Positions 1 through 64,000 of a stretch of DNA of 64,000 bases are shown here, in pieces. Every line of letters begins with the position of its first letter. Within the stretch, counting starts at the first letter, position 1. The position numbers and the translations under genes were made by a program. The DNA is from Trueperaceae bacterium (GTDB lineage Bacteria; Deinococcota; Deinococci; Deinococcales; Trueperaceae). The stretch is taken from the NCBI GenBank assembly GCA_965215565.1, contig CBDCDZ010000004.1, forward strand, positions 4,096,001 through 4,160,000, read 5' to 3'. The notes beneath the pieces are model-generated. The model did no database searches, was not told the DNA's origin, and saw nothing but the letters and a program-made list of their open reading frames with translations.

Positions 1-832
1 TGCGCAGCTCTTTCGTCTTCGCGCCGCGCGCTTTTTTGCCTTGGGTTAAGAGGACCTCTTTAAGTCCCGCGTCACGCGCCTCTTGCGTCATCATCTCGAC
101 GTCGTCTTGAGAGAGTTCGGAGGCGGGCTCGAACTCCAACTTCTCCTCGCCCACTTCCGCTTTCATCTGCTCGATGAGGTCTAAGACGCCTTGCATCTCG
201 CGCTGGGCAAACTCGATGGCTCCCACCATCACGTCTTCGGACAACTCATTCGCGCTCGCCTCGACCATCAGCACGGCGTCTTTCGTCGCGGCGACGGTGA
301 GTTCTAACTCCGACTCTTGGAGCTGCTGTAAGGTCGGATTCAAGACGTACTCGCCGTTGATAAAGCCGACGCTCACGCAGGCGAGAGGTCCGTCCCAGGG
401 GGTGCTCGAGATGGACAAGGCCGCCGACGCACCAATGGCGGCGATGATGGCGGGGTCGTTCTCCTGGTCCGCCGAGAGAACCGTGATGATGACCTGAACT
501 TCGTTGCGCAAGCCTTTGGGGAAGAGCGGGCGAATCTGCCTGTCGGTGATGCGAGCGTTCAAAGTCGCCTGATTACCGGGGCGTCCCTCGCGGCGCATAA
601 ATGAGCCGGGAATCTTGCCGATGGCGTAGTGGCGCTCTTCGTATTCGACGGTCAGCGGCAGAAAGCTCATCGGCGAGGTGCCGCCCGACATCTGCGCGGT
701 GACGAGCACGACGGTGCCGCCGTAGCGCACCATCACGCTGCCCGAGACGAGCTTGGCGTACTTACCCGTCTCTAGGGTCAGTTCGCGCCCGCCCAAGGTG
801 GTGCTGTAGGCTTTAGGTTCTGGAATATTCAC
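1..832 (-). CDS. pnp: Polyribonucleotide nucleotidyltransferase (PNPase), 5' part; runs off the window edge
   Basis: Manual minus-strand translation gives LETGKYAKLVSGSVMVRYGGT, FLPLTVEYEERHYAIGKIPGSFMRREGRP and RITDRQIRPLFP; GTG start with AGGAG RBS; downstream of rpsO. Confidence 0.95.
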   Translation of the reverse strand, partial: MNIPEPKAYSTTLGGRELTLETGKYAKLVSGSVMVRYGGTVVLVTAQMSGGTSPMSFLPLTVEYEERHYAIGKIPGSFMRREGRPGNQATLNARITDRQIRPLFPKGLRNEVQVIITVLSADQENDPAIIAAIGASAALSISSTPWDGPLACVSVGFINGEYVLNPTLQQLQESELELTVAATKDAVLMVEASANELSEDVMVGAIEFAQREMQGVLDLIEQMKAEVGEEKLEFEPASELSQDDVEMMTQEARDAGLKEVLLTQGKKARGAKTKELR

Positions 833-1027
833 TCTGTCTCCTCTATTACTTGTATATTCGCACGTGTTGGTGTTCCTGATAAGTCCACAAAATAGGGGTG
901 AAACTGGTAGCTGCGATATACTGCGCTCTTTTCAAGTACAGATTCTTTTAGGAAAGTGACGAGTGACGAGCAATGAGCAAAATTCTTTAACCTACATTGC
1001 CTTTAACGCATCCCTCCACACTCAATA

Positions 1028-1139
1028 TAGCGATTATCAGAAGTACTGAGCTTGAATCACGCAGGTATCATCACAATCAAGTGCGTGCTAGACGATAGTG
1101 TATCTCGTGAGATTGGCTCAAACCAGATGATACCTGCTA
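1028..1139 (+). repeat. Repeat family A (MITE-like), copy 1
   Basis: Ends in ACCAGATGATACCTGCTA; internal 12-bp inverted repeat GCAGGTATCATC (1061-1072) / GATGATACCTGC (1126-1137). Confidence 0.85.
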
Positions 1140-1145
1140 TACAAC

Positions 1146-1173
1146 AAAATAGCGAGGCGTAAGCGGCCTCGCT
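1146..1173 (-). terminator. Putative intrinsic terminator after rpsO
   Basis: AGCGAGGC/GCCTCGCT stem followed by a T-rich run on the minus strand. Confidence 0.6.
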
Positions 1174-1214
1174 CCAAAGCTCATTTGAAGGTGCAAATTG
1201 ATGCGTGAGTGGGT

Positions 1215-1484
1215 TTAACGGCGTAATCCGAGCCGCCCAATCAGCGTTTTATAACCCTCGAAGTCCTTCTGCTCTAAATATTTGAGAAGGCGTTTGCGCT
1301 TACCCACCATCATTAGCAGACCGCGCCGTCCGTGATGATCTTTTCTATTCGCTTGGAGGTGCTCACTCAAGGACTGAATCTGCGCCGTGAGCATAGCGAC
1401 TTGCACTTCAGTTGAGCCGGTGTCGCCCTCTTGCGTACCGTATTCGGAAAATATCTCTTGCTTGTGTTCTTTGCTTAGTGCCAT
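1215..1484 (-). CDS. rpsO: 30S ribosomal protein S15
   Basis: 89 aa from MALSKEHK, with [11 protein letters not shown] and [22 protein letters not shown] motifs. Confidence 0.97.
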
Positions 1485-1546
1485 AATTGAGTTCCTTTCA
1501 GGTAGACCAGCGTAGACGCTGTGGCGCAGCGTGAACCCCAGTCCCC

Positions 1547-1645
1547 TAGCAGGTATCATCTGGTCAAAAACGCGCTTAGTCTGATGGTGTATTGCTCAGC
1601 TTGAACGTCGATGGATGATATCTGCGCTGCACAAGCCTATTGCTT
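1547..1645 (-). repeat. Repeat family A, copy 2 (degenerate), upstream of rpsO
   Basis: TAGCAGGTATCATCTGGTC at 1547; inner inverted arm GATGATATCTGC near 1614-1625. Confidence 0.7.
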
Positions 1646-1750
1646 GGCAACGCTCGAGTCTAACACGCCTTCGTGAGGCAGTTCAAAGAGGGGACTACAG
1701 AAACTTTAGTAGGGCTAACGAAGGAACGTCATCCCTGTAAAATCACCTCT

Positions 1751-2614
1751 ATGCCTCCTCAGCCCGAGCCCGCGCTGCTCGAGTTCCTACGAAACGAACT
1801 AGGAAGCTTTGAAGTCATCCGCTTTTGCGGCTGGGACCACGCCGAGTCGAACGTGTGGGAAGTTTCCGCGAACGGTAAACGTTACTATCTCAAGCAGCAT
1901 AAGCAGCCACGCAAGTTTCAGCAAGAGGTCTACGCTTATCAAAATTGGACACCTCAGTTGCATCCTTTCGTACCTCAACTCACCGCCGTCAAGGAAAAAC
2001 CGAACGCGCTGCTTCTATCCGCCTTGCCAGGCGCACTCGTCCAAGAGACCGCGCTAGATGAGGCTCAGGAGCGAGAGGTCTACCGCCGAGCGGGGGCATT
2101 TTTGCGCCGACTTCACGACTCGCCTTTTGAAGATACCGATAGCGTACTCCTTGCTGATGCGCTTCTCAAGAGGTCGAAGGCGTGGGTCAAGCGGGGAGAG
2201 GAGGTGCTAGGGCCGCGAACAGTGGATTGGGTGAGGGGACGGCTCGAGGAGGCCGTGAATATTACCCGAGAAAGAGGTTGGACGCGCGTCCCCTGCCACC
2301 GCGACTACACCGCCCGCAACTGGCTCTTAGAGGGTGAAGACTTCTACGTCATCGACTTCGAGCACGCCAAGCCTGACCTCTTCTTGTCGGACTTTGAACG
2401 GTTGTGGAGCCTGGTATGGCAGCGCCGCCCAGGCTTGGAGACCGCCTTCTTTGAGGGTTACGGGCGCAGCTTGACGGACGACGAGGCGGGGGTTTTAGAG
2501 CGGTTGGCGGCGCACGGGGCGCTCGTGACGGTAGTGTGGGCGCGGGAGCACGGCGATAGAGAATTCGAGCAGCAGGGGAGAGCGGTGCTGGAGCGGTTGC
2601 GAGGCTTGCTATGA
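1751..2614 (+). CDS. Aminoglycoside phosphotransferase (APH)/kinase-fold protein
   Basis: CHRDYTARN and YVIDFEH kinase motifs; TAAAAT lies 7 nt before ATG 1751, suggesting a leaderless start. Confidence 0.85.
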   Translation: MPPQPEPALLEFLRNELGSFEVIRFCGWDHAESNVWEVSANGKRYYLKQHKQPRKFQQEVYAYQNWTPQLHPFVPQLTAVKEKPNALLLSALPGALVQETALDEAQEREVYRRAGAFLRRLHDSPFEDTDSVLLADALLKRSKAWVKRGEEVLGPRTVDWVRGRLEEAVNITRERGWTRVPCHRDYTARNWLLEGEDFYVIDFEHAKPDLFLSDFERLWSLVWQRRPGLETAFFEGYGRSLTDDEAGVLERLAAHGALVTVVWAREHGDREFEQQGRAVLERLRGLL

Positions 2615-2702
2615 GCGCACCTCTTGTTCTAAACGCTCGAGCCCTACCGATAAGCCTTTGTGAGCGAACTGACTTCCAAATCCAAGAATGCCACTTTTCA
2701 AA

Positions 2703-2976
2703 TAGCAGTTCTCATTGCTTGGACGAAGTCATGCGAAGTAACACTTCTCCGCAGATTTCACAGCTTCGCTGTAACGGAACTTCATCCCTGAAAGTGCGTG
2801 CTAAGTACTCCAGCCTAAATAATCTAAACTATTTTGGAAAGATTTCTCCCTGTAAGATGCGTTTCGTCAACCTCTTTAGTTTAGGTTATTTCCACGCACC
2901 TACTTAGGCAATGTTCTTTTTAGTGAGAGTGTTACTTCGTATAGCTTCGCTCAAGCTGACCAAATGATACCTGCTA
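2703..2976 (+). repeat. Repeat family A, copy 3, carrying a nested insertion
   Basis: Runs TAGCAGTTC...ACCAAATGATACCTGCTA; aligns to the copy at 38633 apart from insertions. Confidence 0.85.
2804..2904. mobile_element. 101-bp MITE-like element nested in repeat A, with TA duplication
   Basis: TA at 2802-2803 and 2905-2906 where the 38633 copy has a single TA; AGTA/TACT termini; subterminal inverted repeats 2817-2831 and 2877-2891 (14/15 match). Confidence 0.65.
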
Positions 2977-3298
2977 AAAAAATACGGGTTTTAAGAAAGG
3001 TGAACTCAAGTGGCGAAAACCTCGGGGAAACGCCCGCTCCCCGCAAAAACCGCGCGCTTTCCCCTTTTTTGTCAAACTAAGGTACAATGGGATGATAGAC
3101 AAGCAGCCCCCACCCTGCCATAATCGAGGGTAGAGGCTACGGTTTAGACTGCACGATGATCAGGCTGCGTAATGTCAGGTTGCATCATGGAGCAGCGGCA
3201 GACTGTAGTGCGTGTCTAAAATGCGTGTATGTAAAGCGCTTGTGCATATAGTCTGTCGAAGGCGTCTGTAAAAGGTGGACCAGAGGGAGGAGTGTACC

Positions 3299-4027
3299 TT
3301 GGCGGGTCATAGCAAATGGTCGCAAATCAAGCGCAAAAAAGCGGCTAACGACAAGGAGCGCAGCAAGGCGATCAGCAAGCACATCCGCGCGATTCAAGCT
3401 GCGGTGCGCGAGGGTGGCAGCGGCGATCCTAGCGCGAATTTGCCGCTTAAAAACGCTCTCTCGGCGGCGAAGACCGACGACGTTCCCCAGGACAACATCG
3501 AACGCGCTATCGAACGTGCGTTAGGCGGCGCTGAAGGGGGCGGCTTCGACGAGGTGATGTACGAGGGATATGGGCCCGCGGGCGTCGCGGTGCTCGTCGA
3601 GGCGCTTACAGACAACCGCAACCGCACCGTCGCCGAGGTGCGGCACGCTTTTAGCAAGCACGAGGGCAACATGTCGGGCGCGACTGCGTGGCAGTTCGAC
3701 GCCAAGGGCGTAATCGTGCTGAGCGACACGGGTGAGCGCGCGCAAGAACTCGCCATCGAGCTGGGCGCGCAAGACCTCGAGGTTGAGGAGGGTCTCTTGA
3801 CGGTTTATACTGAGCCCGCTGACCTCTACACGCTAGTCGAAGGGTTTCAAGAGGTGGGTTTCGAGCCCGAGGTGAGCCAGTTGACCAAACTGCCGCAGAC
3901 GACGACGCCCATAAGTGGTGAAGACGCGGGCAAGGTAGTAAGACTTTTAGAGGCGTTAGAAGAACTCGACGACGTGCAAAGTGTCTACAGCACCGCTGAC
4001 TTGAGCAGCGTGAGCGAACCCGTTTAG
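3299..4027 (+). CDS. yebC: YebC/PmpR family protein
   Basis: [14 protein letters not shown]-terminus, YEGYGPAG and TDNRNRT motifs; TTG start after GGAGG. Confidence 0.95.
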
Positions 4028-4816
4028 GTGGCTGATATGACGATGGCAAATAAGATGGTGGCAAAGATGACCAACAAGATGGCGGATGATTCCAACGCGG
4101 CTCACAGACCAGACGTTCCGACGCTGAGCTGGGACAACTTGCAAAAGGTGAACGCTTCGCAGATGCAGCATATCTCCCTCTTGGCAACGGGCAAGTACGG
4201 GTTCGATATGCGCGTGCTCATGGAGGAGGCGGGCAAGAGCCTAGCGAATTTAGCCGCTCACCTCACGCCTAAGGGTCCGTCGCTCGTCGTCGCGGGGCGC
4301 GGCAACAACGGCGGCGCGGGGCTCGCGGCGGCGCGCTACCTAGCCGAGATGGGCAGACCCGTATGGGTCGTGCCGACGCACGAGGCGGAGAACTATTCGG
4401 GCGTGCCTAAAGAGCAGCTCGAGAAGCTCAGCGAATATAAAAATATCCGCGTGCGTAGCGGCTTACCCAAGATGAAGTTCCAGTGCATCATCGACACGGC
4501 GGTAGGGATTCACTTAGAGGGTCCCCCGAGGGGGCGCACGCTCGACGTCATCACGGTGCTTAACAGCATGAACGGTTGTCCCATCATCTCGCTCGACGCG
4601 CCTACCGGCATGGACGTCAACGACGGCAGCGTACCCGGCGACGTCGTGCAGGCCACGGCGACGCTGTCGCTCGTGCTGCCCAAGGCGGGCGTCAGGCCCG
4701 GCGGTCACGTCGGCGAACTGTACCTGGCAGGACTCGGTCTGCCCGAAGACCTCTTCGGCGATCTCGGCCTAGAGCCCTTCGCGCCGCCCGCCCCCTGGGG
4801 AAGAATCTCGGAGTAG
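4028..4816 (+). CDS. nnrE: NAD(P)H-hydrate epimerase (stand-alone YjeF_N)
   Basis: LMEEAG, GRGNNGGAG and SLDAPTG motifs; true start uncertain because of several N-terminal Met codons. Confidence 0.8.
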   Translation: MADMTMANKMVAKMTNKMADDSNAAHRPDVPTLSWDNLQKVNASQMQHISLLATGKYGFDMRVLMEEAGKSLANLAAHLTPKGPSLVVAGRGNNGGAGLAAARYLAEMGRPVWVVPTHEAENYSGVPKEQLEKLSEYKNIRVRSGLPKMKFQCIIDTAVGIHLEGPPRGRTLDVITVLNSMNGCPIISLDAPTGMDVNDGSVPGDVVQATATLSLVLPKAGVRPGGHVGELYLAGLGLPEDLFGDLGLEPFAPPAPWGRISE

Positions 4817-5017
4817 GTGGCGCATCTCGAGCCCGCCGACGCAAGTCCCTCATCCGTTTTTACACCTCTTGCAAAAGGGCTTGCAGCGCTCTATCAACTC
4901 TGACCTTTAGCAATTGCCACGTTTTAAGGTCTGTCTTCTGCTCATAGAATCTGACGCCCGACTGAGAACCCCGTTCTGCTCGTAACGGGGTCTTTCAACC
5001 CGCTCGGCAAGTTGATA

Positions 5018-5174
5018 TAGCAGGTATCATCTGGTCAGAGACACTCTCACTTTGTGAAACGCTGTTTCCTGCGGAAAACTTCGTAATTAGCACGCACTTT
5101 GAGGGATGAAATTCCGCTAGCTCTGCGAGCTGAGACCTGCGTTCAACTGTCTCAGTGTGTCGTGGAACTGCTTA
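5018..5174 (-). repeat. Repeat family A, copy 4
   Basis: Nearly identical, as reverse complement, to the copy at 25443-25577, plus an insert of about 20 nt. Confidence 0.9.
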
Positions 5175-5440
5175 TAGAAGCTCTGCAACGCGGTTTTCGA
5201 CCCTCGCGCTTCTACAAAGATGTCACGTGAACTACATGGTAGCGCGGTGACTTTATCTGCGTGCGTTCTGTACCAATGACAAAGCGCCCCTTATGAGATG
5301 TGCCCCCCATGAAATGTGTCTGTTACAAGCTGTACCTGCTGCCGGTTTCACCCAGTGACTAAAGCGGGCGCTATGATAAAGGCTATGCAAAGTCAACACA
5401 TTGCCGCCCCCCTTTACGCCTACTTTCCCTTTGTTCTCGC

Positions 5441-6034
5441 ATGATCGCTTACCTCGACGGCGTCGTCTCCGAAATCCGCGACAACAGCGTCGTGATTCAG
5501 TCGGGCGCGTTCGGCATGGAGGTCTTTGCGCCCAAAGCCACGCTCATCGTCTGCAAAGTCGGCTCGGCTCTGAGGCTCCACACCTACTTGCTCGTCAAAG
5601 AGGACCTGCTCGCGCTCTACGGTTTTCACAACAAGGACATGCATACGCTCTTCACCTACCTCATCGGCGTGTCGGGCGTCGGACCCAAGCTCGCACTCGC
5701 GATGCTCTCGTCTATGCAGACGACAATCCTTGCGGGCGCAATCTTAGGCGGTGACGCGGGACTCTTGTCCTCCGCGCCCGGCGTGGGCAAGCGGATGGCG
5801 GAGCGCATCATCCTAGACCTTAAAAACAAGCTGCCTGAGGAGTTGCTGGCGGCGTCGGGCGGCGCGCGCCCCACCGTGCTCACCTCGCAAGCGGGCGAGG
5901 ACGCCGTGGAAGCCCTGCTCGCGCTGGGCTACCGGGAGTCGCAAGTCAAGGGTGTGGTAGCCGAACTCGCGCTGCAAGACCCCGAGGCGGGCGCAGAGGT
6001 GTTGATTCGCAAGGCGCTCGCCAAGTTGCGTTAG
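5441..6034 (+). CDS. ruvA: Holliday junction branch migration protein RuvA
   Basis: MIAYLDG start, LYGF, VSGVGPKLA and PGVGKRMAERIILDLK HhH motifs, ALLALGY C-terminal domain. Confidence 0.96.
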   Translation: MIAYLDGVVSEIRDNSVVIQSGAFGMEVFAPKATLIVCKVGSALRLHTYLLVKEDLLALYGFHNKDMHTLFTYLIGVSGVGPKLALAMLSSMQTTILAGAILGGDAGLLSSAPGVGKRMAERIILDLKNKLPEELLAASGGARPTVLTSQAGEDAVEALLALGYRESQVKGVVAELALQDPEAGAEVLIRKALAKLR

Positions 6035-6115
6035 TCTATCAAGTATCAAAAAAAGCGCGCGCTCGAATCCAAACGATGGGCACGCAACGTTTGAGACCTG
6101 AGGATAACGCCGTCA

Positions 6116-6223
6116 GTAAGGGCGGGTTTCAAAACCCGCCCCTACACGTTTATGCGCTCCTGTACCTGCTGACAATGCGGCTCGGTAGGGGGACATGGTG
6201 AGTGCTGTACGAATCACCCCTAC
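6116..6223. repeat. Two GTAG-type REP-like palindromes
   Basis: GTAAGGGCGGGTTTCAAAACCCGCCCCTAC (6116-6145) and GTAGGGG...GAATCACCCCTAC (6185-6223). Confidence 0.65.
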
Positions 6224-6540
6224 GCCGTTTCAGAAATACACAGAAATAACCAGGACTTACGCATGTAAAACTTTAAGGAGATAGTCGTCATCCCAACTCA
6301 CCCTGCTGCGCTTAGCTTTGATACTGGCTTTAAGCGTTGATTCTTGCTTGAGCTGATTGAGGGCTAGATGGCGCAAGGTAACGAGGTTAGCTTGCGCGTT
6401 CTGCGTTCTCGCTCTGCTTTCGTCTTCCCTGAAAGCGACATCTAAAGTTCAGTGTAGCCCGTTTTCGATACCCCAGTGAGCACGCACCGCGTAAGCCAGC
6501 GTTTGCGCGTCCGTGAGGCTGTTCAGGAAGTAGCCGACTC

Positions 6541-7437
6541 TTAGGGGTCGCCTTTGTCGTGTTGGGCAAGAACAAACGACAATACTGCCCCGTTCCAAGC
6601 TGCTGTTTGTTCAATATGAGCCAGATGTCCTACTCCGTCAATAAGGTTAAGTTTTGCGTCCGTAAGACGTTCTTTTAAGCGTACAGCGACACTTGAAGGG
6701 AACCGCATGTCGTTCTCGCCGTGCAAAATAAGGGTAGGCAAGTCAGCCTTTTGCAGCACCTTTTCGTAGTTGGGAGCGTTGGCGTCTCGGAGTGTTCCCG
6801 CTCGCCAAGCGCCCATCCACTCACCGGAAAAACGGATACGGTCAAGGACCCCTCGAGCCTCCCCAAGCTTCTCGAGGTCGTAAACATCAAGCGGTAAGGT
6901 TACGTGAGCGAGCCGAACCGTACGCGCCTCGTCACTCAGGTCAGGAGAAGAGAAGATGTGTGCAACTTCTCCTTGTATCTCTGTGTTATAACGCTCTCGG
7001 TACTCCGCCCAGCCGTCTAAATCTTCTTGATAGTCCGAATAAGCTGTGGTGGAGGCGAGAACAAGCCGCTCTACATACGCTGGATAGAGGTGCAAAAAGC
7101 GCATAGCAACTTGTCCACCGTAGGAAAAGCCAAGAAGCGTAACCTTAGCGAGCCCTAATGCGTCTAAAAGTTGCTTCAAGTCTTCCACAGCGTGGGTAAG
7201 ATGGTAGAGGTTCGGTTTTCCGAAACGCTGTGAGCGTCCACAGCCGCGCAGGTCGAAAAGCGTCAGGCGCATCTGCTCGGAAAGAGACTCGAGGTAAGGT
7301 AGAAAGTAGCTATGGTCCCAGTCGGGTCCGCCGTGTACGATGACTAAGTTCTGAGGACCTCTGCCTAACTGACGGACGAAAAGCTGAACGCCACGCAGTT
7401 GAATCAGCCCGCCCGAAGTCGTTATTTGCGCAGACAT
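6541..7437 (-). CDS. Alpha/beta hydrolase (proline iminopeptidase-like)
   Basis: HGGP oxyanion motif, GFSYGG nucleophile elbow, GH catalytic His. Confidence 0.88.
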
Positions 7438-7564
7438 AAAGCAAGCGTACATGACGTGGCGAAGACCTTTTAACCTGTATAATCACCCTTTGACAGGACG
7501 CGCAACCAGGCGCACCTCCTCCTTTACAAACAACCCAACTTCATCCAAAAGAATAGAGAGAACT

Positions 7565-9373
7565 ATGAATTACCGAAACATTGCCATCATCGCGCACGTT
7601 GACCACGGCAAAACGACGCTTGTAGATGGGATGCTCAAGCAGTCGCACATCTTCCGCGACAATCAAGAGGTCATGGACCGCGTCATGGACTCGAACGACT
7701 TGGAGCGCGAGCGCGGCATCACCATCCTGGCGAAAAATACCGCTGTGGAGTGGGAAGGTACGAAAATTAACATCGTGGATACGCCCGGTCACGCCGATTT
7801 CGGTGGTGAGGTCGAGCGGGCGCTAGGCTTAGTGGACGGCGTGCTCCTACTCGTGGACGCCGCCGAAGGTCCAATGCCGCAGACGCGCTTTGTGCTCGGT
7901 AAAGCCTTGGCAAGAGGGCTCAAACCGATCGTCGTTATCAACAAAATCGACCGCAAGGACGCTCGTCCCGATGAGGTAGTGAACCTCACCTTTGATTTGA
8001 TGGTCGAACTCGGTGCGGACGACGAGCAGTTGGACTTCCCCATCGTCTACGCAATTGCTCGAGACGGACAAGCCTGGTTGGAGTTAGAGAACCCTGGCGA
8101 CAATTTAGAGCCGCTCTTCGAAACCATCTTAGAGCAAATCCCCGCCGCTAAAGTGGACACCGACGCGCCCTTCCAGCTTCAAGTAACGAACCTCGACTAC
8201 TCGGACTACTTAGGGCGCTTAGCGCTCGGACACGTGAAGCGTGGCACTTTGAAGAAGAACGACAGCGTGGTGCGTATCGCTCGCGACGGGTCGCAGGTTC
8301 GCTCGAGAGTCACCAAACTCTACACACACATGGGCTTAGCCCGCGTCGAAGTCGAAGAGGTCTCGGCGGGCGACATCATCGCGCTTTCGGGCGTGGATGA
8401 GGTGCAAATCGGCGATACGCTCACCGACCCCAACACGCCCGACGCGCTGCCCGTCGTGAGCGTGGACGAGCCTACCATCAGCATGACCTTTGCGCCGAAT
8501 ACGAGCCCTTTTGCGGGCAAAGAGGGCAAGTACGTCACTTCGCGCCACCTCAAAGACCGCCTGGAGCGCGAACTCCTCACCAACGTCGCCCTGCGCGTCG
8601 AAGAACTCGGCAGCGAGCAGTTCCGCGTGGCGGGGCGCGGCGAGTTGCACCTCTCGATTCTGATTGAACAGATGCGCCGCGAGGGGTACGAGTTTGCGGT
8701 CTCACGCCCGGAAGTCATCATGAGAGAGGTGGATGGGCAGACCTTAGAACCCTACGAGCACGTCGTTGCTGATGTTCCCGAAAGCGCGATGGGCAGCGTG
8801 ATTGAATCGCTCTCCGGGCGCAAAGGGACGTTGCTCAACATGGCGCAAGAAGGGGGCAGGACGAGGCTCGAGTTCTCCATCCCCAGCCGCGCGTTGTTCG
8901 GCTACCGCACCCAGTTCTTGTCCATGACCCAAGGCGAAGGACTCTTAAACCATGTCTTCGACGGCTACGAGCCCGTCCTCAAAGACCTCAAGACGCGCCA
9001 GAGCGGGTCTTTGGTCGTGATGGAGCCCGGTGAAGTCTTCGCCTACTCGCTCTACAAGCTGCAAGACCGAGGTACGTTCTTCGTAGACCCCGGTACAGAG
9101 GTCTACGTCGGGATGATCGTCGGGGCGAACGCTCGCATGGGCGATTTGAATATCAACGTGACGAAGAACAAGAAGCTGACTAACGTACGGGCTTCAGGCA
9201 GTGACGACAACATCAACCTCACGCCGCCTAAGAAGCTGACCTTGGAAGAGGCGTTGGAGTACATCGCTGACGACGAACTCGTCGAGGTGACGCCGCAGAG
9301 TATTCGCCTTCGCAAGCGCGTCTTGGACCCCGGGATGCGGAAGCGGACGGAGAAGGTGGCGGCGACGAGTTAG
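7565..9373 (+). CDS. typA: Translational GTPase TypA/BipA
   Basis: [36 protein letters not shown] and C-terminal DDELVEVTP motifs. Confidence 0.97.
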
Positions 9374-9528
9374 AGGATAACGCCGAAAACTGCTAAAAGA
9401 GCGATGATGCCAAAGATGGCGAAGATGATATAAGCTACCTTGACGCTCGGTTTTTTAGAGGTGCGCCCCCAGAGGTGGACGTTAAAGTCCTCCTCTTTTT
9501 CTTTGGATTCGTTTTCCCTATTCGCCAT
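9370..9528 (-). CDS. Small membrane protein (52 aa)
   Basis: GGAGG RBS and a C-terminal hydrophobic helix. Confidence 0.55.
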
Positions 9529-9573
9529 AACGCCCTCCGCATTACTCGGTTTTGCTGATACTATGAAGTTCCT

Positions 9574-10365
9574 ATGACTCGGCAAGTCCCTATTACGCTC
9601 GCGCAGTTTCCTATCAGCTTAAATGTTCGGGATAATTTAACCGTGATGACCGATATTATCACTGAAGCAAACGCTGGCGACGTGGTTGTTTTCCCTGAAG
9701 GGGCTTTGTCTGGCTACGACACGGACGTGAGCTTTCTAGCGGACATTGACACGACTTTATTAGACGAGGGACTCAAAACGCTACGGGACGTTTCTCAGCA
9801 AGCAGGTGTTCATCTTATCTTTGGCTCTTGTATCTGTGAGGCGGGGAGGTGGTTCAACGCGGGTATCTACTACGCTGCTGGCAACACGTTCATCTACAAA
9901 AAGATAAATCTAGCGACGAATGAGCGCGGCGTTTTTCGCTCAGGCGATGCTCTTCCAACCTTTCAAGTGCGTATTGGAGACTCGAGTTTTACCGCAGGTA
10001 TTCAGCTCTGTAGAGAGATACGCTTTCCCGAACAGTGGCAACACCTCTCTCGTTCCGGCGCTGAGGTCATCTTCTATCTAACGAACGCGGTAGGCGATAG
10101 CAAGGAAGCGCTCGTTTGGGACGCTCACCTCATCAGCCGCGCGGCTGAAAATCAACGCTTCGTCGTGGCTGCGAATAATGCTCACGCTGAGCAAAAATGC
10201 TCTACGATGATTGTGAGTCCATCGGGTAAAGTGCTTCATAAGGTCAGTTCGGCTGAGACAGAAATTGTACGTGAAACGATAGATTTAGAGGCTGTCTCCA
10301 ACTGGTATCTTGACCAAGCTCGAGTGGACGTTATCGAAGTTGTCTGTCATGCAACCGAGGCGTAA
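9574..10365 (+). CDS. Carbon-nitrogen hydrolase (nitrilase superfamily)
   Basis: FPEG, YKKI and QLCREIRFPE carry the E-K-C triad; RAAENQ motif. Confidence 0.9.
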   Translation: MTRQVPITLAQFPISLNVRDNLTVMTDIITEANAGDVVVFPEGALSGYDTDVSFLADIDTTLLDEGLKTLRDVSQQAGVHLIFGSCICEAGRWFNAGIYYAAGNTFIYKKINLATNERGVFRSGDALPTFQVRIGDSSFTAGIQLCREIRFPEQWQHLSRSGAEVIFYLTNAVGDSKEALVWDAHLISRAAENQRFVVAANNAHAEQKCSTMIVSPSGKVLHKVSSAETEIVRETIDLEAVSNWYLDQARVDVIEVVCHATEA

Positions 10366-10367
10366 AA

Positions 10368-10949
10368 ATGACACCTAATCCCGTTGACCTCTTCCTCGAG
10401 TGGTACAAAACCGCCACTCAAAACAGCCCCCTCAACCATCCCAAAGCAGTTTGTGTCTCTACAGTCAACGCAAGCGGTGAACCCGAAGCGCGGTTCGTCG
10501 CGCTTAAAGAGGTGTCCGGGGCTGGCTTTGTTTTTTGTACGGCGTTCGACTCTCCTAAGGGGCTCGAGCTTGCTGATAACCCCAATGTCGCCTTGACCTT
10601 TTGGTGGGACCACATCGAGCGTCAAGTTAGGGTGAGCGGCACAGCAGCACGCATCTCAGATGAGGAAGCAGATCGATATTTTCAGGGGCGGCGTAAGGAC
10701 GCACAGCTTACCTCTTTGGTATCGGAGCAGAGTCAGCCTTTGGAGCAGCTCGAGCGTTTAGAGAAGAGGTTGCAAGAGGTCGAAGCGCAGTTTGAGGGTC
10801 AAGAGGTACCGCGTCCTGAGAACTGGGGTGGGTACTGCGTGAAACCTAAGAGGCTCGAGTTTCTAAAATTCAAAGCTGACAGACTGCACGAGCGAATGCT
10901 TTTCACTTATGATGTGAATGGCTGGATAAAGCAGTTGCTTCAGCCTTGA
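10368..10949 (+). CDS. pdxH: Pyridoxine/pyridoxamine 5'-phosphate oxidase
   Basis: PEARFVALK, RQVRVSG, PRPENWGGY, RLHER and LQP C-terminus. Confidence 0.92.
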   Translation: MTPNPVDLFLEWYKTATQNSPLNHPKAVCVSTVNASGEPEARFVALKEVSGAGFVFCTAFDSPKGLELADNPNVALTFWWDHIERQVRVSGTAARISDEEADRYFQGRRKDAQLTSLVSEQSQPLEQLERLEKRLQEVEAQFEGQEVPRPENWGGYCVKPKRLEFLKFKADRLHERMLFTYDVNGWIKQLLQP

Positions 10950-11025
10950 TTCACTCATGCCTTTTCACCTTGCGGAAGCGTCCGCACCGAGCTACCCACC
11001 TATCCAAATACCTCTTCTCTTCCTG

Positions 11026-12306
11026 TCAACTCATAAGCCCCATTTGCCGTCCATACGTTTCAACAACACGAACAGTGTTCTCGAGGCCACGCTCCTCTCG
11101 AATCGCCGCGCCGAGATGCGCCGCCTTGCGCTGCACCGCTTTATCGGTCGTAACGCGCTGAATGGCTTGGGCAAGCTTCTCTATGGTGAGGTCTTTGCGA
11201 GGAATAGGCGCAGGACCAACGCCCAACGCTTCCACCTGTCGTCCCCAAAACGGCTGATCGCCAAAAAAGGGAATGACCACGTTAGGGACACCCGCCCGCA
11301 AGCCAGCCGCCGTCGTACCTGCCCCGCCGTGATGGATAACAGCCGCCATGCGCGGGAAGAGCCAGGTGTGCGGCACGGCGTCACTCAGGTAGACGTTGCC
11401 CGGTAGGGTTTTGCTCATCAGACCGCCCCACCCTTTGAGCAGGACGGCTCGCTGTCCGGTGCGTTCTAACGCGCTCAGCACCAAGTCAGCGGTTTCTTCC
11501 GGGTTGCGGTTGCCCATGCTGCCGAAGCCGATGTAGAGGGGCGGCGGTCCAGCTTTCAGAAAGCTTTGTAACCCGGCGGGCGGCTGCCACTCGCTTTCGG
11601 GCTCTAAAAACCAATAGCCCGTCATGCGAATATCGGCGTTCCAGTCGGTTGGCTTGGGAATGACGCTCGGGCTAATGCCGTAGAGCATGGGTGCACGGGG
11701 CGTTTTCTTCTGCGGGCGCAGACCCCAGAAGGGCGCGGGGGGTAAGTCGAGTATCTGTCGCCTAGCGAGACGGTCGCCTGCCCTCGAGCTTTGCCACATC
11801 ACCTGCTGAACAAGGCGGTAGCTGAGGCGATTAGCGAACCCGCCGAGTTTAGGCGCATTCGCCGGGACGAGCGGATGGGGAAACTCGCGAGTTGGCGTGA
11901 ACGGTATGACGTAGGACTCGAGCAGCGGCAAGTTGAGCTTTTCAGATAAGGCTCGAGCCAAAAACAGCCCCCCGATTCCCGCGATGAGGAGGTCTACACC
12001 TTCAACCGCGCGTAGTGCGTCCCGCGCCCAGTCAACGGCGAGGGCTTGTGCCAGCTTTGCGGTGCGCTGGTTGATCTTGATGAAGTTTCCCTGTTCGAGT
12101 AGCTCGAGCATCTCCGGTGACTGAGCCACCTCTTGGACGTTGCCCTGCACGGACCAAAAGTCTAAGCCGTTCGCCCGCGCCGTGTCCTCAAAGTTTTCGT
12201 GGGTAATCAGGCGGACGCTGTGGTTGGCGTTTTTGAGGGCAGCGCCGAGTGCGAGGTAGGGTTGTACGTCCCCTTGCGAGCCCAATGAGATAAGTGCGAT
12301 GTTCAT
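11026..12306 (-). CDS. GT-B glycosyltransferase (GT1, sterol-glucosyltransferase-like)
   Basis: GSQGDVQPYLAL N-terminal motif, HHGGAGTT and PFFGDQPFWG. Confidence 0.92.
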   Translation of the reverse strand: MNIALISLGSQGDVQPYLALGAALKNANHSVRLITHENFEDTARANGLDFWSVQGNVQEVAQSPEMLELLEQGNFIKINQRTAKLAQALAVDWARDALRAVEGVDLLIAGIGGLFLARALSEKLNLPLLESYVIPFTPTREFPHPLVPANAPKLGGFANRLSYRLVQQVMWQSSRAGDRLARRQILDLPPAPFWGLRPQKKTPRAPMLYGISPSVIPKPTDWNADIRMTGYWFLEPESEWQPPAGLQSFLKAGPPPLYIGFGSMGNRNPEETADLVLSALERTGQRAVLLKGWGGLMSKTLPGNVYLSDAVPHTWLFPRMAAVIHHGGAGTTAAGLRAGVPNVVIPFFGDQPFWGRQVEALGVGPAPIPRKDLTIEKLAQAIQRVTTDKAVQRKAAHLGAAIREERGLENTVRVVETYGRQMGLMS

Positions 12307-12325
12307 AAAATGCTCCTATACTGAG

Positions 12326-12973
12326 TCATAATCTCACGCGGCGCAAAAGCACCTGACCTAAGAACGAAAGGAAGGGCAGCGTCGCAATCAAAACGACGAG
12401 TGCCGGTGAGGTCTCGAACAACCACCCGAGCAGTTGTTCGCCGAAAAGCGCCTGTGAAATCCAGAGTGCAGTGCCCAAAACGGCGCTTATAAAGTACTGC
12501 CGCCGCGTGTACCCCGTCAGCACGAAGAAGGCTTCTAAGATTGCGCCGGAGCCGAGCGTCAGCCTCGCCGCGAGCCCAACTTGGAAGGGATAGCGCCTCA
12601 CCCACGCGGCGAGCCGTTGCAACCAGCCGGGCCAAGACGCGCGGTACGCTGCCATAGAACCCCCTAGACGAACGAGGATAAGCGCCGTTATAAGTCCACC
12701 TAGCAGCGTCCCTGTAAACGATAGACTCCACACAACGCCCGGCGACCAAGTGACGGGCGCAAGTTCGATCACCACGCCGCTGAGATGAAGGGGAGCCGCC
12801 ACCATGCAGAGCAGGACGTAAACCAGCGGCGCGGCTCCTGCGGCGTTTTGAAGGGAAGTTTCAAGTAATCTCATCAACCAAAGAGGTTGTGCGGCGGCTA
12901 AAACGACACCGACGAGCGTTAAGCCCGCTGCCACCAGAAACAAGGTTTGTCCGATTTTGATATCACGTGTCAT
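12326..12973 (-). CDS. DedA/VTT-like membrane protein
   Basis: Multiple transmembrane segments; coupled to tetR; family call from overall pattern only. Confidence 0.55.
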
Positions 12974-13577
12974 GGGGCTCTATTCCGTTCATCAAGAGGT
13001 CAGCTAGGGTGTCTGGCAACTCGTCCCAAGCCTCGGTGAGTACGTCGTCTCCCAACACGCGCTGAACCAGCAAGCCGATGATGAGGCTCGAGATCATACG
13101 CATCGTCAGGTCACTGCGCTCAAACGTGACCCCGTTGCGCGTTGCCCACGTCTGTGCAAACTGCTCCGCCCCCTGAATCATAGGAGCGAGAAGCTGCGTA
13201 GAGAAACGCTCCCCGAGTTCTCGGTTGACCATGGCTTCGGACATCATCACCTTGAACAGCTCAAAGTCGTTCGCTGCAAACGCTTGCAAGGGCTGCTGAA
13301 CGTACAGCTTGAGGAAGCTGCGCAAGTCCAGCGCACGAAGCTCTGCCGGGTCAACGTTGCTCGACGCGGCCTCAGTCGTCTGGTCGAAGAGGCTCAGTAG
13401 CAGCTCGGATTTATTCTCGAAGTAGTTGTAAATCGTCCCGTCAGCGACGCCTGCTGTGCGGGCAATATCTTTAATGGTCGCGGCGTGAAACCCTTTTTCA
13501 GCAAAAACGTGAGCAGCGGCATTCAGAATGTGGGTTCTCTTGGCAGTGACGAGCTGGTCTTGCAGACTGTTATTCAT
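12963..13577 (-). CDS. TetR/AcrR family regulator
   Basis: [29 protein letters not shown] helix-turn-helix. Confidence 0.92.
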
Positions 13578-13607
13578 CGGTCTCCTTGGTAATGAACAAA
13601 CGCTCAA

Positions 13608-13656
13608 TTGAATGAACGTTCATTCAAATTGTAGGCTGAGATATTCCTGTTGTCAA
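13608..13656 (-). promoter_or_regulatory. Sigma70-type promoter with a perfect 20-bp palindromic operator
   Basis: TTGACA-N17-TACAAT on the minus strand (13656-13628); TTGAATGAACGTTCATTCAA at 13608-13627 covers the predicted start site. Confidence 0.8.
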
Positions 13657-13727
13657 CGGCTCGAGTCGCACCATCCCCAGACTCTTCAAATTTATTGTGT
13701 GTTCCATACGCCCGAGTCCAGCGGGGC

Positions 13728-13765
13728 GTAGAGGCATATAAAAATGCTGCATGAATCGCCCCTGC
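13728..13765. repeat. Degenerate GTAG-type REP-like element
   Basis: GTAGAGGC...TGCTGCATGAATCGCCCCTGC resembles 6185-6223. Confidence 0.45.
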
Positions 13766-13822
13766 TAACGTATAACTCGGAATGTCAGCGCCGCTCGAGC
13801 CTATACATTCCAAAGCGCACCG

Positions 13823-14656
13823 CTAGAGCGTCCGCACCGCCTCAACCCACCAACTCGGATACATCTCCTTAAACTTTGGCTCCACCTCCCCCGCGTGCGC
13901 CTCATCTCTCGCCAAGCCAAAACAGGTCGAGCCCGAGCCCGACATCATCACGCCGCGCAAACCTTCTAACCTAAGCGCCGTAATCACCTCTCGGATGTAG
14001 GGTTCGTGCAGCATCACGCCGGGTTGTAGTGCGTTGAGGTAGCCCGGTTCTTCACCCGCTTGCAAGTTTTTCAAGAGGTCGTCCAGCTTCAAACGGGGGC
14101 TGAAGTTCTGCAAGTTTTCATAGGCGCTTTTGGCGCTCACCTCTACACCGGGGTTGAGCAGAATAAGGTGAAGCTCAGGGAGGTTTACAGCCTCGAGCTT
14201 CTCCCCCCTACCTCTTGCTCTCGCTGCCGAAAGGTTACTGACGAAGAAAGGAACGTCCGAACCGAGCGCTTTAGCGAGTTGGAAGAGGTCGATATTATCC
14301 GCTGGATAGAGTTGGGAGAGTCCGCGCAAGACCGCGCCCGCGTCCGAGGAGCCACCACCTAAGCCCGCAGCGACGGGGATGCGCTTTTCAAGGGTAATAT
14401 GCACCCCTTTATCTTGTTGTGTTACCTCAAAATAGAGTCTGGCAGCGCGAAAGGCTAGGTTATCCTCTTGCTCGCCTAAGTCCGCGTCTTGTACATCTAA
14501 GGTAGTGGTTGAAGCGGGCTCGAGCCTCACCACATCGAATACACTGACCTTCGTCATCAGCGTATCGACTTCGTGGTAGCCGTCACCTCTCTTAGCAACG
14601 ACGTTGAGCCCTAGATTGACTTTAGCGTAAGCGTTGAGTTCCAAAGGTTTAGTCAC
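13823..14656 (-). CDS. ispE: 4-diphosphocytidyl-2-C-methyl-D-erythritol kinase
   Basis: AKVNLGL, KRIPVAAGLGGGSSDA and MSGSGSTCF motifs. Confidence 0.95.
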   Translation of the reverse strand: MTKPLELNAYAKVNLGLNVVAKRGDGYHEVDTLMTKVSVFDVVRLEPASTTTLDVQDADLGEQEDNLAFRAARLYFEVTQQDKGVHITLEKRIPVAAGLGGGSSDAGAVLRGLSQLYPADNIDLFQLAKALGSDVPFFVSNLSAARARGRGEKLEAVNLPELHLILLNPGVEVSAKSAYENLQNFSPRLKLDDLLKNLQAGEEPGYLNALQPGVMLHEPYIREVITALRLEGLRGVMMSGSGSTCFGLARDEAHAGEVEPKFKEMYPSWWVEAVRTL

Positions 14657-15308
14657 GTTGAGCGTCCCATACGGCAGCGAGAGCATTGGCTATTTCCAAG
14701 TCAGCGGGCGTCGTCACCTTCATGAGCCACTGACTTCCTTCAATTAGAGTAATAGAATGACCGAGCAAGCGAACCAGCCCAGCGTCATCCGTCGCTTCCG
14801 TGCGTTTAGAAAGTGCGTTTTGATGCGCCTTTACAATGACCTCTCGCTTAAATCCCTGTGGCGTCTGCACAGCTCGCAACTTCTGTCTGTCCACAACCTT
14901 GCCCGTCTCCGCTTGGATGAGCGTATCCGCCACGTTCATCACGACAGATGCCGCGCCGACACGCTCAACTTCTCCAATAATCTCTTGAATCACTCGAGTA
15001 CCCAAAAAAGGTCGCGCCGCGTCGTGAATCAGCACGAGATCGGCGGTTGTCGCGTTCAAGAGGTTGCGCACGCTCGCTTGCCGCGTTTCGCCGCCGAGTA
15101 CGAGCTTGACCTGCTCCCCGAATTGCCTTTTGACCGCCCCGCACATCTCCGGTGAAACCGCTACAACAATTTCGTCCACCTGATTTTCAAAGGCTTGCAC
15201 CGAACGCTGCAACAAACTCTTTCCTTTAACTTCAACTAATGCTTTGTGACCTCTTCCCAAACGTGTCCCCGTACCCGCAGCAGGGATGAGCGCCGCTGTT
15301 CTCGTCAC
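14649..15308 (-). CDS. ispD: 2-C-methyl-D-erythritol 4-phosphate cytidylyltransferase
   Basis: PAAGTGTRLG, IHDAARP, QTPQGF and KVTTPADL motifs. Confidence 0.95.
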   Translation of the reverse strand: MTRTAALIPAAGTGTRLGRGHKALVEVKGKSLLQRSVQAFENQVDEIVVAVSPEMCGAVKRQFGEQVKLVLGGETRQASVRNLLNATTADLVLIHDAARPFLGTRVIQEIIGEVERVGAASVVMNVADTLIQAETGKVVDRQKLRAVQTPQGFKREVIVKAHQNALSKRTEATDDAGLVRLLGHSITLIEGSQWLMKVTTPADLEIANALAAVWDAQRD

Positions 15309-15883
15309 ACGCTCTCCTTCCAGCGCGGCGAGCGGGCGTTGTCTATCCCTAAGAGGTCGAGCGTGCGGGCGGTGACGCCGCTGATGAGTTCGTCAATCGT
15401 TTCGGGACGGTGATAGAAACCGGGGGAGGCGGGCATAATAGCTGCGCCCGCGTCGTGTGCGGCGAGCATGTTTTGGAGCATCGGGCGGGAGAAGGGCGCT
15501 TCGCGGAGGACCAATACAAGAGGTCGGCGCTCCTTCAAGGTCACGTGGGCGACTCTGGACAAGAGGTTGTCCGCCATGCCTTGCGCGACTTTTGCGAGCG
15601 TCCCCGCTGAGCAAGGGTTGACAATCATGCCCACTGTGCGAAACGAACCTGAAGAGATGGCTGCGCCTAAGTCCGTGTCTTTGTAAGACACATCGGCTAG
15701 GGCTTCAAGTTCTAAAGCTGTCTCGTCAAGCTCGGAGGGAATCACCTGTTTGGCTCCGTTGGTAATGACGACGTGCGCTTCCACGGGCAAATCTCGGAGC
15801 GTTTTCAAGAGGTCGAGCGCGTAAATCATGCCGCTGCCACCGCTGACGCCAACGACGATGCGGGGGGGTAGCTCGAGCTTCAC
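15305..15883 (-). CDS. ubiX: Flavin prenyltransferase UbiX
   Basis: GVSGGSG, ISSGSF, PCSAGTLA, LKERRPLVL and PGFYHRP motifs. Confidence 0.93.
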   Translation of the reverse strand: MKLELPPRIVVGVSGGSGMIYALDLLKTLRDLPVEAHVVITNGAKQVIPSELDETALELEALADVSYKDTDLGAAISSGSFRTVGMIVNPCSAGTLAKVAQGMADNLLSRVAHVTLKERRPLVLVLREAPFSRPMLQNMLAAHDAGAAIMPASPGFYHRPETIDELISGVTARTLDLLGIDNARSPRWKESV

Positions 15884-16048
15884 AGCGTCGCCCTAAGAAG
15901 AAAGATGGATTCTGTCACCACTTCACCATACCGCGCTAAGTGAGAGGTTTGCCATGTACGGTGTGAGAGACTATGGCGCGCTGGGCTCAACCTCTTTGTG
16001 TGAATTCTCCAAATACCTTTCGCCACCGGCGAGGCGCTAAGCTAGGGT

Positions 16049-16444
16049 ATGGCTCGCGAACAAGGTATGACGTATGAGAGATTTAAGGAAACCGTCGAAG
16101 AAATGGTAGCAGAGATTCCCGAGGAATTTATGGAGGGGCTCCAAGGTGTTCACGTCTTAGAGCACATCAGGCGAGAAGAACACTATGAAGACGTAGTGCG
16201 TCTGGGCGAATACTTGGACCCCGGACCCGAGAGTTTCTTGGGTGGCAACGGCTTAGGGCGGCACATCGCGCTCTATTACGGCTCGTTTAGGGATATCGCT
16301 GCGGGCGAGCCCAACTTCGACTGGGAAGAGGAGGTGTGGGAGACCTTGACGCACGAGCTGAGGCATCACGTCGAGTCGTTAGCTGGGGACGTGAGTTTGA
16401 TTGAAGAGGACGTGCAGCGGGCGAAGGAGTTCAAGCGGCGCTAA
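16049..16444 (+). CDS. Zincin-like metallopeptidase family protein
   Basis: TLTHELRHH (HExxH) motif; small acidic protein. Confidence 0.75.
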   Translation: MAREQGMTYERFKETVEEMVAEIPEEFMEGLQGVHVLEHIRREEHYEDVVRLGEYLDPGPESFLGGNGLGRHIALYYGSFRDIAAGEPNFDWEEEVWETLTHELRHHVESLAGDVSLIEEDVQRAKEFKRR

Positions 16445-16465
16445 CGTGAAGACGTCAACACGTCA

Positions 16466-16493
16466 GTAGGGGTGATTCATGAATCACCCCTAC
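16466..16493. repeat. Perfect 28-bp GTAG-type REP palindrome between convergent genes
   Basis: GTAGGGGTGATTCATGAATCACCCCTAC. Confidence 0.75.
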
Positions 16494-16522
16494 ACCGTCA
16501 AGCATTATCTTTCAGTTGAAAC

Positions 16523-17875
16523 TTAATCTAGGAAATCTCTTAGCTTGCGCGTTCTCGACTCGTGGTACTTGAGCTTGCGGAGCGCTTTGTTTTCAATTTG
16601 GCGGATGCGCTCTCTCGTCACGCCGAAGTGTGAGCCTACCTCTTCTAAGGTGTGCTCGCGTCCGTCCACTAAGCCCTTACGGAACTTCAAGACCATCGAC
16701 TCGCGCTCGGTGAGCTTGTCCAAGGCTTTGTCCAGCTCTTCGGACAGGAGCGTTTTGCTGGCTTGCTCGACGGGCGACTCGACGTTTTCGTCGGGGATAA
16801 AGTCGCCGTAGAAGGAGTCCTTTTCGTCGCCGATAGGCGTCTCGAGTGAGACGGGCTCCTGCGAGACCTTGAAGACCTCTTCGACCTTTTCGGCGTTCCA
16901 GCCCGGACCCATCGCGTCAGCTACCTCTTCGTAGGTGGGCTCACGGGAGAGTTCTTGCTGGAGTTGCCGCGCAGTGCGGGTCAGCTTGTTGATGGTCTCG
17001 ACCATGTGCACGGGGATGCGAATCGTGCGGGCTTGATCGGCGATGGCGCGGTTGATCGCTTGGCGAATCCACCACGTCGCGTAGGTGGAGAACTTGTAGC
17101 GGCGGCGGTACTCGAACTTCTCGACGGCGCGAATGAGTCCCTGGTTGCCCTCCTGGATGAGGTCCAAAAAGGAGAGCCCGCGCCCGGTGTACTTCTTGGC
17201 GATAGAAACCACTAAGCGGAGGTTCGCCTCGATGAGGTGCTGCCGCGCCATTTCACCGTCTTCGACGACGCGCCGCAGCCCGCGCTGGGTGCGCTCGGGG
17301 AGGTTGTCGGCTTCCTCTTCCAGCCGCTCCTGCGCCGCTTCGCCCTCTTCGATGCGCCGCGCCAAGGAGATTTCCTCCTCTAACGAGAGCAGGCTGACGC
17401 GCCCGATCTCGTGGAGGTACTGGCGCACAGGGTCGTTTGTCGAGAGCCGACTACCCGCCATCGCCTCGGCGCGCGCCTCTAGCGCTTCGGTGTCCACGCT
17501 GTCGTCGATATCTTTGATATCGTCTACGTCGTCGAACTCGTCCTCGTCGATGATCTCGTCCTCGGAGAGGTCGGCAATTTCGATGTTTTTGGACTCCAAA
17601 ACCTTCATCAGGTCTTCGAAGTTCTCGTTTTCGCCGTTTAAGTCCAAAGACTCTAGCGCCTGGTTAAAGGCGGTGCTGATCTCTTCGGTGTTTAAGGAGC
17701 CCTCTTTTTGCCCCGACGCGATGAGCTTCTGAATCTGCGGGGTCTCGAGCCACGTGGGGCTAGGCACTGCCCCCTTCACCGCCTCTTTCGCTGCGGCTGT
17801 TTTCGTCGCTTTTTTAGTTTTTGCTTTGGTTTTGCTCGGGGTTTTAGTTGAGGTTTTTGCCGATTTAACTGCCAT
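16523..17875 (-). CDS. rpoD: RNA polymerase primary sigma factor
   Basis: [37 protein letters not shown] and region 4 [18 protein letters not shown] before ATG 17875. Confidence 0.97.
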
Positions 17876-18130
17876 TACGCCTCCTCGAGAGGGTAGCCAT
17901 AAAGTGGTGCAGGTTGAGTCGCTCGTCAACGTTCGCTGAGTTGTAAACAGGGATGTTAAGAATAGGCGTCTTCACGCTCTCTTTAGTGTAAGTCAACATG
18001 AAGGGCGGGCATGTAGTCTACACAGCAAATTCTTATGTTAGCACAACCCGCGCGGTGTGTAAAGGTTCACAGAGGGAATCTTTAACCTTATGTCACGCTT
18101 CTCACCACCCCAAACTGCTACATTAAAAGG

Positions 18131-18688
18131 GTGCTGAAACTTACTGCTACCGCTTTAGCTGTTACCGTCGTCGCTCTTCTCGTTGTCGCGCTGCTGCCTC
18201 AACAGGAGCGCACCGTTCCCGGCGAGATCATCGAACTGAGCGGCGCTGCCGTCACGCTCTACCCCGAAGCTGACCCCGAAGCCGTCTGGTACTTCGACGC
18301 GGACACCGTGGACTATGACCCGGCGCTCGGCGAGACGACGCTCTACGACGTCGACGACGCCCGCCGCACAGTGGATGACGAGACTGACTTCACGCTCCAA
18401 GCCGAAGAGGTGGTCATCGACCCTGAAGACAACTTGCGCGGCGAAAGGATGCTCGTGCACCTCGTCGAAGCCAACTGGGACCTCACGATGCAGGCGGGTG
18501 AGGAGCGCCAAGTCCTCATCGATCAGGCCGAGGGCAAGTTCGAGGTGCCTATCCTGGACTACACGGGCGACGGTCTGGGTCAGAACCACGCCGAGGGCGT
18601 CCGCATGAATTTCGACCTCACCGACTACGAGGCTAACTGCGAGGGCGCGAAGTGCCAGAACGAATTTCGGGATCAGGAAGCGCAGTGA
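18131..18688 (+). CDS. LptC-like single-pass membrane protein
   Basis: N-terminal transmembrane segment and beta-rich body; precedes two LptA/OstA-like genes. Confidence 0.5.
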   Translation: MLKLTATALAVTVVALLVVALLPQQERTVPGEIIELSGAAVTLYPEADPEAVWYFDADTVDYDPALGETTLYDVDDARRTVDDETDFTLQAEEVVIDPEDNLRGERMLVHLVEANWDLTMQAGEERQVLIDQAEGKFEVPILDYTGDGLGQNHAEGVRMNFDLTDYEANCEGAKCQNEFRDQEAQ

Positions 18689-18716
18689 GTTGGATAGGCG
18701 TCCAAAAACAGTCGTT

Positions 18717-18895
18717 TCAGTACCTTCAAAACACGCTGAAATAGACCCGCGCAGCTATCATTTTCGGGAGTGCGCTCCAAAGTAGAGTTTTGTAAAGTAA
18801 GCGCGTTCGTGACTAGATAAACGCGCGAAGCTTCCGATTACGCAGTGTTCCGAAGGAAAAGAACCTGCTACTCATTGACCAGATGATACCTGCTA
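18717..18895 (+). repeat. Repeat family A, copy 5 (degenerate, with a doubled right end)
   Basis: Diverged body, then ACCTGCTA (18863-18870) and TGACCAGATGATACCTGCTA (18876-18895). Confidence 0.7.
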
Positions 18896-18928
18896 TCTAC
18901 CAAATGTACCTACTATAAGGAGTTCGCC

Positions 18929-19969
18929 ATGCTTAAAGCGTTACGCACAACCTCGCTCTTCTTCCTGCTCGTTACGAGCCTCTTCGCCCTTGCTCAAGAT
19001 ACCGGTGGGCAGAGCGGTGGTTTCGACATAAGACAGGGGGAGCCCGCTCAGAACCCCGACGAACAGGAGACCGAAGCGGAAAACGCCCAGGACGACGCGC
19101 AAGAGGCAGCCGAGGAGCGCATCATCAACATCGACTTTAGCGGCGGCTCGCAGCGTAGCGAGAGCTTGCGCTTCGGTCCTCTGGTCTACACGCACCCCGA
19201 CCCCGAAGGGCTCGTCGCGACGGTCTCTAACCTCACGATCTACGCCCAAAACGCCCAACTGAGCGCGCCCGAAGAGGTGCTCATCGCGCAAGCGGAAGGG
19301 CAGCGTGAGGCTGAATTCACGGGCGGCGTGCGCGTGGTGCGGGGGCGCTTGACCGCCACCGGACCCGACCTCGTCTACAGCGAAGCGACGGGTTTGGGCG
19401 TAATGCCCTCGGAGACCGCCATCGTGGTGACGCCCGCCGAAGAGGGTCCCGAAGAGGATAGGGTCCCTGTCAACATCAGCGCGAACGAGGTCACCTTCGA
19501 CGTGGATACTGACACGAGCATCAGCCGGGGTGATGTAACGCTTGTCAACGGCAACCAGAGCGCCCAAGCGCAGGAGCTAACCTTCGAAGAGGGGCGCGAT
19601 TTGGCGCGGCTCTCGAGCCAAAGCGAGCAGGTCACCGCCCGCCGCGAGAGCGAAGACGGCGTCTTGACCATCACCGCCGACGTGATTCGCACGAATACCG
19701 CCAACGACACCCTCTTAGCGACGGGCAACGTGACCATCGTAGACGGCGACATCACCAGCACGGGCGACACGGTATATTTCAACGATGAGGCGTCCCGCGC
19801 CGAGGTCATCGGCTCGCCTGCGAGGTCCGTCAACGAGGCGCAAGGCGTGACGTTGACGGGCGCGCGGCTCGAGCAGCGCACCGACTTAGACGTGGTGCGC
19901 GTTCTGGACGAGTCCGTCCCGGCTGAGTTTGACCCCGCGCAGTTCAGCCTCACGAACGAAGGGAACTAA
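18929..19969 (+). CDS. LptA/OstA family secreted beta-jellyroll protein
   Basis: Signal peptide and repeated jellyroll-like strands (TGGVRVVRG, ATGNVTIVDG). Confidence 0.7.
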   Translation: MLKALRTTSLFFLLVTSLFALAQDTGGQSGGFDIRQGEPAQNPDEQETEAENAQDDAQEAAEERIINIDFSGGSQRSESLRFGPLVYTHPDPEGLVATVSNLTIYAQNAQLSAPEEVLIAQAEGQREAEFTGGVRVVRGRLTATGPDLVYSEATGLGVMPSETAIVVTPAEEGPEEDRVPVNISANEVTFDVDTDTSISRGDVTLVNGNQSAQAQELTFEEGRDLARLSSQSEQVTARRESEDGVLTITADVIRTNTANDTLLATGNVTIVDGDITSTGDTVYFNDEASRAEVIGSPARSVNEAQGVTLTGARLEQRTDLDVVRVLDESVPAEFDPAQFSLTNEGN

Positions 19970-19974
19970 ACGAG

Positions 19975-20916
19975 ATGGGCGCTAACCTCAAACTTCTAGT
20001 CTTCCTCGCCGGACTTTTAGGCTTAGCGCTCGCTCAAGACGCGCCTTTGACGCGCTCGCAACTCACCATAGACCGCAACGACAGCGAGATTCGCGTGATT
20101 CAAAATGGCAGAAGTGATCAGGGCGCGGAGTTTATCCCGAGCAACCCAGGGTGCGAAGAGGGCAACAGCTTAGGCGTCGTCTACGCGCCGCCGCCTGGCT
20201 TCGTTGAGACTTTGGTCAACGACACGCGCATCGTCTCGACGGTGGCGTTCCTCAGACGTCCCGACGGCACCGAGGACGAGGAGACGTTGGAACTCTTCGA
20301 CGGCTCTTTAGACCTCGACCCCGCCACGCTCTGCCCGACGAATGTGCAGCGCACCGAAGAGACCATCACCGTGACGGAGGGGCGCACTACGACGACGGGC
20401 AGAGCGTTCTTCTACAACAATGCCACGGGCATCGGCAACATGGACGGACCCATCGATTTGGCGCGCGCCGAAGAGGGCGAGTCGCCCGCGCTCACAGCAA
20501 GCTCGAGAAGCTTAGCCTTTGATGTAGACAGCGACCTCACCACCCTACAAGGAGGCGTCGAAGTGGAGTCGGACGGGCGCGTGAGTCGCGCGCAGAGGCT
20601 CGAGCTGGACGAAGAGACGGGCTTCGCCGTACTGACGGGCAGCCCCGCTACGAGCGAGGACGAAGAGGGCACCGTCTCGGGTGAGCTTATCGAGTACGAC
20701 CTCGACAGTAACGACGTGGTGGTGCGCGGCGAGGGCAGCGTGCGGGCGTCTCTAAATATCGACTTGGGCGACGCCGAGCCGGGTAGCGAGACGGGCGGCT
20801 CCGCACCTGGGGAGGACTTGGATGAGGACTTGGGCGAGGAAGGCGGCGACGATAGCGGCGAAGACAATAGTGGCGACGATGATGACGAAAACGGCCCGGA
20901 CGATCCCTTCGACTGA
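19975..20916 (+). CDS. LptA/OstA family secreted protein with acidic tail
   Basis: Signal peptide; LQGGVEVES, LTGSPA and GELIEYDLD strands. Confidence 0.7.
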   Translation: MGANLKLLVFLAGLLGLALAQDAPLTRSQLTIDRNDSEIRVIQNGRSDQGAEFIPSNPGCEEGNSLGVVYAPPPGFVETLVNDTRIVSTVAFLRRPDGTEDEETLELFDGSLDLDPATLCPTNVQRTEETITVTEGRTTTTGRAFFYNNATGIGNMDGPIDLARAEEGESPALTASSRSLAFDVDSDLTTLQGGVEVESDGRVSRAQRLELDEETGFAVLTGSPATSEDEEGTVSGELIEYDLDSNDVVVRGEGSVRASLNIDLGDAEPGSETGGSAPGEDLDEDLGEEGGDDSGEDNSGDDDDENGPDDPFD

Positions 20917-21915
20917 TCAGCCGTTCAAGTAGGCGAGTAAGGGACCTCGCCACGCGCTCAGACCCTTGTAAGCTAAGAGTTCTTCGTTCATAGACGCGAG
21001 CGCGGCGGCGAAGGTCCGCCGCCGTTCGTTGTTGCAGAGCGCCGCCTCGAGAGGTTGCGTCGCCACGCGAACGGTGAAGAGACAGCGCCCGAAGGTGGGC
21101 AGCGGAATGCTCACCTGCCGCTCGGTACGGAAGAAGAGGGCGGCGGCGAGCTTTGCGGGTGAATGTAAGATGTCCCGAGGTAAAGAGGTCTCAGCCTCAG
21201 CAGGATGCTGCCCCAAACGCCCGTCTGCGCTCAAGCCCCACACGAAGCGCACGAAGGGTCCCTTGTGGAAGAGCGCGTTCATCACCGGTCGGTGAGACCT
21301 CAGCAGCGCGGCGTTATTCGCAACGGGCTGGTGAACCTCAGAAAAGTTCTGCCCCACTTTCTCCTGCGGGTCCCAGGCGCTCGGAAAGGTGACGCAGAGG
21401 CACTCGGTTTCGTCCGCGCCGCCCAAATCTCGCACCACGACGATATCTTCTTGGACGCTCAGCGCGAGCGCGTGCGCGAGCTTCACCGGGTCAGGCTGAG
21501 CCTCTAGGTGCGCTCTGACCCGCCGCCCCAACGCTGCAAGAGGTGCGTCAGAAGTTTCAATCCAGTATTTTTTTGTCTGGCATCTCTTTTGCGATTGCCT
21601 TAACCTGAGCCCTAATGCTTTGAGCCAGACCTTTTCAGCCCCGAGTTCCACCAAGTCAGGTTGCTCGTTCGCCACGAGGCTGAACACATGGAAGAGGGCG
21701 TTCTCCAAACCCTCGTGCGCGCCCGCCGAAAGGCCGCTGTAACGTTCGGGATGGTTAGAAAGGCTGCTCAGTTTTTGCTCGAGGTACGTTTCGTAGGCTC
21801 CGTCCACAACGAAAAGCTGCCCTGAGTCCCGCGGCGAGCTATCCAACCTCTTCAAGCTGGGTCTGGTGTTATAAGGGACTGTGATGGGAAAAGGGGTGTA
21901 GAGACCCGCAGTCAT
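20917..21915 (-). CDS. DUF3445 / heme-dependent oxidative N-demethylase alpha-like protein
   Basis: QEDIVV, FPSAWDPQEKVG, VHQPV and FRTERQ motifs. Confidence 0.8.
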   Translation of the reverse strand: MTAGLYTPFPITVPYNTRPSLKRLDSSPRDSGQLFVVDGAYETYLEQKLSSLSNHPERYSGLSAGAHEGLENALFHVFSLVANEQPDLVELGAEKVWLKALGLRLRQSQKRCQTKKYWIETSDAPLAALGRRVRAHLEAQPDPVKLAHALALSVQEDIVVVRDLGGADETECLCVTFPSAWDPQEKVGQNFSEVHQPVANNAALLRSHRPVMNALFHKGPFVRFVWGLSADGRLGQHPAEAETSLPRDILHSPAKLAAALFFRTERQVSIPLPTFGRCLFTVRVATQPLEAALCNNERRRTFAAALASMNEELLAYKGLSAWRGPLLAYLNG

Positions 21916-21926
21916 AGGCGCAGAGG

Positions 21927-22319
21927 CTAGCGCTTAGGCAGGTGTAGGGTGAGCAGTCCGTTTTTCATCTGCGCGTTGCTCCTCTTCTCGGCAATCTCTT
22001 CAGGCAGTTCGATGGTGCGCTGAAGGTGCCCGGCGGTGCGCTCGCCGATGAGGAGGTGCGCGCCGGACTCGCGGGGCGGGACGACGACTGCAACCGTAAG
22101 GTGCCGCCCCTGTATAGAAATCTCCAGGTCCTCCTGCGCGACGCCGGGCACCTCCGCCACGAGGCGATAAGCGTCCTCTAGCTCGAAGAGGTCCACCTTG
22201 ATCGTCGCCTCGTCCTCCAACTCGCTCACGAGTGCGCCGACGCGCTCGCGCAAGGTGAGGAGGTGCTGCAAGTCGCTACTCGTCGCGTGTTTTTTGTCAA
22301 GTTCCATGTCGGACTCCAT
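21927..22319 (-). CDS. Hsp20/alpha-crystallin family protein
   Basis: AEVPGV, RTIELP and KNGLLTLHLPK motifs. Confidence 0.88.
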   Translation of the reverse strand: MESDMELDKKHATSSDLQHLLTLRERVGALVSELEDEATIKVDLFELEDAYRLVAEVPGVAQEDLEISIQGRHLTVAVVVPPRESGAHLLIGERTAGHLQRTIELPEEIAEKRSNAQMKNGLLTLHLPKR

Positions 22320-22378
22320 GAGGCAGAGTTTAGCACGCGCCCTACCGCCTTTCTGTCACCTCCCTGATAGCGTGAGGT

Positions 22379-23308
22379 GTGACTCCCTACGCTCGCATCC
22401 CCGTCTTAGCTGCGCCCACCGCGTCGGGCAAGAGCGCGCTGGCGCTCGAGTTCGCCCAGGCGCTGCCCCTAGAGATCGTCTCCGCCGACGCCATGATGGT
22501 GTATAAGGGCATGGACATCGGCACGGCGAAACCTACCGTAGCGGAGCGGCGCAGCGTGCCGCACCACCTCATCGACATTGTGAGCCCAGACGAACCTTTC
22601 AGCGTCGCGGACTACGTGAAGCGCGCCGAGGCGGCCGTCGCCGCTGTTTTAGAGCGCGGCAAGCTTCCGCTCATCGTTGGTGGGACGGGCTTTTACATCC
22701 GCGCCCTGTCCGAGGGGCTGCCCACCGTTCCTCCCGCTGACACGGACGTGCAAGCGCGACTCTGGGCGCGCTTGAAGCGTGAAGGTTTGGACGCGCTCGT
22801 GGACGAGCTAGACGCCTTTAGCCCCGAGGACTCGAGACGAGCGCAGCGCAACCCGCGCCGCGTGGTCCGCGCTCTGGAAATCTTGGAGCGAACCGGGCGC
22901 GCGCCGAGCAGCTTCGCGAAAGAGGTGCCCCGCTTCCGCTACGACAAGGCGGTCTTGCTCCCTGATGTGGACCTGTTAAGTACGCGCATCGCCCTCAGGA
23001 CGGAGCGCATGTTTGGAGCCGGGCTCACCGAGGAGGTGCGGGGTCTCTTGGAGCGCTACCCTGCGCGCCCCACCGCCACGCAAGCGATCGGCTACAAAGA
23101 GGTCGCCGACTATTTGGAAGGGCGCTACACCTTGCGTGAAGCTAAGCAAGCTGTCACGCTCGTCACGGTGCGCTACGCCAAACGTCAGCGCACCTGGTTC
23201 CGCAAGGAGCCGGGGGCGGTGCGCTACCCCATCGCAGAGGCGGCTGGATTTGAAGAGGTTGCGAAGAGATTGCGGGGCTGGATAGAACAGTTCGCTCCGT
23301 CCAAATAA
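22379..23308 (+). CDS. miaA: tRNA dimethylallyltransferase
   Basis: PTASGKS, GMDIGTAKP, GGTGFY and YAKRQRTWF motifs. Confidence 0.96.
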   Translation: MTPYARIPVLAAPTASGKSALALEFAQALPLEIVSADAMMVYKGMDIGTAKPTVAERRSVPHHLIDIVSPDEPFSVADYVKRAEAAVAAVLERGKLPLIVGGTGFYIRALSEGLPTVPPADTDVQARLWARLKREGLDALVDELDAFSPEDSRRAQRNPRRVVRALEILERTGRAPSSFAKEVPRFRYDKAVLLPDVDLLSTRIALRTERMFGAGLTEEVRGLLERYPARPTATQAIGYKEVADYLEGRYTLREAKQAVTLVTVRYAKRQRTWFRKEPGAVRYPIAEAAGFEEVAKRLRGWIEQFAPSK

Positions 23309-23343
23309 TTTCGTTCAGATAATCTGTCGCGGGTGCGTACTAA

Positions 23344-23443
23344 TACGAGGTTGCACGGCTTAGTTCGCAAACTAAGCCGTGCCCGTCCGTGACGGTAAGC
23401 TTAGACGCCCTCTGTAAGGATAAGTAAACCGTGCAATTCCGTA
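23344..23443. mobile_element. 100-bp TA-ended MITE-like element
   Basis: Imperfect terminal inverted repeats TACGAGGTTGCACGGCTTA / TAAACCGTGCAATTCCGTA; internal 13-bp perfect hairpin at 23353-23382. Confidence 0.55.
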
Positions 23444-23838
23444 TAACTGGGTTTTAGGAGGGAGGGGCGAGCGTCAACCGGTTCGCTTAGCGTTGCGCAA
23501 CTAACGTCAACCGCTCCCTCGCATGCGCCGTGCAACCCTTTGCGAAGGGCTGCAACAAATAAACCTTTAGTGAGCCCCGCTCCATGTGAGATATGCGAGT
23601 GTCAGGGACTACCAATCTGCTAAAGTACCTTTTAGAGAGCTTCGTCAGCTTGACGAAGCTCGAGCTTAACTGTTAGAGAGGCTGAACATCGGTACAGCGC
23701 AAGCTACACAGTTTTAGGCAACTCTGGGGCAATTCAAGATTATTCAGGTGAAGACGTCGGCAAATCGCTACAAAAGCTCATGTTCAAGAGGTAATTTAGA
23801 GTCACACGCCGGCGGTGTGACCGTCACTGAGGTGAAAG

Positions 23839-25398
23839 ATGCAGCAAGATATCAACATAACAATGGGGGACCTCTTCCGCTTCTTGAGGCGCGGCTTTTT
23901 GCTCGCCCTCCTGCTCGCGGTGGCGGGTGCCGCCGCCGCTTACTATTTGAGCAGCCAGCGTCCGCCTGTCTATCAGGCAAACGCAACCGTGCTCGCGCCG
24001 AAAGGTGACATTGACGTGGGCTCCTTCGGCATTCCGAGGGTGACTGCGCCCCCCATCAGCGTGTCGGGCTACCGGCTCGCGGCGACGAGTGATACGGTCC
24101 TTAGGGACGCGCTCATCATCGCGGGAACCGAAGAGGTCAGCCAGAGCGACGTCGCCAATTTGCGTGACCGTATGAACGTCACGGTGGACGACACGCGCGA
24201 GTCAAGCTCGGTAACGACGGTTGTGAATGGTGGCTCGGCGGAAGGGGTGGCGAACCAGGCGAACGCGCTCGCTAGGGCGCTCATCAACTGGGACGAAAAC
24301 CGCGCCACGGAGTTTCTCGCGGACAGCGTGTCTGCGCTCGACCAGCAGATCGCTAACCTCGACGCCAGGATTAGCGAACTCGAGGCGAGCGGCGCACCCG
24401 CGAGCGAGATCGAGCGGCTCAACGCGCGGCGCACGAACGCGCAAGAGAACGTCACCGACGCAGAGTCGCTCATCGGCACGGCGGCGAGCCGCCTGAGCGT
24501 CGTGCAGGCGGCGTCTATACCCGTCAATCCCATCGCGCCGCGCCCCGTCCTCTTCGCTGTGTTCGCGGCCGCCTTCGGCTTCTTGCTCGGTTACGCGCTT
24601 CTCTTGGTGCGCAACATGCTCGACACGCGCTTACGTAGTGCCAGCGACTTGGAAACGGCGACGGGCCTGCCTATCCTCGGCGAATTCCCCAAGCTTCCTA
24701 AGAAAGCGCGGCGGCTCCCCCGCGAGGCCTCGGGCTACTTGCGCACGAACTTACTGTTCGCCACCTCTGAGGCGGATACAAAGGTCATCTTGGTAACGAG
24801 CCCGCAGACGGGCGAAGGCAAGTCGAGCGTGGCGCTCAGCCTAGCGGAGAGCTTCACCCGCGCGGACTACCGCACGCTTTTAGTGGACGCCGACCTGCGC
24901 CGCCCCGTCATCGCCAAGGAGTACAACCTCGACGACAAGCGCCACATGCCGTTGCGGGCGCACCTGGAAAACCCCCACGACGCCTACGAAGCTGCCCACG
25001 TCTCGGTCAACTTGACGCAGCGCTTGGATATCATCCCCACCTTCCGCGCCGCGCCCTCGCCCACCGAACTCCTGAGCTTGGGCTTCCAGGACTGCTTAGA
25101 GAGCTGGCGCAAAGACTACGACGTCATTGTCATCGACTCCGCGCCCATCCTAGACGTCGCCGACACCCTGACCATCGCGCCCTTATGCACGGGCACCGTC
25201 CTCGTGGCGAGCTTGCAAGACACCGAGCCGCAAGAGGTCAACGACGCCGTCGAACTCCTGAATAGGAGCCGCGTCAACCTCTTGGGCATCGTGGCGACGC
25301 ACGTCAACATGAGCCCCCGCTCGTCGCGCTACGACTATGACAGCGTGGATGTCCCCGGCGAGTACCCCGCCATTTCAGACAGAGCCGTCGTCCGCTAA
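23839..25398 (+). CDS. Polysaccharide chain-length determinant / tyrosine autokinase (Wzc-like fusion)
   Basis: Two transmembrane segments flanking a periplasmic coil; Walker A SPQTGEGKS, VDADLRRP and IDSAP. Confidence 0.88.
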   Translation: MQQDINITMGDLFRFLRRGFLLALLLAVAGAAAAYYLSSQRPPVYQANATVLAPKGDIDVGSFGIPRVTAPPISVSGYRLAATSDTVLRDALIIAGTEEVSQSDVANLRDRMNVTVDDTRESSSVTTVVNGGSAEGVANQANALARALINWDENRATEFLADSVSALDQQIANLDARISELEASGAPASEIERLNARRTNAQENVTDAESLIGTAASRLSVVQAASIPVNPIAPRPVLFAVFAAAFGFLLGYALLLVRNMLDTRLRSASDLETATGLPILGEFPKLPKKARRLPREASGYLRTNLLFATSEADTKVILVTSPQTGEGKSSVALSLAESFTRADYRTLLVDADLRRPVIAKEYNLDDKRHMPLRAHLENPHDAYEAAHVSVNLTQRLDIIPTFRAAPSPTELLSLGFQDCLESWRKDYDVIVIDSAPILDVADTLTIAPLCTGTVLVASLQDTEPQEVNDAVELLNRSRVNLLGIVATHVNMSPRSSRYDYDSVDVPGEYPAISDRAVVR

Positions 25399-25413
25399 AC
25401 CCTCAGACTCGAG

Positions 25414-25443
25414 AAAAGCTCCGCACTTAGCGGAGCTTTTTTT
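25414..25443 (+). terminator. Intrinsic terminator
   Basis: AAAAGCTCCGC-ACTTA-GCGGAGCTTTTTTT. Confidence 0.8.
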
Positions 25444-25577
25444 AGCAGTTCCACGACACACTGAGGCAGTTGAACGCAGGTCTCAGCTCGCAGAGCTAGC
25501 GGAATTTCATCCCTTAAAGTGCGTGCTAAACAGCGTTTTACAAAGTGAGAGTGTCTCTGACCAGATGATACCTGCTA
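25443..25577 (+). repeat. Repeat family A, copy 6
   Basis: TAGCAGTTCCAC...ACCAGATGATACCTGCTA. Confidence 0.9.
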
Positions 25578-25617
25578 TTTAATGCTGCAACCCAGGAAGT
25601 CAGTGTGTTTTCTCGAG

Positions 25618-26307
25618 TCACGTGAGTTGCGACAGCAGAAATTTGCGCAACTCAGCTACCGAACTCACCTCTTGCGTCGGTCTATAGTCACCGTAGCCAT
25701 GCTCGAACCTGAGCTGCTCGCGCAACCTGAGCCGTACGCTCTGCCAGCCTAGCTGAGCGGGCGCGTTAAAATCCTTGCTCGGGTTGTCGCCCACGTAGAT
25801 GAGGTTGCTGTGCGGCAGACCTAACGCTTTGCTCGCCTCCTCGAACGCTTTGGGGTGAGGCTTCCAGAAGTCTCTGCCCCACGTGTCGGTCAGAATAACC
25901 GCGTCGGCGTAGTGCGCTAAGCGCAGCGCGTCGGCCTTGGCGCGTTGGCTGACAAAAGGTCCGTCGGTGATGACGCCTAGCGGGACGCTCTGGGCTCGCA
26001 GCTCGAGCATGAGCCCCTCCATCTCTGGTAAGAGGTTAATTGTCGGCGCGTGCGCCCTGTAGACAGCCACTAAGTCCGGGATAGTGAAAGACGCGCTGAG
26101 TTCGGGGTAGCGTGCGAGCAGCGCGTCGAACGTCGTTCCCCGCGTGCCCGCCTCGAAGAGTCCCCACAGCAGCGCGAAGGCGTCCTCTTCGGGAACGTTG
26201 GTTGGCTCAGCGGCAGCCGCCGCCACCGCCCGAAAGCCGCTCCTGACGTAGTCGCGCTCTAAGTAAAGCGTATCGTCCATATCGAAAACGACGCCTAGCG
26301 TGCTCAT
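25618..26307 (-). CDS. HAD family hydrolase
   Basis: FDMDDTLY, ITDG, KPHP and YVGDNPSKD motifs. Confidence 0.9.
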   Translation of the reverse strand: MSTLGVVFDMDDTLYLERDYVRSGFRAVAAAAAEPTNVPEEDAFALLWGLFEAGTRGTTFDALLARYPELSASFTIPDLVAVYRAHAPTINLLPEMEGLMLELRAQSVPLGVITDGPFVSQRAKADALRLAHYADAVILTDTWGRDFWKPHPKAFEEASKALGLPHSNLIYVGDNPSKDFNAPAQLGWQSVRLRLREQLRFEHGYGDYRPTQEVSSVAELRKFLLSQLT

Positions 26308-26308
26308 A

Positions 26309-27277
26309 TCAGACGGACCACAGAGGCTCAGCGGTGAAATACTCCGTGTTGTAGCGCGTCATATAGAGCCCCACCTGATACTCGCCGAAACGCTCCGGCA
26401 CCTCTTCCCCGCGCAGCATCGCCATGAGCCAGTCAGGATACTTGCCGCCCGCCGCGTACGCCAGCGGGAAGCCGCCGCCGAAACGCGGGTTGACCTCGGT
26501 CAAGACCGGACCGCGCCCAGTCAAAAAGGCTTGCAGCGTCACCGCGCCTCTCGCCCCGAGTTTTGACAGGACGTTCAGAACGCTAATGAGCCAGTCGCGC
26601 AGGTCACCGTCAGGCAGCGTAATCCCTTGAATCGACTCGCCCGCGAGCGTGCGGATGCGCCGCCGGGGGACGTAGTGGAGCGGTCTACCCGTGAGGTCCA
26701 AAAGCGCGTCGATAGTGATCTCGTGCCCGCTCAGTTCCTCTTGAATGATGACGTTCGGCACGCGGGGCAAGTAGCGCGCCAACTCGCCCGTCGGCACGCT
26801 GTAGATGTCGCGGCTCGCGCTGCCGTCCCTCGGTTTGACGAAGAGGTGTTCGGGCAACTTGTCCGCGTCGTAATCGTCCGGCAACCAAGACGCCGCCGTG
26901 TCCACGCCCGCTTCCGCGAACGCCTTGTAGGTCAGCCACTTGTCGCCGCAGATGTCGATGAAGGCTGGCTCGGAGATGAGCGCCGCCGCGCCCACCTCTC
27001 TAAAAGCGTCGGCGTTCTGTGCCAAAACTGCGAGTTCCGTGTCGATAGTCGGCACGACGAGTTTGATCTGATGCTCTTCTGCGAGCGACAGGAGGTGAGG
27101 GATGTATTCGGCGCTGTCTACGCGGGGCAGCGGCACGCCCCGGTGCGCGAGATAGAGCGCAGGCGCGAGGCTGCTGAGGTCGCCTGCGAAAACCCGCCCG
27201 TCCACCGCTTCCGCCGCCTTGACGAACGCTTGCACGAGTGATGTTCTGCGCCCTGCACTTGTCACGAGGACGTTCAT
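26309..27277 (-). CDS. ATP-grasp domain protein of the type found in polysaccharide loci
   Basis: MNVLVTSAGRR, KPRDGSAS and EVNPRFGGG motifs. Confidence 0.88.
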   Translation of the reverse strand: MNVLVTSAGRRTSLVQAFVKAAEAVDGRVFAGDLSSLAPALYLAHRGVPLPRVDSAEYIPHLLSLAEEHQIKLVVPTIDTELAVLAQNADAFREVGAAALISEPAFIDICGDKWLTYKAFAEAGVDTAASWLPDDYDADKLPEHLFVKPRDGSASRDIYSVPTGELARYLPRVPNVIIQEELSGHEITIDALLDLTGRPLHYVPRRRIRTLAGESIQGITLPDGDLRDWLISVLNVLSKLGARGAVTLQAFLTGRGPVLTEVNPRFGGGFPLAYAAGGKYPDWLMAMLRGEEVPERFGEYQVGLYMTRYNTEYFTAEPLWSV

Positions 27278-27482
27278 AAATAACCTCTCAACGTAGACCC
27301 ACTTTCAAGAATAGATCGAGGCGTGTTCAGCCTTCCCTAAAATTCAATCACGTTGAGTCGTCTGTGCCTGTTAGAGACCTCATAGTGGGGCTCGAGATGA
27401 CAAGAGGTCACGGCTCTCACCGTATCAATAGAAAGAGGTAAGACTGAACCGTCTTACCTCTCGAGCCTCGGTGCGTCAACCC

Positions 27483-28112
27483 TCACTCCGCCGAGAGGTA
27501 GCCCTTCTCCTCTAACGTCGCGATGACCTTTGCCGCGCTCTCCTCCGCGCTTTCGTCTGCGGTGTGGAGCGTGATTTCGGGGCTCTCGGGCGCTTCGTAG
27601 GGGTCGTCGATGCCCGTGAAGTTCTTTATTTCGCCCGCCCGCGCCTTTTTGTAGAGCCCTTTCGGGTCGCGCTCTTCGCAGACCTCCAAGGGCGTGTCCA
27701 CGAAAATCTCGATGAATTCGCCCTCGCCCATCAGCTCACGCACCATCTCACGGTCGCGCTGGTAGGGCGAGATAAACGCCGTCAACACGATGAGGCCTGC
27801 GTCCGCGAAGAGCTTCGCGCTCTCCCCGATGCGGCGTATATTCTCCACGCGGTCCTCAGCGCTAAAGCCTAGATCTTTGTTCAGGCCGTGGCGGACGTTG
27901 TCGCCGTCCAAGAGGTAGGTGTGATGTCCGAGTTCGAACAAGGCACCCTCGAGGACGTTCGCCACCGTCGATTTACCCGAGCCCGAGAGCCCCGTGAACC
28001 ACAGGATGCAGGGCTTTTGCCCCTTCTGCTTTGCCCGCTCATTTCGGCTGACCCGCGACTCGTGCCAGGTGATGTTCGTCGCCTTCTGTCCGGTTGGCTG
28101 CGTCATGCTCAC
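27483..28112 (-). CDS. cysC: Adenylyl-sulfate kinase
   Basis: [22 protein letters not shown] and [10 protein letters not shown] motifs. Confidence 0.96.
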
Positions 28113-29263
28113 GCCTCCTGATATGACTTCATGAGAATCTTGGCGACTTCAGGGCGGCTGAACTCGGCGGGCGGCATCTGCCCGTTCGAGAGCATCTCGC
28201 GCACTTTCGTGCCCGATAAGAACACGCGGTCTTGCGCGCCGTGCGGACAGGTCTTCGAGGAGCCCATCTGCTCACACTTCTTGCAGTAGAAGGAGTGCTC
28301 GAAGTTGAGCGTCGAAATTTTGAGTTCGTCTTTAGTAAAGCCCTCGAAAATCTTCTGCGCGTCGTAGGTGCCGTAGTAGTCGCCTACGCCCGCGTGGTCA
28401 CGCCCAACGATGAAGTGCGTGCAGCCGTAGTTCTGCCGCGAAATCGCGTGCAGGATCGCCTCGCGCGGTCCCGCGTAGCGCATGGCGGCGGGATACGTGC
28501 CTAAGAAGACGCGCCCGTCCGGGTAGTAGTCGTCCAAGATGACGTTGTAGCACCTCATCCGCACGTCCGCCGGGATGTCGTCGGACTTCGTCGTGCCGAC
28601 TAAGGGGTTGATGAAAAGCCCGTCCACGATTTCCAGAGCCACCTTCGTCAGGTACTCGTGCGCCCGGTGAATCGGGTTGCGCGTCTGAAAGGCGACAACG
28701 GTGTTCCAGCCGCGCTCTGCGAACGCCTTGCGCGTCTCCTGCGGTGTGAAGCTGACCTCTTGGAACTCGCTCTTGGGTAGGTCATGAATCAAGCTGATAG
28801 GTCCGCCCAAGTAAACCGGGCCTGCCTCCATAATGGCTTGCACACCAGGATGTGCGCTGTCCGACGTGCCGTAGACGTGCTCCGCTTCATATTTTTGGTC
28901 AGGCTGATAGGTGTCGGTCACGTCCATGAGGGCTAAGATATCGCCGCTCGGACCTACCAGCGCGACCTCTTGACCTACCGAAACGCTGTCGTCCTCGGCT
29001 TGCAAGGTGATAGGAATGCTCCAAGCGACGCCACTCGTGAGCTTCATGTCGTCTACGATGCTGCGGTAGTCGGCTTCGTCGACGAAGCCCTCTAAGGGGC
29101 TGTAAACGCCCGTGACGAGGCACACTAGGTCCGCCAAATTTCGCTCGGACAGCGTGACGCGCGGCAGGCTTTCGGCGCGGTCCTTGGCGCTTTGCAGTTC
29201 GTCACCCTCTAAGCGCCGGTTGACCAGCGTACCGCCGTGAGGTTCGATCAGTTGATTGGACAT
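28109..29263 (-). CDS. sat: Sulfate adenylyltransferase
   Basis: [21 protein letters not shown] and GRDHAGVG motifs. Confidence 0.96.
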
Positions 29264-29511
29264 CTATACTCCTAGCTCGTTTCCTGGCTTGTTGAATACG
29301 TAAAACCTACAGGCACAAGCGGGAGTATACCCAATTCACTTAGAGGATGTGGCGAAACGGGTGCGTTTCAGCTCAGAGGTGAGCGCCTGGGCGCAGCACG
29401 GTTAGAGCGGCGTTAAAGGGCGCTTTTGGATAACTCGAGCCCTACGCTTACAACTTCCCTTATAAATCATCGCCTAGAAACCGAGGCTCCTCCCGAAGCA
29501 GGGTTAGACCG

Positions 29512-30372
29512 CTAGCGCACCTCGATCTTGCGAAAACGTGCCAACACGAGCGCGGCGTACGCGCCGTAAGCGACGAGCCCCAAGGCGACTAAGCCAAGAA
29601 TCCAAGGGCCGTAAGGTTGCCGCGCCAGCGTGCTGAGCGCCTCGCCCAGTCCGCCCGCTTGCTGCGGATTGGCCTGCACAGCCGCTTGAATAAGCAGCCC
29701 ACCGATAACGCCGTAAACAACGCCTCTTGCTGCCAATCCTATGCGACCCGCCCGCGTCGCCCAGGTCTCCTCAGCGTCGCCCATCTCGCTGAGCTTTAAG
29801 TCGTCGCGAAATTTAGCAGCGAACCCCTTGTAAAGCTGGAAAAAGCCAATGCTAATAATGATGACGCCGACGATACCCACCAGCCACTGCCCGAAAGGTT
29901 GCGACATAAGCCGCGCCGTAAAGTCTTGCGTGCTGCCGCCACCCCCGCCACCCGTGCCGCGAATAATCTGAAACGAAGTAAAGGCGAGACCCAAGTAGAC
30001 GAGACCGCTGATAGCGTAGCCGATGCGCTTGACGATACCCTCACCGTCTGTTCCCTCTTGCTCGGGGTCCATAATCGCCTGCACCAAACGCCAAATCGCG
30101 TAGCCAACAAGCCCTACCGCAACTAAACCTAAAAGGATGCGCCCGAAAGGTTGATTGACGATAGTTTGCAGCGCACCTGACTGTCCCGTCGTCTGGCCGC
30201 TACTGCCACCTCTAAAGGCCGCCTGAGCCGCTAACACCCCGATGATAGCGTAGACGACACCTTTGGCCGCGTAGCCAAACCGCGCGAGTCCCTTGACCCA
30301 CGCCGCTACGTCACCTGACGACGCCTTGTCTGCGGTATCCCTTGCACCTTCGCCTGTTTCTGTTTGTGCCAT
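29512..30372 (-). CDS. DUF1206 membrane protein
   Basis: Repeated ARxGxAAxGVVY...QP(F/Y)G units. Confidence 0.8.
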   Translation of the reverse strand: MAQTETGEGARDTADKASSGDVAAWVKGLARFGYAAKGVVYAIIGVLAAQAAFRGGSSGQTTGQSGALQTIVNQPFGRILLGLVAVGLVGYAIWRLVQAIMDPEQEGTDGEGIVKRIGYAISGLVYLGLAFTSFQIIRGTGGGGGGSTQDFTARLMSQPFGQWLVGIVGVIIISIGFFQLYKGFAAKFRDDLKLSEMGDAEETWATRAGRIGLAARGVVYGVIGGLLIQAAVQANPQQAGGLGEALSTLARQPYGPWILGLVALGLVAYGAYAALVLARFRKIEVR

Positions 30373-30529
30373 AAATGCTTCTCCTTTACAGGGTTGACGG
30401 CGCGACTTGCGTTTATTCGGGTAGATTAGATGATTCACGCCGCGATCTAAGCTCTGAATACCTGTAGCGTAAGCTGTAAGAGGTCACAAAATGTGGTTTG
30501 TACTCACGGTTGGGCTCGAGTATGAAGCC

Positions 30530-30772
30530 TCAGTCATCCCCGAACAGCTTTTTCAGTGCGTCCTCTTTGCTCGTTTTAGATGCCACCACGTAGCGCTCGT
30601 CCTGCTGCTCAACCTTGCCCTGCTCCATGAGGTGACTGAGCGAACGTTGCAGCGTGTCTACAGCCAACTCCTCATAGCGGTGCTCGTCTATGTAGCGCTG
30701 CACCTCACGCAAGGTTAGACCGCGATTCCCAGCACTCCTCAGCGCCTCTAATACCCAGGTATTGACTGTCAT
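30530..30772 (-). CDS. Small hypothetical protein, winged-helix-like
   Basis: 80 aa; TAAACT-N6-ATG leaderless start. Confidence 0.6.
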   Translation of the reverse strand: MTVNTWVLEALRSAGNRGLTLREVQRYIDEHRYEELAVDTLQRSLSHLMEQGKVEQQDERYVVASKTSKEDALKKLFGDD

Positions 30773-30802
30773 AGAAACAGTTTACGACTTTGAAACAAAA
30801 GG

Positions 30803-31846
30803 TTAAGGGTTCTCTGCCGAGTCGTTTGGTTTGTCTTTTGAACGGCCTGAGCGAGACAGGCGGGCGACGGTTCCCTGCGCGCCGCCCCCTTCTTTCCGGT
30901 AGACCTCCTGCGCGCCGCCCGACAGCTCACCCCACGTGACTTCCTCTAAAGAGATCACTCTGACCGGGCAAGAGGTCACACAGGCGTTGCAGCCGTTGCA
31001 GCGCTCGGGCTCGAGTCTTAGCACCCCCCCGCCCACCTGCACGGGCTCTAACTCGCGGTGGAACGCTCCGGTTGGGCAGACGTTCGTGCAAACCGGACAC
31101 ATGATGCACCCCTCCGCCACGCGGGGCAGCGTCCAAGGAACAGGCGTCTCGGGCTGGGGTTTTGCCGACTCGATGAGCCCGTAGTGCTTCTTGAGTTCGG
31201 TAGGCAGCCCTTTTTCGGTCTCTTCAGCCGCGTTCAGCACCTCCAGGGGCGCGAGCACGTCGGCAGCGCCGCGCTGTGCCCCGCGCCAGCCGCCGCGTAA
31301 GAGGTCGCGGCGGCTGAGTGGATCGGGGTTATCCACCGTGTCATAGTGCTCGGCGACGAGGATATTCGCCTCTAAATCGCGCCCTTTAAGCGCCGCTAGC
31401 GCCCTGGCGCGTTCGAGCAACTCGTCCACCACCTCTTTCGTCGCCGCCGCGCCAACCTTGCAGCCCTCGCACTCGTTGCGGACGAGCGTCACCTTGTTCC
31501 TCTTGCTCGCGAGGCGCAACACGTCGGACGGCTGCAAACGCGACAGACACTGCACGCTCTGCGCCGAGCCCTTGACCTGCGAGCACTTTAAGGGCGCACC
31601 CGGCTGATAAGACACGCTGCTCTCCAGAGCTTGCGACGGGCACGCCTGCACGCAGAGCCCACAACCCGTACAGTCGATGTCGTCGATCTCGACGTGGCGC
31701 TTAATGGTAATCGCGCTATGTGGACACGTATCGGCGCAGACCTTGCAACCGCCCACCGCTCTCGTCACGACGAGACAGTGCTCCGCGGTGTACTGAGGCT
31801 GCACGCTCGTCGCTTTAGAAATGTAGTTGAGAAGTTTGTCGAACAC
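30803..31846 (-). CDS. 4Fe-4S dicluster (polyferredoxin-like) protein
   Basis: Several CxxCxxCxxxCP motifs. Confidence 0.88.
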   Translation of the reverse strand: MFDKLLNYISKATSVQPQYTAEHCLVVTRAVGGCKVCADTCPHSAITIKRHVEIDDIDCTGCGLCVQACPSQALESSVSYQPGAPLKCSQVKGSAQSVQCLSRLQPSDVLRLASKRNKVTLVRNECEGCKVGAAATKEVVDELLERARALAALKGRDLEANILVAEHYDTVDNPDPLSRRDLLRGGWRGAQRGAADVLAPLEVLNAAEETEKGLPTELKKHYGLIESAKPQPETPVPWTLPRVAEGCIMCPVCTNVCPTGAFHRELEPVQVGGGVLRLEPERCNGCNACVTSCPVRVISLEEVTWGELSGGAQEVYRKEGGGAQGTVARLSRSGRSKDKPNDSAENP

Positions 31847-31875
31847 TCTTTCTAGTGTAGCTCAAAGAAGCAGCG

Positions 31876-32006
31876 GTGAGTGAAAAGCAATGAGCAGAAA
31901 GCAGCAATGAGTACCGAGCAACCCAGTCGAGCTGGGCGAACGGTGAGTAGTGAGTGAAAACCAGAGACTTTCAACTCATTGCTCATTGCTTTCAACTCAT
32001 TGCTTT
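31876..32006. repeat. Short heptamer-like repeat tract (GCAATGA / TCATTGC) in inverted arrangement
   Basis: AAGCAATGAG units on the left and CTCATTGCT units on the right; similar units at 955-980. Confidence 0.55.
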
Positions 32007-32073
32007 ATCGTCACGCTCCCTACAGACGAGAATTTAGAGCAGCGCTAGACTTCCTCCGAAAGGTGGAACATTT

Positions 32074-32961
32074 ATGAGTAGCAACGCACGAGCGAGCGGC
32101 ACCTTTAAGCTGGGTGGCGACACCGAAATCAACCGTTTAGGCTACGGCGCGATGCGCGTCACGGGTGAGGGCATCTGGGGACCGCCCGACGACAAGGAGG
32201 AAGCCCTGCGTGTTTTGAAACGTCTGCCCGAGTTGGGCGTCAACTTCATCGACACGGCGGATTCTTACGGGCCTTTTGTGAGCGAAGATTTGCTCTGCGA
32301 GGCGCTGCATCCTTACGACGGGCTCCTCATCGCGACGAAGGGCGGGCTGACGCGGCACGGTCCGAATGCGTGGCCCCCTGTAGGACGTCCCGAATACCTG
32401 CGCCAGTGCGTCTTGATGAGTCTGCGCCGCTTGAACGTGGAGCGTATCGACCTCTGGCAACTCCACCGCATCGACCCGAAAGTGCCGCGCGAGGAGCAGT
32501 TTGAGGAGATCGCTGCGATGCAAAAAGAGGGTCTCATCCGCCACGTCGGGCTGAGCGAAGTGAACGTAGAGGAGATTAAAGCGGCGCGTGAATACTTCGA
32601 AGTGGCGAGCGTGCAAAACCTCTACAACCTCGTGACGCGCCAACACGAAGAGGTTTTAGACTACTGCGAAGGGGAGAACATCGGCTTCATCCCCTGGTTC
32701 CCGCTCGCGTCAGGCAGCTTGGCGGAAAAAGGCAGCGTGATGGACGACGTAACGAGCCACTTAGACGCCTCGCCCTCACAAGTGGCGCTCGCCTGGATTT
32801 TGAAGCGCAGCCCGGTCATGCTGCCGATTCCTGGGACGAGCAGCGTGTCTCACCTGGAGGAAAACGTCGCGGCGGCGTCTTTGGAGCTTAGCGATGAGGA
32901 TTTTCGTGCGTTGGATGAAGCGGGGGCGCAGGAGTCGGAGAAGCAGCAAGAAGCGGCGTAA
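32074..32961 (+). CDS. Aldo/keto reductase
   Basis: GYGAMR, DTADSYG, IATKGG, LHRID and PIPGT motifs. Confidence 0.93.
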
Positions 32962-32976
32962 GCGGTTGAACACCAA

Positions 32977-33022
32977 AAGCAATGAGAGCGAAGGTCGTTC
33001 AACACCTTCGCTCTCATTGCTT
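32977..33022. terminator. 19-bp perfect hairpin between convergent genes
   Basis: AAGCAATGAGAGCGAAGGT / ACCTTCGCTCTCATTGCTT. Confidence 0.7.
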
Positions 33023-33027
33023 ACAAA

Positions 33028-33333
33028 CTACGCCTCATCGCTGAGTAGTTTTCCAAATCCTTCTTTATTCCAGTAGAGCTGCGTCCCCGCGCCTTGCAGC
33101 GCCGCGATAAGCAGCGCGTCCGCGACCTCTTGGCGGCTCGCGCCGACCTCTAACGCTTTGCGGATATGCAACTCGGTGCAGTGCTGACAGCGTAGCACCG
33201 ACGAGGTCGCGAGTTTGATGAGTTCGGCGGTCTTCTCGTCTAAAACGCTCTTGCTCGTCACATCGCGGTTGAAGTGTAAAAACGCCTCTCCCGTCTCGGA
33301 CGACGCTTCTTGAAACCAGGGTTTCTCGCTCAT
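33028..33333 (-). CDS. Carboxymuconolactone decarboxylase / AhpD family protein
   Basis: LDEKTAELIKLA and CQHCTELH (CxxC) motifs. Confidence 0.85.
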   Translation of the reverse strand: MSEKPWFQEASSETGEAFLHFNRDVTSKSVLDEKTAELIKLATSSVLRCQHCTELHIRKALEVGASRQEVADALLIAALQGAGTQLYWNKEGFGKLLSDEA

Positions 33334-33365
33334 GGCTGCTCCTTTTTCTACCGATACCAAGTTGC

Positions 33366-34466
33366 TTAAAACCCGTACACCTCATGCCGCTTCTGCGACA
33401 GTTTCTTGTGGTAGCCCGTCTCCTCCAAGTAGTCGTCGAACGCCTCGAAGTCCACCTGCTGCTTGTTGTCACTGAGCGCTACGGCTGGGTTCGGATGCAC
33501 CTCGATCATGATGCCGTCCGCGCCCGTCGCTAAGCCCGCTTTGGTCAGCGGGACCAAGAGGTCGCGGCGTCCGCCTGAATGGGTCACGTCAACGATGACA
33601 GGGAGGTGGGTCTCGAGCTTGGCCAGCGCCACCGCCGACACGTCGAGCGTGTTGCGCGTGTAGGTCTCGTAGGTGCGGATGCCGCGCTCGCAAAGGATGA
33701 TGTTGCTGTTGCCTTCGCTGAGGAGGTATTCCGCCGCCATGAGCCATTCTTCGATGGTCGCGCTTAAACCACGCTTTAAGAGGACGGGCTTGTTGGAGCG
33801 CCCTACCGCTTTAAGGAGCGTGAAGTTCTGCATGTTGCGCGCGCCTATTTGCATCACGTCGGCGTACTCCTCGAACATGGCGAGGTCACAAGCGTCCATG
33901 ATTTCGGAGATGAACTTGAGCCCGTGCTTGTCCGAGGTTTCGCGCCCAATGCGCAGACCCTCTTCGCCCAAACCTTGGAATGAGTAGGGATTGCTGCGCG
34001 GCTTGAACGCGCCGCCGCGAAAGAGCTGCACGCCGCGCTCCGCGACAAATGCCGCCGTAGCGTCCATCTGCTCTTTCGATTCGATGGAGCACGGACCCGC
34101 GATGAGTACGGGCGAGTGGTCGCTGCCGATGGGGATATCGCCGACGTGCACGACGGTATCGTCGGCTTTCGTTTTACGCGAGGTCAAGAATTTGACCTTG
34201 TCCGCCTCTTGCTCCAACTGCATACTCGCCTGAAAAATGGACTTGAAAAGCCCTTTGACTGTCGCGTCGCGAAAGGGTCCTCGGTTGGCTTGGGTCAAGC
34301 GCTCCAACATCTCTCTTTCACGAACAGGGTCGTAGTGAGATAACCCCTGCTCGGTCTGAACCTCGCCAATGGCTTCAGCGAGTTCGGCTCGTTGAGAGAG
34401 CAGGTCTAAAAGTTGTAAATTGAGCGTGTCAATTTGGTCGCGTAAGTTCTGAATCTTCTCGTTCAC
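33366..34466 (-). CDS. Bifunctional chorismate mutase / DAHP synthase (class I-beta)
   Basis: N-terminal LRDQIDTLN...YDPVRE mutase domain; IAGPCSIES, GGAFKPRS and LCERGIRT. Confidence 0.93.
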   Translation of the reverse strand: MNEKIQNLRDQIDTLNLQLLDLLSQRAELAEAIGEVQTEQGLSHYDPVREREMLERLTQANRGPFRDATVKGLFKSIFQASMQLEQEADKVKFLTSRKTKADDTVVHVGDIPIGSDHSPVLIAGPCSIESKEQMDATAAFVAERGVQLFRGGAFKPRSNPYSFQGLGEEGLRIGRETSDKHGLKFISEIMDACDLAMFEEYADVMQIGARNMQNFTLLKAVGRSNKPVLLKRGLSATIEEWLMAAEYLLSEGNSNIILCERGIRTYETYTRNTLDVSAVALAKLETHLPVIVDVTHSGGRRDLLVPLTKAGLATGADGIMIEVHPNPAVALSDNKQQVDFEAFDDYLEETGYHKKLSQKRHEVYGF

Positions 34467-35163
34467 TGGGCACCTTCCGCTGTGATAGATGTACGACTAC
34501 AATACTAACCTCATAGAGTAGCACAAGTGGCACAGCGACGAGGGCAAGGTTCAAGGGGTCGGGCGTCGGCGTAATCACGGCCGCAACGATCCAGCAGCCC
34601 ACAAACGTGTAGCGGCGGTATTGCCGCAGCATCGGTGCGTAGAGAAAGCCGAGCCGCGCCAAGAGAAAGCTCAAAACGGGCAGTTCGAAGATAAAGCCAA
34701 AAATCGCCAGATAGAGGATGATTTTAGAAATATAGTCGCCGATACTCAAGATAAGCTGCACTTCGCCTGGCACAAAGCCGATGATGACAGGTAGAGCGAA
34801 GGGCAAGATGGCGTAGTAGGAGAAGAGCACGCCGCCCGCAAAGGCGAGCGCGGTGCCGAGGACGAAGGGAACCGCCCAGCGGCGCTCTTCGGGGTAGAGC
34901 CCCGGCGCGATAAAACCCCAGAGTTGCCCGACGATCACGGGAGCCGCCAAAACGAGCCCGAAAAAGATCGCGATCTGCATACTGATGAGGATGCCCTCGA
35001 GCAGCCGAAACGCATTGAGCGTTACGGTAGGTGGCAAGGGTGCTTTGAGCCACTCGAGCAGGTTATCACGGAAATAGAATGCCGCCCCACCCGCCACAGC
35101 CCAGCTTCCTAGCGCAATAAAGAGCCGGGTGCGCAGCTCCTCAAAATGTTCGATTAAGGTCAC
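34429..35163 (-). CDS. tatC: Twin-arginine translocase subunit TatC
   Basis: MTLIEHFEELRTRL, FIAPGLYPEE, FELP and ITPTPD motifs. Confidence 0.95.
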   Translation of the reverse strand: MTLIEHFEELRTRLFIALGSWAVAGGAAFYFRDNLLEWLKAPLPPTVTLNAFRLLEGILISMQIAIFFGLVLAAPVIVGQLWGFIAPGLYPEERRWAVPFVLGTALAFAGGVLFSYYAILPFALPVIIGFVPGEVQLILSIGDYISKIILYLAIFGFIFELPVLSFLLARLGFLYAPMLRQYRRYTFVGCWIVAAVITPTPDPLNLALVAVPLVLLYEVSIVVVHLSQRKVPSEREDSELTRPN

Positions 35164-35226
35164 GCTGCAAGTCCTTCATAGTTTAGATCAATGCACCAAA
35201 GAGGCGCTTTGAAGAGGTTGGGCGGA

Positions 35227-35508
35227 TTAAGCAGACTTAACTTCGGTCTTCTCGGTGGTATTTGAAGAGGTAGAAGAGGTATCCGCCTCCGCCGCTTCGC
35301 TCTTGGCGGTGCTCACGTTGCTGTCTTTGCTCGGCTTCTTATCCTCATCGTCATTCGTGACTTCATCTTTCATGTCGCGAATGCCTTTACGAAATTCGCG
35401 CACCGATTGACCGATGCCTTTTGCCATTTCGGGCAGGCGGCGCGGACCGAAAACGAGCAACACGATGACCAAGATGATGATGATTTCGGGTAGACCTATG
35501 TTCGGCAT
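35227..35508 (-). CDS. tatA: Twin-arginine translocase subunit TatA
   Basis: Transmembrane helix, FGPRRLP hinge and amphipathic helix. Confidence 0.93.
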   Translation of the reverse strand: MPNIGLPEIIIILVIVLLVFGPRRLPEMAKGIGQSVREFRKGIRDMKDEVTNDDEDKKPSKDSNVSTAKSEAAEADTSSTSSNTTEKTEVKSA

Positions 35509-35635
35509 GGTGAAACCTCCTGTTTTATTATTTAGTCTAGCACCTTTGACCGGGGACGAACGTCACGGTGCGCTATGAAGGACTTCATGAAGGAAAAGAG
35601 GGTGCGTCAAGCACCCCCTGAACCACAGCTTCTCG

Positions 35636-36589
35636 TTACTTGATGCTGCCGTTTAAGCCGTCCGGGAAGAAACCGCCGGGCGTACCTGCTGCGCCGAGAT
35701 AAACAATCGCTAACACTTCGGCTGTAGTGCGGGCAAAAGCGAGACCGTTCTCGTCCGTAGGAACGATATTTGCGTTGCCGTCTACGACTATGGACTCATC
35801 TTTACCGCCACCAACTGCTGCGCGCAGCCCTGAAATCGCACCGATAACAGCGCTGACCGGTAATTCGGTGACGCCGTCGCCCCCCGGAATGGCAATGGTA
35901 TCGCGCTCCTGGTAGAGCAGCGTACGAACTTCGCTCGCGTGATAAGCTTCGACGGCTAGAATGCTCGCCGCTGCGCCGAGACGCCCTTTGTTGGAGATAA
36001 GCGTTGCGCCGCCGTTATAGGCGGTGACGCCGACGTCTTCAAAGATGAACGCGCCGTGCAAGAAGAACAGCGGATTGGCGTAGGGGTCGAACGCTGAAAG
36101 TGCACCGACAGTCGCATCGTCAAGCCCCGCGTTGGTACCTGCGGCGGCTGCGGCTGCCCCGAACGCGCCGCTTGCGCCGCCTGCAATGTTGATGTTTGGG
36201 CGGGCGACGGCGGCGTCACCTAGTGCTGTGCGCAAGAACTTGACATGGTTCTCTTCGTCTGTAGCGATCTCGTTAGCGTAAGCTTCGAGTGCAGCGTCAT
36301 CACCGAAGTCAACAGCGCTTCCGCCCGTGACCGTCCCTTCGGTGCCTTCACCACTCGTCTCGTAAGTTGGCGTGCGCCCGACAGCAGCTAAGTAGAACTC
36401 CGCCTCGAGGTACTCCAAATTTAGGGCGAAGTTCAGAACGGCGATGTCCATTTCGTCGGCGTTCATATCGTCTTCTTGACCCATCGCGCCGCCACACGCT
36501 GTAATCACCGCGCCCGCGCCCATCATGCCCAAGTTGCCGAGCAAGCGCCGGCGGTTCAGTTTGGCTCCGAGAAGTTTCTGAATATCCAT
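35636..36589 (-). CDS. Tat-exported ferritin-like protein (desiccation-related PCC13-62-like family)
   Basis: NRRRLL Tat signal; LNFALNLEYLEAEFY, FIFEDVGVTAY, VEAYHA and GGFFPDGLNG motifs. Confidence 0.85.
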   Translation of the reverse strand: MDIQKLLGAKLNRRRLLGNLGMMGAGAVITACGGAMGQEDDMNADEMDIAVLNFALNLEYLEAEFYLAAVGRTPTYETSGEGTEGTVTGGSAVDFGDDAALEAYANEIATDEENHVKFLRTALGDAAVARPNINIAGGASGAFGAAAAAAGTNAGLDDATVGALSAFDPYANPLFFLHGAFIFEDVGVTAYNGGATLISNKGRLGAAASILAVEAYHASEVRTLLYQERDTIAIPGGDGVTELPVSAVIGAISGLRAAVGGGKDESIVVDGNANIVPTDENGLAFARTTAEVLAIVYLGAAGTPGGFFPDGLNGSIK

Positions 36590-36994
36590 ATTGCCTCCTG
36601 TAATGATAGGTCTTAGCCGACAACAATCCGCGCCGGGGGAGGTTAGGACAATTGAGGGTTTTATAGACCTTCTCTACTAGATGTAACGCTTTATTCACAT
36701 ATTTGGATGTTAAAATTTTCACTACTCTGGAAAATTCTCATCCGGTATCTGTTCTATTTTATGTCTCCTTAGAAAGCGCAAACGCAATCCTGGTGCTGAA
36801 AAAACTTCATGAAGGTGGTTTTCACGCGGCTTGCTTGTAATTAAATCCACACTCCGCGTATACTAGAGCGGTTCTAAAAGCAGTTATCTCAAGTAGCGAG
36901 GATGTGCTCACGCGCGCGCACCTCTCAGACCGGCTCAAATCAAGCTCGAGCTTTGTTCGGTATCTGCTTGCATAACCTAACTTTGGAGGTAAGG

Positions 36995-38095
36995 ATGAAA
37001 CGTCGTGATTTTCTAAAAAAAGCGGGTGTCGTCGCTGCTAGCACCTCACTCTCGCCCCTCATGTTCGCGAACGCGCAATCGTCATCGTTCAGCTTCGAGA
37101 TGGTCACGTCGTGGCCTACCTCGCTCGATACGATTTACGGGGGCGCAACCAATACGGCGGCATATTTAGAGGAGTTGACCGACGGTGACGTCACCGTCGA
37201 GGTGTACCCGGCGGGCGCACAGGTCGGTGGCTTAGAGGTCTACGACGCGGTCTCGTCGGGCGCATTCGTGATGGGTCACACGGCGTCGTACTACTACGTC
37301 GGTAAGGACCCCACCCACGCCTTTTTTACCGCCGTGCCGTTCGGTCTCAACGCGCAGCAGATGAACGCCTGGTTCTATCAGGGCGGCGCGCTGGACCTGT
37401 TCAACGAACTCAACGCCAGAGACGGGCTCATCGCGTTCCCGGCGGGTAATACGGGCGTGCAGATGGGCGGCTGGTTCAATCAAGAGATCAACACGCCCGC
37501 TGACTTGCAAGGCTTGACGATGCGCATCCCCGGCTTGGGCGGTCAGGTCATGACCCGCGCGGGCGCGAACGTGCAGGTCATCCCTGGTGGCGAAATCTTC
37601 CTAGCGCTCGACACAGGCGTGATTGACGCCGCCGAGTGGATTGGACCCTACGACGATGAGATTTTAGGGCTTAACACCGCTGCGCAGTTCTACTACGCTC
37701 CCGGCTGGCACGAGCCCGGTCCGTCGCTCGCCACCTATATCAACCTGAGCGAGTACGAGAGCTTACCCGCCGACATTCAACAAGCGATTCAGAAAGCCTC
37801 GGCGCGCGCCAACTTGCAGATGCTCGCCGATTACGACGCGAAGAATGGTCCAGCGCTCAACCGCTTAGTCGAGGCGGGCGCACAGCTTCGCGACTTCCCG
37901 GACGAGGTCTTAGTATCTCTGGAAGACGCCATGAACGCCATCCACGAGGAGACCGCCGCCAGCAACGACTTCTACGGACAGGTCTACCAGAACTTCTTGG
38001 GCTTCCGCGACGGCATCCGTGACTGGCACCGGATCAGCGAGTATGCCTACCAGAACTACGTCTACCGCAACGCGGAGGGTAGCAGCGAAGGCTAA
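36995..38095 (+). CDS. TRAP transporter substrate-binding protein (DctP/TakP-like) with Tat signal
   Basis: MKRRDFLKK, VTSWP, GNTGVQMGGWF and MRIPGLGG motifs. Confidence 0.9.
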   Translation: MKRRDFLKKAGVVAASTSLSPLMFANAQSSSFSFEMVTSWPTSLDTIYGGATNTAAYLEELTDGDVTVEVYPAGAQVGGLEVYDAVSSGAFVMGHTASYYYVGKDPTHAFFTAVPFGLNAQQMNAWFYQGGALDLFNELNARDGLIAFPAGNTGVQMGGWFNQEINTPADLQGLTMRIPGLGGQVMTRAGANVQVIPGGEIFLALDTGVIDAAEWIGPYDDEILGLNTAAQFYYAPGWHEPGPSLATYINLSEYESLPADIQQAIQKASARANLQMLADYDAKNGPALNRLVEAGAQLRDFPDEVLVSLEDAMNAIHEETAASNDFYGQVYQNFLGFRDGIRDWHRISEYAYQNYVYRNAEGSSEG

Positions 38096-38169
38096 ACGAA
38101 AGTCTATAGTAGGCAGGCTCTCTCTAAGGTTCGGGAGAGCTTGTCTAATTTGGATGGAGGCCAACTTCT

Positions 38170-38280
38170 AAAGCAATTAACATAAGTACTGATTGGAATA
38201 GCGCAAGTATCATTCTCAAATGTGCGTGCTACACGGTGTTCTACATCGTGAGAGCGTCTCAAACCAAATGATACTTGCTA
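38170..38280 (+). repeat. Repeat family A, copy 7 (A-variant arms)
   Basis: GCAAGTATCATT (38203-38214) / AATGATACTTGC (38267-38278). Confidence 0.8.
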
Positions 38281-38351
38281 TAGTACTTGAACGCCTCCAA
38301 ACCCTACGCAAACGAACCGCTTTCTCTTCGCGTATGGGCTAGACTAGCATT

Positions 38352-38624
38352 ATGAAAAAAGAGATCAAGCTCGAGGTAGATAAAGAGACCGCCTTAGGAC
38401 GTTACGCCAACGTCGCGATCATCGCCCACACAAAAGACGAATTTATTCTCGACTTCGCGCTCGCCTATCCTGGACAGTCGCCCACGGTGAATTCGCGCAT
38501 CATCACGAGCCCGCAGCACGCCAAAGCGCTCTTGCGGAGCTTAGAGGACAACGTACGTAAATTCGAGGCGCGTCACGGCGCGATTGCGGAGCCCGCGAAG
38601 CGTATAGGCGGCGAGCAAAATTAG
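38352..38624 (+). CDS. DUF3467 family protein
   Basis: GRYANVAIIAH, EFILDF, SRII and SPQHAKAL motifs. Confidence 0.85.
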   Translation: MKKEIKLEVDKETALGRYANVAIIAHTKDEFILDFALAYPGQSPTVNSRIITSPQHAKALLRSLEDNVRKFEARHGAIAEPAKRIGGEQN

Positions 38625-38632
38625 ATACTAGA

Positions 38633-38785
38633 TAGCAGTTCCACTTACTGTTGCTTGAGTGCAACTATGCGAAGCAACACTTTTCCACAGATATCATCCC
38701 CGAAAGTGTGTGCTAGGCGATGTTCTCTTTAGTAAGAGCGTTGCTTCGCATGGCTTCGCCCAAGCTGACCAGATGATACCTGCTA
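38633..38785 (+). repeat. Repeat family A, copy 8
   Basis: TAGCAGTTCCAC...GCTGACCAGATGATACCTGCTA. Confidence 0.88.
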
Positions 38786-39051
38786 TAGAGATAGCAGGAT
38801 GAAGGGGTTCATCCTGTTTCATGTGGTCTCGGGGAGAGGCTCTGCGGATTCCTAAGTTGTGTCCACGAAGAGTGCTGTTGAGGGGATATTAGAGGAGCCG
38901 ATAACGAACCTCTTCTGTCCGCCGCCTTTTTACTCCTGTATTTCTTCAAAACCGCATAAGCGCTAAAAAGTGACGCGAGATTCAGATGCCAGTCACTTTC
39001 CGCTGTTGTTCGGCTTACCCACATCCCCATCTAAGCGAGCTTTAATGAAGT

Positions 39052-39678
39052 ATGTCTGATGTGGTCGTCTACTTCGATTATCTCTGTCCCTTTGCTTGGC
39101 GCGGCGCGGAAGTCGCGCACGTCGTTGAGCGCGAACTCGGTCTCAGCTTCGAGTGGCGGCATTTTAGCCTCTATCAGAGCAACTACAGCAACGATCATGG
39201 TGGTGGCAACGGCTGGCAGCTTTGGAACGACCGCATCGAACCGGAGAGTGACAACGGCAGCAAAGGGCTACTCCCTTTTTTAGCGTCTTGTGCAGCGCGT
39301 CGGCAAGGCCCGGAGCTACATGCCCGCTTCCGCATGGCGCTGATGCGAGCGCGTTACCGTGAGCATAAACCTTATACGCTCACGACGCTTAAAGAGGTAG
39401 CTGGCGCGGTAGGATTACACGTTCCTAAGTTCGAAAGTGACCTCTCTGACCCGGAGTGCCGCACCACCTTAGCGCACGAACACCACCGTGCTGTGGCGCT
39501 AGATGTTTTCGGCACGCCGACTTTTTGTTTTCCGAACGGTCACACGTCGTATTTTCGCATCAACGCGCTACCTCGCAGTGACGAAGAGGCGGTTGACCTC
39601 TTTCAGAGTTACTGGCAGATGTTAGAACGCTATCCCTATTTAGAGACCATTAAGCGCCCGCGCGTCAAAGGGAATTAG
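39052..39678 (+). CDS. DsbA/FrnE-like thioredoxin-fold protein
   Basis: YFDYLCPFAW and VFGTPT motifs. Confidence 0.85.
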   Translation: MSDVVVYFDYLCPFAWRGAEVAHVVERELGLSFEWRHFSLYQSNYSNDHGGGNGWQLWNDRIEPESDNGSKGLLPFLASCAARRQGPELHARFRMALMRARYREHKPYTLTTLKEVAGAVGLHVPKFESDLSDPECRTTLAHEHHRAVALDVFGTPTFCFPNGHTSYFRINALPRSDEEAVDLFQSYWQMLERYPYLETIKRPRVKGN

Positions 39679-39788
39679 GCGCGCTTAAATTTTAGCTGCG
39701 CCGCTTCGAGGATTTGGAGCGGCGTTTTTCGGAGAGGCTCGAGCCCTCTAGTCCTGATTTTTGTAGCAGGTATCCGTATATTAAGAGA

Positions 39789-39920
39789 AGCGAGGTGATG
39801 CCCAGCAAGTATCAGCTTTAGGGCTAACAGATGAACTGCACACCTCGCTCACTAAGCTACACGGAGCTTGCCTGATACTAAGACGCTTAGTAGCCTCATA
39901 GACGGATAAGCAGCTACCGT
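39789..39920 (+). ncRNA. Predicted IS110 bridge RNA with target-binding and donor-binding loops
   Basis: Stem AGCGAGGTG/CACCTCGCT encloses AGCAAGTATC and CAGATGA (match the target); stem ACGGAGCT/AGCTACCGT encloses ATACTAAG and ATAGACGGA (match the donor junction). Confidence 0.8.
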
Positions 39921-39943
39921 GAGCAGCAACCTAAGGAGGTTGT

Positions 39944-40882
39944 ATGGTCATTATAGGGGTTGATCCACATCCGCAGAGCCATACCGCAGCAGCGTTAGAT
40001 AAACAGGGCAAGGTATTAGGTCACTGCACCGTTACGAATACGGCTGAGGGCTTGGCAACTTTGGAGCACTGGATAAAGCGCTATGACGTTCAGCGGTGCG
40101 CTATTGAAGGGGCGAATAACCCCTTTGCTCGGAGGTTGAGTCAAGCGTTGCTCGGGCAGGACCATAAGGTTGTGGACATTAGTCCGAGTCTGACGAGTCA
40201 GTACCGCAGCAAAAGAGGACGCAAGAAGAGTGATGAGGTAGACGCTGAAAACGTAGCTCGGGCTGCTTTGGCTAATCCTGAGCTGACTACGTTTGCACCT
40301 CGGCAAGCGGTTGAAGACCTCAAACATCTGACCCGCACCCGAGAAGCGCTAGCTAAACAGCTTACAGCGCACAAGCTGAGCTTAGCGAGCCTTGAGCTAG
40401 AGGTGGCTCGCCAAGCCGTCGAAGCCGTTATTGCAGTGCTTAAAGAACAACTCAAGACGCTCGAGCAGGCGATGAAAGCCCTCGTTGACGAACTGATGCC
40501 TGAACTCTTAGAGGTCTTTGGCGTCGGCGTCGTTCACGCCGCCACGCTACTTGCTGAAGCAGGTGACATCCGACGCTTTCGTTCACAACACGCCTTTGCC
40601 ATGTATTCAGGTTGTGCGCCTGTCGAGCGCTCTTCTGGTGGTCAGAAGAGAAGGCAACTCAACATCGGCGGCAACCGTCGGCTCAACCGCACCTTTCACA
40701 TGATTGCCCAAGTCAGACTGCGCCACAGCGAACCGACAAGAGCCTATCTCGACAAGAAACAGCAGCAAGGCAAGACCCGCCGGGCTGCTCTAAGAAGTCT
40801 CAAAACCTATCTCGCAAGAGAACTCTTTCGTTTCATGCTGCAAGTCACTCAGCAGCACCCACAGAGGTGGAAGGGGGCTTGA
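39944..40882 (+). CDS. IS110 family DEDD recombinase/transposase (312 aa)
   Basis: IIGVDPH, CAIEG and KSDEVDA (DEDD RuvC-like); C-terminal GCAPVERSSG and GGNRRLN; AAGGAGG RBS. Confidence 0.95.
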   Translation: MVIIGVDPHPQSHTAAALDKQGKVLGHCTVTNTAEGLATLEHWIKRYDVQRCAIEGANNPFARRLSQALLGQDHKVVDISPSLTSQYRSKRGRKKSDEVDAENVARAALANPELTTFAPRQAVEDLKHLTRTREALAKQLTAHKLSLASLELEVARQAVEAVIAVLKEQLKTLEQAMKALVDELMPELLEVFGVGVVHAATLLAEAGDIRRFRSQHAFAMYSGCAPVERSSGGQKRRQLNIGGNRRLNRTFHMIAQVRLRHSEPTRAYLDKKQQQGKTRRAALRSLKTYLARELFRFMLQVTQQHPQRWKGA

Positions 40883-41054
40883 CAACTCTATACTAAGTTC
40901 ATCTGGTTTGAGACACTCTCACTCTAAAAAGCAGCGTTTAGGACGCACATTGTGAGATGATACCTGCGGCGTTCTGTCTCAGTATATTTTGGAACTGCTA
41001 TTGAAATTGCGTAACGGGAGCCGTGTTCAACACATCCTCCTAATGAATCAACGG

Positions 41055-41083
41055 TTGACACCTTCTATACTGCTCGGTATACT
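41055..41083 (+). promoter_or_regulatory. Sigma70 promoter with overlapping palindromic operator
   Basis: TTGACA-N17-TATACT, 7 nt before GTG 41091; TATACTGCTCGGTATA at 41066-41081. Confidence 0.75.
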
Positions 41084-41090
41084 CGTTGGT

Positions 41091-41678
41091 GTGATAGAGA
41101 CACCGACTACCCTAGAGCCGCGCTCGCGCCTCTTGTGCTGCGCGCTTCACCTCTTCGCTGAGCACGGCTACGACGCAGTTGGGGTGCAGCGCGTGGTCGA
41201 AGCGGCGGGCGTGACGAAGCCGACGCTCTATCATCACTTCGGGAACAAGCTGGGGCTCTTGGAGGCTCTTCTACAAACTCACTTCGACCCCCTCAACGAG
41301 AGACTGCAACGCGCCGCCGCCTATCACCGCGATTTACCGCAAACGCTAGAACAGTTCAGCAGTACCTATATAACGCTGTCACTCAACGAGCCGGACTTCT
41401 CCAGACTGCGCCTCACCCTCTGGTTCGCCCCGCCGGGCAGCGAAGCGTTTCGCGCGGTTGCGCCCTGGTTAGAACGTCAGGAGAAACTCGTCGCTGAGCT
41501 TTTTGAGCAGGCATCGCAAGACCACGGCAACATGCGCTCTCGGCAGCTTACGCTGGCCTCGAGCTTCTTAGGTACGCTCAACACTTACGTTGGCTTATCG
41601 CTCAACGGATACTTGAATCTAAATGATGAGACCCGCCACCAGATGTTGCGTCAATATATGTACGGCATCTTCTCGTGA
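41091..41678 (+). CDS. TetR/AcrR family regulator
   Basis: FAEHGYDAVGVQRVVEAAGVTKPTLYHHF helix-turn-helix. Confidence 0.9.
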   Translation: MIETPTTLEPRSRLLCCALHLFAEHGYDAVGVQRVVEAAGVTKPTLYHHFGNKLGLLEALLQTHFDPLNERLQRAAAYHRDLPQTLEQFSSTYITLSLNEPDFSRLRLTLWFAPPGSEAFRAVAPWLERQEKLVAELFEQASQDHGNMRSRQLTLASSFLGTLNTYVGLSLNGYLNLNDETRHQMLRQYMYGIFS

Positions 41679-41721
41679 CCTCTTACAGAATTCTATAGCA
41701 GATAAATTTTTTACCCCTATC

Positions 41722-41737
41722 TATACCGAAAGGTATA
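41722..41737. promoter_or_regulatory. Second putative TetR operator, upstream of the GH13 gene
   Basis: TATACCGAAAGGTATA has the same pattern as 41066-41081. Confidence 0.6.
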
Positions 41738-41763
41738 AACGTTCAAATCAAGGAGAAATGCGA

Positions 41764-43116
41764 ATGAATCAACCCTTTCAAGACGCAACCATCTATCACA
41801 TCTACCCACTAGGACTTTTAGGCGCACCGGAGCGCAACGACTTCGCCTCGCCCGCCGCGCCGCGCCTAAAAGAGCTTCACGACTGGCTCCCTCACCTGAA
41901 CGACTTGGGCGTCAACGCGCTCTATCTAGGTCCAGTATTTGAGTCGAGTGCGCACGGCTACGACACGGTGGATTACTTTCACGTGGATAGACGTTTAGGC
42001 AACAATGAGATGCTGCGAGATTTGGCGACGCATCTTCGCGACAATAACATCCGCCTTGTGCTAGACGCAGTCTTTAACCACGTTGGACGAGACTTTTGGG
42101 CGTTTAAGGATGTGTTAGGGAACGGCGAGACCTCTCCCTATAAAGATTGGTTCCACTTAGAGTTCGGCGGCTCGAGCCCCCTCGGAGACCCCTTCACCTA
42201 CGAAGGCTGGAGCGGCAACTACGACCTCGTGAAACTCAACCTCTCGAATCAAGAGGTCAGGGCGCACCTCATGAGCGCGGTGAAATCCTGGGTGCACGAC
42301 TTTGAGATCAGCGGGTTGCGTTTGGACGCAGCGGACGTGATGGACAAGGACTTCTTGCGTGAGCTTACGCGCTTTTGTAAGGACCTGAAGCCGGACTTCT
42401 GGCTCATGGGCGAGGTTGTTCACGGCGATTACAGCGAGTGGGTGGGTCCCGACATGTTGGATTCTGCGACGAACTACGAGCTTTACAAAGGACTGTGGTC
42501 GAGCCACGCCGATAAAAACTACTTCGAGTTGGCGCATTCGCTCAAGCGTCAGTTTGGCGAAGGCGGCGTTTATGCGGGGCTCGACCTCTACACCTTTGCG
42601 GATAACCATGATGTCAATAGGGTGGCGAGCAGCTTAACGGAAAGTGCACACCTCTATCCGCTCTATACGCTTCTCTTCACCGTCCCCGGCATTCCCTCTA
42701 TCTATGCGGGTAGCGAGTGGGGTATCTCAGGCGAGCGCACGAATACGAGCGACGAGGCGCTGAGACCGAGGCTCGAGCTACAAGAAGTCAAAGCCCACGC
42801 CCCTCATCCCGACCTCGCCGACCTCATCGCCAAGCTGAGCCGTTTGCGTCACGCTTCGTCTGCTTTACAAAGAGGTGGCTACCGAGAATTGCTAGTCGAA
42901 CATGAACAGTTGGCTTTTGTACGCGAAAGTGCTGAAGAAAAAATTGTCGTAGTAACCAACGCTTCCGAGGAAAAGGTCATGCTCGAGCTAAACCTACCCT
43001 TTTCAGCCGGAACTGCTGTTGATTTGTTGAATGACAACGAAACCTTCGAAGTGCAGGATGCTCAACTGTCTGTCAACGTTCACCCGAGGTGGGCTCGAGT
43101 CTTGAAACTTTCGTAG
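41764..43116 (+). CDS. GH13 alpha-amylase family (cyclomaltodextrinase-like)
   Basis: HGYDTVDY, DAVFNH, GLRLDAAD, GEV and FADNHD motifs. Confidence 0.92.
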   Translation: MNQPFQDATIYHIYPLGLLGAPERNDFASPAAPRLKELHDWLPHLNDLGVNALYLGPVFESSAHGYDTVDYFHVDRRLGNNEMLRDLATHLRDNNIRLVLDAVFNHVGRDFWAFKDVLGNGETSPYKDWFHLEFGGSSPLGDPFTYEGWSGNYDLVKLNLSNQEVRAHLMSAVKSWVHDFEISGLRLDAADVMDKDFLRELTRFCKDLKPDFWLMGEVVHGDYSEWVGPDMLDSATNYELYKGLWSSHADKNYFELAHSLKRQFGEGGVYAGLDLYTFADNHDVNRVASSLTESAHLYPLYTLLFTVPGIPSIYAGSEWGISGERTNTSDEALRPRLELQEVKAHAPHPDLADLIAKLSRLRHASSALQRGGYRELLVEHEQLAFVRESAEEKIVVVTNASEEKVMLELNLPFSAGTAVDLLNDNETFEVQDAQLSVNVHPRWARVLKLS

Positions 43117-44021
43117 CGTTGTCCGCGTTTTGACTCTGATTGATTTGACTCCGATTGAGTTGCGTGGGCGGGGCCGACGTGCGCGAGGTCAACCCCTTCA
43201 GGATAGGTGCGCGTCGGCGGCAGCGTGTAGGGCGTGCGGCGCGGCGGCAAGGCCAGTTGCGCGTAAGCGCGGTAGCGAAGAAGTTTGAACACGACTTTCT
43301 CTACCCAAGGGCGCGGCGCGGAAAGACCGAGAGCGTCCCGCATAGGCGGGTTCATGAGGCTCGAGGCGGCGTCCCTGCCGATGTCCGCAAGAGGTCGGCG
43401 CAACGTTTTCGGCAGCGTTTCGGGCAGTACCCAACTCAGGAAGAGGTCTAGCGTCGCGTCCGCTAAGAGTTGATTGTTCGGGTCGTAAGCGAAACGCTCG
43501 CGCTCGTAGCGAACGTTGTACGCTTCAAACCCCTCGTAGCTTTCCGGCAAGTCGTGAAGCCCCATTCGCCGCCCGACCTCGCGCCAGAAGTAAAAGCCCG
43601 CCAACCGCTCGTTCTCGTGAAGAGGACGCCAGCCGAAGCGGGCGTTCCACCTTATGGGCTCGTAGATAAAGGTGCTCAGTACATAGAGAAATTCGTCGTT
43701 CGGAATCCGGTAACGCCCGTGAATTTGGTTCATCTGCCGAATCGCCCGCGTCCCCAATGCGCTGCTGTAGCCGTGCAAGCCGATAGTGCTGATAAGGATA
43801 ACGGTGTCGTCGTACCTCTTCTGGGTGCGCTCGGTGAACTCCTTGGTAGCGACTAAGAGGCGAGAGCCGCGCGGCACACAGAAGGTGCGCACCAAAGCGA
43901 GTTCGTAGGCGCGTTGCGTGTCGAAGGGGAAGTCGAAGGCGCTGCTTAAAAAAGCGATGCGCTCGTTGTCCTTTTCGGGGTGGAGGCGTTTGATTTGGTT
44001 GAGGATGGTGTAGCGAGACAT
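43080..44021 (-). CDS. Oxygenase MpaB / DUF2236 family protein
   Basis: KRYDDT, MNQIHGRY, YVLSTF and FWREVGRRMG motifs. Confidence 0.8.
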   Translation of the reverse strand: MSRYTILNQIKRLHPEKDNERIAFLSSAFDFPFDTQRAYELALVRTFCVPRGSRLLVATKEFTERTQKRYDDTVILISTIGLHGYSSALGTRAIRQMNQIHGRYRIPNDEFLYVLSTFIYEPIRWNARFGWRPLHENERLAGFYFWREVGRRMGLHDLPESYEGFEAYNVRYERERFAYDPNNQLLADATLDLFLSWVLPETLPKTLRRPLADIGRDAASSLMNPPMRDALGLSAPRPWVEKVVFKLLRYRAYAQLALPPRRTPYTLPPTRTYPEGVDLAHVGPAHATQSESNQSESKRGQRYESFKTRAHLG

Positions 44022-44191
44022 TGGTTTAAGTGTAAGGGGTTTTTGGACGACTCGAGGTGTTCACAGCGATAAGCATTTTAGCCAGTCAGCGAGTCAGCCA
44101 GTCAGGAAAATCTTAAAACCTGAAGTGCTGATGAGCTGAGACGCTGCTTTCTCGCTTGCAGCCGCGCCGCGCAAGCGCGTATCCTAAAGCT

Positions 44192-44446
44192 ATGACCGTC
44201 GAACTCACTCCCGCGCAAGAAGCGCTGATTCAAGAGCAGCTCGAGGCGGGGCGCTATCATTCCCGCACCGAAGCGATTGCCGAAGCGTTAGAGCTGCTGA
44301 GCGACCACCTCCGGCTCGAGCAGATGAAGTTAGAGCGGCTACGCGCCGAGATTCAAAAGGGCTTGGATAGTGGCGAGAGCACGCCGCTCGATATGGACGC
44401 GATTAAAGCAGAAGCGCGGAGACGCTACAACGAACGCAAGCGGTAA
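44192..44446 (+). CDS. ParD-like antitoxin
   Basis: GRYHSRTEAIAEAL and LRAEIQKGLDSG; coupled to a ParE-like gene. Confidence 0.85.
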   Translation: MTVELTPAQEALIQEQLEAGRYHSRTEAIAEALELLSDHLRLEQMKLERLRAEIQKGLDSGESTPLDMDAIKAEARRRYNERKR

Positions 44447-44742
44447 TGCCGGTTGTTCTCAGACGCTCCGAAGCCGAGCTTGACCTGTTTTTTATATGGG
44501 AGCGCGTCAGCTTAGAAGACCCTGACGTAGCTGACCGTATTCTGGACCAGCTCGAAGCGCAGTTTAACCTCATCGCAACGCAACCGCTTATGGGGCGAGA
44601 GAGGCCGGAGCTAGCTCCGCAACTACGCAGCTTTACAGGGGCTCGCTACATCATTTTCTACTTACCTCTCGAGGACGGCATCAACGTTGTGAGAGTCTTA
44701 GATGGACGGCAGAATATAAGCCGTGAATTCGGTGAGCGCTAA
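44446..44742 (+). CDS. RelE/ParE family toxin
   Basis: AELDL, PLMGRERPEL, YIIFY and VVRVLDGRQ motifs. Confidence 0.87.
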   Translation: MPVVLRRSEAELDLFFIWERVSLEDPDVADRILDQLEAQFNLIATQPLMGRERPELAPQLRSFTGARYIIFYLPLEDGINVVRVLDGRQNISREFGER

Positions 44743-44768
44743 GAGGTCTAGCCGCAACATACTCGAGC

Positions 44769-45593
44769 CTAATACACCTCCGGCACGAACGTCTGGTCAC
44801 TCACAGGCGGACGCACATAAGAGGTGTTCTCCTGTCGCGGCGGCAGCTTGATCGGCTTAGGCGTGAGGTCTTCGTAGTCAATCACGCTCAAGAGGTGCGA
44901 GATACAGTTGAGCCGCGCCCGCCTTTTAACGTCCGCATCCACCACGAACCAGGGCGCTTGCTTGATATCGGTGTAGGCGAACATGGTGTCTTTGGCTTTG
45001 GAGTATTCCACCCACTTCTCCCGCGATTCCAAGTCCATCGGCGAGAGCTTCCAGCGCTTAGTGGGGTCTTTAATGCGGGCTTGAAAGCGCTTCTCCTGTT
45101 CGTCGGGGCTGACCGAGAACCAATATTTGATGAGGATGACGCCCGAACGCACCAACATCCGCTCGAACTCGGGGCAAGAGCGTAAAAACTCTTGATATTC
45201 CTCTTCGGTGCAAAAGCCCATGACCCGCTCGACGCCTGCGCGGTTGTACCAACTCCTGTCGAACAGCACCATCTCACCCGCTGCCGGGAGTTGCTCGACA
45301 TAGCGCTGGAAGTACCACTGCGTCTTTTGGCGCTCCGTAGGCGTGCCTAGAGCGACCACGCGGCACACCCTAGGATTCAAGCTCTCTGTAATCCGCTTAA
45401 TAGTGCCGCCTTTACCCGCCGCGTCACGCCCTTCAAAGACCACCACGACTTTGAGCCCCTGCGCTTTGATCCACTCTTGCAACTTGACGAGTTCGACTTG
45501 GAGGTTCTCGAGTTCCTTCTCATAAACCTTTTTGTCCAGTTTGGGTTTAGCCTCAGCTACGCCGTTGCTCTTGGACTTCTTGGACTTCGCCAT
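44769..45593 (-). CDS. ppk2: Polyphosphate kinase 2
   Basis: FEGRDAAGKGG, WYFQRY, FDRSWYNRAG and WKLSPMD motifs. Confidence 0.95.
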   Translation of the reverse strand: MAKSKKSKSNGVAEAKPKLDKKVYEKELENLQVELVKLQEWIKAQGLKVVVVFEGRDAAGKGGTIKRITESLNPRVCRVVALGTPTERQKTQWYFQRYVEQLPAAGEMVLFDRSWYNRAGVERVMGFCTEEEYQEFLRSCPEFERMLVRSGVILIKYWFSVSPDEQEKRFQARIKDPTKRWKLSPMDLESREKWVEYSKAKDTMFAYTDIKQAPWFVVDADVKRRARLNCISHLLSVIDYEDLTPKPIKLPPRQENTSYVRPPVSDQTFVPEVY

Positions 45594-45632
45594 CTGTGCC
45601 TCCTTAGAAGAGAGGTTAGTTTAGCATTTCTA

Positions 45633-45776
45633 TCATTCTGAACGAACGTGAAGAATCTCGTTTGGCTACGCCAAAACTTCGTAACTTTCATGCTTAGTTA
45701 GAGGAGAAGGCGAATGCAGAGATTCTTCCCCTTCGTACCAAGACTACGTCCGACTTCGTGAACAGGGTCAGAATGA
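45633..45776. repeat. Inverted pair of TCATTCTGA...GAAGAATCT REP-like units
   Basis: TCATTCTGA...GAAGAATCTC (45633-45659) versus GAGATTCTTC (45719-45728)...TCAGAATGA (45768-45776). Confidence 0.55.
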
Positions 45777-45828
45777 CATCGGGAAGTAGTTCACTCAATC
45801 GGTTTCCAATTATTCCTTTATAAGTAAT

Positions 45829-45858
45829 CTTGACACAAGCGCACTCAAGTTTTATAAT
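45829..45858 (+). promoter_or_regulatory. Consensus sigma70 promoter with a HAIR-like (HspR) operator upstream of clpB
   Basis: TTGACA-N17-TATAAT; CTTGACA-N7-ACTCAAG versus HAIR consensus CTTGAGT-N7-ACTCAAG. Confidence 0.8.
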
Positions 45859-45867
45859 ACAACTATT

Positions 45868-48447
45868 ATGAATGCTGAACGACTTACCGAATCAACCTTA
45901 CAAGCTGTGGCGAGCGCCCAGCAGATTGCGCGGACGCGGGGGCATCAAAACATCGTCCCTGCGCACCTCGCGACCTCGTTGCTCGCCGACCCGAACAGCC
46001 CGGCGGCAAGGGTTTTAGAGCGTGCGGGCGGAGACCTCGCCCAAGTTCAGTCTGAACTCGATACTGTACTAGACAAACTTCCTAAAGTGGCAGGTAGCGA
46101 GAGCCAATATATGAGCAGTGAATTGGCCCGGACATTTGACGAAGCCGAGCGTGTCGCCAAAGAATGGGGCGACTCATTTGTCGCGGCGGACGCTCTACTT
46201 GTGGCGCTGCGCAATGTTGGCGGGAACAGTCTTAATTCGCTTCCGAAAGCGAAAGAGCTTAAAGAAGCCGCGCAAGAGATCAGAAAGGGGCGCACGGTGG
46301 ACACGAAATCGGCAGAGATGAGTTTTGAATCGTTAGAGAAATACGGCATTGACCTCACGCAGATGGCAAGGGATGGCAAGTTAGACCCCGTCATTGGACG
46401 CGACGAGGAGATTCGCCGCGCGGTGCAAATCTTGCTGCGCCGCACCAAAAACAACCCCGTCTTGATCGGTGAACCCGGTGTCGGCAAGACCGCCATCGCC
46501 GAAGGTTTAGCCCAGCGCATTATCAACAAAGACGTGCCCGAAGGTTTGCAGGGCAAGCGCATCATTCAACTCGATATGGGTTCTCTGCTCGCAGGTGCAA
46601 AGTATCGCGGTGAGTTCGAGGAACGCCTCAAAGCCGTCATTCAAGAGACGATTCAGAGCAGGGGAGAGGTTGTCCTTTTCGTGGACGAACTCCACACCAT
46701 CGTCGGCGCGGGCAAAGCCGAAGGCGCGGTGGACGCAGGCAACATGCTCAAGCCGCCCCTAGCGAGAGGTGAACTCCGCATGGTGGGTGCGACGACCCTG
46801 AGCGAGTACCGCGCCATCGAGAAGGACGCCGCCTTGGAGCGCCGCTTCCAACCCATCGTCGTGGACGAGCCCGCTGTCGAGGAGACCATCTCCATCTTGC
46901 GCGGCATCAAGGAGAAGTACGAGGTGCACCACGGCGTGCGCATCGCCGACCCCGCCATCATCGCCGCCGCGACGCTCTCGAACCGCTACATCGCCGATAG
47001 ACAACTCCCTGACAAGGCGATTGACCTCATCGACGAGGCTGCCTCGAGAATTCGCGTACAGCTCGACTCGATGCCCGAAGAGATCGACGACTTACGCCGC
47101 CGCAGATTACAACTCGAGATCGAACAAGAAGCCCTCAAGCGCGAAGAGGACACCGAGTCTGCGAATCGCCTCCTCCGCATCGAAGAAGAGTTGCGAGTTA
47201 TCGAAGACGGCATCAACCAAGCGCAGTCCGATTGGGAAGCGGAGCGTCAAATCTTGGACGACCTCCGCGACGTCCAAGCCCAACTCGACAGTGTACGCAC
47301 GCAAATTGAAGCAGCGGAGCGTGACTATGACCTCAACAAAGCGGCGGAACTCCGTTACGGACAGTTGCCTAAGTTGGAGCAGCAACTCCGCGACTATACG
47401 AAGAAGCTCGAGCACGCCAAATACGTCCGCCTAGAAGTTGGGGAAAACGAAGTTGCCGAAGTCGTGAGCCGCTGGACGAACATTCCTCTGTCGCGCCTTA
47501 TGGAGAGCGAGCGGGAGAAGTTGCTGAGGCTCGAGGATGCACTCCACGGGCGCGTCATCGGTCAGGACGAAGCGATCACCGCCGTCAGCGACGCCATCCG
47601 TCGCTCCCGCGCGGGCCTCGCCGACCCAAACCGTCCCATCGGCTCGTTCATCTTCTTAGGTCCGACAGGTGTAGGTAAAACCGAGACCGCCAAAGCCTTA
47701 GCCCAGCAACTCTTCGACTCTGAAGACAATCTGATCCGCCTCGACATGTCCGAATACATGGAGAAGCACACCACCGCCCGCCTCATCGGTGCGCCTCCCG
47801 GCTACATCGGCTACGACGAAGGCGGGCAACTCACCGAAGCGGTGCGACGCCGTCCCTACAGCGTGATTCTCTTCGACGAAATCGAGAAAGCCCACCCCGA
47901 CGTCTTCAACACGCTCCTGCAACTCCTCGACGACGGACGCCTCACCGACTCGCAAGGGCGCACCGTGGATTTCCGCAACACCGTCATCATCATGACCTCG
48001 AACATCGGCTCCCCGCAGATTTTAGACGCGAGCCGGAGCGGTGCCGATTACGACAGCATTAAGGATACGGTCTTCGGACTGCTTCAGCAGAGCTTCCGCC
48101 CCGAGTTCTTGAACCGCGTAGACGACACCATCGTCTTCCACGCGCTTGAGCAAGACCAGATCGCCGCGATTGCTGAGATTCAGCTTTCGCGCTTACGCGA
48201 ACGCCTCCGCGAGCGCCGCATCACGCTCACCTTCTCAGACGCTGCGATGGAGCAGCTCGCTCGCGTCGGCTACGACCCCGTCTTCGGCGCACGCCCCCTA
48301 AAACGCGCCATCCAACAACGCATCGAGACGCCCCTATCGCGCAAGATTATTGCGGGTGAGGTGCAAGATGGGGATGATGTGGTGGTGGAGCCGGGGGCGA
48401 GTGGGTTTAGCTTCCAGGTGAAAGAGGTGGCAGTAGCGCTGAATTAA
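45868..48447 (+). CDS. clpB: ATP-dependent chaperone ClpB
   Basis: Two AAA+ modules ([16 protein letters not shown]) with a long coiled-coil middle domain; 859 aa. Confidence 0.97.
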
Positions 48448-48473
48448 AGTTGGAGTACGTTGTAGTAGAAGAG

Positions 48474-48510
48474 AAGAGGTCATCTGGATAAGGTGACCTC
48501 TTTATCTTTT
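48474..48510 (+). terminator. Terminator after clpB
   Basis: AAGAGGTCA/TGACCTCTT stem plus T-rich tail. Confidence 0.6.
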
Positions 48511-48540
48511 GGACAAGATTTAGTTAGTGTCGTGTTACGT

Positions 48541-49134
48541 TCATTTCGTAGCGGCAATACCTCGCTGAACACGATTTGGTAAAACAAACAAGAATTGCGC
48601 TAAAGCAGTAACAAAGTCAATTACCCGCTGAGCATCTTTCTCATTGGGAAGGTCTGCATTTTCATCTGCGTGACGCTGGTCATTCGCATCTAACCTTACC
48701 TCGTGAGCCCATTCAGCCATGCTTTGAGTAATCAGATGATCTTCTGCTGCCTTCTCAATACGCTTATAGAGGCTGCCCGAGTTGTAACCCTTCTCTTTCA
48801 ACATCGCATCTACTGCGCTTGCTGAAAGCATGACAGAGCCAGCGGGCGCGTGGATAGAATTGATCGCTTGTTCGAGGAACGTTCGGGCTCTTTCTGGAAT
48901 AGTTTCGTCTACAATTTGTGGTTGTGGGTAAATTTCATATGCTACGTCACCATCACTATACGCTGCTGCAAGAACTACACCACCACAATTTCCACAAACG
49001 TAGCAACGCCATGTTCGTCGGTTACCACCATTGTGACTTTTCGTGTTGAACTCGGTAAGGCTTGAGAGCATTGGTCTATGTACACTACAATGAGGGCAAC
49101 GAAATAGCTCAAACTTATTTTCTAACCGAGGCAT
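48541..49134 (-). CDS. DUF4145 (HEPN-like) protein with N-terminal zinc ribbon
   Basis: CPHC and CGNC motifs; SLYKRIE and HEVRLDANDQRH; lower GC than the flanks. Confidence 0.75.
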   Translation of the reverse strand: MPRLENKFELFRCPHCSVHRPMLSSLTEFNTKSHNGGNRRTWRCYVCGNCGGVVLAAAYSDGDVAYEIYPQPQIVDETIPERARTFLEQAINSIHAPAGSVMLSASAVDAMLKEKGYNSGSLYKRIEKAAEDHLITQSMAEWAHEVRLDANDQRHADENADLPNEKDAQRVIDFVTALAQFLFVLPNRVQRGIAATK

Positions 49135-49204
49135 CAGACTCCATACAGTTTTATTCTAACCTCTTACGAACGCCCTGACCAGTATGGTGAAGAAATGATA
49201 TAAC

Positions 49205-49267
49205 CCCTCTCAAAACGTTCTTTCGGCATTTCAAGCGGCGTTGGAGTCGGGCGGTAGAGCCTCGAGC
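49205..49267. repeat. Inter-cassette repeat R1, copy 1
   Basis: 53/60 identical to 49973-50032; ends at CTCGAGC. Confidence 0.85.
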
Positions 49268-49268
49268 C

Positions 49269-49466
49269 TCAACTCACGCGCTGAGAGTCCGTGTCAGATT
49301 CTTTAACCACAGGCGTAACGCGCTTGGCAGGAAAGGACACGAAAACATCCTCGCTTTGCTCTTCTCGAGCTTGCAAGTCAGCGACAATCGCCTCGAGGTC
49401 ATAGTCAAACTTTTCGGCGTGTTCTTCACGAATACGCCTCACTTCTGCAACGATAGGGTCATCCAT
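49269..49466 (-). CDS. Small putative antitoxin partner of a PIN protein
   Basis: MDDPIVAEVRRIREEHA; overlaps the PIN gene stop. Confidence 0.7.
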   Translation of the reverse strand: MDDPIVAEVRRIREEHAEKFDYDLEAIVADLQAREEQSEDVFVSFPAKRVTPVVKESDTDSQRVS

Positions 49467-49941
49467 CCTCTACCTCCTTGAGTTCTTCGGGTGTGCAAAT
49501 AACGGACGGTTCGTAGCCTTCAGCGCGGCAGAGCGCTTCAATTTTGGCCCTGATTGTCGCATTCGCAATATGTTTGAGGTTCCAGGTCATGAGATAGTCT
49601 ATTCCGTTGGTCGTAGCGAGGGCGATGTGTAGGGCATCTTCGGACGCTTTTGGAGGAATCAGCGCTTGACTCATGATGGCTTTGGCTAACTCGAGTGCGT
49701 CTTGCTTCGTTGGTAAAAGGGGTAGTCCGTTCAGTGCTTGTAACCGTTTCTGAGCAGCACTTTTGTCACCACCGCCCGCCTCGTCTTTGACAAGCTGAGA
49801 GATGAAGAGGTCAAAGTGGGGTCTGCTGTCGAGCCACCAGTCTTGCGTCACTTGTTGATAGGCAGCCGTAACCAAATCTCTGCTAGGTCTGGCTGTTAAA
49901 TAGCTGATGACCGTAGTTTCGATGTAGACCTTCGGCTTCAC
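49459..49941 (-). CDS. PIN-domain (VapC-like) toxin
   Basis: VYIETTVISY, EDALHIALA and TWNLKHIAN motifs. Confidence 0.85.
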   Translation of the reverse strand: MKPKVYIETTVISYLTARPSRDLVTAAYQQVTQDWWLDSRPHFDLFISQLVKDEAGGGDKSAAQKRLQALNGLPLLPTKQDALELAKAIMSQALIPPKASEDALHIALATTNGIDYLMTWNLKHIANATIRAKIEALCRAEGYEPSVICTPEELKEVEDG

Positions 49942-49968
49942 GCCTTTATTTTACTCTATAGTTTCAAT

Positions 49969-50032
49969 CCCATCTCAAAACGTTCTTCCAGCGTTTCAGG
50001 TGGCGTCGGAATCGGGCGGTAGAGCCTCGAGC
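49969..50032. repeat. Inter-cassette repeat R1, copy 2
   Basis: TCTCAAAACGTTCTT...GGGCGGTAGAGCCTCGAGC. Confidence 0.85.
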
Positions 50033-50062
50033 AACGCCCCTAGCGCTTTTGACCTTTCCCAG

Positions 50063-50533
50063 TTATGACAAGAGGTTCCGCTGCCGCAGATGATTGAAGT
50101 TTTGCGCTGAGTATCCCAAATTGCTCGCCTCGAGGTAAAGGTTGAGGTCATCCGTAAGCAAGGAAGAAGGTTTTGCACTGAGATGCTCGAGCATCGCGCA
50201 ATCTGTGACACCTAAACGCACAAACGCTCTGTGCCGAGAAGCCACCTTCGATTCGATATGTTCTTCATCAATCGCTTGAATGGTTAGAGCAAGTTGCCGC
50301 ATCAACTCTGAGCGGACAGGCTCCCCGATCTGCGCAACGAGGTTCGACGTTTCTGCTAAAACTTGTGACGTGGTTGAGACCTTTGGAGCGTTGCGTACGA
50401 TCTCAATAAGTAAGTCGAGATCATCTTTTGTGAACGTTTTTGTACGTTTGTGACGTTCGATGAGACTTCTGTCTAAGCTCCCGACGACGAATAGGACCAA
50501 GAGGTTTGTGTCAAGAAGAATCGCACTCGTCAC
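50063..50533 (-). CDS. PIN-domain protein
   Basis: LLDTNLLV, VLAETSNL, GVTDC and LLTDDLNL motifs. Confidence 0.82.
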   Translation of the reverse strand: MTSAILLDTNLLVLFVVGSLDRSLIERHKRTKTFTKDDLDLLIEIVRNAPKVSTTSQVLAETSNLVAQIGEPVRSELMRQLALTIQAIDEEHIESKVASRHRAFVRLGVTDCAMLEHLSAKPSSLLTDDLNLYLEASNLGYSAQNFNHLRQRNLLS

Positions 50534-50817
50534 GCCGCAGCTAGACTAACATCTCTATTCTTGACCGCCTTGACGACTCCCGTTTCGTCGTCAATATGTA
50601 CGACTTTGAAAGACCGTTTCGGCACGTTCGCGCCTGCTAGTTCCGCGATTCTATTTTGAGGGTAATCCCAAGGTCTGGAAAATCCGACGGTAACGAGCCA
50701 TCTTCCTGACTCATCATCAAATTCGACCTCTTCTAAACCAATATGGGAAAGCGATTCTGATTCGTATAGACTTTTGATATACTCGAGGGCAGTTTGTACA
50801 GCAGCTTTGACTTGCAT
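50530..50817 (-). CDS. Hypothetical protein coupled to the PIN gene (possible antitoxin)
   Basis: LEEVEFD...WLVTVGF; AGGAG RBS; 4-nt overlap with the PIN gene. Confidence 0.7.
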   Translation of the reverse strand: MQVKAAVQTALEYIKSLYESESLSHIGLEEVEFDDESGRWLVTVGFSRPWDYPQNRIAELAGANVPKRSFKVVHIDDETGVVKAVKNRDVSLAAA

Positions 50818-50877
50818 GAGTCGTTCTCCTTCCTGGTCTAAAGGCGTTAGCGCAGTAGGTTAATTATAGACCAATCA

Positions 50878-50961
50878 CTCAACCAACCTCCCGCGCCCCC
50901 AACTCCCTCTTAAAGCTCAACGCTTCAGGCGGCGTTGGCGTCGGGCGGCAGAGCCTCGAGC
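50878..50961. repeat. Composite inter-cassette repeat: R2 (50878-50910) plus R1 (50924-50961)
   Basis: CTCAACCAACCTCCCGCGCCCCCAAC matches the sequence from 51596; TTCAGGCGGCGTTGGCGTCGGGCGGCAGAGCCTCGAGC matches R1. Confidence 0.8.
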
Positions 50962-50976
50962 CTCTCAAAACAGACT

Positions 50977-51354
50977 TTATTCAAGAGGTTCCAAATGCTG
51001 TCCCAACCACCCTATCAGTTCACCACGCGAAATCTCAGACGACGCGACACCCAAAATAAGCTGCTCTTGCTCATCCACGCCAGCTTGAATTTCAAAGCCG
51101 TTGAGGAGAAGCGTCACTTCCATTGCGGCGTGACCGATGCGTTTGTTACCGTCCACGAAAGGGTGATTTTGAATGAGCAAGAAAGCGAGAGCCGCTGCTT
51201 TTTCCGTGAGGCTAGGGTAAAGTTCGGTATCGCCGAAGGTCATGGCGGGTTGAATAACTGCCGATTCCAAAGCGCCTAAATCTCTTACGCCTTCAGCGCC
51301 TCCCGATTGTTGGAGTAAGAGCTTATGCAGTTCCAAGGTCAGATAGCGCGTCAA
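50977..51354 (-). CDS. Death-on-curing (Doc/Fic) family toxin
   Basis: GVRDLGALESA and HPFVDGNKR motifs. Confidence 0.9.
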   Translation of the reverse strand: MTRYLTLELHKLLLQQSGGAEGVRDLGALESAVIQPAMTFGDTELYPSLTEKAAALAFLLIQNHPFVDGNKRIGHAAMEVTLLLNGFEIQAGVDEQEQLILGVASSEISRGELIGWLGQHLEPLE

Positions 51355-51545
51355 GCGAGTCGCTTGTACAACTCCGCGTTCTTCTCCAAGACGCGCTTCG
51401 CCGCATTTTGAAAGTTCGTGTGGCGCTCGAGTGTCTCTACCAAACTGTTCGCGGCAAATTCTTCAGGGCTGAGGTTGAGTTTGGACGCCGCTTGCTCGAG
51501 CTGCTTGGCTACATCATCGGAAAAAGTGATTTCGAGTTTTTGCAT
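51351..51545 (-). CDS. Putative antitoxin of Doc
   Basis: 64 aa ending KNAELYKRLA; overlaps the doc start; TAAAAT-N6-ATG. Confidence 0.8.
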   Translation of the reverse strand: MQKLEITFSDDVAKQLEQAASKLNLSPEEFAANSLVETLERHTNFQNAAKRVLEKNAELYKRLA

Positions 51546-51595
51546 AGGACTATTTTAGACTATTATGCTGGGCAACCTGTCGTGCAATTTGCTAC

Positions 51596-51679
51596 CTCAA
51601 CCAACCTCTCGCGCTCCAACTACCTCTCAGACGACACCCGGTCCTAATTCTTGCGCCTCACTAAAAGCCCCTCAATCCC
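51596..51679. repeat. Inter-cassette repeat R2, a degenerate copy of the DUF2442 gene 3' end
   Basis: Aligns with 51833-51915 (GGGATTGA.GGGCTTTT...GAGAGGTTGG on the minus strand). Confidence 0.75.
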
Positions 51680-51681
51680 AA

Positions 51682-51813
51682 CTAAGCCGCGTTCTTGTCG
51701 GTAAGCTCGAGCTTCTCCTCGAGCCAAGTCTGGATGAGCACTTCGGGTAACACATCCCTAAAGTCGGTGAGGTCTTCTAAAGAATCAAACTCGAGTTGTT
51801 TACTTTCTGGCAT
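51682..51813 (-). pseudogene. 43-aa remnant resembling an internally deleted CopG-type antitoxin
   Basis: AGGAGG RBS; MPESKQLEFDSLEDLTDFRDVLPEVLIQTWLEEKLELTDKNAA. Confidence 0.45.
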
Positions 51814-51828
51814 ACTGCCTCCTTTCTC

Positions 51829-52102
51829 TTACCCAACCTCTCGAGCCCCCAACCACCTCTCAAACAATTTCCGACTCTCCTGGCTCTTCCGCCCCGCCAA
51901 AAGCCCTTCAATCCCGATGTGCTCGTCCAAATCAGCCCAAGCGATAGCGTAGCCCTCCCCCAAAAGCTCCCAGTTCTCGCGCTCGGCTGCGCTGCCTGCG
52001 TCTAAGCGGGGGGATACCAGGCGAGTGGGACGCGAAGTTGTCTACCGTCCTCTAGGGTCACGGTGAGGGTGTTGGCGTCGATTTGTACGTCAGTTCCTAC
52101 GG
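51829..52102 (-). pseudogene. DUF2442 family pseudogene (5'-truncated and frameshifted)
   Basis: LTVTLEDGRQLRVPLAWYP, then RL...WELLGEGYAIAWADLDEHIGIEGLL in another frame; shift within G6 at 52008-52013; no start codon. Confidence 0.75.
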
Positions 52103-52327
52103 CTACACGCTCTCCAACATCGTCTTTTCATCCACCTTGTCGCCGTAGAGATGCGCCGCGTAGTCACCGCCACCCGTGAGGTGCTGAACCCCTCGGATGA
52201 GATAGTAGTCGGTCTCTAAAGTTACGAACTCGCCCACGCACGGCACGCGGGTAAGCTCTACGTCTCCAAGCGTTTTGTCCTCTGCCGCGTGACCTCTAAA
52301 CCTTGTATGTAAGACCATTTTGAGCAT
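52103..52327 (-). CDS. Hypothetical protein (74 aa)
   Basis: TAGGAT-N6-ATG leaderless start; RVPCVGEFV. Confidence 0.6.
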   Translation of the reverse strand: MLKMVLHTRFRGHAAEDKTLGDVELTRVPCVGEFVTLETDYYLIRGVQHLTGGGDYAAHLYGDKVDEKTMLESV

Positions 52328-52404
52328 GTCATCATCCTACCCGGTTTGGTGCAATCTAGCTAGCGCGACCTCACGCCCCATCCTACGGACGGTATACTGA
52401 GCCT

Positions 52405-52956
52405 ATGCCCCATTCCGCCGAACCTCTTAGGCTCATGTCGCCACGAGCTTACCTAGAGTTTGAGGAAACCGCAACAGAACGCCACGAGTATGTGGACGGC
52501 GTGATTCACGCGCTACCGGGCGAGACTTTGCGGCACAATAGAATCGCTGGCAGGCTCTACGCAACGCTGCTTTCATATGCGGATGAAAGAGGTTGCCGAA
52601 TTGCCTTTGAGGGCGTCAAGCTCTGGATTCCCAGTCTGAACCGCTACTACTACCCTGATGTGATGGTCCTCTGTGACCCGCGCGATACGGATGACAGAAT
52701 TTTTCAGTACCCCTGCTTTATTGCAGAAGTTTTTTCCCCAAGTACCGAGGCGACGGACAGGCGCGAGAAGTTGCAGGCGTATAGGACCATCGAAACTTTA
52801 CAGGGCTACCTCATGGTTGATCCTCGACGCAACGCCGCTGAGTATGTCAAGCGCACGCCGCAGGGGTGGCGGACGTATGCACTAGAAGAGGGTCATTTTG
52901 AGGTGGACTGCTTAGCGGCTTCGGTAGAGGTCCAGGCGCTTTTTGAAGGTGTATAG
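52405..52956 (+). CDS. Uma2 family endonuclease-like protein
   Basis: RHEYVDG, YYPDVMV and EVFSPSTEATDRREK motifs. Confidence 0.9.
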   Translation: MPHSAEPLRLMSPRAYLEFEETATERHEYVDGVIHALPGETLRHNRIAGRLYATLLSYADERGCRIAFEGVKLWIPSLNRYYYPDVMVLCDPRDTDDRIFQYPCFIAEVFSPSTEATDRREKLQAYRTIETLQGYLMVDPRRNAAEYVKRTPQGWRTYALEEGHFEVDCLAASVEVQALFEGV

Positions 52957-52980
52957 AGGAGGGCCCGTTGGATCATTCCA

Positions 52981-53997
52981 CTACTCAAACGTCTCCTCTA
53001 ACAGCTCGGAGAGGCGCGACAAGCAGCGGTAGTGCTTCTTGGCGTACGCGCCTGAGCGGTAGTCGGGGCTGAAGAGGTCCTCTAGCGCCACCTCGCCCGC
53101 GCCGCGAAAGCCTATCTTGAGGTCGTAGAGCTTGTCGATGAAGTGCACGAATCTGAGCGCGTCGTTCTGCTCGCTCAGGGTGCGCATCCCACTCAGGTAG
53201 AGCGTGCCCATCTGTCTCAAGAGCGCGCTGTAGCGAATCGGGTGATGCTCGCTCAAGAAGGTCAAAAGGTCGCGCCACCCAAGGTGAACTTGAGGGCCGG
53301 GGGCGGTTTCGGTCTCGAGCCGTTCTTGAAGTTTCTCCTCGCTCAGCAGCGTCGCTAGATAGTCGCGCTGGCGGTAGTCTGGACCCTCTAAAAGCACTGC
53401 GTCAAAGCGCTCGGCGATGCTCTGAATCTCGCGCTTAAAGTCTGAGGCGTTGAAGCGCCCCTGCCCTTGCGCCTCAGGCGGCGTGTTCGAGGTGGTCATG
53501 ACAAAGCTGCCGCGCTCAAAAGCGTGCGACAAAAAGGTCTTGACGATGAGCGTGTTGCCAGGGTCGTCGAGTTCGAACTCGTCGATGCAGAAGAGCTTGT
53601 AAGTGAGGTTCTCTTTCGCCTGCGCCATCCCCTGCGCGCCGATGACGTAGACAAGCTCCTGAAACGACATGTACGCCTTATCCTCTTCGGGCGCGTCGCA
53701 GGCGTGATACGCCGCTGCCAAGAGGTGAGTTTTACCCGTGCCGAAGCCGCCGTCTAAGTAGAGGCCGCGTCCTTGCGCGGCGGGCGCGTCTTGCCAGAAC
53801 CAGCGAAAAGGGGTCGGTTTACTCTGCGTGACCTCTTGCGCGAACGCCTGAGAGGTCATAGACGCCTCCTTTTGGCTCGGATGCTGCGGCTTGTAGCCCG
53901 CAAAGCTCGTCTCGCCGAAGCGCGGCGGCGGGCTGAACTGAGGCAGAGCGCGCGCTTTAGGGAGGGTCAGGTCTTGGGCGCTAAGAACGTCAGGCAC
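52981..53997 (-). CDS. zapE: Cell division ATPase ZapE (AFG1-like)
   Basis: GLYLDGGFGTGKTHL, CIDEFELDDPG, TSNTPP and GPDYR motifs. Confidence 0.9.
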   Translation of the reverse strand: MPDVLSAQDLTLPKARALPQFSPPPRFGETSFAGYKPQHPSQKEASMTSQAFAQEVTQSKPTPFRWFWQDAPAAQGRGLYLDGGFGTGKTHLLAAAYHACDAPEEDKAYMSFQELVYVIGAQGMAQAKENLTYKLFCIDEFELDDPGNTLIVKTFLSHAFERGSFVMTTSNTPPEAQGQGRFNASDFKREIQSIAERFDAVLLEGPDYRQRDYLATLLSEEKLQERLETETAPGPQVHLGWRDLLTFLSEHHPIRYSALLRQMGTLYLSGMRTLSEQNDALRFVHFIDKLYDLKIGFRGAGEVALEDLFSPDYRSGAYAKKHYRCLSRLSELLEETFE

Positions 53998-54230
53998 AAG
54001 CTTGAGCTTAACACGGAAAGAGGGCTTGCCTTCCGCTGTACGAGATACGCTGAAAAGTCGGTTGAGGGAGGTGTTGTGTAGGGGGAATTAGAGAATACAG
54101 AAGGAGGAATACAAAATGGGAGCCTATATTCTCCATTTTGTATTCCTCCTTCATTGAGCCGGTCAAATGACTTTTCGTTCAGTCCCCGCTATATGTTGAG
54201 ATTGACAACTGTGACACTCTCTCAGTAAGG

Positions 54231-54737
54231 TCAGTCCTCTTCGGACTCACTGAGAGACCCCTTGCGCGCTCCTCGGCTCGACTTGTACCACGGCTTATCC
54301 CCCGTGCTAGGCGCGCTAAGTAGCCCCTCGTCCTCCATTTTGTTGATCGTGTCGATGTCGCGGACGTTTTTCTGAATCGTCGTCGCGGCGAACAAGCTGA
54401 GCGTGAACGCCATGCCGTAGAACCCCTTTTCACTGAGCCCGAACGAGGCGTTCCAGAGCCCGATAACCATGAGCGCGAGCGCGCTGAGAACGGCGGTCCA
54501 AGCGATGCCGTAATAGATGCCGGTCACGGGAATGTCCTGCTGACGGTCCCTGACCGCCTTTTGCAGCGAGATGACCGAAAAGAGCCCGAAGAGCATGAGG
54601 ATGAAGTAAAACCCCTTTTCGCCGAGCCCGAAAGAAGCGTTCCAGAGCCCGACGAAGTAGGCGGTGGTGCCGACGAAGAGCGCGGACCAAGACGCGCCGA
54701 CAAAGGCGTTGGTGGGTTTGGGAAGCGTATGTGCCAT
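54231..54737 (-). CDS. Inner membrane protein of the YiaA family
   Basis: Two GLWNA...EKGFY...QK.VRD repeats. Confidence 0.88.
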   Translation of the reverse strand: MAHTLPKPTNAFVGASWSALFVGTTAYFVGLWNASFGLGEKGFYFILMLFGLFSVISLQKAVRDRQQDIPVTGIYYGIAWTAVLSALALMVIGLWNASFGLSEKGFYGMAFTLSLFAATTIQKNVRDIDTINKMEDEGLLSAPSTGDKPWYKSSRGARKGSLSESEED

Positions 54738-55396
54738 GAGGTTGCTCCTAAGTTGAGGTGTCGCCGTTCTAATATCGCTTAGAACGGGGCTCGAGGTCAC
54801 ACTACCGGGAACGAGATGGACTGTCTCGACTTGTGTCACGACCTCATCAAGCCAGCATACTCGGGCGCGTTTCGCCAGATTTCGAAAAGGTCACAGAAGG
54901 GCATGTAGATTTTTTCCGAAAGCCAGAGGCATTGTTGAAGTGCGGAAGGGTCACTCATGTGTTCGCGAAGCAGCTCCAACCTTCGCTTTTCCTCATCGCC
55001 GTAAGCGTAGCCAGAACTAAAGTGATGGTTCTCTACAAAGACGGCAGGGTGATATTCGCCAAGGAATAGGAAAAAGCCTTTGGGGATAGCTCGAGCACGC
55101 GGGTGTCAGCCGTGAGATTCATCTTGCCAGTTTATCATCTCGGCGTATTTCCTCTCCGTCAACGCCGCTAGCTACCGCTGAGTAAAAGGGAATATCTTCC
55201 GCTATAGAGGGCTTTGCCAGGTTGCTGCTCGCAGCGCGGAGAAGTTGCCGTCGTGAAATTTACGGGTAAAGCGCCCCTATAGACTGCTCGCTTGCTCAGG
55301 AATTTCTTTAGGCTAACAATAGTCGCATCTCGGTTAAACGTGTTAGCCACGGTCTCCCCGCTAAGTAAATGATGAAGTGCGGCAGAAAGGATATAT

Positions 55397-56188
55397 ATGA
55401 AGCGTAGTAGAATCTACCAGGTTTTATCCCTTTTGCTCTTCGCAGGTCTTTTGGCAAGCTGTAGCGATGTGTCGCAGCAAGAGGTGGTCGAGGAGCAGAG
55501 CACAGATACCTATGCGTTTAGCGCGCAGACCAGTAGCGGTTTGCTCTCGGGCGAGCTGACGCTAATTGAAGATGGCAGATGGGACGACTATGGAGGGGAC
55601 CGCGATTTTAGCTTCCAGTCATTTGATGCCCAGCTGAGGTTAGAAGACGGAACTCAGGTTAGCGGTCCTGCTTTCTTGCGAAACGGGGACGTTAGTCTAT
55701 ATCTCAGTAACAGAAGCGGTCAGTATATTAGAGGTGGTGGTCAAGCCAATGTTGACGGTTCGCTGAGTGGAGGGCTTAATGGACGAGTGAGCAACCAGCT
55801 TGTTACAGGTTCATGGACAGCGACCCCGATGAGTGGCTCAGGCAATACGCCCGACCCGACTCCTCCAGATGATGGTGATGATGGCAACCCACCCCCTTCC
55901 AATCCCGGTGACTCTGGGCAAGGCAACTTAACTGTCAACATCTTATCCAGCCCGAGTAACGTAAGTGTTGCGGTGACAGCTGAACTGGTCGGCGGAGGGG
56001 ACAATAGCTCTGTCAGTCTAAGCGGTTCCTCCAGTAGTAGCAGCGGCGGAGACCTGCTAGGAGTAATTGACGCTCCAGCCTCTGCGGGCGAATACCTGAT
56101 CAAAGTTAGCGGTGAAGGTGTTGTGGTACAAGACCGCTCCATCACGGTTGACCCTGGCGAAGATAAAGTGGTAAATATCACGCTCTAA
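55397..56188 (+). CDS. Hypothetical lipoprotein with Pro/Gly-rich linker
   Basis: LLASC lipobox. Confidence 0.7.
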   Translation: MKRSRIYQVLSLLLFAGLLASCSDVSQQEVVEEQSTDTYAFSAQTSSGLLSGELTLIEDGRWDDYGGDRDFSFQSFDAQLRLEDGTQVSGPAFLRNGDVSLYLSNRSGQYIRGGGQANVDGSLSGGLNGRVSNQLVTGSWTATPMSGSGNTPDPTPPDDGDDGNPPPSNPGDSGQGNLTVNILSSPSNVSVAVTAELVGGGDNSSVSLSGSSSSSSGGDLLGVIDAPASAGEYLIKVSGEGVVVQDRSITVDPGEDKVVNITL

Positions 56189-56203
56189 GTTATGTCCGAA
56201 TAC

Positions 56204-56233
56204 AAGAGAGGCTCGAGTGCTCGAGCCTCTCTT
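56204..56233. terminator. Bidirectional terminator-like hairpin built from two CTCGAG sites
   Basis: AAGAGAGGCTCGAG-TG-CTCGAGCCTCTCTT between convergent genes. Confidence 0.7.
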
Positions 56234-56241
56234 TCAGTGGG

Positions 56242-57447
56242 CTAGAGCGTCTTCTCCGTCTCTGTAGGGACCTTATGGTTTGCATCCGCAGGGCTCGAGT
56301 CACCTTTCCCAGCACGCGCTAGCTGCGCGAACACCGTCACCAGCCCGAGCGCTACTGCCACGAGCCCAAGCGCCCCCGCGAGCGTCACGAGTTCGGCGGC
56401 AAACCCGATTAAAGGCGGACCCGCCAACCACCCTAAATAACCGAGCGTCGCTACCGCCGCAATTCCTGTACCCGGCGCAATCCCTGGCGTGCGCCCTGCG
56501 GCGCTAAAGAAGACGGGCACGAGGTTGGCAAGTCCGAGCCCGACGCAGCCGAAGCCGATGATGGCGGCGAGAGGTTGTCCGGTGAGGAGTGACAAGCCGA
56601 GCCCAGCGCCCGCCACCAAACTACCAAAGCGCACCGTCCTAGCTGAGCCGAGCCGCCCCACCACCACGTCACCCGTCAAGCGCCCCACCGCCATCATCAG
56701 TGAGAAGGAGGCGAAACCGGCAGCGGCGAGCCCGGTGCTCGTTCCTAAAACGTTGCGCAAGTAAACCGCGCTCCAGTCCGCCATCGCCCCTTCACCGACG
56801 AAAACGACGAAAGCCAAGAGTCCGAGCCCGAGCAGCGAGCCTGTGGGCAGCACAAAGGCGGGACCATCCGAAGAGGTTGAACCTTCCGCGCTTTTAGGCA
56901 AGAGGTGGCGAAGCACGAATACGCCCGCGCTCAGAAAAACGAGCGACGCGCTCGTCATGTGCAGAATCGGGCTCACGCCGCTCTCCAAAACCAATCCGCC
57001 AAGACCCGCCCCGAAGAGCCCACCTAAGCTAAAGAAGCCGTGAAACGACGACATGATGGGCTTGTCGTAACGCTGTTCCACGGCGACGGCTTGCGTGTTC
57101 ATCGCCACGTCCATCGCGCCGTTGCAGAGTCCGAAAAAGATGAGCGAGAGGACGAGGGGCGCGAAAGATGGCGCGAGCACGAGCGGCGGTAGCGACAAGC
57201 AAAAGGCAACCGTAGATACGCTCGTCACCGCGCGGCTGCCGAAGTGGGCGATAAGCCAGCCCGAGAGCGTCAGCGAAAAGACTGCGCCCAGGGCGACGCC
57301 TAAAAGTGCCAGCCCGAGCAGTCCCTCGGATAAGCTCAGCTTTTCTTGCACGAGCGGGATGTGCGGCACCCAACTGGCGATGGTTGCGCCGTTGACGAAG
57401 AAGATGGTGAGGACCGCGAGTCGGGCGACTTTGGGACGTGAGGTCAT
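56242..57447 (-). CDS. MFS transporter
   Basis: About 12 transmembrane segments; DVAMNTQA, MSSFHG and EGAMADWS motifs. Confidence 0.92.
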   Translation of the reverse strand: MTSRPKVARLAVLTIFFVNGATIASWVPHIPLVQEKLSLSEGLLGLALLGVALGAVFSLTLSGWLIAHFGSRAVTSVSTVAFCLSLPPLVLAPSFAPLVLSLIFFGLCNGAMDVAMNTQAVAVEQRYDKPIMSSFHGFFSLGGLFGAGLGGLVLESGVSPILHMTSASLVFLSAGVFVLRHLLPKSAEGSTSSDGPAFVLPTGSLLGLGLLAFVVFVGEGAMADWSAVYLRNVLGTSTGLAAAGFASFSLMMAVGRLTGDVVVGRLGSARTVRFGSLVAGAGLGLSLLTGQPLAAIIGFGCVGLGLANLVPVFFSAAGRTPGIAPGTGIAAVATLGYLGWLAGPPLIGFAAELVTLAGALGLVAVALGLVTVFAQLARAGKGDSSPADANHKVPTETEKTL

Positions 57448-57469
57448 GAGGTCTCCGTTATTTTATCCG

Positions 57470-59059
57470 TTAGTTGGATTGCAGAATCACACCTTCGAAG
57501 GGGCGCAGTTTGAGCGGTTGTTCGGCTTGACCTCTTCTGCCGAGTTCTGTTGAGAGCGTCACGCACCAGTCCGCTTCATCAGGTGGCGTGACCTCTCGAG
57601 CCTCTGCTGAAAAGTTGAGTAGTACCAGGGCTTTCGACGCTTCAACCTCTCGCCGGTAGCCGAATACGTCGTTCGGTGTGTCATCTAAAGGTTCGTAGCT
57701 GCCGATATTCAAAGCGGGCGTGTTGCGGCGCAGTTCCAACAACCTCTTGTAAAGCCACAGCATAGAGGTCTCGTCTTGCTTCTCAACCTCGACATTGACG
57801 CGCTCATAGTTCTCCGCAACGGGTAGCCAAGGCTCAGCTTCCGAAAAACCCGCGTACGTCTCCGCGTTCCACTGCATCGGCGTGCGCACGCCGTCTCTGG
57901 TCGTGCCCGTTTGGTAGACGGTGAAGGGGTCTTGCTGCTTTTCGGGTGGTACGTCTACGTTCGTCATATTCAACTCGTCGCCGTAGTACAGAAAGGGCGT
58001 GCCGCGTAAGCTCAAGAGGAGCATGGCGGCGAGCCGCGCCGCCTCCCCATGACGACTCAAGCGGGGCATATCGTGGTTGGCGAGGTTATAATTGGGTTGG
58101 TTATCGCCTAGCGCCGCGTCGTAAGCGTCTATCTTGGCCCGGAGCGTGTCCGCCTCCAGCGGCAAGAACATCAGCCCGAAGTAGAAAGGTAGGTCGAGCC
58201 CATTGCCGTTGCCATAATAGGCGTTAATCTGCTCCGGCTCTAAGTAATACAAAATCTCCCCTACAAGCACGCGCTCGGGGTAGGCGTGAATCGTGCGGGC
58301 CATCTCGAGGATGTAGTCGTGCGTCTCCGGCTGGTTGAGGTGGTATTTGGCGGCGGCGAGGTAGTCCTCAGCCTGCGCCGTATAGGGCGGTTCGTCTCGG
58401 AATTCGGCGTCTTTGCCTAAAAAGTCGAGCATATCGACGCGAAAGCCGTCCGCGCCGCGCTCTAACCAGAAGCGCAAGGCGTCCATCATCGCCTCTTTCA
58501 CCTCTTCATTGCGCCAGTTGAGTTCGGGCTGATAGGGGGAAAAGGACGCTAGGTAATACTGCGCCGTAGCTTCGTCCCAGACCCAAGCCGAACCGGGCGT
58601 ATCCAAACCGTTGACGCTCCGCCAGTTGTTCGGGGGGGAGCCGTCTGGCTTCGCGTCGCGCCAGGTGTACCAGTCGCGTTTGGGGTTGTCCTTGGAACTG
58701 CGCGATTCTACAAACCAGGGGTGCTCGTCTGAGGAGTGGTTCGGTACGAAGTCGAGGATGATCTTGAGGTTGCGCCCGTGCGCTTCACGAATGAGGTCAT
58801 CGAAATCTTCTAGGGTGCCGAAAAGCGGGTCAACGCCCGTATAGTCCGACACGTCGTAGCCGAAGTCTCGGTTGGGCGAGGGGTAGATAGGGGAGAGCCA
58901 CACCGCGTCTACGCCTAGCCACTCGAGATACTCCAACTTCTCCGTAATCCCTCTGAGGTCGCCGACGCCATTTCCTGTGGTGTCCTTAAAGCTGCGCGGA
59001 TAGATTTGGTAGATGACGCCCTTTTTCCACCACGTATGCTCTTTTGTAAGTTGAGTCAT
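57470..59059 (-). CDS. GH13 alpha-glucosidase
   Basis: YQIYPRSFKD, DFGYDVSDY, DGFRVD, NHD and RDGVRTPMQW motifs. Confidence 0.93.
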   Translation of the reverse strand: MTQLTKEHTWWKKGVIYQIYPRSFKDTTGNGVGDLRGITEKLEYLEWLGVDAVWLSPIYPSPNRDFGYDVSDYTGVDPLFGTLEDFDDLIREAHGRNLKIILDFVPNHSSDEHPWFVESRSSKDNPKRDWYTWRDAKPDGSPPNNWRSVNGLDTPGSAWVWDEATAQYYLASFSPYQPELNWRNEEVKEAMMDALRFWLERGADGFRVDMLDFLGKDAEFRDEPPYTAQAEDYLAAAKYHLNQPETHDYILEMARTIHAYPERVLVGEILYYLEPEQINAYYGNGNGLDLPFYFGLMFLPLEADTLRAKIDAYDAALGDNQPNYNLANHDMPRLSRHGEAARLAAMLLLSLRGTPFLYYGDELNMTNVDVPPEKQQDPFTVYQTGTTRDGVRTPMQWNAETYAGFSEAEPWLPVAENYERVNVEVEKQDETSMLWLYKRLLELRRNTPALNIGSYEPLDDTPNDVFGYRREVEASKALVLLNFSAEAREVTPPDEADWCVTLSTELGRRGQAEQPLKLRPFEGVILQSN

Positions 59060-59121
59060 GGGTTTTCCTTTCGGTTTTTATGTTCGGTTCAAGTTGAACA
59101 GATGAAGAGGTGAGGGTTTGT

Positions 59122-59703
59122 TTAGCTCGAGTGCAGTTCACCCTCGGGCGGACCGATGTGAAAGTCGCGAAAGGTCGCCCGCAAGCCCGAACGCTCGGGG
59201 GTGCAGCACATGACGCCGACTTTGATAGGGTCAGAAGCAGGAAAGTCAGCGAGGCGCAAGAGGTAAGCGGAACCCTCCCGCAGAACTTGAACTAAGAGCG
59301 CCCCACCCCGGCGCGTGAGGCGGAGCGTCACCTCTGAGGCGTCTGTATTCAAATTCGTATTCAAAGAGGTCACGGACCAGTCGCTACGCTCCCGCGTGAC
59401 CACTGTGCTGAGTAGCTGTTTGCCGTCACTGTACTCAACCCCCGCTTTGACCCAATACCGCTCGTCTAAGCGCAGCATCAGCCCCGCTTGGTCGTAGAGG
59501 TGCGCGTACTGAGCGCTGAACGTCACCTCGGCGGTGAAGTCGCCCTCGGTTTCGGTATAGAAAAAGTGTCCGTTGTCGCGCACAAAGCCGTAGTGCGTCT
59601 CGCGCCAGAAGTCGGTGCGCTCGCCTGTGGTGACGCTCAAGCGGTTGTTTTCGACGTTCCAGTCGGGCGGCTCGCCTAGCCAGTACATGTCGGTGAACTT
59701 CAT
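59122..59703 (-). CDS. DUF1349 family protein
   Basis: TDFWRETHYGF, YDQAGL, WVKAGVE and CCTPER motifs; start at MKFTDM after AGGAG. Confidence 0.85.
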   Translation of the reverse strand: MKFTDMYWLGEPPDWNVENNRLSVTTGERTDFWRETHYGFVRDNGHFFYTETEGDFTAEVTFSAQYAHLYDQAGLMLRLDERYWVKAGVEYSDGKQLLSTVVTRERSDWSVTSLNTNLNTDASEVTLRLTRRGGALLVQVLREGSAYLLRLADFPASDPIKVGVMCCTPERSGLRATFRDFHIGPPEGELHSS

Positions 59704-59750
59704 AGTGTTCGCTCCTTGTTTTAAGAGTGCGGGTTGACTCGAGTCTTCGG

Positions 59751-59993
59751 TTACATGCGGCATACAAAAGAAAACATCGAGATAACGCCCAACCACATCG
59801 GGATAGCGATAAAAACCTTGCCGAGCGTGAAGATACTTGTTACGTCTGCGCCAAAAAGTTGCGCGACGCCCCCGACAATCAGCGTGATGAGACCGAGCGC
59901 GGTCAAGAGAACGAGCGCGAGGAGAAGCGCCGTGCGTTTTGCGCCGAAGAGGGTTCGGCTTTCGCGAGTCATGATGCGAATCGTACGTTTCAT
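59751..59993 (-). CDS. Small two-helix membrane protein
   Basis: Two hydrophobic helices; GGAGG RBS; lies within the operon. Confidence 0.5.
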   Translation of the reverse strand: MKRTIRIMTRESRTLFGAKRTALLLALVLLTALGLITLIVGGVAQLFGADVTSIFTLGKVFIAIPMWLGVISMFSFVCRM

Positions 59994-60009
59994 GAGCATC
60001 CTCCACGTT

Positions 60010-60804
60010 TTAACGGTGTTGCTCCATATAGGCGGCTGCGAAATCCACGAGCGCACGCTGCGCAATGAGCTTCGTTTCTGCTTGACCGACGTAGCACGCG
60101 CTCACCTCATGCACCTCTTCGAACGCTGCGCCAATCGCCACAAAATCATCTGAAATGGGCTCCAATACCTCATAGCTGACCCACTGCCGCTCACCGTCCA
60201 CGAATACCGCGCTGCTCTCCGTAATGAGCGACTTATTTGCGTAGTCAGCCCGCGCTTCTGCCAGATGCAAGGACGTGTTTTTATCGTGACTGACGCCGAG
60301 CAGTAAGACGTGAGCGCCTAAGTCGTAGAGTTTCGCGAGCGGTGAACCTTCTCCGGTTGGGCTCTCTAAGGGATGCTCCGCTGTAAGGTCAGCCGCGTTT
60401 GCGCCGAGCGCCGCGAACGAACGAGCCGGGTGCGTGCTGCGCGTTGCACCGGGCCACAACCGAATCGTTTCGGCGAGGACGCCCATGTTTAAGGACGGTG
60501 TGAGGACGGCGTCGTAGGCGGGCCAGTGTTCACGTATTGCTGGATACCAGGATTTAGGAATGTCACCGTGTACACCTCTTGTCGGGTCTAAGTTCTTCCA
60601 GGTTTGCGTCGGGACGACGAGCGTGCCCTCGTCGCCCACGGCTGCTAAGAGCGCACGTACTACCGTCTCCGCGCCGCCAATCACAAATCCAATTTGGCTC
60701 AGTGAACCGTGAACGATGAGGGTGTGACCTCTTTGAACGCCGCAGGCGCGAAGGTCGGTGAGGAGGCTATGGGGGGTAAGAGGTTCGGCGCTACGCTCAG
60801 CCAT
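60010..60804 (-). CDS. Aminoglycoside N(3)-acetyltransferase family (AAC(3)/YokD-like)
   Basis: IVHGSLS, GTLVVPT, RSTHPARSF and NTSLHLAE motifs. Confidence 0.9.
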   Translation of the reverse strand: MAERSAEPLTPHSLLTDLRACGVQRGHTLIVHGSLSQIGFVIGGAETVVRALLAAVGDEGTLVVPTQTWKNLDPTRGVHGDIPKSWYPAIREHWPAYDAVLTPSLNMGVLAETIRLWPGATRSTHPARSFAALGANAADLTAEHPLESPTGEGSPLAKLYDLGAHVLLLGVSHDKNTSLHLAEARADYANKSLITESSAVFVDGERQWVSYEVLEPISDDFVAIGAAFEEVHEVSACYVGQAETKLIAQRALVDFAAAYMEQHR

Positions 60805-61654
60805 GACTGCCTCCTTGAAGGACGTACTGCACCTCAGTGCGAAAGCGGCTGGTGTCATTCGTTTCTCCATGTCCAACGAAATAGACCTCTCGCTTCTGTC
60901 CTAGCCCTCGCCCCGCCTCCAGCGCCCAAGCGCGAACGGTGCGAGACGCTAAGTGCAGCGGCTCATACGGGCCGATATGGAGGGTATAGGCGAGCGTGGC
61001 GGCGGGTAGGAGGGCGGCGGCGAACGGTGCGGGCGGCTCCAAGAGGTCTTCCGTCGGCACGCAGAAGTCTACTGTGAAGCGCCACGGTGAGGCGTCCGAC
61101 CAGTCCAGGTGGCGCTCACAGTCTCCCCCGAGGGGTAAGAGGAAGGGCGGCACGGCGAGCCCTAACCCGCGTTCGCGCAGCACCTCTTCTATCTTCTCAA
61201 ACGCCCGTTTCCGCGCTCCGCCAATCTTGGCGAGTGAGGTCTCTTCGCGCAGATAGATGTAGGGCTGCGCCGAGACCTCTTTCGCCTTGACTTGATAAGG
61301 GAAAATCTCGCAAGTTTGAAGCGCGTCTAAGGTCACGAGGGCTTCTCGGTACTTAGCGATGCGCTCCTCAACTGAGCGGCGTTGACGCGCGATGAGGTCA
61401 TGCAAGGTGGCGGGGCTTTCGGCGTCAAAAACGCACTGGATATCGTTTAAGGGAACCTCTAGCGCCCTCAACAACCGTATCTGCTCGGCTTGAACGGTTT
61501 GCTCGCGTCGGTAGTAGCGGTAGCCCGTCTCCGGGTCTACCTGCGCAGGGCGCAAGAGCCCGACCTCATCGTAAAAGCGGAGGGTGCTTCTAGTCAGTCC
61601 CGTGGTCTTGGCGAAGTGTCCTATGGGGACGAGGGTGTTCGCGCTTTTGCTCAT
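60797..61654 (-). CDS. MerR family regulator with GyrI-like effector domain (BmrR-like)
   Basis: IGHFAKTTGL...LRFYDEVGLL...TGYRYY and HIGPYE motifs. Confidence 0.9.
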   Translation of the reverse strand: MSKSANTLVPIGHFAKTTGLTRSTLRFYDEVGLLRPAQVDPETGYRYYRREQTVQAEQIRLLRALEVPLNDIQCVFDAESPATLHDLIARQRRSVEERIAKYREALVTLDALQTCEIFPYQVKAKEVSAQPYIYLREETSLAKIGGARKRAFEKIEEVLRERGLGLAVPPFLLPLGGDCERHLDWSDASPWRFTVDFCVPTEDLLEPPAPFAAALLPAATLAYTLHIGPYEPLHLASRTVRAWALEAGRGLGQKREVYFVGHGETNDTSRFRTEVQYVLQGGSHG

Positions 61655-61662
61655 TAACTTAT

Positions 61663-61693
61663 AGTCTAAAGTCTCAGGTGGCTTGAAGGTCAA
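61663..61693 (-). promoter_or_regulatory. MerR-type promoter with 19-bp spacer
   Basis: TTGACC-N19-TAGACT on the minus strand, with an imperfect dyad in the spacer. Confidence 0.7.
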
Positions 61694-61722
61694 GCCCGCG
61701 AAACGAGGTGAAGGTGATGCCA

Positions 61723-61858
61723 TAGCACTTCCACAACATACTGAGACAGATGAGCGCAGATCTCTGTCCGTAAGGACTAGCGGGATTTCATCTCAGAATG
61801 TGCGTTCTAAACGATGTTCTCTACAGTGGGAGTGTCTCCAACCAGATGATACCTGCTA
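61723..61858 (+). repeat. Repeat family A, copy 10
   Basis: TAGCACTTCCAC...ACCAGATGATACCTGCTA. Confidence 0.85.
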
Positions 61859-62049
61859 TAAACTTCCTCATAGCGCTGCTCGTGCGCCAAGCGGACGAAC
61901 TCTTTTTAGCTCGTCGCGCGTAGGTTGTCAGCGACGGTCATCGGAGATGCCTGCGCCAATCGTGCCCTCGAGACCGGGATGCAGGGCGTACCCGAGATAG
62001 TCGGCAATGTGGACTCAAACTTGGACTCAAATCAGGGACATTCGTCTCG

Positions 62050-62078
62050 TTGACACTCTTTAGCGGGGTTGTTATGCT
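62050..62078 (+). promoter_or_regulatory. Putative promoter of the V-ATPase operon
   Basis: TTGACA-N17-TATGCT with an extended TG. Confidence 0.6.
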
Positions 62079-62299
62079 TATCGCTGCAAAGCGCGGTTGG
62101 TTAGGTGCACGTAACTGTAACCTCGCGTTTTTTTATGCCCCATTCGGTACCTGTGTACGCACTGTTTACTCTACCTGGGCAGTCTGCGCATTCGGCTCGT
62201 CACTTTCGTGTAGAGTTGGGGGCGTGTCTGCACATGTTTGTACAGGCTAAGCTATCCGGGGTAAATCAGTTGGTTTTAGTGTAGAGGGAGGAGGACCGG

Positions 62300-62620
62300 T
62301 TGGAAGCCCAGGGCGAAAAACTTTTGCAGGACTTGGTTTCGCAAGAGCAAACCCTAATTGGCAAGGTCGAGGACGCGAAGCGGCAAGCGGAGCAAATCGT
62401 CCAGGAGGCCCAGGAGAAAGCCTCACAGATCAAAGCCGAAGCGCGGCAAGAGGCGGATAAAAAGGCCGAAGAGCAGCGCGAGGCAGCCCGCGCTGAGAGC
62501 GAAGAGGCGCGGCAAGAGGTCTTAAAAGAGGCGCGGCGAGGTGTAGAAACTACCGAGTCGCAAGCGGAAAAGAATAGAGGCGAAGCGGTGAAGCGCGTCA
62601 AAGAGCAGGTGCTGCCATGA
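62300..62620 (+). CDS. V/A-type ATP synthase peripheral stalk subunit G (H)
   Basis: Charged coiled coil; first gene before subunit I; GGAGGAGG RBS. Confidence 0.8.
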   Translation: MEAQGEKLLQDLVSQEQTLIGKVEDAKRQAEQIVQEAQEKASQIKAEARQEADKKAEEQREAARAESEEARQEVLKEARRGVETTESQAEKNRGEAVKRVKEQVLP

Positions 62621-64000
62621 TCGCGACGATGGACCGGCTACTGATCGTTGGGCGTAAAAGCATCGCCAAAGACCTCTTGACGAGCTTGCAGAGCCTGGGC
62701 GTCGTGCAGGTGGTGCCTCTGGAGGGCGAGGAGTTGAGCCGCTTCGAACTCAAAGAGGGCGACCAAAAAGCGAAGGACAACTGGGACGGCGTGGTCTCGA
62801 GGAGCGAGTCTCTCATCGACACGCTCTCTATTGAGCGTGAGGCGAGCAGCAAGGGTGAAGTTCCGAATAGCCTCACCGAGATTCAGTCGTATCTGAGTGA
62901 CTTGGGCGGCCAGACGGACACCCTCGTCGCTGAGCGCGGCGAGATTCGCGACGAACTCGACCTCATCAACACGTACTTGCCGCTCTTTAGAGAACTCGCG
63001 CCGGAGTTAGCGCAGCTCGAGGGCAGCCGCTACCTCTACGGCAGCGCGTTTTTAGCGCCGGACGAGGACACGCTTAAAGAGGCGCGCGACTCCCTCAACG
63101 AGTCCTTAGAGGACCGCTTCGAGATGTCGAGCAAGTCCTTCCGCAGCGAGCGCCTAGCGGTGGTTGCCGTGCTCAAAGACGACAAGAACGAACTTGCGGC
63201 GGCGCTCAACCGCGTCGGCTTAGCCGAGCTTAAACTGCCTGAGCGCTACGAGGGGCACGGCTTCGCCAAGGCTGTTCACGTGATGGAAGAGCGCTCACAG
63301 ACGCTGCCCAAGCGCCTCAAGACCATCCAGAGCGATTTGGGGCATCTCGCGAAAGTTCACGGCGCGAAGCTTAAAGCGCTCCACCAGGTCGCCATCAACT
63401 ACCAGAGCCGCTATCACACATTGGGCGACTTAGCGGGCGGACGTTACAGCTTCGCGCTGCAAGGCTGGGTCCCTTCCGAGGACCGCCGCCGCGTGGTGAG
63501 CGCGTTGGAGAAGCAGTTCGGCGAGGACATCGTCGCCGAGTCGCGCAAGGCGGACGAGCATCACGACAAGAGCATCCCGGTTAAGCTCGAGAACCCCGGC
63601 TGGATCAGCCCCTTCGAGGGGTTGTTGTCGCTCTTCAGCCCGCCCAAGTACGGCTACTTCGATCCGAGTTGGACCCTGGCCGTCTTCTTCCCGCTCTTTT
63701 TCGGGTTGGTCGTTGGCGACATCGGTTTCGGCTTGGCCTTTTTAGCGCTCGGACTGTGGTTCCGCTCGAGGGGTAAAAAGGGCAACGCGCTCAGTTTAGG
63801 ACCTTTAGGCATCACCATCTCACCGAGTGCGCTGCCGCCGATCGGCACGGTCATCAATTGGTGCGCGGCGTGGAGCATCGCCTTCGGCTTTATCTACGGT
63901 GAGTTTTTCGGCAACGCCTTGGAGCGAATCTACATCTTTGGCGGCAAGCCGATTTTCTACACACCCTTGCACCACGAAGAGGGGTACGGTTGGATTCCCA
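62617..64000 (+). CDS. V/A-type ATP synthase subunit I, 5' part; runs off the window edge
   Basis: Manual translation MIATMDRLLIVGRK...LQGWVP...PPKYGYFDPSW...FFGLVVGDIG...GEFFGN. Confidence 0.92.
   Translation, partial: MIATMDRLLIVGRKSIAKDLLTSLQSLGVVQVVPLEGEELSRFELKEGDQKAKDNWDGVVSRSESLIDTLSIEREASSKGEVPNSLTEIQSYLSDLGGQTDTLVAERGEIRDELDLINTYLPLFRELAPELAQLEGSRYLYGSAFLAPDEDTLKEARDSLNESLEDRFEMSSKSFRSERLAVVAVLKDDKNELAAALNRVGLAELKLPERYEGHGFAKAVHVMEERSQTLPKRLKTIQSDLGHLAKVHGAKLKALHQVAINYQSRYHTLGDLAGGRYSFALQGWVPSEDRRRVVSALEKQFGEDIVAESRKADEHHDKSIPVKLENPGWISPFEGLLSLFSPPKYGYFDPSWTLAVFFPLFFGLVVGDIGFGLAFLALGLWFRSRGKKGNALSLGPLGITISPSALPPIGTVINWCAAWSIAFGFIYGEFFGNALERIYIFGGKPIFYTPLHHEEGYGWIP

Follow-up and report, generated by a model that had tools for sequence, protein, structure and literature searches.

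An IS110-group insertion sequence at one fixed position of a Trueperaceae MITE, probably placed there by the guides of a predicted bridge RNA

An insertion sequence lies inside a short repeat of the window, the whole stretch of 64,000 nucleotides analysed here, which belongs to a 4.39-Mb contig (C4) of the nearly complete genome G000. The question raised by this locus is whether the element reaches such a position regularly, and what directs it there. The element occupies positions 39775..40900 of the forward strand and measures 1126 bp, with one copy of the TC core counted in. TC is present at 39773-39774 and again at 40899-40900, and the insertion made no further duplication. Joining the flanks (39764-39774 and 40901-41000) gives 111 bp that are letter-identical to an empty repeat copy at C4:1601185-1601295, whose flanking duplication differs from that of the host copy. 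The first-pass annotation had stated that deletion of 39775-40900 restores a 111-bp repeat with a single TC, and the empty twin confirms it. Insertion at a short core without any other target duplication, as defined for the IS110 family, is thus what is found at this site.

The same arrangement recurs throughout the genome. Seven full copies of 1126 bp are present, six of them identical and one with a single change (0-1 differences). All seven lie in the same orientation between TAGCAGGTATC and ATCTGGTTTGAG, and in 7/7 both junctions are those of the window, AGCAGGTA(TC) followed by ATCTGG. The first-pass annotation had suggested this genome-wide mapping, and among the full copies no other flanks or boundaries were seen. 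A TBLASTN search of the genome returned 7 identical proteins of full length together with a decayed copy and a pseudogene with 56% identity. On the chromosome there are 11 occurrences of the left-end motif TATCCGTATATT, and AGCAGG precedes it in 11/11 cases (the 7 full copies and 4 stubs). The right-end 11-mer is also found 11 times and stands directly before ATCTGG in 9/11 (the 7 full copies, the decayed copy, and a stub at C4:695978); the remaining 2 do not precede ATCTGG and are adjoined by no other IS sequence. Six remnants (the 4 left stubs, the decayed copy, and the right-end stub) share the junction of the full copies. A search of a plasmid collection gave no match to the element.

The element is intact and carries an ORF for a 312-aa recombinase (39944..40882, forward strand), in which both PF01548 and PF02371 exceed the Pfam cut-offs. 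Of its catalytic residues, D7, E55, and D100 are invariant in an alignment of 74 sequences and D97 and S231 nearly so. S231 belongs to a G-P-x4-SSG motif and aligns with the serine of the IS621 ESG; the closest solved structures are IS621 and ISCro4. Membership of the IS110 family is clear from the protein sequence. The non-coding ends are 169 bp upstream and 18 bp downstream of the gene, and their only inverted symmetry is ATA/TAT around the donor. With its long upstream end and no long sub-terminal inverted repeats, the element is assignable to the IS110 group and not to IS1111, following the group criteria in the consulted parts of PMC11187229 and PMC11208160.

The nature of the host repeat can be read from its ends. 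In the window it begins, after a TTG duplication at 39761..39763, with a left part of 11 bp (39764..39774) that holds the terminal repeat TAGCAG, the left target, and the core TC (39773-39774). It resumes behind the element with a right part of 100 bp (40901..41000) that holds the right target ATCTGG, an inner arm at about 40955-40967 complementary to the left end, and the terminal repeat CTGCTA, before the second TTG at 41001..41003; all these features are given on the forward strand. The 3-bp duplication is a trait of the whole family. A search with at most 2 mismatches found 407 left ends, 292 of which could be paired with a right end; 108/292 have the basic length, and the others contain short inserted modules at recurring places. 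With the ends set at TAGCAG/CTGCTA, a 3-bp flank duplication is present in 155/292 copies, against a mean of 8.75 and a maximum of 23 in 500 shuffles. Among 21 copies with paralogous empty sites, the occupied site has 3 extra bases in 12, 2 in 5, and something else in 4. Because of these ends, the excess of 3-bp duplications, and the empty-site comparison, the repeat is recognisable as a true MITE: it is short, non-coding, and multicopy, with terminal inverted repeats and a target duplication. An IS630-type MITE with a TA duplication was rejected, since the 109-bp frame shows no excess (51 vs 57 shuffled) and the 111-bp frame with 3 bp does.

The repeat could instead be a non-autonomous derivative or footprint of this IS110, and five remnants in which a few IS-end bases are fused to repeat sequence would fit such an origin. 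However, the repeat has terminal repeats and 3-bp duplications of its own, and its ends have no sequence in common with those of the IS. Its end motif is present in 21/128 genomes of the family, compared with 8/128 for this IS clade. Such a derivation is therefore extremely improbable, and the repeat is treated here as an independent MITE. Its cognate transposase was not found among the DDE matches of its own genome, nor in 46 loci of five relatives. A 1652-bp stretch considered as a partner element (C4:1933083-1934734) turned out to be two complete MITEs around an IS630-type gene.

The MITE family shows further variation. Longer copies (153) contain hairpin-like modules of 17-80 bp, often nested, as at 38636-38787 and 5017-5173 of the window, and module positions recur at about 20, 44-48, 64-72, and 96 of the 109-bp frame. 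The end motif is also seen in short tandem arrays with a period of 22-32 bp (C4:1994337-1994450, and C1:417511-417620 of genome G066). Contig C4 contains several other multi-copy intergenic repeat families into which the MITE has inserted, as seen in the flanks of the entries e23, e37, e160, e185, and e213.

Only 17/292 target cores lie inside ORFs of at least 150 codons, though such ORFs make up 74% of the chromosome. The other 275 lie outside them, in agreement with the earlier suggestion that the repeat offers many intergenic safe sites. The accompanying claim that the element parasitises an abundant non-autonomous repeat also held, given the AGCAGG before every left-end motif and the terminal repeats and duplications of the host. 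The claim that the insertion destroys the end and hairpin arm of its host copy held in part. The target forms part of an arm in the main DNA stem predicted for the empty MITE, so the hairpin would be split by the IS while the MITE termini are kept. The end itself is intact: TAGCAG, CTGCTA, and TTG/TTG are all retained, and the IS sits 11 bp inside.

Other occupied MITEs are similar in this respect, and 6 of the 7 retain both ends (the duplication is perfect in 4, near-perfect in 1, and missing in 1), the seventh lacking a right end. Retained ends and perfect 3-bp duplications would also result if the IS had entered one MITE once and the copies had then spread as a MITE-plus-IS unit by the MITE's transposase, not by repeated guided insertion. 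Two pairs of copies, whose right flanks agree over 75 and about 50 bases, point the same way, as does the TTTGAG common to all occupied copies. However, identical IS copies sit in host MITE bodies that diverge widely in sequence and range from 111 to 197 bp. A contig of the public run X2 has the window site empty with the MITE in place, and in relatives the guides covary with unrelated targets. Spread as a unit is thus very unlikely. With the element at one fixed base of the MITE in 7/7 full copies, it was very probably placed by the guides of a predicted bridge RNA.

The left end is predicted to encode this RNA (39790..39942), which would be of the IS621 type with two loops and with guides that spell target and donor. 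It consists of a target-binding loop (39790-39848), a donor-binding loop (about 39856-39926), and a 3' hairpin (39927-39942), all on the forward strand, as are the guides. The putative left target guide AGCAAGTATC (39804..39813) is identical to the left target AGCAGGTATC at 9/10 positions. At 39828..39836 the right target guide CAGATGA, the complement of TCATCTG, is found together with the handshake AC, the complement of donor GT. The left donor guide ATACTAAG (39875..39882) is identical to 40890-40897 in the right end, and 39900..39908 contains the right donor guide ACGGA (complement of TCCGT in the joined ends) and the handshake TA (complement of target TA). Each handshake directly follows its right guide and is complementary to the two bases ahead of the core in the opposite substrate. 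The left target guide has one mismatch to every target used, which is retained in relatives with 92% and 71% identity, and in the left donor guide the two positions nearest the core are unpaired.

Folding of the 169-bp left end is more favourable than that of 200 shuffled versions (z = -3.96); in this single-sequence fold parts of the guides are base-paired. A consensus of 8 related left ends has two stems, each with an internal loop and an inner hairpin, and changes on both sides are seen in 15/35 pairs. In this consensus 96.4% of cells are paired vs 22-39% for slid partners, a comparison in which the structure is favoured as it was derived from the same 8 sequences. Rfam gave no match over positions 38000-42000 of the window. 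The short right end (40879..40900, forward strand) contains a -35 hexamer TTGACA over the stop codon, the left donor, and the core TC, and the left end contains a -10-like hexamer TATATT (39777..39782, forward strand). On the computed circle junction the two hexamers (40879 and 39777) are 18 bp apart, forming a predicted junction promoter.

The 3' hairpin is conserved and covers the ribosome-binding site of the recombinase, where it would dampen translation. Related bridge RNAs at five loci (L040, L044, L066, L068, L070) have insertions of 40-70 bases in the inner stem of the donor loop with the guides kept.

These parts suggest a route of insertion modelled on IS621, in which a promoter forms across the circle junction (PMC11208160) and the handshake arrangement promotes strand exchange (PMC11208158; the mechanism is also covered in PMC13626964), according to the portions of these sources used here. 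The ends of the IS would join at TC to form a circle, which would bring TTGACA and TATATT together and switch on the bridge RNA. In the target, the bottom strand of AGCAGGTATC would then be bound by the left target guide, with its one mismatch, and the top strand TCATCTG by the right target guide, while the donor loop would pair with ATACTAAG and TCCGT. Neither handshake dinucleotide would be able to pair until the top strands have been exchanged, and this would help the insertion to run to completion. A separate DDE-type transposase would spread the MITE, and the IS would thereby receive a steady supply of intergenic targets.

If guides choose the site, guides and flanks should change together in relatives. 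A single-protein query of genome and metagenome contigs found no relatives, and an alignment-based search recovered 48 loci among the genome contigs and 5 among the metagenome contigs. In the covariation set of 82 loci, 75 matched the protein; 31 of these were dropped (low identity, cut 5' end, no donor guide) and 44 were parsed by a fixed pattern. Left guides match their own flank at 5.67/8 bases vs 2.86 for swapped pairs (24 dereplicated guide sets), and right guides at 3.36/4 vs 1.20 (14 dereplicated sets), with 0/20000 permutations as extreme in either case, values that are overstated as the relatives are kin and that include two mis-parsed rows. The first handshake base complements position 7 of the opposite substrate in 33/34 and 35/37 rows, with one more being a wobble; these rows are not dereplicated and hold few independent changes. 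Overall, guides covary with the flanking targets across relatives.

Individual relatives illustrate this. In one genome of the same genus (G002) a 92% identical element has the same guide and the same junction. A relative with 71% identity has unchanged target guides and target, and a small hairpin is added at its right junction. A relative with 75% identity, present in three copies in genome G071, has the guides CAGGTAGCATC and ACCAGA and occupies the second TC at the end of a related repeat, a site 3 bases deeper, so that guide and site are both shifted. In the 92% relative an 80-bp element with inverted ends (L002:1424-1503) interrupts the start of the recombinase gene.

Unoccupied targets are abundant. 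The first-pass annotation had listed nine in the window, and all nine were located. Seven are exact copies of the 16-mer: 1548..1563 and 5019..5034 on the forward strand, and 1123..1138, 18879..18894, 25561..25576, 38769..38784, and 61842..61857 on the reverse strand. Behind the site at 1123..1138 stands TTTGAG, as it does in every occupied full copy. Two are variants on the reverse strand, one with 1 mismatch (2960..2975) and one, AGCAAGTATCATTTGG, with 2 mismatches and belonging to a second MITE subfamily (38264..38279). These remain candidate targets, as no junction was found in copies of the AGCAAGTATCATTTG variant, a result that is not significant for its 52 empty copies (p = 0.22). A preference for subfamily AGCAGG over AGCAAG was accordingly not accepted (p = 0.22). 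With up to 3 mismatches the window contains 10 matches to the 16-mer, vs 0.26 expected and 0/100 shuffles reaching that number; the tenth, at 40953-40968, corresponds to the inner arm of the repeat itself. The genome-wide count proposed earlier gave 228 exact empty sites, and two other genomes of the genus have 73 and 86.

The occupied sites may not be a uniform sample of these. TTTGAG stands at the right junction in 8/8 full or decayed copies vs 70/228 empty sites (p = 1.1e-4; with the copies reduced to 6 lineages, p = 1.0e-3), in a test made after the pattern was seen and with another MITE position among the 99 scanned scoring alike. Guide matches do not explain this bias. It could arise if the recombinase also reads the MITE hairpin or flanking bases, as for ISPpu10 (10.64898/2026.03.19.712850, in the part consulted), which would add to the guide model without replacing it. 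Such reading would account for the tolerated guide mismatch and the subfamily bias, and it is compatible with the target being one arm's part of the long DNA stem predicted for the empty MITE. On the other hand, the bias is post hoc and equalled elsewhere in the MITE, the old right-junction scar at C4:695978 lies in a TCAAAA context, and natural target loops often have 0-2 mismatches in any case (PMC11208160, as far as its consulted part goes). Additional reading of this kind is possible but somewhat doubtful.

Some MITE copies have lost part of the target. In 24 copies a module of about 25 bp replaces the AT directly after the core, so that the right target is lost and the left kept, and 18 copies have a changed core; neither set contains an IS. 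Together with the shifted G071 relative, these copies could be taken to mean that IS110 lineages and the MITE are locked in a chase of guide versus target across Trueperaceae, in which one lineage reads the first TC, its sister slid three bases to the second, and MITEs became immune through the post-core hairpin module (24) or the changed core (18). This scenario is speculative and we consider it unlikely; MITE modules are also found at several places other than directly after the core. Examples of the post-core module are at C4:798898, 1230586, and 3911408.

The insertions appear to have different ages. The four left-end stubs are about 8-25 bp long and each is fused to repeat sequence. Two of them join at 5-7 bp common to the IS left end and a repeat module, so these are likely deletion scars of older insertions. 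Half-match recombination was rejected as the origin of the stubs since their inner joints are not at the TC core. C4:687472 and C4:695978 were also rejected as the two joints of one guided inversion, because the first of them, in common with the other scars, runs on into MITE sequence. Small deletions are numerous in the decayed copy (C4:3452560-3453350), where 68 bp of MITE sequence and, upstream, a further 27 bp are duplicated; mixed alleles at this site may have misled the assembly, which would make the copy an artefact. A lone 14-bp match to the joined donor junction is present in the chromosome at C4:2776231, by chance or as a pseudo-donor.

At least one insertion seems to be recent. Contigs assembled from two public runs with one sample code (X1 and X2), which may be the source of the assembly, were compared with the window. 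The first-pass annotation had proposed a search for the empty allele in related strains, and one was found in these runs: a contig of X2 is identical to the unique left flank for 473 bases and then continues at 40899, skipping 1126 bases, with a short side of only 20 letters. The flank contig of X1 ends at 39774. This fits an insertion present in part of the population. Among the joints shown for the X1 and X2 contigs there was no circle junction. The depth ratio of IS to flank is about 7 in X1 and about 10 in X2, values that are not copy numbers.

The mechanism and the habit, RNA-guided homing of IS110 elements into repeats and transposon ends, are already published for IS621, ISPpu9/10, and IS1111/QMITE2, and the earlier statement that IS621 targets REP sequences agrees with published work on the IS110 family. 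The following comparisons hold as far as the consulted parts of the cited sources go. Like Escherichia coli IS621 (PMC11208160, PMC11208158; PDB 8wt6), the element has a long left and a short right non-coding end, a predicted two-loop RNA with the left guide before the right, a 2-bp core, a predicted junction promoter, short ATA/TAT donor flanks, handshake dinucleotides, and insertion in an intergenic repeat. Unlike IS621, its core is TC (CT in IS621), its protein is only distantly related (E 2.9e-16), its right target guide is 7 nt, and its target is not a REP but a MITE end with its own target duplication. In Coxiella burnetii IS1111 lies 10-20 bp from the 5' end of QMITE2 in 20/21 copies (PMC5896051), a similar habit, though the IS1111 group has sub-terminal inverted repeats and the RNA in the right end. 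Pseudomonas putida ISPpu9 (PMC12288879) likewise has seven copies, which share one position close to where a palindromic intergenic repeat begins, and ISPpu10 shares the mismatch-tolerant left guide and a target stem-loop. Both differ in a REP target, an AG or CT core, and a function shown by experiment, whereas the present element is known from its sequence. IS4321/IS5075 in Tn21 terminal repeats and IS1383 in IS1384 inverted repeats are also IS110-family elements at the end of another transposon, but their targets are autonomous transposons and IS4321/IS5075 belong to the IS1111 group.

No description of this element or the MITE was found in the literature searched, which omits most subscription journals and ISfinder. 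The supplements of PMC11208160 contain no MITE or Deinococcus entry as far as searched, and bioRxiv supplements could include the element. The locus adds a compact (312 aa) and apparently recently active bridge recombinase from a Deinococcota family, with a TC core and a fully readable set of predicted guides. Its genome amounts to a ready-made specificity experiment, with about 230 matching, 52 single-wobble, and 24 half sites and 12 junction events, to which the G071 relative adds a naturally shifted guide register.

A second IS110 in the same genome (L121, C4:420857-421994) is the 56% identical pseudogene, with one internal stop, and is inserted in an IS630-like element about 13 bp from the end. 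An empty end of that IS630-like element is present at C4:1277156; the left guide of L121 resembles this end and its right guide matches poorly.

Follow-up and report, generated by a model that had tools for sequence, protein, structure and literature searches.

A TC-core IS110-group insertion sequence with a predicted two-loop bridge RNA and a displaced left donor guide

Does the non-coding left end of a small insertion sequence encode a bridge RNA whose guides read both the genomic target and the element's own junction and, if so, how closely does it follow IS621? The question is raised by positions 39789-39920 of the window, by which we mean the whole stretch of 64,000 nucleotides analysed here. 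A first-pass annotation had recognized in this region the target-loop/donor-loop logic of the IS621 RNA, and all the strings that it quoted are present where it placed them. All window features described below lie on the + strand.

Ends, core and target repeat

The element measures 1128 bp from core to core, and the genome carries seven full copies of it, six of them identical and the seventh different at a single base. The outer DNA differs from copy to copy, while all seven have TAGCAGGTA on the 5' side and ATCTGGTTTGAG on the 3' side, and TC represents the sole bases common to the left and right junctions. The left core (39773-39774) and the right core (40899-40900) thus frame an insertion that, in all seven copies, occupies one TC within a dispersed repeat of 111 bp. 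The 5' end of this repeat (39764-39772, with the left target, positions 1-7, at 39766-39772) precedes the element, and the remainder (40901-41000, with the right target, positions 10-14, at 40901-40905) follows it; the element itself begins with the right donor CGTAT (positions 10-14, 39775-39779) and closes with the left donor (positions -1 to 7, 40890-40898). An empty allele was found in the public run X1, where one contig passes from 39772 straight to 40899, without the 1126 nt in between, and two letters at the joint fit either side; the shorter side of this joint is 20 letters long, and X1 is possibly the same organism as the window. The depth of the empty-site contig is 25.2, versus 24 in the unique right flank. 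The TC core named in the first-pass annotation is therefore supported by the junction comparison, by the empty site and, as described below, by the ends of the homologues. The 14-mer of the empty site has 234 exact occurrences genome-wide, against 0.03 expected.

The non-coding left end is 169 nt long and the right end extends 16 nt past the stop codon; long terminal or subterminal inverted repeats are absent, with just ATAC/GTAT around the core. Membership of the IS1111 group, whose RNA is encoded in a long right end with subterminal inverted repeats of 7-17 bp, was considered and rejected, as here the RNA is in the left end and the right end is 16 nt. Judging from its copies and junctions, the element is a recently active IS110-group insertion sequence.

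The target repeat starts with TAGCAG and ends with CTGCTA; among 231 of its 5' ends, a 3' end is found no more than 400 nt away in 141, and the length is exactly 111 bp in 57. With inverted termini, an inner inverted repeat, more than 230 copies and a second subfamily of about 50, this host repeat looks like a miniature inverted-repeat element.

The genome also contains several partial elements. One decayed copy with many small deletions and no left end lies between two identical partial repeats (G000:C4:3452624-3453349), and may reflect decay or an assembly error. Four left-junction remnants retain 8-28 nt of the left end (G000:C4:160178, 269799, 687472, 3341781); at least three of them continue into the body of the host repeat, and one is ascribed to an older version of the element because it keeps a T at the bulge position, as in relatives. 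These truncated remnants do not decide between cut-out and copy-out movement. A right junction at G000:C4:695978 (minus strand) retains just ATACTAAG-T-TC, the stretch that the left donor guide matches, joined to a repeat; it lies 8.5 kb from the 687472 remnant and in the opposite orientation, and the pair may be what an inversion involving one donor-like and one target site would leave behind, although a deletion fits too. A second member of the same clade (G000:C4:420850-422000, 56% identity) has an in-frame stop; it is bordered by TC junctions of its own, and its guides match the flank and the right end of this member itself.

A two-loop RNA and its covariation with the DNA

The left end of the element contains a target-binding loop (39789-39849; outer stem, bulged base at 39798, inner hairpin at 39815-39824) and a donor-binding loop (39856-39924; outer stem, bulged base at 39868, inner hairpin at 39885-39894). 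In the ensemble of the window RNA both outer stems have a pair probability above 0.999, and the fold of 39770-39960 (z = -3.1) is more stable than all of 200 shuffles, in agreement with the two stem-closed loops originally proposed; the donor stem placed at 39861-39868/39912-39920 does form, and extends further, to 39856-39924. The minimum-energy fold of the single sequence lacks the inner hairpins and the open guide loops, both of which are recovered in the consensus fold of 43 homologous RNAs; a consensus fold calculated without guidance returns the same helices as the guided alignment. Across these 43 RNAs (out of 49, five with long inserts and L017 being left out) 94.5% of the stem cells are paired, with changes on both sides in 19 of 23 pairs; none of 500 shuffles scored as high, and slid registers gave 28-50%. 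No Rfam match was found in 39400-41300 at E up to 1. A hairpin involving CTTAGTA (39886-39892), suggested earlier as an alternative partner of the left donor guide, was discarded as a conserved feature: it is perfect in just 2 of 48 RNAs (the window element and a 92% relative), with a pair probability of about 0.05.

Transcription of this RNA would depend on the element's being a circle. A -10-like box, TATATT (39777-39782), lies in the left end, and a -35 box, TTGACA (40879-40884), which overlaps the stop codon, is present in nearly all homologous right ends; the promoter is expected to be complete only in the circle, where the computed junction places the two boxes 18 nt apart, with a predicted start near 39789. 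The predicted RNA therefore begins with the target stem, some 155 nt before the ATG. A promoter scan of the linear locus gave no sites, and no joint of right end to left end was listed in four contig sets, a type of data that drops rare forms. Among the public runs, none of RNA was listed as containing the sequence, which speaks neither for nor against expression. The distance from the core to the left guide is 30 nt in the window element, 27-39 nt in 39 of the 44 homologous RNAs with a left junction, and 46-76 nt in the other five; with this distance and this start, the absence of room for a 5' accessory hairpin, noted in the first pass, is confirmed.

Within the target loop, the left guide measures 9 nt (39805-39813) rather than the ten bases 39804-39813 first assigned, the A at 39804 being part of the linker; it matches the used site at 8 of 9 positions. 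The right target guide (39828-39834) matches at 7 of 7. The left donor guide occupies a slot at 39875-39884, of which 39875-39882 corresponds to donor positions -1 to 6, while the last two bases mismatch positions 7-8, so that in the window element this guide does not reach the core. The right donor guide (39898-39906) had been located correctly and described as a contiguous match of 8 out of 9; we read it instead as AT (39898-39899), two looped-out bases and ACGGA (39902-39906), with all seven guide bases paired. A contiguous 9-nt guide was rejected, as the spacer between AT and the last five nucleotides varies from 2 to 77 nt among homologues (2-6 nt in 39 of 48 RNAs, longer in five, unparsed in four). 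The inserts in L041, L045, L067, L069 and L071 are 40-77 nt long and leave both parts of the guide intact.

The four guides listed in the first-pass annotation hold as matches, but the two handshake bases that follow each right guide had been missed. In IS621, each right guide is followed by two bases that pair, once the top strands have been exchanged, with positions 6-7 of the opposite substrate (PMC11208158). In the window element, AC (39835-39836) in the target loop would pair after exchange with T7 and G6 of the donor, and TA (39907-39908) in the donor loop with A7 and T6 of the target. There are thus no handshake pairs before exchange and four after (one and three, respectively, in IS621, according to PMC13626964), and this gain of pairs would favour insertion over excision.

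Every used site presents an A:C mismatch to the left target guide at position 4. The second repeat subfamily, of which there are 52 exact copies, matches the left guide at 9 of 9 positions and the right guide with one G:T pair. The 11 left junctions that the genome contains all belong to the first subfamily, the one mismatched to the left guide. The mismatch may reflect a left guide that fits both subfamilies. A true preference for repeat subfamily A was considered and dropped: all seven full copies are in it, yet with 234 versus 52 sites available this has a probability of about 0.25 by chance.

Since guides of 7-10 nt in an RNA that is itself predicted could also be chance matches or relics of duplication, with no guide RNA in use, we compared them with 20,000 versions of the left end shuffled by dinucleotides. 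The individual guides attained their matches in 346, 7, 139 and 111 of these, and no version attained all four. This control is rough, as the four queries were picked after the matches had been seen. A stronger one is provided by the homologues. A search of the phylum gave matches at E ≤ 1e-40 in 18 of 364 genomes, and an alignment query added 48 metagenome and 5 genome loci; a single-protein search of the genome contigs gave nothing, while the alignment query of the same contigs did match. There are more than 100 close protein relatives. Those with names include Trueperaceae (63-69% identity), Lentisphaerae (48%), an Acidobacteria bin (43%) and Deinococcus plasmids (48-49%). Because the closest of them are labelled Trueperaceae, the Deinococcota host suggested at first is likely; because Lentisphaerae and Acidobacteria bins are also among them, the clade is not confined to Deinococcota.

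The parsed set consisted of 84 rows, 83 loci (including repeats of the same element) and the window, and the bases of the core were counted with anchors that leave the core free. TC is found at the right end in all 67 rows with an anchor and at the left junction in 56 of 57, the exception being CC in L074. Seven loci (L006, L013, L014, L018, L021, L023, L072) were re-parsed with hand-set anchors, and 49 distinct RNAs were kept, among which L017 lacks a right donor guide; L034 has a truncated target loop, which was excluded. The left target guide matches the left flank (positions 1-7) in 167 of 217 comparisons over 31 distinct guides (permuted mean 80), the right target guide (positions 10-14) in 100 of 110 over 22 distinct guides (permuted 34), and the left donor guide (positions -1 to 6) in 156 of 160 over 20 (permuted 137); none of 20,000 permutations reaches any of these three values, although the counts are overstated because the homologues are related. 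Together with the compensatory changes in the stems, guides that change with unrelated flanks make it very hard to credit that the matches are accidental, and the alignment bears out the target-loop/donor-loop logic of the first-pass annotation. In two RNAs (L032, L035) the left target guide is displaced by 1 nt within the slot, with a U:G wobble at the core end. At the left junction of L007 the flank resembles a donor end and not the target specified by the guide, as an insertion directed by the donor loop alone (a half-match) would give. In L002, a relative of 92% identity from the same genus, the ORF is broken by other DNA just past the start codon, while the RNA is intact and has the same guides.

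Does the donor loop guide at all? Short RNAs comprising only the target loop dominate in ISEc21 and CazIS110-1 and can support movement there, according to the accessible accounts, and one might imagine that here too a short processed RNA of the seekRNA type does the guiding, the donor loop being structural or dispensable and the protein reading the ends. The donor is nearly invariant, so that much of its match could be due to shared ancestry, and because donor motifs served as parsing anchors only its variable positions count as independent evidence. These do covary with the donor loop: position 10 matches the right donor guide in 17 of 17 (C/C 7, T/T 10) and position 3 matches the left guide in 19 of 20, while position 7 matches in 4 of 20 and position 8 in 15 of 20. 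In addition, target position 7 is complementary to the first handshake base of the donor loop in 38 of the 41 RNAs compared. We therefore regard guidance by the target loop alone as improbable, and keep to a two-loop bridge RNA.

The handshake bases are informative also in other respects. For the first handshake base of the target loop, donor position 7 is a pairing partner in all 40 RNAs compared (A:T 25, T:A 13, G:C 2), and the loop's own target in just 2 of 42. On a tree of 45 proteins, a quick one with several long branches from which four short ORFs were left out, there are at least three separate compensatory changes for each first base. This pairing sets the register, and with it the TC core, without recourse to the comparison of junctions. 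A conserved second pair in the donor loop was rejected, being Watson-Crick in 8 of 41 only. An invariant G in the donor loop is another potential partner of that loop's first handshake base, a possibility that may restrict the base to C or U.

The recombinase and its relation to known systems

The ORF at 39944-40882 encodes an IS110 recombinase of 312 aa, as identified by Pfam (PF01548 and PF02371), by NCBIfam (NF033542, 171 bits versus a cut-off of 140), by alignment and by a predicted structure (mean pLDDT 90.6). The structures closest to the model are ISCro4 (Z 23.0) and IS621 (Z 22.6), with an rmsd of 4.3 over 291-292 residues and an identity of about 23-25% in the structural alignment; these results uphold the enzyme assignment of the first-pass annotation. 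D7, E55, D97, D100 and S231 align with the catalytic residues of IS621, the last three with D102, D105 and S241, and D7, E55 and D100 are invariant among 74 aligned relatives. The enzyme thus reads as an intact RuvC-like DEDD plus serine recombinase.

In IS621 relatives the second base of the core is T, 'almost invariant', and is read by the amide of G63 (PMC11208158). The loop behind the catalytic E55 is one residue longer than in IS621, and in 34 of the 37 tree rows with a correct anchor the fourth residue past the Glu is an Asn; this Asn is a candidate reader of the core. Loss of the equivalent of G63 as the cause of the TC core was rejected, since 12 of 45 tree rows read EGAGN, with the G kept. 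Upstream of the ORF, a predicted hairpin of 7 bp (39926-39943) covers the ribosome-binding site AGGAGG (39934-39939), and possibly exerts translational control. Similar hairpins occur in L003, L004, L034 and L035.

With IS621 and ISCro4/IS622 the element shares the two-domain enzyme and its fold and the left-end RNA, and a circle-junction promoter like theirs is predicted for it. For a comparison of the loops we used the IS621 sequence in Supplementary Table 1 of PMC11208160. In both elements a bulged base lies 7 nt before the left target guide, the left and right target guides are 9 and 7 nt long, the bulged base is 16 nt from the inner stem in both loops, the right donor guide consists of AT, a bulge and 5 nt, the handshake bases are non-cognate, the right donor is YGTAT, the left target is mismatched at position 4 and insertion is into a dispersed repeat. 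The differences concern the core, which is CT (or NT) in IS621-like elements and TC in the window element and its clade; the 5' hairpin, which in IS621 measures 33 nt, with 177 nt from start to ATG, and is missing here; and the left donor guide, which lies 2 nt further 3', covering -1 to 6 (and extending to 8 in 15 of the 20 pairs from homologues), so that it gains the AT at -1/0 and loses a 2-nt linker. A TC core, the lack of a 5' hairpin in most members and the displaced left donor guide characterize the clade as read from its alignments. By these features the element belongs to the IS110 group and would work in the manner of IS621, but it is not IS621-like in its core and in the register of its donor guide. 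The size of the enzyme and the missing hairpin, which the first-pass annotation had singled out, are not exceptional: enzymes of the IS621 branch have 315-330 aa, only slightly more than the 312 aa here, and a split IS622 RNA functions without its 5' stem loop.

Like ISPpu9 and ISPpu10 of Pseudomonas putida, the element is present in several copies within one family of extragenic repeats (REP in that organism), and a junction promoter, as in those elements, is predicted for it; the core of ISPpu10 is CT, while here it is TC and insertion is at the 5' end of a 111-bp repeat whose termini are inverted. The seekRNA elements CazIS110-1 and ISEc21 likewise have a left-end RNA with a target loop, in CazIS110-1 a two-loop RNA of about 170 nt; for them, processing to the target loop alone and top-strand transfer have been shown by experiment. 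TIGR-Tas has in common with it a Nop-like domain (Z 17.1 of the model to TasR) and box C/D-like motifs around the target-loop guides, which here consist of CCA before and UG after them. TIGR-Tas systems, however, have tandem dual-spacer arrays, in place of a single two-loop unit inside an insertion sequence, and the TIGR-Tas model NF052498 scores 42 bits, below its cut-off of 100. Identity with TIGR-Tas was rejected: there is no array, the unit is flanked by IS ends and the serine recombinase domain is intact.

Strand transfer, the displaced guide and what they imply

Comparison of copies, homologues and models establishes the ends, the TC core, the single target, the intact enzyme, the two-loop RNA, and guides and handshake bases that covary with the DNA. 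Taking these results together with what is reported for better-characterized relatives, we hold it very probable that this IS110-group insertion sequence is active and that its movement proceeds by bridge-RNA-guided recombination. By analogy with IS621, ISPpu10 and CazIS110-1, a circle would form and join TTGACA to TATATT with an 18-nt spacer; the junction promoter would fire near 39789, giving an RNA that starts with the target loop; dimers of the recombinase on the two loops would open target and donor; the top strands would be cut at the core and then swapped; and the handshake bases would pair with the non-cognate DNA after the swap, favouring insertion. Whether the circle arises by cut-out or copy-out is disputed in the family (accessible parts of 10.64898/2026.08.31.748434 and 10.1101/2025.10.25.684509).

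The displaced left donor guide may bear on this dispute. The guide base for donor position 1 stands 9 nt past the bulged base, instead of 7 nt as in the target loop and in both loops of IS621, and this offset is seen in all 20 distinct guide/donor pairs, although the distance from bulge to inner stem is 16 nt in all four loops. According to one explanation, the displaced guide puts the bottom strand of the donor out of register, so that only the top strand is transferred (copy-out, paste-in) and host replication or repair finishes the process. The parts that act on the top strand, right guides and handshake bases, stay in the IS621 register, and top-strand-only transfer has been reported for CazIS110-1 (10.1101/2025.10.25.684509), single-strand excision for IS621 (10.64898/2026.08.31.748434), in both cases as far as the available text goes. 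This tenet is challenged by the possibility that the 3-nt linker plus AT simply loops out, and by the 1-nt shifts of L032 and L035, because of which the register of the guides must be considered flexible and not strict; furthermore, as a top-strand bias is reported in elements without a known shift, the displacement is not needed as its cause. On balance we consider this explanation unlikely. Most likely the displacement only extends donor pairing over the AT at -1/0 and leaves the chemistry unchanged.

The mechanism as such has already been published, and what sets the element apart is the TC core and the displaced donor guide, which do not by themselves amount to a new mechanism. Bridge RNAs have been predicted in 85.7% of the IS110-group elements of ISfinder, and 32,190 bridge RNAs have been scored with 86 models (10.64898/2026.10.21.760802); the characterized recombinases IS621, ISCro4/IS622 and ISPpu10 have a CT-type core. 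A search of the accessible literature gave no account of a TC-core clade of bridge recombinases and no paper pairing IS110 with Truepera; preprint supplements (72 IS622 orthologues, 86 models) could already include elements with a TC core, and the clade may lie unremarked within the published prediction sets. In the available tables of PMC11208160, two proteins with the motifs of the clade appear in the tree table without an ISfinder name, and four junction motifs of the clade have 0 occurrences in the donor set, compared with 324 for an IS621 control.

Bridge recombinases are sought as programmable tools for genome writing. The recently active element, whose ends are defined, whose core is TC and whose predicted natural RNA is short, has more than 100 close protein relatives and is a ready candidate to widen the range of targetable sites and perhaps to act orthogonally. 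The natural inserts of up to 77 nt in the donor-loop bulge point to a possible site for RNA tags, and the displaced donor guide makes it possible to test cleanly how the cut depends on the register of the guide. It is conceivable, though unlikely, that this widespread branch of IS110, with its TC core and a donor register shifted by 2 nt, represents a natural top-strand-only (copy-and-paste) bridge recombinase. If this were true, it would be orthogonal to IS621 and ISCro4 and would open TC sites to bridge editing, and the branch would serve as a test of the dispute on one- versus two-strand exchange in the family.
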